42,936 nucleotides of DNA, taken from positions 40,384,980-40,427,915 of the forward strand of contig NC_068984.1 in the NCBI RefSeq assembly GCF_001194135.2, given 5' to 3'. The position numbers were made by a program, and so were the translations under genes. Each line of letters starts with the position of its first letter. Within the stretch, counting starts at the first letter, position 1. Source of the stretch: Octopus bimaculoides. Taxonomy: Eukaryota. Shown here one piece after another: positions 1 through 42,936 of this stretch. The notes below the pieces were generated by a model that ran no database searches, had not been told where the DNA came from, and saw nothing but the letters and a program-made list of their open reading frames with translations.

Positions 1-34
<34 letters not shown>

Positions 35-80
35 TGTTTGTGTTTCTGTGTGTATGTATGTATGTATGTGCGCGTGCGCG
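1..80. repeat. (TA)n and mixed TG/TATG microsatellite
   Basis: Read directly from the sequence. Confidence 0.95.
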
Positions 81-1330
81 CGCGCAATTTTGCGACTTCG
101 ACATTTTTTGCTTTTATTCAGTTTCAGTTTAATCCTAGTTGCATCTTCTCCAATCACGTTTTATAGCAGTTTGTATAGATATCCCCCCATGACATCTACA
201 TTCATTCATATTATCAAGCCCATATATTTTTCACTGTAGTTTTAATCTCCCCCTTCGCCACACCCTCCAAATAATTCTAGAGTAAGGCTAAATATAGATT
301 CTTATCCAGGATTAATTATTTTTGCGTTTATAGTGAAAGGAAATTGGTAAATTAACCATTAAAAAACATCTGCATCGAAAGATCTGAAATCCATTTCTTT
401 GTCGAAAAAAAAAAGTCGCGAAATGAAGAAAGAAAATAGAGTTCTTTTTTTTAATGGAAATATGCAATGGGGATGTTTGTCTGAGTCTACAGAATTAAAT
501 ATGAGCGGAACAAAGCTCTGATGTTTGAAGTAATTCTCTGGTGATTAGTTTATACTTGAACAATGAAAAGTCAATGCGCTAAACGCTACTAATTAACGTC
601 GTGATATCAACATTGTAATTACAATTTATTGATTTCTTACACTGGCACAAGGGTATAAAATTTAAATAAAAGCGGTTCTACCGATTGAATCAAACATAGT
701 ACATGCCTGATTATTTTATCTTTTCCAGCGTCAACTCCGATGGGGGATGAACAGAATTCATTAAAGAACGAAATAACTTCTGTAATCCAAACGCTACCGT
801 TTCTTCCACGGTACATTCTTCATTTTCATTTTTTTTTATCAGTATCAGATTCATAGTAGTAACGTAATTTGATGTGATCTTGGGTAGTTACTTGTCCTTG
901 AATTCTTATGTAACGAAAATCTTCTAGATAGAAATTATGAGAGTGTGTGATGTTTATAACAGTACATGTTAATGCCTTTAAAGTGATGTAAAATAGCTTC
1001 TGTTGAAAATTGAAACAGAATCGAAGGTTCCATTTGCAGCTCTGATTTGCCAGTTTGCTTTGTTGCTCTGGCTACATAGATTAACAATATATCGTTGCTA
1101 TTATGAAAAAATGTTGTAAGTCCAAAACATTCTCCTTTTCAGAAAACGAAAGAATAGTTTCCCTATTCCGTAGCAATGTTTGATATCTTGGCATCTGAAG
1201 CAGCTGGAGACACAATAGTTTGACCAAAAGAATCGGCTATTGCAATCAAAAATAAATATCTAAACAAAACGCATTTGGTCAAATTTGGATATAGGACAGT
1301 TTAACATAATAGCAACGTTATATGTATATG

Positions 1331-1368
<38 letters not shown>

Positions 1369-1744
1369 AATGAAAGACGGTAGATGGAATGTACGAGAAT
1401 TTATTAATCACGATAATTGTTTTAAATCTCTGAGCGAGAAGTAAGTAGTAACAATGCTATAGAGTAAAATCTATTTGCCAACTTACGTTGGGAGTTCTGA
1501 TTAGGACGATGTTACTACCTTTTTTAGTAGCCCCAAGAAAACATCTTTTCCAGCTGGCTACCGACGCACACCTGCGTTCTAATACCTCGAACACACACGC
1601 ACAAACACACACACACGCACACACACACACACGCACATGTATATACACAGGATGGGCCATAATGATGGGACACATTTTAAATGCTATTATCTTGGATTAT
1701 TAAAATGACAGTCTATTAAATAGATTTATTACATAACTGATATA

Positions 1745-3130
1745 CAGGAGTTCAACATTTTATCTGAGATTTGAATATTACACTGCGGTTTAGGATATCA
1801 ACCGGAATGGCTGCAATCTCTCTACGGACGCTTTGATTTAGTCCCACTGTTGTGTGGAGCCTTCTAGCACATACCCTATCCTTGAAGTAATCCCATAGAA
1901 AGTAGTCTACTGGGGTTAGATGCAGTCATCTGGATGGCTAGGTGATATCACCAAATTTCGAAATGAGATGTCAGGGATAGGAGTGGCTGTGTGGTAAGTA
2001 GCTTGCATACCAACCACATGGTTCTGGGTTCAGTCCCACTGCGTGGCACCTTGGGCAAGTGTCTTCTACTATAGCCTCGGGCCGACCAAAGCCTTGTGAG
2101 TGGATTTGGTAGACGGAAACTGAAAGAAGCTCGTCGTATATATGTATATATATATATGTATGTGTGTGTGTTTGTGTGTTTGTGTTTGTCCCCCCAACAT
2201 CGCTTGACAACCGATGCTGGTGTGTTTACGTCCCCGTAACTTAGCAGTTCGGCAAAAGAGACCGATAGAATAAGTACTAGGCTTCCAAAGAATAAGTCCT
2301 GGGGTCGATTTGCTCGACTAAAGGTGGTGCTCCAGCATGGCCGCAGTCAAATGACTGAAACAAGTAAAAGAGTAAAAGAGTAAAAGAGAAGAGTTACCAT
2401 TGACAGTTGCACTGTATGATTAGCGGCATCACCTTGTTGCATCCACATCTGTCTCAGGGCAAGCTTTAATAACTCGGGAAAGAAAGTCTTCAGCATATGG
2501 TTGTAGTGCTCAGCAGTTACTGTTACAGCTGCACCATGTTCGTCCCCCAAAATGTAAGGACCAATCACTCATGCATAAGTCATTGCACACCACACTGTAA
2601 CCCTCACACGATCTGAGGATTTTCACAAACCCAAAACCTAAAATTTTGTTTATTAACATAACCAGAAAGGTTAAAATAAGCTTCATCTGATGTGATCAAG
2701 AGATGGATAAAATTCTCTACCTCCCTGCACATATTAACAAACCAACCATTAAAAGTCTGTCTTTGCACCTTATCTGGCAGAAGTAATTGCTGCACTAGCT
2801 GTACCTTATATGGATATAAGTGTAGGTCTTATTTTAAGATCCTTCTGACACTGGTTCGCAAAATATTCAATTGTTGAGCCAATCGACGCATGGACGTCGA
2901 GGAACTTTGTTCCCCACACTTTGGCAGTTCTCTGCACTACGAGACGTTCGAGGTCGACCTGGGGATATTTTCTTCTCGGTATCACCTGTCTCACGGACGT
3001 TTGTGACAACACGCACGATCACCTTTCGGGATGGTGCCTGTCGCTTTCCAAAATGCTCTCGGAATTTTGCGGGGCTGCAACGATGGATCTTTGGTTGGTG
3101 AAATATTACTAAGTTTAATCAAAGAAATTA
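1745..3130 (-). mobile_element. Decayed Tc1/mariner-superfamily DNA transposon (maT/DD37D-like transposase pseudogene), interrupted by a SINE at 1974-2388
   Basis: Minus-strand translation across frameshifts and stops gives GRPRTSRSAENC, PRRSMRRLAQQLNI..ILK*DLHLYPYKVQLVQQL, ITSDEAYFNLSGYVNKQNFRFW..ENP, IGPYILGDEHGAAVTVTAEHYNHML..WMQQGDAANHT, and HLISKFGDIT*PSR*LHLTPVDYFLWDYFKDRV. The left end reads TA|CAGG. The right TIR was not found. The DD37D class is inferred from motif spacing. Confidence 0.88.
1974..2388 (+). mobile_element. Full-length tRNA-derived SINE, family A (CORE-like body)
   Basis: A-box-like TGGCTGTGTGG, B-box-like GGGTTCAGTCC, CORE-like CACCTTGGGCAAGTGTCTT, internal TA/TG microsatellite, and a 3' tail GCAGTCAAATGACTGAAACAAGTAAAAGA with (GTAAAAGA)n. 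Several copies occur in the window. Confidence 0.9.
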
Positions 3131-3399
3131 TATCAGTAACGGTAGGCAACTAAGTGTTAAAACATTCTTTTATAGAGAAGGCTTTCACTAATACTACAGA
3201 ACTTCCAACCTATATTCAATAATGAACTTAAAAATTTTATATGATGCGATATATCCTTTCTCAGCTGTGATTTCGTATTTGAAAGTGGCATTTTGTAGTG
3301 TAGGACGGTTTCCAAATCTAATTTTGAAACATCTGGGTGCTTTGTTCTCAAAAACTCAATCACTCTCAAGTAATCAATTCATACGTTTATAAATGTTTT

Positions 3400-3648
3400 T
3401 TTTTCTTCCTTCACAAATGATCCCTTTGAAGCTGCGAGTACGCTTTCGCGGCAATGTTTCGTTTGACTATACTCTCGGAAGACACAAAAGCATATGGTTT
3501 TGTGTTCACGGCTGATAATAATAACGTTTCTGTCAATTAGCAAACCGTAACACTCAAACCAGGTGGCTGCTCGCTTTTGCTGCTTCCAGGAATATAGTCA
3601 AAACAAGATCATACCCTTTCAAGTGTACTCGCGGGTTCAAAGAGTTAA
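3400..3648. mobile_element. Possible piggyBac-like element terminus
   Basis: Ends in GGGTTCAAAGAGTTAA, similar to the piggyBac-type ...AAGGGTTAA end with TTAA. No partner TIR was identified. Confidence 0.3.
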
Positions 3649-4157
3649 ACATATCGTTAATTGTTGGTTAATAGCGCATGGAATAACAACATATTTCAAA
3701 TAATCAATTGAATATTGCCGCCAGTTTCTTTTTTGCTTATTTATTTCCGTGGGTTAGAAAAAAGATAGTAACTGAATAAAACGAAAATTAACTATCTTGT
3801 ATTTAATTACACAAAGTCAATAACTTATTGATAATGAAAGTATACAGTACATTAGAAATAATATTTCGGAAAGATGAAAATAACTATTGAAGCCATAAAA
3901 CAAAACATCACTTTTGCTTTAATTTTAACATCTAGTATTCATTCAAAAAAGTTATATTTATCAATTTAGATCTAATATATATATATCTATATCTATATNN
4001 NNNNNNNNNNNNNNNNNNNNNNNNNNNNNNNNNNNNNNNNNNNNNNNNNNNNNNNNNNNNNNNNNNNNNNNNNNNNNNNNNNNNNATATACCGGAGTAAG
4101 CACATACATACGAAACAAGGTGGAAAAAATAGTACTCGGATACCAGAGGTTGAGTAA

Positions 4158-4218
4158 TTTATTGAAAAGTAGCAAAAATATCACAGTTTTTGTGATATTT
4201 TTGCTGCTTTTCAATAAA
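4158..4218. repeat. Near-perfect 28-bp inverted repeat with a 5-nt loop
   Basis: TTTATTGAAAAGTAGCAAAAATATCACA-GTTTT-TGTGATATTTTTGCTGCTTTTCAATAAA; the only non-Watson-Crick position is a U.G wobble. Confidence 0.95.
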
Positions 4219-4885
4219 GTATATGTCATATTTCCCTCGGATGACTCGCAGAGATAACACAACGAGTTGTACAATTTAATTATTACATTTATTATTCGAT
4301 TACATACAAAGAACGCACTCACCCAATGTTCGTTATAAATAAACAAAAGTCATGTCCGCCATATATATCAATGACATTTTACTACGACAGTCACACAAGA
4401 CAATAACAATGAAACAATGAACTCAGACGAACTACAGTGACACACGGAACGTCAGACGAATAACGTATCCAACAGTCCATATAACAGTATATATATATAT
4501 ATAAATATATAAAATTTAAAACTGTTTAATTCAGCTCCGTGCTACTTCAGGTTTCGCAGGTCTCTAAGGGGAGCCTGACTCCTTCAGGAAGAATTAAGGA
4601 TCAATTAAGTTTATTGGGTCTATAAATTTGTAAAACATAAAATTGACTCCAGTTTTCATAATTAGAAATGTCTCTGACGAAAGTAACATTAATTCTTTTA
4701 GGTCGTTCAGTTTTTCTCAAATAGACCAACTGAGTAAAACTATCAGTGATGTACATATAATGGCTACTGGAACCAGCTGTAAGCTAAATTTGTTCCAGTA
4801 AAGGAAAAAATATGTAATGGTCACTATTTTTAACTTGTTATATATTTATATATTATCACTGAAGGATAATAAATCAGTATTCCTA

Positions 4886-4946
4886 TGTATGGATGTATGT
4901 ATGTATGTATGTATGTATGTATGTATGTATGTATGTATGTATGTAT
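4886..4946. repeat. (TATG)n microsatellite
   Basis: Read directly from the sequence. Confidence 0.95.
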
Positions 4947-5040
4947 ATTTCACGCTAGACTTGGTATAAAAACAGACGTTGTAAATTCGGTATCGTTTAT
5001 TCTTATATTTTTCTCCTTTGCATAATTTATTCCTCTTCTT

Positions 5041-5078
5041 TCTCTTTGATAAAGGGTATAACTCGAAACGTTAGTTTC
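5041..5078 (+). ncRNA. Degenerate minimal hammerhead-ribozyme relic (Penelope-type repeat end)
   Basis: TTGATAA-A-GGGT-ATA-ACTC-GAAAC-GTT: the core has drifted from CTGATGA, while a short stem II and GAAACGTT are retained. Confidence 0.4.
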
Positions 5079-6399
5079 TCTTCTGCTTCTTTTGTTGGCG
5101 TATTTAGACTTACTGTACAATTCTTTCATTGATGTTATTTTGCTTCCTAATTCAACATTTTTTCGGTTACATATTTTAGTTATCCGATTTCATGTTTTAT
5201 TTGTTTGTCTGTCTTTTTGCCTCTAAATCTTATTCTTGTTGTGTGATTATTTATTTATTTTTATTTATTCAACCAGCAACCCATCCTTCCATCCATTCAT
5301 CCATCCATCCACCCACACACGCGAACTTGGTTGTGCAGAAGTTTACTTCTGTCACTCACGACTTCCGGTCTATTACTGTTGTTGTTATTTTAATTTAGAT
5401 CCAGGGTCACAACTGTGTTAAAAGGTATTTCGGTCATGATCATCTCAATTTTGTGAATAATGTATCAAGTGTACATTATCCACTGTGGTTATTTTTAAGA
5501 TGGTAAAATTTGAGAGCGATTTAGTTGCTATTTCTAGCAGTTGAATGACCATTTAGAAGTTCCCTTACTGGCTGTAGAAACCATCCTATTTGCCCTCTTA
5601 TTGATATTGAACATGACTTGCACTGTAGAGTAAGAGAGTAAGTGAATAAGAGTTTCTGTATTGTCTATTGATCGATCTGATGTACATAGCAGTCAAATAA
5701 CCTTCAAATCACACCCTACTACATAGAAATGTAGTTAATAGTTCATGGCTCTGGGATCGATCACACTTATTTGTAACTTGGGCTTTCATCGCTTCGGATT
5801 TTTGAGAGAGAAATTAGATAGACAGAAACTGTGTGGAAGCCTGTTAGACTCTACCTATTTTGAGGTGGTTGTCTTTATTATACGCTCGGTTTAACACCAC
5901 CACATTACTCCTGGGTATCTACAGAGGGCTCTTCTTGAATGTAAAACATTAAAACCAGAACTTTAGTGTGAGGGTATATTCTTTTATTCTTTTATATTTC
6001 AGTTCTAAAGCTGTGGTCATGCTGGGGCACCGCTGCGCGTTTTCCTACAGTAGCAATGTTTGAATCATGGCGTCTTCCTCGATATTTATTCCATCAGTCT
6101 TACCTATCCTCTTAAAAAAAAGATACATTAAGCAAGTTGTCCAACATTATGAATATTCAAAAAAAAAAAGAAGAGAAAAGCAAGGTCATTGCTGGAACGC
6201 TTTGATCTTAAGTGTTCTCCACTATAGAGTGTCAAGTCGAATATTGGACAGAAGACACACGTAAAATGCAAATATATTCTCATAAGGCATGCAAGATGTG
6301 AATAGAATTGTAATAAAGGATCAAGATTGACCTGAAGTTAAATAACAATAATAGCAACAACAGTATGCTTAGCATGAAGCAATATCGATTTTCTGAATA

Positions 6400-6530
6400 A
6401 ATTACAAAGTCAAATTTTGGCAAGGGAGGAGAAGTCAGGATTGAATGGACATTAGTAAAACTATTGGCGTTAATTTTATTGCCCCAGAGGATGAAAGAGA
6501 AAATTGCCCCGAGTGAGATTCAAAATCTGT
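6400..6530 (-). mobile_element. Highly degenerate SINE family B fragment
   Basis: AATTTTATTGCCCCAGAGGATGAAAGAGAAAATTG resembles the family B motif TTTATCGACCCCGAAAGGATGAAAGGCAAAGTCG. Confidence 0.5.
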
Positions 6531-6642
6531 CGTTCTAGTATTTCTACATATGAATATATAGTAGTGAACATATATTTGGACTAAAGATATAGTAACTGTG
6601 TGATACACGATCCACATATGCTTTATTCATGTTTCATTATAT

Positions 6643-6696
<54 letters not shown>

Positions 6697-7251
6697 CGTG
6701 TATTAGAATTATATATAGGGACATTTTTTGTTTGATTTTGACAGAAATTTCTATCGAGCTCTAATTATTTCTATAATTAGTTTCAGTGACGAGCAGGGAG
6801 CAGGAATCAACGAAGCGATGAGTTGAGTGGAGTGAACTAGAAATGACTGCGGCTCTCTTCAGGATTTTAAACAGTATTTGTATCTGTGCGCGCATACGAG
6901 TGTGTTAAGAGACTAAAGTAATTCGCGATGATGTGCGGGTGCCCTGACCTGGTATCTGAACTGATAGCGAACACGCCCCTTTGTCAATTATTCTGATGAC
7001 CTGCTAATGGTCATGGCATTGAAAGCTTCCTGTCTCTATCTTCCTCACTATTTACTTTCTTTTCCTCTTCTTCTCCCATTGTAATATGCTGTGGTGTTAC
7101 TTCTGAGTAATCTTCATCCACTTTGTTCCCTTAACTCCAAGTGCCACACACACTTAGACTGAAAATAGATTGCTGATTGCAATCATATCAAGGGAACTGC
7201 ATCAATTGATCAGTAAACATCAACCAGTTTTAACCACGCTCCAAACTGGAA

Positions 7252-7252
<1 letters not shown>

Positions 7253-7313
<61 letters not shown>

Positions 7314-7414
7314 GTCTGTCTATCTGTCTGTCTGTCTGTCTGTCTGTCTGCCTGCCTGTCTACTTGTCTGTCTGATGTCTATCTCCAGGCTCCAAACTGG
7401 ATCTATCTATCTGT

Positions 7415-7492
<78 letters not shown>
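7253..7492. repeat. (ATCT)n/(GTCT)n compound microsatellite
   Basis: Read directly; it accounts for the YLSI-repeat ORFs. Confidence 0.97.
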
Positions 7493-7493
<1 letters not shown>

Positions 7494-8335
7494 GTTGTCT
7501 GTTCGAATCTCTCTTTTTTGTCTCTGTGTATATGCGTCTGTTTATCTGTCTTCTATCTGTTCATCTATCTAACTGTCTGTCAATACACCCATCTGTTATA
7601 ACTTGTCACTACTGTGAATGTTACAAACTGTATATATAACAAAGGCTTAAATCTAAATTAACATAATTGTCTTTTTTTATTGGTTGTAATTACTAAACAA
7701 TGTTGTAGTGTTCATATTGTAACTTCTAAGTTGTACACAATGTTGCCGATCTCTTGATGTAATCGTTCACATAAAAATTGTGTTACTGAATCTTGGCGAG
7801 AGTCCACTAGATAGGTAGATGGTATTTAGATTCTCATATGGTACAAATGTATGAATAAGTCAGATTATTGTTGATACTGGTATTCCAGCCGGTTTTTTAG
7901 GGTTATATACAATATTTTCTTACCCAAATTTCTACCTTCATTTTCTAATGATTGTAGAGTGTAACTTGAAGGTAAAGTTAGTTGCTATTTCTGTTAAATC
8001 GATCGACGCCCAGATACTCGGCTCCTTGATCTGTCGTTTAACTCGAGGTTAACCGTGATCCAGCTGTGTCAAAGGCGTTCCAGTGTTGACTATCCCATCG
8101 TTTTGTATATTAGGAATGTTTTTAGACAATGTATCTGAAACTGCACTAACCAATGCATCATTCTATTAAAAAAAAAATGGTAGGGTGTAATTTGGCTGAT
8201 GTTCTTAATAAGTAAAGCGGTCGAGTTTAAAATAACTAATCTGGGATGTGATTCTGGTATGATTCCTCATTATAATACTGTTGAACATGTGATATAACAC
8301 AGTTCGGTGTAATATTCATTCCATTACTTGTTACA

Positions 8336-8420
8336 GGCGCATGAAAGTGATCAGGGGTATTCAGTTGAAGACTGTAAGGTCGTAGGTTCGATTCCTTGAC
8401 CGAGTGGTGCTTCATTTTTA
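8336..8420 (+). mobile_element. Degenerate tRNA-derived SINE head
   Basis: GGCGCATG...GTAAGGTCGTAGGTTCGATTCC contains an intact B-box (GGTTCGATTCC). Confidence 0.5.
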
Positions 8421-8499
8421 CGTTAAATGAATACCAGCTAACAGATAAAGAGACACACATATAGAAAAACAAAAAGAGAGATTCAAACTGACAACTAAA

Positions 8500-8512
8500 T
8501 AGATAGACAGAT

Positions 8513-8545
<33 letters not shown>

Positions 8546-8618
8546 GTAGGTAGATAGATAGATAGGTAGATAGATAGATAGGTAGATAGATAGATAGGTA
8601 GATAGATAGATAGGTAGA
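8500..8618. repeat. (AGAT)n/(AGGT)n microsatellite
   Basis: Read directly from the sequence. Confidence 0.97.
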
Positions 8619-9165
8619 TCCAAAGCTTAGGGTTGGTGTAACCATCCAAGTGTCACATCCCGGATGTTTCGTTGGATCAAAGATGTGTGTAACGAGAAAG
8701 TGTTTATAGCTGCTCGCTTGTACATAGGCACCTAAAAGGATTAGCGAAAGCATAGTACGTAATACCAAGTCATATTCACCTGCGAATGACGGTTTTATGT
8801 ACTTGATGTACTGGAGTCTACTTATAAGTAAAATCTTCCTTTTACTTAACAGTCTAGTGTAGTCTCATATTTTTTGGATGTCTGGAGATGAGATCCAAGT
8901 TATATGAATTGCATGACGATTATGGAGCAGTCGGTAATCTTTAGCCCTAAGATGTTCTGTTTCACATCATCAGCCTTACACACAAATATCTATCAATCAA
9001 TGTGTCGGTAATCATTGATAGTTGCCAACTATAATGTCAGTAATTAGAAAGCATGTTGCGATATAGGTCAAATCTAAACACTCATTGGTAACATCAGTGC
9101 TACTCGGCACTAATGAAAGGAGCAATAATGTTGGAAGGTGTCAAAATTTAATGGCCTGCACTGAA

Positions 9166-9169
<4 letters not shown>

Positions 9170-9220
<51 letters not shown>

Positions 9221-9268
9221 GTTGCTATTATGTTAAAGTGTCGTATGTCCAAATTTGGCCAAGTGGGT

Positions 9269-9310
<42 letters not shown>

Positions 9311-9356
9311 ACACGCACACATATATACACGCACGCACACGCGCACACACACACAT
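9170..9356. repeat. (TA)n and (CA)n microsatellites
   Basis: Read directly from the sequence. Confidence 0.95.
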
Positions 9357-9782
9357 ATGTACATACGCACTCACGTATATGGTGGTTATATTACTTTTGT
9401 CTGATAATGGTGGGCATGGAATATAAAGGATTGAAAAACGCTGGTGTAAACTAATAGTTAATAGTGTATGAAGCGTTTAAAGGAAGTAACTTACAAATTT
9501 AAACGAAAAAAAAAAGTGTTTTCAAGAAAGGGAATTTTCTAGAAATGAAGATGAGAAATATAACTAAAATGGCAGCGAGGTCCATCAGTTTCCAACAATT
9601 TCTAAGCATTCTTGCAGGCTTATAATTGGATTATAGATATCTGATATTTATGATATTGCTTGCATGTTGAAAAACTAGATTCAATATTTGAATCTTTATC
9701 CTGGTATAAACCTGGCACCATATGAAACAAAAATATAAAAAAGAAGACATATAACTCCTTATGATAAGCTAAGAGTACTTAC

Positions 9783-9867
9783 CGATTGGAGATAACTACT
9801 AAAATTTTAAATCCGGCATTGACAATATTATCAGTAACAAAATCATTCCCATAATCCTTGCTCTTCA
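9783..9867 (-). CDS. Candidate internal coding exon of an unidentified host gene (KSKDYGNDFVTDNIVNAGFKILVVISN)
   Basis: Acceptor CATCTTTGTGCATTTTTATAG| and consensus donor |GTAAGT flank 85 nt in which only one frame is open. No homology recognised. Confidence 0.25.
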
Positions 9868-10039
9868 CTATAAAAATGCACAAAGATGTGCTATTAACAA
9901 TTATGTCATCCCGAAAGATAAGGCCATGCAGACGAAAAATGTCGATGGTTTAGAAATGAAGGATTAATAACGAAGCAGAAAAAAAAATCAACACCCAGTC
10001 TTGGGTTGATTGCATGAATGACAAAAATCCCTATCCTTA

Positions 10040-10270
10040 TCGCTGAGAATCAGGGGTCACAGACACAACTCCCACTCCTCGCTACTCACTGTGGTCTCGT
10101 ATAGCTGCCATACACTCCACCAGGTCCCTTACCGTCCAGTGCTTGATGTTATGGTTCGTATTTCATCCAACCAACCTCTGAAGATACAGGCGCAAAGGGT
10201 CTGGGCTCAGCTGATCTGGCCAAAATCTTATAGTTTTCGCTGGCAAACCAGTGAACCCTCTCTACCTGAA
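10040..10270 (-). mobile_element. RTE-like LINE 3' fragment
   Basis: Minus strand gives RGWLDEIRT and, after a frameshift, VRDLVECMAAIRDHSE*R, similar to the RTE ORF C-terminus (GRP..RWLD.I...DR..WR). Confidence 0.45.
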
Positions 10271-10476
10271 CTCGAAAACAATGATACATTCGCAATATAC
10301 AAATGTTTAAAGCGTTATCTATTTGTTGTTATTTACAATCATAAATGCATTTCAGGCATGACAAGAACAAATTCTTTCGAATTAAGGCAATTAATATGGG
10401 ACAATTAAAAATTAAATTCATTACTGTTACAAATATATGGGTAATACATATTCCCTTCTAATACAGAATCTGTACC

Positions 10477-10513
<37 letters not shown>

Positions 10514-10654
10514 TGTGTGTGAGTGAATCTGTGTAACATATTCAGAGAAGCTAAATCGTTGAAAGCCTGATAAACTACAGTATGCTTATTGCTATTTTGA
10601 ACTAATACTGTTTTTGTCACTCATACTGAATATATATAAGTAAAAGTATATATA

Positions 10655-10659
<5 letters not shown>

Positions 10660-10705
<46 letters not shown>

Positions 10706-10774
10706 ACACACACACATACATACATACACACATACATACATATATATATGCATACATATACGTGTGTGTATATG

Positions 10775-10826
<52 letters not shown>

Positions 10827-10990
10827 CATTCGTACACATGCAAAAACATACACACAGTCAAACACACATATATATATGTATGCATGTATGTATGTATGTA
10901 TGTATGTATGTATGTATGTACGTATGCATGTATGTATGTATGTATGTATGTATGTATGTATGTATGTATGTGCGTGTATATATATACACA
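10660..10990. repeat. Compound (CA)n/(TA)n/(TATG)n microsatellite
   Basis: Read directly from the sequence. Confidence 0.97.
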
Positions 10991-10995
10991 ACAAC

Positions 10996-11295
10996 AATTG
11001 CAGCGTGGGAGGTGTTTATAAGCCACTTAAAAACACACAAAAACCGTTAGATTCACTTCAACATTTAAATTTAATTTGTCAAAATATTTTCATCGCTTTG
11101 AAACCGCGACCTGTTCACTAACAAAATTCCATACTGCATCTGAGTTTTTGACAAATTAAATTTAATTGTTGAAGTGAATCTAACGGTTTTTGTGTGTTTT
11201 TAAACGGCTTATAAACACCTTCCACGCTGCAATTCCATTTGTTTTAGCACACGATCTCAGATCAAGTCACTTGCTATGCAAGTACATCTCCGTAA
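10996..11295. mobile_element. Fold-back repeat with 89-bp inverted arms (10996-11084 and 11146-11234); probable Penelope-type terminal repeat in inverted arrangement
   Basis: Arms AATTGCAGCGTGG...TTTGTCAAAA and TTTTGACAAA...CCACGCTGCAATT differ at about 4 positions. The 61-nt spacer carries most of an HHR-like fold. The right arm continues to 11295, next to a gap. Confidence 0.75.
11075..11125 (-). ncRNA. Type I minimal hammerhead-ribozyme fold with variant core G3-U4-G5-A6-A7-C8-A9
   Basis: Minus strand: UUUGUUA (stem I) GUGAACA G GUCGC-GGUUUCAAA-GCGAU (stem II) GAA A-AUAU-U (palindromic stem III, AAUAUU) U| UGACAAA (stem I'). Stem I is 7 bp and stem II is 5 bp, each with one G.U. Confidence 0.65.
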
Positions 11296-12148
11296 TATAT
11301 ATATNNNNNNNNNNNNNNNNNNNNNNNNNNNNNNNNNTATATATATAATTCAAAGAAACTGATGTTGGTCTATGTCGGTAAGACTTGCATTATTTAGTAA
11401 AATCGACAAAAAGAGTATTACAAAAAGAATTTTAGACAGAGACCTTCTTCTGGAAAAGTTCACAAGAGTGAAATAAAAACATGCATGGTGTGATACAAAT
11501 CTCGATTGAGGTGTTTGAGATTAGGTATAATGAAAGAGATGGTTCGCAAAATTCAGTGGGTGTATACAATCCAAAGAGACTAGTCTGTCTGTGTATTGGT
11601 CAGTTTCTTTGTTGGTCAGTCTGTCTGTTGGTCAGTCTGTCTGGCTCCTCTCTCTCTCCCCCTCCCCTCTCGTTCTCGCTGCATTTATGTTGTTTGGCTT
11701 ATCCTTCTCTCGTAGTGTGAAAACTAATGTCCTTAAGGTCTTGTCTGAGATACTCGATAGGTACTTTTCCTCACAACACAGATACCACGCGATACCATTG
11801 AATATTTAATAAAAATACGATTAAGATATCATACCCCATTATATAATGACGTCATCAGCGGTATCTGGGAAACTCTGTGGAAACAGAGAGTAGTCTCATT
11901 ACTGCAATAAATACTCACTATTTCCGTATCGAGCATGTTTTCATTTTGATTGAAAACCCTGACGTACACACGTACACACACACAGACACACGCAAGCACG
12001 CACATACACACACACAAGACATGCACACAGATATTTATTATTGTGTTGTATAGAACATTCTACTTGAACTCTAATATATCTGCGTCTTCGTTGTTCATAT
12101 GGCAAATATGCATGTATATGTATGTGTGTATGTATGTATGTATGTGCG

Positions 12149-12202
<54 letters not shown>

Positions 12203-12719
12203 ATGTATGCATTTATGTATGCATATACATAAAAGAAAGCTCATTATTTCGGCTGAAGCAGGTCACTGTTTTACCAGATGTGATAACCTCGATGACAGAC
12301 TAGAAATAATGAAGAAGTTTTGATGTGTTAATTAAACGAATCGGTCAGCATTCCAGTATTCCAGGCGATATCCCCTCATTAATCATCATCTGTGTCACAC
12401 AGATCACTGGTTTATTACTCTCGGTGCTCTTGTTTTATTGCCTGTGCAGAAATTGTGGTTGTACCGTTATCATCTTCGTCACTTTATTTCGATTACGATG
12501 ATCATAGATATTATTACTACGACCGTAATCATCGTTAGTAAGAACAATACGAGTAGAAGCAACACCAGAAGCAGTAGCAGCTTCAATAGTTACAATAATA
12601 TAAGCATTACTCAATAGTGTGTTATACAATGCTGTTGTTATTCGACCCCAGGCCACTCCTGATTGCAAAACTCTGTAATTAGATGCGTTCCAAGAATAGC
12701 CGTCGTCCATTTCTACGAC

Positions 12720-13300
12720 GCGAAACATGAAGGCTGCGTTGTCAGTTAGAGCTCATGTCCTAAAACAAGACGGAACGAAAGCTGTTCGAAGGACACAGCT
12801 GATGGAGGTACGATGTAACGACAAAGTCGCAAGACAGTCTTTGACTTACAAGCAGATTTGGCCGGGGTTCCAGCAGCACTTTTCTCAACTTCTCCAACTA
12901 AGCTATAAATCAGAAACGATATTGTACTTAGGTGTTTTTGACTTTAGTACCTATATTAAAAGTCTGCTACTTTTTGGCAGAAGGAGCGGGGTAGTGCGAA
13001 GGGCCAATAAAAGTAACTGAGACGCGGGAGGTACTGAATGGCTGTGGAGGGGACAAGTCGTCATTTTTTTATAGTCTTCTCCATACGTTTTATGGTTATA
13101 CGTCAGATCTGTGCGCCATCCTCTTGGCAAACATCTATCGCAACTGGCTGGAGCACGAGCGAATTCCCACTTCTGTGCGCCGAGGAGTGTTAACACTGCT
13201 CACCTCTTTGACGGGGCTGCAGTCCCGGGTCAAGAAAATACTAAGATTGGGTGTCTGGCACCTGAAATGTTATCAGGTGCTCACCGCTCAGTCGGGCAAT
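12720..13300 (+). mobile_element. Tx1/L1-like LINE ORF2 relic (linker and start of RT, internally deleted)
   Basis: VRAHVLKQDGTKAVRR..FQQHFSQLL, EVLNGCGGDKS, SDLCAILLANIYRNWLEHERIPTSVRRGVLTLL, and KILRLGVW. Confidence 0.7.
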
Positions 13301-13309
13301 GCGATAGGT

Positions 13310-13642
13310 AGAAGTTCTACGTTAACAATATATAAAACCATCTGTTATATATATAACTATCTGTTTCCGGATTTAATCTCACTGTACCGCATCTTCCGAA
13401 AACTGAAGATCATTTACATTATTTTCAACAGTGTTGGCGATCCAAAAAGAGGATCACTGGAGCTACATTTCCTCCTCTGACTAATCTATAAAAGATAGAA
13501 GGACAATGAATTTCTTTACGCTTGTAGCTGTGAAAACTTGATGGTGAAAAGAGGTCCGGAAATTTGATAATTTCAATTGTGCTGAACTAACAGATATTAC
13601 CTTTGAGTGATTAAATATCGTTCTATCTAACATTATTCGTGG
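13310..13642. repeat. Dispersed repeat of about 330 bp, copy 1 (copy 2 at 21130-21449)
   Basis: Aligns in direct orientation, e.g. GAAAACTTGATGGTGAAAAGAGGTC(C/T)GGAAATTTGATAATTTCAATTGTGCTGAACTAACAGATATT; roughly 80% identity by eye. Confidence 0.9.
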
Positions 13643-13643
13643 T

Positions 13644-13730
<87 letters not shown>
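13644..13730. repeat. (GA)n microsatellite
   Basis: Read directly from the sequence. Confidence 0.98.
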
Positions 13731-13734
13731 GTAA

Positions 13735-14462
13735 AAGTGTTGATGTTTTCGAGGATACGCTAGGCATCGACGAAGACAAACTAGCTGCTCTGTTCCAGAG
13801 GACTTTCGGGTCGGGGAAACAATGCGGACACAATACAGTGTCCGAGTATTTCAGATTTGTGGAGTTATGTTGAACGGTTCCAGTCACGTGTAAGACGAAT
13901 CCGACTATCGGTCGAGTCAGTCGTTAATGTCGCTCCATCTTTATCAAGGCAGAGCAGGCGCTGTTCAGCTGCCTAGTGGCTATGGTGAAAGAGGCTGTGT
14001 GCCGGACAGATTCCTTTCTCTTTGGTCAAGCTCTCACCGAGGTTTTTAAGCTCCACTTGGAAAGGAAAGGGAAAGTGTTTTCTCTCTCAGTGAATTTGTC
14101 ACAGGCCATGTGAGTGAGACAAAAATGGTTAGGGTGACTGGACCGATCTAAGCTTGCACCTATTGATTGGAGAACAACAGTTGGGAGAGCATACGCGCCC
14201 TTGGCGACCAGAGTGAAACTGAATTTGTAGGGTTCCGTGATTGGTCCTTGTTGGAGGTAGTCCTTTATCAGGAGTACTGCATCTTAGATGTGTTCACATA
14301 GCTTGCGTGCCATATATACTTTTATTTCATTTCCCCCATTCTCTCTCTTTCTTCTCCTTGTCTTTGTAAACACCTACACAAGTTGTATACTGTATTGCAA
14401 TGTCACCTCATTTGATGCCTCCGTGGCAAATAAAAGAAATCATCATCATCATCATCATCATC
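13735..14462 (+). mobile_element. Tx1/L1-like LINE 3' end (C-terminal Cys/His region, 3' UTR, AATAAA and (ATC)n tail)
   Basis: QCPSISDLWSYVERFQSRVRRIRLSVESVVNV..EQALFSCLVAMVKEAV, followed by GCAAATAAAAGAA(ATC)n at 14426-14462. Confidence 0.75.
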
Positions 14463-14923
14463 TATGATTTCTTATGCATTCTTCACCATTATTTTAAATG
14501 CGATAGTTTTGGTTTGAATAATATAGTATTTCCTTGCATGGCTCATATAGCATATTAAGGAACATAGAATCTATATAGGAAACATCGTTTGAATGAAACC
14601 ATATATCTTCCCAACCCATTAAATGACAAGGATTAACTGGTACACTTGTAAGATATCTAATGTTACTTAAAACTGTCTCTGTTTGAAGTAACATTAGATA
14701 TTGCATATGCGCATAGACACAAACATAAGCACGCGTGCTCGCGCGCACACACACACACACACATACACACACACACCCTTGTAGAGTGATTATATATTCT
14801 TGCAACTGATGAAAGGCGCATATCCATAAGATTTCAAGTGCACTTTCACCAAATTCTTTAATCTCTTATACAGAGCGATGTGTATAATGATACACGTGAT
14901 TTTTAGATGCATATATACCAGGA

Positions 14924-14968
<45 letters not shown>

Positions 14969-15349
14969 GCATAAATACAAACATTTACACGCATACACAC
15001 ACACACACGCACATATCCATTCGCATGCACACACGTATATACACTCTTTTCAAGATTCTTTCCGTGTGCGTAATGAACACGAATGTTTTAGGGTCGGGTG
15101 GAGGGAACCTAACGAAAAACGAAGCAGAAAAATATATCAAAAGTAAAAAGCTTCTTACTGCATTGATTACAATACATATATATATTCATAAATATTTACA
15201 TTTTTTCCCTACACATACACATATATACAGATATGTACATATTCATGCCCATGTATACACATACATATTCACACACATATGCATGTATAACATATATATG
15301 CATATATATGTCTAATATATATTAGATATATATGAATGCCCAATATATA

Positions 15350-15353
15350 TGTA

Positions 15354-15401
<48 letters not shown>

Positions 15402-15403
15402 TG

Positions 15404-15445
<42 letters not shown>

Positions 15446-15540
15446 ATGAAAGAGAAAGAGTGAAAGAGAAGTAGAGAAAAAGAAAGAGGTGGAGTGCGAG
15501 AGAAAGAGAGAGAGAGAAGGAGGGGGGAGAAACAGAAGTA
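15350..15540. repeat. (TA)n, (CA)n and GA-rich simple repeats
   Basis: Read directly from the sequence. Confidence 0.9.
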
Positions 15541-17887
15541 TCTATAAAGTTTGGAATTGTGTGCTTACACTAATTTAATATTCCTTAAAGTATTTATAAA
15601 AACATGGACTAACTCTACAGTTTACTTCTTTTCAAATTTTATAGAATATTAGTTTTACCCTAAAGTAATTGAATACAATTCTAATAATATCTAATTATAT
15701 AATTTCTAAACTACCAACTCGGTTCTTCCATTTATTCGTAGACGGTTAATTTTAATGTATGAACGAATGAAAGAGTTTTGCTTTTATTGCAGGCTCAATC
15801 TTGGCTTTAATCATACCACATAGGTTATATATATCCATTTATCATAGCTGTATGTGAATATGTCTTTTTTTTTTATTGATGGTCTTATCAGAATTTGAAG
15901 GTCAGCGTTCATGAATTTTACTAAGGAGTGGAGTGAAGAGGTATCTAATTATCCTCAGAACATAAACTTAGTCCAAATGCTTGTAATTGAGTGGATTTCA
16001 CTAAAAGCTTCCAAGAATTATATGAAGATGTCACATGGAGTGATGGATTGGTAGGTCTACTACCCCAAAACGGGTACAGTCCAAGAGGTTTGCACAATTT
16101 TTTTTTTGTTCTCGAAGTAATGGTAGAAAACATATAACTGAAATTCAATACATGAAACCAAAGTCCTGTGCATTGAGATCAAATCCGGAACCACGTTATT
16201 GAAATTCGAACTTCGTATCCACTTGTTTATGTCCATTCCGATGATTAATATACTATTACTCGCGTACCTGTCTAATTAACATACATCTATATTTTGTTAA
16301 TCATTTAATTTTTATACCTGTAGTACTATCTGTCACACATATAGCCATACAAAATTGCCATTTGAAAAATTGTGCCGTTTTCAGTTAAATTGTAAACGAA
16401 ATATCCATGCAATATACGCATTTGTCAAATTATTTTATAGTCATTTATCTTACCTTATTACCTTACAATCTTGTTTTCTAATTAAGTGTCATATATTCGA
16501 ATTCATGAATACAATCTTTCTATATGTTATGCAATGATTATACCATGTTTATATTCGGAGCAAACTCAAACGTGAACATGCAAAAAGAATACGCGAAAGT
16601 AGGCTGCTACGTGAGAATTCAGTGTGACTTAAAACCACGTCTCTTCGTTGATGCCTCATAGTAGCGACTCATACTCTAATATTCTTGAACAATACTAACC
16701 CCCCCAAATTAGTACCTATATCAAAATGTAATGTCTTTTGAGATATTTTTGAATCCTGAAACACCCAATTCTTTTCTCATCTGTGTGTTTTAATTTGATA
16801 ACGTCTGGAGTGGACTCGAAATTACTTTTATATGATATATTGCCGAAAGTGACTACACATCTAATTGGCCCAGCTAATTTTAAAGAAATATATCTGTAGT
16901 TCTATATATGACTGATGATTGTAACGATTACGTTAAACTAGTAGTATCTCCCGAGAGCCTCTTTGAAAACTATATTCTTTGTTATACTCTTGCCACCTCT
17001 TCTGCTTTCAGAGTTGTTAACTATTATATTTGTCTTTACGTCAAGGAGTAAACAATCTTATCTATAAAACAAAATCGAAAAATTATCTATAATATTATTT
17101 ATTCTGTTACAGTGTGACTAGCCTTTTTATAGCTTTTACAAATCTTAATATGCTGTTACGTTCACCTATAATTTTCTGAACGATTGCATGAGAAAAACTT
17201 TGATTAATAACAGAAGATTTGAAGAAGGCGTCAACAGAAAAGTAAATATGAAATTAATAGCTCGATCAATACAGAATACACATTGAAACAGTTTATTTCA
17301 GAAATACAAGTATGCAATACTCCGAAAACTGGGTAGATATATAAAGATAGCGTCTTTGGTCTAAAGAACAGTTTAGTTCTGCAGAAGTAGAAATTTAGAC
17401 AGAGGAATCAACACTTCTAGTTTACTGGAGTTGAAGAGATCTTTACTTGAGACAGAAAAAGAAAAAGCAGTGATGTAATGAGAAGAATGATAACCTAGAA
17501 ATATAGCTTTAACTGTGTAGACATTTTCAAAGATCTAAATGGAAATCTCATTATTCACCCGAGTTTAAGTATCTTTTCTATTTGAAGGAGAATACTTAGC
17601 TGTTGTAATCCTATAATGAAAATGGACAATGATAGAGAATTGCTAAGAGTTCATAAAAGACAATAGTGAGAATAACAACAGACAAAAGAAAACATAGCAT
17701 GGGGGTATGTAAAATGTTGAAGAGAATAACATTCCAAAAGCAACTACAAATTCTATAAATAATAATATAATGGTGACGTTAAAGGTGATGATGATGGTAG
17801 TTGTTGTGGTGATGATTACTATGATAACGAGGATGATGATAATATAGTAAGGTTTTAAACGAATATTTTAAACGAGATATATATTAT

Positions 17888-17950
17888 CCTTTATCTTTTA
17901 CTTGTTTCACTTATTGTGGACGGCGTCCAGGCTGGGGCACTGCCATGAAA
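17888..17950 (-). mobile_element. 3' tail fragment of a family A-like SINE
   Basis: TTTATCTTTTACTTGTTTCAC...GGCTGGGGCACTGCC is the reverse complement of the family A tail, degenerate. Confidence 0.5.
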
Positions 17951-18429
17951 GGTTTAGTTGCACACCTACTTGTTTTTAAGTGTTACTTTTGCCGAATGGT
18001 TAAGTTATGAAGTTAAGCAAACAAACACCGGTGATCAAAGAGTGGCGAGGACAAACTCAATTACAAAGATACACACACGCCCTCGCCCGTACCCCCCAAA
18101 AAACCCACACAGATCCACACGACAGGTTTCCACACATTTTCAAACTCTATTATAAAAATATGTCTACTATTTACAACATGGACATACATTTGTTGATGTT
18201 GCTTGTTACACCCAGGCAAACCTTGCTTTTGAAGCCCTAAAACTAAAAGCGTTCTAGCCGTTTTGCTTTCAAGCATACGACATTCCAGACTACATTCTCA
18301 AATGTGACCTTTTTGAATTCGACGGGATATAATTTGTGACCATGTCGTTGACTCGAAGTACATTTGTTTAAACCCATATAAAAGAGACAAATAAATGAAT
18401 CCTTATCAAGCAAATGGATTTGCTTTTCT

Positions 18430-21060
18430 TGACTAATTTATTTTGTAATTCCTCATAAAACTTACTGGCTTGAATAGCGGCTGATTTATCGGCCTTGTCT
18501 GCTGGCTAGGGCTTTGAATGCCGGTCTTTGATGAGGTCCATTATCTAGTTCGTATGGTCTTCATGTTTCTCTGTTCTTGTTGTTGATCTAGGTGAGGATA
18601 CCAGATTGTGTAGCTTTCTGGTAGCTACTTCCGACTGGTAGTTAGGAGCCCGAATTCTCTGATAGCGCATGGAGAGGCTGCTCTAACAACAGTTGTATAA
18701 TATCAGTGTATCTGTAGTGCCATGTCGCGCATGGATGGGTATCCCTGCAGTTGCATCCGGTGGGCTTTCCCGAGGCTGGAATATTATAGGGAAGCTGATT
18801 ACTTGCTTACTTAAGGTGGAAATCATCCCTGGCTGGTCTATTTTTTTAATCAATTCAATCATGGCGGTCTCCAGTAAACAAAATCGCAAACCAGACTCAG
18901 CTAAATCACCTGCTCCTTTTACTGTCGCATTCTCCAATATACGTAGTGTCCGCTCTAATCTTACAGATGTTGAGTCTTTTCTTGCTCAGAACTGTCCTGA
19001 CATCATTGCTTTGAGCGAGACAAATCTCAGTCCAGATATTTCAGATGATTTTGTTGTTCCTGGCTATCTTTCTCTCTACCGGAAGGACTCTTGCAATCAT
19101 ATGCATGGCTCGTGCGTCTTTGCTCGTGCGTCTTTGCTCGTGTCAAGTTTCCCATTGTTCGTCAGGAAAATCCCGAGGTCTTTCATGTGTTTTCGGCTTT
19201 TTCTTCTGCACTCAACTAGCTACTTGTTCTTTCTCTATCGTTCTCCATCTTCTCAAAATTGTTCTGTTATCCAGTCTGTTTCTGACAGCATCGATAAAAC
19301 TCCCTTGTTTGGTAACTCTGCGAATATATTCGTCTTTGGTGATTTTTAATATTCACCATGAAGAGTAGCTTAAGTTTTCTCATAGCACTAGTGCATCTGA
19401 CATTGAAGTGTATAATTTTGCACTTTCTCAATCGCTCACACAACTCGTTGACTTTCCTACTCGTATTCCTGATCGTGATGACCAATCTTCCGCCCTCCTT
19501 GATCTCTTTTTGTCACCAAATCCTGAAATCAGTAAGGTTTGTCATGATTATCCCCTCGAGGGATCTGATCATGTTGTTTCAGTTGACGTTTCATTGAATT
19601 GCTCTGCTGCCAATTAATCGTACTCTATTCGGCTATGATCGCGGTGACTGGGACAATTTTCGCGACTTTCTTCGTGACGTTCCTTGGACGGATATCTTTG
19701 CTGAATCTGTTGAGATCTGTGCTGGGGAAGTTACTACTTGGATTTCCGATGGTATTAACACCTTCAAGGCATGCTACTCAAATACCAGCTGAAACCGCAT
19801 TCCTCACCTTAGTTTTCTCCTGCATGTGCTGCTGCTATCGACCATCGTAATCATTTTTTCCATCAGTTTCAGCGGGATAATTCTGCGTTGAATAAACAGC
19901 TTTTCACCAATGCTCGCAATCACTGTAGGACTGTCAATCATGATGCTAAATCAGACTACGAGTAGCACATTCATGATCGCATATCATCCCAGAAAGTTGT
20001 CTCTTGACTTCTGGAGAATTATTAAAAGTGTTAGAAGTAACAATAAGTCTTCTATTCCCCCTTTATACAACGGACCTGAGGTCTTGACAATATCTAATGA
20101 TAAAGCAGAGCTCTTTGTCCAACTGTTTAATTCTCACACTATTCTCGATGACTGGTCATCCAGTTCCTGATGTTTTTCTCAAAACTGATAAACTGTTACA
20201 CAGTCGTCATATTACCTCTGCTAAGGTTACGGCTATTATGGCACGGTTGGATCCATGTAAAGCAACTGGACCTGATGGTATTCCAGTTATTGTTCTTCAG
20301 AAGTGCTCTCCAGAGTTGTCTTCTGTCTTATCTAGGCTCACCCGAAAGTGTATCTCAGAATCTTGTTTTCCTTCTTTATGGAAATTCTCAACTGCTGTTC
20401 TTGTCTTCAAGAACTGTGGTGATCGATCTAATCCTCGTAATTATAGATCAATTATACCAACCATCAATAAGGTTTCTGAGTCCTTGATTAATGACTCTCT
20501 TGTAAAATATCTTGACTCAAATCATTTATTCTCCGACTCTGAATATGGTTTCCGTGCCGGACGGTCTACTGCTGATCTTCTCACTGTTATTACCGAACGT
20601 GTTTTTCATGCTTTGAATGTATCTGTTCAAGCTAGGGCACTTGCTCTTGATATCTTTAGGGCATTTGATAGGGTTTGGCATGCTGGACTTCTATGGAATC
20701 TCCAATCCTTTGGTGAGTCAGTTTTCATGCTGAACATCACCCACCTCCTCTTTCCTTTATAACCATAGGATCAAGGTTGTTCTTGATAGTCAATATTCAT
20801 CTAGTTATTCTATTAATGTTGGGGTTCCTCAAGGATCTGTCCTGGGCCCAATTCTCTTCCTTCTTTTTATCAATGATCTGCCTGATCATATCATCTGTCA
20901 GCTAGTAATCTATGCTGATGACTCTACTTTGTACTCTTGTTTGGAGAAATCTGACGACTTGTCTGATAAGGTTGAGATCGCTGCTAACCTTGAGAATGAT
21001 CTTCGATCTGTTGTTGAGTGAGACAGAAACTGGCTTGTAACGTTCAATCCGTCGAAACCA
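18430..21060 (+). mobile_element. CR1/L2-group LINE: 5' region plus APE endonuclease and RT pseudogene, truncated at the 3' end
   Basis: From ATG 18861: AFSNIRSVRSN..PDIIALSETNL, FGDF-NIHH, FPTRIPD..LLDLFL..GSDH (APE). RT motifs: KATGPDGIP, YGFRAGRSTADLL, ALDIFRAFDRVWHAGLL, GVPQGSVLGPILFLLFINDL, YADDSTL, NWLVTFNPSK. Multiple frameshifts and stops. The 5' boundary is uncertain. Confidence 0.93.
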
Positions 21061-21129
21061 GATACGGAAGCAGAAATACCTTTTTATTTTATCTATAAAT
21101 GTTTTCGATCTCTGTATTTCTATATGGAT

Positions 21130-21449
21130 GTAGCTATGGTCCTATAGTTACAATATTCGATGTATAACTATCTGTTTCTGGATTTGATTTCAATGTACTG
21201 CATCTTCCGAAAGATCACTTCCGTTATTTTGAACAGTGTCGGAGACCCAAAAAGAGGATCATTGGTGCCAAATTTCTTCCTCTGACTAAACTATAAGAAA
21301 TAGAAGGATCATGAATTTTTTTACGCTTGTAGCATTGAAAACTTGATGGTGAAAAGAGGTCTGGAAATTTGATAATTTCAATTGTGCTGAACTAACAGAT
21401 ATTATTTCTGAGTGGTTAAATATCGCTTTATCTAACATTATTCGTGGTG
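21130..21449. repeat. Dispersed repeat of about 330 bp, copy 2
   Basis: Aligns with 13310-13642. Confidence 0.9.
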
Positions 21450-22552
21450 GTTATGGAAAATGTTAATCGCAATCCTCCATCCACTATAGATGAAAGAAAA
21501 TGTATTAAAATTTATCGTCGTTAATTCATTCAAGAGACAGAAATTATCATCGTTAGAGAGTATCATTTAGTGAAAGATTTCAAGCGTAATTATCGTTTGT
21601 GAGGAGCATTTGTGAAGTTGAAATGTCTCTTAATGATTTCTTCCATCAAAGCTTAAGACGTAAATAAATATTGAATGCTGCAAGTAAATTTGATGAAAAT
21701 AATAAATAAACAAACATTTGAAAATACTAAAAAGTAAAATCTTTCCCATTTTGTTCTCTAGATGTAGCAAATAAGTTTTTGGTGACTATAAAATTTTCCA
21801 CTTCACTTATGTCATTTAGCAATGATACACTTTGCTGTACATCTTGAAAATTAGCAGAGTCATTTCACACCAAAAAACAAGAAAAAGAAAGAAAAAAGAA
21901 CAATAAGTTGCTTATAGCTATAATTACCGTATTCTTTGTTATTTTCACTGTTCTTTATATACGAGCACAAATAGCTTCAAATTCTTTAATATTATATTTA
22001 GGTGACAGAAAATAACTAAAAAAAAGGAAGATAAGAGAAACTTATTGCTGGATATTCTGGAATTAATGAAAGTAAAATCCTGGAGGCAAGTTTATAATTT
22101 TTGTCCAAGCAATTTTAATACGTTTGTCTCCGTCTCATATATATAATTTAACGAAATTTCTTTACATTAAACAATTAAAATAAAAGATCGATTAGTTAGT
22201 TGGTTAGATATCTAACCGATTGACAAATATTAAACAAGTGGTATTGAACGAGTGCGTATATTTATTTTTATGGGCATAATGATCTTCCCAACAAATGACA
22301 CGAACGTCATCTGTTCTCAGTAATTTAGATAGAGAATAATCTTATATCTTTTGTTAGCTAAAAACATCCTCACATGAAACTGAACCAAAGTTTTTTTTCT
22401 ATGAAAATACCATGTAAGCATTCCTGTAACAGGTATTATCAATCACTGTAAACATTATGTTTTTTTCTTGATGCTTACGGTGGCATCTTTTTCACAAGTC
22501 TGCTGTCAGTGAAGGATAAGGCCTTCTAGCGAGATTTCGATAATATATTTTT

Positions 22553-22732
22553 TTCTACTCTGGGCACAAGGCCCGAAATTTTGGGGGAGGGAGCCAGTCG
22601 ATTAGATCGACGCCACTACGCAACTGGTACTTAATTTATCAACCCCAAAAGGATGAAAATCAAAGTCGACCTCGGCGGAATTTGAACTCAGAACGTAAAG
22701 ACAAACGAAATACCGCTAAGTATTTCGCCCGG
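22553..22732 (-). mobile_element. tRNA-derived SINE family B, 5'-truncated
   Basis: Minus strand: CCGGGCGAAATACTTAGCGG..GTTCTGAGTTCAAATTCCGCCGAGGTCGACTTTG..TTTCATCCTTTTGGGGTTGATAAATTAAGTACCAG..GGCCTTGTGCCC. Confidence 0.88.
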
Positions 22733-22989
22733 AATTTTGACACTGTATTGAAATATAATTATTATTTACTTAAAATGTTTGATGCCATTAGACTTTACAT
22801 TAGTAGAACGACACTTATATAAAGTCTTGTACGTTACTTCTAAAACAGAAAACTTTAAAAAAAAACAATCACATCGTATGAGATAAAATGGTATGGTCTC
22901 CTGTCCGAGAAAGACAGTTCTGCACAGGTGATTTGTTTATAGTGCTCAAATGTTTGTGCAGCACATTAGCTCACTTTCTCATCAAACTG

Positions 22990-23130
22990 GCATTACCTGA
23001 ACAGGTGCACGTTGTTCCTCACGTCAAATGTCGAAGGAATCGCAGAGCAACGTTAGGTAAAGCGTTCTGCTCAATAACACAACGCACTGCCTAGTCCGGG
23101 AGTCGAAACCACGGTTTTGCGCGCAAATCC
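22990..23130 (-). mobile_element. CORE-like tRNA-SINE fragment
   Basis: Minus strand: GGTTTCGACTCCCGGACTAGGCAGTGCGTTGTGTTATTGAGCAGAAC (B-box followed by a CORE-like TTGAGCAAG motif). Confidence 0.65.
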
Positions 23131-23513
23131 TAAAATACTTGTTCACGGTAGATAACATAGCAAATAAAAAGTAACTTATTAGATACTTTAAGTGGAATTC
23201 TTAAAAAAGAAAGGAAAAACTGCAAGTAAGCTCTCAAAACAGCAACTACTGATGAAATATATGTTTTGTAAAGGACATTAATGTTCAATGGATCAATAAT
23301 GACGTTGCAACAAACCTGTTGATCGTGTATATAGTCACATGAGAATTGCGTGTACATAATGTGAATAATTCAACCACAAGCTAAGAGTCAAAGGGTTCCT
23401 CAGAATGAAAGTAATTTCAAAATGCGAAGCGTGTGAGCAAGAGAACAATTATTGCTCCGTAAATTAACGTTTATGAAAGAAGCAAATAGCTTGTAATGGA
23501 TTTTATATATGTG

Positions 23514-23873
23514 GGCGCAGGTATAGCTGTGTGGTAAGAAGCTTGCTTCCTAACCACATGGTTCCGGGTTCAGTCCCACTGCGTGGCACCTTGGGCTAGT
23601 GTCTTCGTCTATAGCCTCGGGTTGACCAAAGCCTTGTGACTGGATTTGATAGACAGAAACCGAAAGAAACGCATCATATACATACATAAATACATACATA
23701 CATACATGTATATACGTATGCATGTATGTATGTATGTGCGTATGTATGTTTGTACGTATGTATGTAAAATAAGTACCAGGCTTTAAAAAACGTACTAGGG
23801 ACGATTCGTTCGACTGAAATTCAAAGCGATACTCCATCGTAGCTGCAGTCTAATAACTGAAACAAATAAAAGA
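23514..23873 (+). mobile_element. SINE family A copy
   Basis: Same head, CORE-like segment and tail as 1974-2388, with an internal (TACA)/(TATG) microsatellite. Confidence 0.9.
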
Positions 23874-24035
23874 AATTAAATCTATCTATCTATATACATA
23901 TATATATATATGTAAAGAATTCAAGGTATATATATAAGAAATATAATCGAAATAAACAATTGGGTTTCGTGCGATTCAAAAGAAATTATGAATTATTTAC
24001 AATTGACGGATATTTGTACTCATCTTGTTCGTTGT

Positions 24036-24080
24036 TAACAACGTTTCGGCTGATATACCCTCCAGCCTTGATCAGGTGTC
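24036..24080 (-). ncRNA. Hammerhead ribozyme, predicted inactive copy
   Basis: GACAC-CUGAUCA-A-GGCUG..CAGCC-GAAAC-GUU-GUUAAC: uncompensated G8C (position 24070) and a 2-nt deletion in stem I' relative to 24831-24876. Confidence 0.8.
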
Positions 24081-24278
24081 TTGGGGAAATTTCGAACCGG
24101 GGTTCTTATTCCTAAGGTGTTTCCCGATGTTGTTATTATTATTATTATTATTATTCAGGTCACTGCCTGGAATCAAACTCGGAGTCTTGGGGTTAGTAGC
24201 CCGCGCTCTTAACCACTACTCCATATGCACGTGGGCAATTCTGGAGTGAATTTTAGGTCTTATAAATCTAATATTCTC

Positions 24279-24620
24279 TTATCCTTCCTTAATACCGGTT
24301 CCTATACGCTGTTCATATCTGCACTCGGTCTGCTTAGGAGGTTGTTGTGTCCTAGCATATATATGTGCTGCTTCTTTTAGTTTTCGTATTTTCCAGTGGT
24401 GTTCTCTGACTATTATTTTAACTTCATCCCACAGGGGGAGGTGGTCTCCATTTTTCCATACATGATCAGCTATACCCGATTTATCAATATCTCCCCGTGT
24501 CACAGCTTTGCGATGTTCCTCTAACCTTATTTTGAGAGGGCGACATGTTTCGCCTTTGCATACCCTACCACAGCTGCATGGGATGGAGTACACGCAGTTC
24601 TTAGTCATATTCTCTTCTAT
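24279..24620 (-). pseudogene. GIY-YIG endonuclease domain of a Penelope-like element (fragment with a frameshift near the end)
   Basis: CVYSIPCSCGRVCKGETCRPLKIRLEEHRKAV..KSGIADHVW..HLPLWDEVKII..RKLKEAAHI matches the Penelope GIY-YIG motifs VY.I.C.C...Y.GET...L..RL.EH and E...I. Confidence 0.92.
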
Positions 24621-24671
24621 TGGTGGTTTTACTCGAAGGAGTAAAACACTTCGCAAATACCTCCTTCGAGA

Positions 24672-24730
24672 TAGTGATTAAGAGCGCGGGCTACTAACCC
24701 CAAGATTCCGAGTTCGATTCCAGGTAGTGA

Positions 24731-24735
<5 letters not shown>
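24672..24735 (+). promoter_or_regulatory. tRNA-like (Pol III type 2) head inside the Penelope terminal repeat
   Basis: TAGTGATTAAGAGCGCGGGCTACTAACCCCAAGATTCCGAGTTCGATTCC has a B-box GTTCGATTCC. The minus-strand copy (about 24155-24230) has the A-box TGGAGTAGTGG but a mutated B-box (GTTTGA). Confidence 0.65.
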
Positions 24736-24775
<40 letters not shown>

Positions 24776-24830
24776 CAACAACATCGAGAAATACCTTAGG
24801 AATGAGAACCCAGGTTCGAAATTTCCCCAA

Positions 24831-42936: not shown

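What the first reader, a model, noticed from the sequence alone, without database searches (positions are those of the whole stretch)
11075..11125. Hammerhead-ribozyme fold with the core C3-G8 pair swapped to G3-C8
Seen: on the minus strand every element of a minimal type I HHR is present in register. These are a 7-bp stem I (UUUGUUA/UGACAAA), a 7-nt core, one extra nucleotide, a 5-bp stem II (GUCGC/GCGAU), G12-A13-A14, a palindromic stem III (AAUAUU) and a UUU triplet. The core reads GUGAACA rather than CUGANGA, so positions 3 and 8 are both changed and remain complementary. Established: C3-G8 is a tertiary Watson-Crick pair in the active HHR structure (Martick and Scott 2006), and engineered compensatory swaps can restore activity. 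Penelope-associated minimal HHRs with palindromic stem III work as dimers (Cervera and De la Pena 2014). Standard CUGANGA motif searches would miss this variant. Inference: this may be a repeat family carrying a naturally covaried ribozyme core. The two G.U pairs look like C-to-T decay of perfect stems.
Basis: partly seen in the sequence, partly recalled or inferred. Interest (0 to 1): 0.9.

Follow-up and report, generated by a model that had tools for sequence, protein, structure and literature searches.

The report
Hammerhead-like motif in an octopus repeat
A 51-base stretch of an octopus genome has the full layout of the small self-cutting RNA (hammerhead ribozyme) carried by Penelope-like jumping genes, with two core bases swapped; a second copy in Octopus vulgaris keeps the swap, but cutting is untested and this copy is locked inside a long hairpin.

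Summary
On the minus strand, 11125->11075 reads UUUGUUA|GUGAACA|G|GUCGC|GGUUUCAAA|GCGAU|GAA|AAUAUU|U|UGACAAA. A descriptor of this shape is very rare in shuffled sequence (G3/C8 form 0.0004 per window; none of 2500 with a palindromic helix III). A canonical one with the same build lies at 24828-24879.

Its arms are 10996-11084 and 11146-11234 (89 nt, 4 mismatches), and they sequester the stem I 3' strand. I found one more family copy, in O. vulgaris. It is a single unit flanked by (TA)n, with no inverted arm. So the foldback is a local head-to-head duplication, as is typical of PLE insertions.

That copy keeps G3 and C8. It also has A at invariant U4 and a stem I mismatch. There is no compensatory change.

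Natural 3-8 covariation (U3-A8) and a partly active engineered G3-C8 PLE hammerhead are already published.

Verdict: a plausible new core variant of a known ribozyme kind (about 0.45), against a chance look-alike (about 0.4). This copy is almost certainly inert.

The parts
10996..11139 (-). Sense repeat unit (about 144 nt): short leader, hammerhead-like motif, then an 86-nt tail ending ...CGCUGCAAUU
   Evidence: It aligns with the O. vulgaris copy L007 58212->58106 from the same 5' position to the same 3' end. L007 carries a 41-nt internal deletion.
11119..11125 (-). Stem I 5' strand, UUUGUUA
   Evidence: Read directly. It pairs with 11081-11075 in the MFE of the isolated 61-mer. L007 has UUUCUCA here.
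11112..11118 (-). Core box GUGAACA, in place of CUGANGA (G3, U4, G5, A6, A7, C8, A9)
   Evidence: G3 and C8 are shared with L007, whose core is GAGAACA (U4 -> A).
11111..11111 (-). Unpaired G between A9 and 10.1
   Evidence: It is conserved in L007. A nucleotide at this place is a conserved feature of PLE minimal hammerheads (PMC4209133).
11092..11110 (-). Helix II hairpin: GUCGC / 9-nt loop GGUUUCAAA / GCGAU. The closing pair G10.1.U11.1 is a wobble.
   Evidence: It is formed in every fold computed. L007 has GCGAC, that is G10.1-C11.1.
11089..11091 (-). G12 A13 A14
   Evidence: Identical in L007.
11083..11088 (-). Helix III palindrome AAUAUU (A15.1 ... U16.1)
   Evidence: L007 lacks one A here (AUAUU).
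11082..11082 (-). U17. The predicted cleavage site is 3' of it, between 11082 and 11081.
   Evidence: Inferred from hammerhead numbering. Not tested.
11075..11081 (-). Stem I 3' strand, UGACAAA. It is also the inner end of the left foldback arm.
10996..11084 (.). Left arm of the foldback (the tail of the sense unit)
   Evidence: the repeat finder I3: 89-nt arms, 96% complementary, 61 nt apart. The arms differ at 4 positions.
11146..11234 (+). Right arm: an inverted copy of the last 89 nt of the unit, 5'-truncated within 3 nt of the predicted cleavage site
   Evidence: It is absent from the O. vulgaris copy.
11140..11145 (.). 6-nt filler between the inverted copy and the sense unit
   Evidence: Homology to L007 starts at about 11139 and arm homology ends at 11146.
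10700..10990 (.). Microsatellite ((AC)n, (TA)n, (ATGT)n) flanking the 3' end of the unit
   Evidence: The other side has (TA)n around the N gap at 11295-11347.

Best explanation
The motif is a diverged Penelope-type minimal hammerhead. It is carried by a short (about 145 nt) interspersed Octopus repeat, and the family-level core has the 3-8 tertiary pair inverted (G3-C8).

How it would work (inferred). In RNA of a source element the motif would fold into the three-way junction. It would extend its 1-bp helix III by pairing the palindrome AAUAUU with a second copy, as PLE minimal hammerheads do. It would then cleave 3' of U17. The rate would be reduced, as with engineered C3G/G8C mutants.

The window copy is a dead insertion. 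It landed in a microsatellite together with a head-to-head inverted copy of its last 89 nt. Published PLE insertions often show this arrangement, and the PLE remnant at 24000-24944 shows it in this same window. The copy has since taken C->U changes. Its stem I strand is buried in an 89-bp hairpin.

Shown: the anatomy, the family, the conserved G3/C8 and the inverted duplication. Inferred: descent from a PLE hammerhead and any catalytic activity.
For: (1) The full type I layout is in register.

(2) Chance expectation is low: 0.0004 per window for G3/C8, and 0 of 2500 shuffles with a palindromic helix III. Background in real DNA agrees with this.

The second copy also has G10.1-C11.1.

(4) A canonical PLE hammerhead of the same build lies in the same window: CUGAUGA, extra A, a 6-bp helix II, ACGU, U17. 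It belongs to an 11-copy family with a compensatory U-A/C-G change in helix II.

(5) The second copy keeps G3 and C8. It differs from the window at three paired positions in ways that keep pairing.

(6) The second copy is a solo unit flanked by (TA)n on both sides, and the solo unit has no significant terminal inverted repeat (p = 0.5). The window's geometry has 3' ends outward and an inverted 5'-truncated partner. This equals that of the PLE at 24000-24944 and the published PLE pattern, including the bias to microsatellites (PMC8557442).

(7) C3G/G8C partly restores cleavage in a PLE hammerhead (PMC11167929). A natural U3-A8 covariation exists (PMC4209133).

(8) The arms differ by only 4.5%. 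So most departures from the canonical core predate this insertion.
Against: - Only two copies are known, with no compensatory double change.
- U4, which is invariant in hammerheads, is A in the second copy. One stem I pair there is C x C, and helix III loses its perfect palindrome.
- The hammerhead part is less conserved than the tail, 7/51 against 1/44.
- No Rfam hammerhead model hits at E <= 10. A covariance model of the local PLE hammerhead family does not hit either.
- No RT/GIY-YIG ORF or longer PLE sequence adjoins either copy.
- In the solo unit's MFE, the stem I 3' strand pairs with the tail instead.
- In the foldback, a -138 kcal/mol hairpin wins.
- G3-C8 from C3-G8 needs two transversions.
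- My descriptor was written after the fact.
Confidence: 0.45

Rival explanations
1. Chance look-alike. The repeat is an ordinary short interspersed element with no ribozyme ancestry. A GC-rich hairpin (helix II) flanked by A/U-rich sequence happens to spell a hammerhead with two core 'errors' that can be rationalised as a covarying pair.
For: - The second copy fails the descriptor (core GAGAACA, stem I mismatch).
- There is no compensatory change.
- The motif is no better conserved than its flank.
- Neither Rfam nor the family covariance model hits it.
- Stem I is not in the MFE of the solo unit.
- With any two core changes allowed, the descriptor is expected about 0.35 times per window (scaled). 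It was seen once in 117 kb. A reader free to rationalise will therefore meet candidates.
Against: - Only 3 of 351 one- or two-change core variants keep a Watson-Crick 3/8 pair.
- The rate for G3/C8 is 0.0004 per window, and lower still with the palindrome and the 7-bp and 5-bp stems.
- The extra nucleotide, the palindromic helix III and G10.1-C11.1 in the second copy are independent published hallmarks.
- The insertion context is PLE-like.
Confidence: 0.4
2. The functional or structural unit is the 239-bp foldback itself. It would be a MITE-like DNA transposon with 89-bp terminal inverted repeats, or a long hairpin that yields small RNAs. The hammerhead-like loop would be incidental.
For: - The 89-nt arms are 96% complementary.
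- The hairpin MFE is -138 / -134 kcal/mol, z about -22.
- It resembles MITE-derived plant miRNA hairpins in Rfam: MIR8562 at 70 bits, MIR6140 at 54 bits.
- AATT lies at both outer ends.
Against: - The only other family copy has no inverted arm and is flanked by (TA)n directly.
- The solo unit has no significant terminal inverted repeat.
- There is no other foldback copy in the window or in about 330 kb of cephalopod DNA.
- The Rfam hits are far below gathering scores (70 against 211) and reflect a generic long hairpin.
- AATT is palindromic, so it cannot be told apart from arm extension.
Confidence: 0.1
3. This very locus encodes a currently active self-cleaving ribozyme.
For: The window copy is the more hammerhead-like of the two: U4, an intact 7-bp stem I and a perfect 6-nt palindrome.
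Against: - G10.1.U11.1 is a wobble.
- It is a single copy with no tandem partner for dimerisation.
- Stem I is sequestered by the foldback if the arms are co-transcribed.
- PLE minimal hammerheads cleave poorly even when canonical (PMC4209133).
- Engineered G3-C8 is only partly active (PMC11167929).
Confidence: 0.05

Closest known systems
Minimal type I hammerheads of Penelope-like elements (Cervera & De la Pena 2014, PMC4209133)
   Same: Type I topology. An unpaired nucleotide between A9 and 10.1. A 1-bp helix III with a palindromic loop, implying action as a dimer. Short loop-less helix I. Mostly solo, dispersed copies. G10.1-C11.1 in the O. vulgaris copy.
   Different: The core has G3 and C8 instead of C3 and G8. 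Helix II is 5 bp. No RT/GIY-YIG ORF or pLTR adjoins either copy. The window copy has G10.1.U11.1.
U3-A8 core variant of S. mansoni Cercyon PLE hammerheads (PMC4209133)
   Same: A natural change of both partners of the 3-8 tertiary pair that keeps Watson-Crick complementarity, in a PLE-type minimal hammerhead, family-wide.
   Different: That variant is U-A, reachable by two transitions through a G.U-like intermediate, with about 1300 hits. Here the pair is G-C inverted, which needs two transversions, and only two copies have been seen.
Engineered C3G/G8C double mutants (Martick & Scott 2006, as cited in PMC11167929; Anolis Poseidon PLE hammerhead, PMC11167929)
   Same: The identical core change. 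Each single mutant is dead and the double mutant partly restores cleavage.
   Different: Those are laboratory constructs in otherwise canonical ribozymes. Here the change is natural and its activity is unknown.
The bona fide PLE hammerhead family in the same window (24828-24879 +; decayed copy 24083-24034 -)
   Same: The same overall build: an extra nucleotide after A9, a 5- or 6-bp helix II with an 8- to 10-nt loop, GAA, a palindromic helix III, U17, then a 50- to 90-nt tail to the element's 3' end. Both loci have an inverted partner copy.
   Different: That family has a canonical CUGAUGA core, lies just 3' of a GIY-YIG ORF, and has 11 copies with helix II covariation. It shares no sequence with the candidate outside the core.
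Non-LTR retrozymes (Cervera & De la Pena 2020, PMC7229834)
   Same: Short non-autonomous units (170-400 nt) carrying one type I hammerhead, thought to be mobilised by PLEs.
   Different: Retrozymes occur as tandem arrays and carry canonical cores. Here the copies are solo (one with an inverted partial copy) and no tandem array was seen.
MITEs / foldback elements
   Same: A 239-bp, A+T-rich, near-perfect hairpin in a TA-rich target.
   Different: The other family member lacks the inverted arm. The solo unit has no significant terminal inverted repeat, and no clear target-site duplication was found.

Membership tests
Hammerhead ribozyme (type I, PLE minimal variant) | Core boxes C3-U4-G5-A6-N7-G8-A9 and G12-A13-A14 | tested here: not met
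   The window has G3 and C8 (GUGAACA). L007 also has A4 (GAGAACA). G5, A6, A9 and G12-A14 are present in both.
Hammerhead ribozyme (type I, PLE minimal variant) | Positions 3 and 8 able to form a Watson-Crick tertiary pair | tested here: met
   G3-C8 in both copies (helix 2: GC:2).
Hammerhead ribozyme (type I, PLE minimal variant) | Three helices in register around the core, with an A15.1-U16.1 pair and H17 | tested here: met
   Window: 7-bp helix I, 5-bp helix II, A...U, U17. L007: 13 of 14 pairs kept.
Hammerhead ribozyme (type I, PLE minimal variant) | [quoted passage not shown] | tested here: met
   G at 11111, conserved in L007.
Hammerhead ribozyme (type I, PLE minimal variant) | Conserved G10.1-C11.1 pair (PMC4209133) | tested here: inconclusive
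   Window G.U, L007 G-C. The ancestral state is most simply G-C.
Hammerhead ribozyme (type I, PLE minimal variant) | Palindromic helix III / loop 3 allowing a dimeric active form | tested here: inconclusive
   Window AAUAUU is a perfect palindrome. L007 AUAUU is imperfect because of a 1-nt deletion. RNAcofold of two monomers did not form the helix III duplex. The same was true of the canonical copy, so this is uninformative.
Hammerhead ribozyme (type I, PLE minimal variant) | Consensus family with covariation and compensatory changes in the helices | tested here: inconclusive
   Two copies only: 3 one-sided pair-preserving changes, 1 broken pair, 0 compensatory.
Hammerhead ribozyme (type I, PLE minimal variant) | Location in the pseudo-LTR / 3' region of an element encoding RT and a GIY-YIG endonuclease | tested here: not met
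   No such ORF adjoins 10996-11234 or the L007 copy. Published minimal hammerheads are, however, mostly solo too (PMC4209133).
Hammerhead ribozyme (type I, PLE minimal variant) | Match to curated hammerhead covariance models (Rfam) | tested here: not met
   No hammerhead hit at E <= 10. The same search misses the canonical PLE hammerhead at 24828-24879, so the test has no power here.
Hammerhead ribozyme (type I, PLE minimal variant) | Site-specific self-cleavage 3' of position 17 | not testable with these tools
   This needs in vitro transcription or RNA-end mapping.
MITE / foldback DNA transposon | Terminal inverted repeats present in family members, plus target-site duplication | tested here: not met
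   The L007 copy lacks the inverted arm. The ends of the solo unit are not significantly inverted-repeated (p = 0.5). The flanks are microsatellite, so a target-site duplication cannot be read.
miRNA precursor families (Rfam MIR8562, MIR6140, MIR4208) | Score at or above the family's gathering threshold | tested here: not met
   70.3 against 211, 54.1 against 140 and 56.1 against 140 bits. Both strands hit, which is a generic long-hairpin effect.

The most novel reading that the evidence does not exclude
Octopus genomes carry a family of Penelope-type minimal hammerheads in which the catalytic-core tertiary pair is naturally inverted to G3-C8 and the ribozyme still self-cleaves. This would be a second natural covariation of that pair, after U3-A8. 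It would show in nature that the identity of the base at position 8 is dispensable as long as it pairs with position 3.
Probability: 0.25. Interest if true: 0.6.

Novelty: new variant of a known kind. Interest (0 to 1): 0.4.

Why it matters
If the family consensus proves to be an intact hammerhead with G3-C8, three things follow.
- It would give natural, evolutionary confirmation of the C3-G8 tertiary pair seen in the 2006 full-length structure.
- It would show that CUGANGA-anchored searches undercount hammerheads in animal genomes.
- It would supply a ready-made natural system for asking what G8 contributes beyond pairing.

It would not open a new field. Natural U3-A8 variants and engineered G3-C8 rescue are already known. 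The role of hammerheads in PLE transposition is itself doubtful, since catalytic mutants insert normally in vitro (PMC11167929).

If it is a look-alike, the case is a useful caution about rationalising two-mismatch motif hits.

Tried and rejected
1. Rfam, whole window at gathering thresholds and 10950-11300 at E <= 10: no hammerhead hit. I rejected this as evidence against the motif, because the canonical PLE hammerhead at 24828-24879 is missed too.

2. Other copies in the window: none, by pattern search with 3 mismatches or by blastn with word size 7.

3. Exact-pattern scans of public collections. Viral contigs gave nothing. Metagenome contigs gave one chance match in a G+C-rich contig that reads like bacterial DNA (L001). 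Genome contigs gave one match in Pontixanthobacter (L006), which I took as chance and did not inspect. No eukaryotic genome collection was available.

4. Searching a translated arm peptide against predicted proteins, to reach other copies: no candidates.

5. Sampling Octopus DNA through TE proteins, using 11 of 12 look-ups. This gave about 160 kb of Octopus DNA and one family copy (L007). Three ENA assemblies proved not to be genus Octopus, as they share no repeats with the window.

6. Weak nhmmer hits (L011 18835-18774, L008 11312-11286, L009 7167-7149, window 3622-3654). I read the first three in sequence and the last from its alignment, and dismissed all as chance.

7. A covariance model built from 11 copies of the local PLE hammerhead: it does not reach the candidate. 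The model is too family-specific to count against it.

8. Terminal inverted repeats within the solo unit: not significant (p = 0.5), so I dropped the classic MITE reading.

9. Dimer co-folding: it does not give the helix III duplex for either the candidate or the canonical copy, so it is uninformative.

10. Lunse, Weinberg & Breaker (RNA Biol 14:1499, PMC5785218) could not be read. I cannot say whether G3-C8 variants are reported there.

Full report
WHAT IS THERE. The window is A+T-rich, microsatellite-rich eukaryotic DNA with assembly gaps. Its repeats match O. vulgaris and O. bimaculoides chromosomes at 82-93% identity, so it is from the genus Octopus. On the minus strand, 11125->11075 reads UUUGUUA | GUGAACA | G | GUCGC-GGUUUCAAA-GCGAU | GAA | AAUAUU | U | UGACAAA. 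Folded alone, the 61-mer gives stems I and II as its minimum-free-energy (MFE) structure, at -10.8 kcal/mol. That energy is unremarkable (z = -1.4).

The motif is embedded in a 239-bp foldback. Arms 10996-11084 and 11146-11234 are 89 nt long and differ at 4 positions, with 61 nt between them. The whole hairpin folds at -138 kcal/mol (z = -22) on the motif's strand. It swallows the stem I 3' strand, which is the inner end of the left arm. Rfam matches the hairpin only as a generic long stem, to MITE-derived plant miRNA families, on both strands and far below their thresholds.

IS IT MORE THAN CHANCE?
With any Watson-Crick 3/8 pair it hits 0.004 times per block-wise dinucleotide shuffle of the window. 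With G3/C8 it hits 0.0004 times. With a palindromic helix III it hit 0 of 2500 shuffles.
- In real sequence (the window plus 74 kb of cephalopod loci), I allowed any nucleotides at positions 3 and 8, or any two changes in the nine fixed core positions. The only hits were the candidate, two bona fide hammerheads and one weak non-palindromic hit. That agrees with the shuffle rates.
- So a chance match of this quality is expected well under once per thousand windows.
- The descriptor is post hoc, and I do not know how many windows were screened.

A YARDSTICK IN THE SAME WINDOW.
- The scan also found a canonical minimal hammerhead at 24828-24879 (+): GACAC | CUGAUGA | A | GGCUGG-AGGGUAUA-UCAGCC | GAA | ACGU | U | GUGUU.
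- It belongs to the 3' region of a Penelope-like element (PLE). A minus-strand ORF at 24656->24279 has many homologues. One is annotated as a GIY-YIG endonuclease, and some lie next to reverse-transcriptase ORFs.
- That ORF is followed by a decayed copy of the same 3' region. Its hammerhead, at 24083->24034, has G8->C and a 2-nt deletion in stem I.
- The intact copy at 24660-24944 is an inverted, 5'-truncated partner.
- Eleven copies from Octopus and another cephalopod conserve the core. They show a compensatory U-A/C-G change in helix II.
- Rfam misses this genuine hammerhead as well. Its silence on the candidate therefore means nothing.

LITERATURE.
- The same paper reports a natural core covariation, U3-A8, with about 1300 hits in S. 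mansoni. It also notes that most motifs are solo and that in vitro activity is low.
- Craig et al. 2021 (PMC8557442) describe PLE insertions as often carrying an inverted 5'-truncated copy, and as biased towards microsatellites.
- PMC11167929 shows, in an Anolis PLE hammerhead, that C3G and G8C each abolish cleavage and that the double mutant partly restores it. Catalytic mutants do not affect insertion in vitro.

A SECOND FAMILY MEMBER.
- No eukaryotic DNA collection was available, so I sampled Octopus DNA through transposon proteins. In about 160 kb I found one more copy: O. vulgaris OX597820.1, L007 58212->58106 on the minus strand (E = 1e-26 by blastn, 5e-34 by nhmmer).
- It reads (TA)n | GCACGGAC UUUCUCA GAGAACA G GUCGC GGUCUCAAA GCGAC GAA AUAUU U UGGCAAA UCAAAUUUAAAUGUUGAAGUGAAUCUAACG [41-nt deletion] CUGCAAUUG | (TA)n.

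It shows three things.
1. The family is real, and probably abundant. One copy in 160 kb scales to thousands per genome, with very wide error.
2. The basic unit is a solo element of about 144 nt. Both copies share the same 5' and 3' ends, and the solo unit has no inverted arm and no significant terminal inverted repeat (p = 0.5). So the window's foldback is a local head-to-head duplication of the last 89 nt, with 3' ends pointing outward. This is the same geometry as the PLE at 24000-24944. The inverted copy begins within 3 nt of the predicted cleavage site. I note this but do not lean on it.
3. On the hammerhead itself the evidence is mixed.
   - G3, C8, G5, A6, A9, the extra G, GAA, A15.1, U16.1 and U17 are all shared.
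   - A third paired position changes U-A to U.G.
   - U4 is A in L007. One stem I pair becomes C x C, and an A is lost from the palindrome.
   - The tally is 27 of 28 pair cells paired, 3 one-sided changes, 1 break and 0 compensatory changes.
   - The hammerhead part differs at 7 of 51 positions, against 1 of 44 in the tail. Copies of a mobile element decay neutrally, so this neither supports nor refutes function in a source element.

WEIGHING.
- For descent from a hammerhead: the very low chance rate; the independent hallmarks (extra nucleotide, palindrome, G10.1-C11.1 in the sister copy); the PLE-like insertion context; and the density of PLE hammerhead relics in this window. There are three such relics, counting the decayed one at 37334-37386 found by the covariance model.
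- Since the two arms differ by only 4.5%, only about one substitution is expected in the 51-nt motif since the duplication. The G3/C8 state therefore predates this insertion, and it is shared by a copy that is 12% diverged. This means it was a property of the source lineage, not private decay.
- Two specific transversions that restore complementarity are improbable under neutral drift, which is the usual argument for selection on the pair.
- Against: n = 2; A4 in one copy; no compensatory change; no link to a coding PLE; MFE folds that do not favour stem I; and a descriptor fitted after the fact.
- I put descent from a PLE-type hammerhead at about 0.45, and a chance look-alike at about 0.4. 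The foldback as the real functional unit (MITE or small-RNA hairpin) gets about 0.1. Present-day activity at this locus gets about 0.05.

MECHANISM IF REAL (inferred). The source RNA folds into the three-way junction. G3 pairs with C8 in place of C3-G8. Two copies pair through AAUAUU to build a stable helix III. Cleavage occurs 3' of U17 (window 11082|11081) at a reduced rate. The genomic copy studied here is a relic: it has no tandem partner, its 10.1-11.1 pair is a wobble, and its stem I is locked in the foldback.

NOVELTY. This would be a new core variant of a known kind of ribozyme in a known kind of host element. It is neither categorically new nor established. I did not find a report of a natural G3-C8 hammerhead in the searchable library. 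One key paper (Lunse et al.) could not be read.

Noticed in passing
window 24828-24879 (+), within 24660-24944: A canonical Penelope-type minimal hammerhead (CUGAUGA, extra A, helix II GGCUGG/UCAGCC, ACGU, U17). It is missed by Rfam at E <= 10. Eleven copies in Octopus and another cephalopod show a compensatory U-A/C-G change in helix II.
   Followed up: yes
window 24000-24656 (-): A PLE remnant. A GIY-YIG-like ORF at 24656->24279 is followed by its 3' region, whose hammerhead (24083->24034) carries a single G8->C change and a 2-nt deletion in stem I. Together with the inverted copy at 24660-24944 it forms the classic PLE inverted arrangement. Pfam gave no hit for the ORF; the identification rests on homologues.
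   Followed up: partly
window 37334-37386 (+): A third hammerhead relic. The boxes AACAC-CUGAAGA and GAAACGUUGCGUU are kept, but helix II has decayed. It was found only with the covariance model built here (18 bits, E = 0.02).
   Followed up: partly
window 39926-40041 (+): A 5S rRNA match at 49.4 bits (gathering score 38), covering the full model length. It could be a 5S gene, a pseudogene or a 5S-derived SINE head; the score alone does not tell.
   Followed up: no
window 11248-11296 (+); L007 5099-5147: The 50 nt to the right of the foldback (...GCAAGTACATCTCCGTAAT) is itself a short repeat. It has an 86% identical copy in O. vulgaris, again abutting a microsatellite. Its nature is unknown.
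   Followed up: partly
window 18526-21057 (+): A degraded LINE: an ORF at 18693-19349 (no Pfam hit) followed by a reverse-transcriptase ORF (RVT_1). It is 83-87% identical to copies in O. vulgaris and O. bimaculoides.
   Followed up: partly
window 1976-2398 and 25951-26352: A repeat of about 400 bp, present twice in the window in opposite orientations and many times in the O. vulgaris loci (80-92% identity). It is probably an abundant Octopus SINE-like element.
   Followed up: no
window 24180-24225 (-) and 24675-24725 (+): The PLE 3' region contains a tRNA-like stretch (GGTTAAGAGCGCGGGCTACTAACCCCAAGA(T/C)TCCGAGTT(C/T)GATTCC), followed by (AAT)n. ARAGORN calls no tRNA. It may be a SINE head fused to, or derived from, the PLE tail.
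   Followed up: partly
window 11084 / 11146 versus 11082|11081: The inverted arm starts within 3 nt of the predicted hammerhead cleavage site. The junction is a run of U, so its exact position is ambiguous. This is suggestive of copying from a cleaved RNA, but with one locus it could be coincidence (roughly 5%).
   Followed up: no
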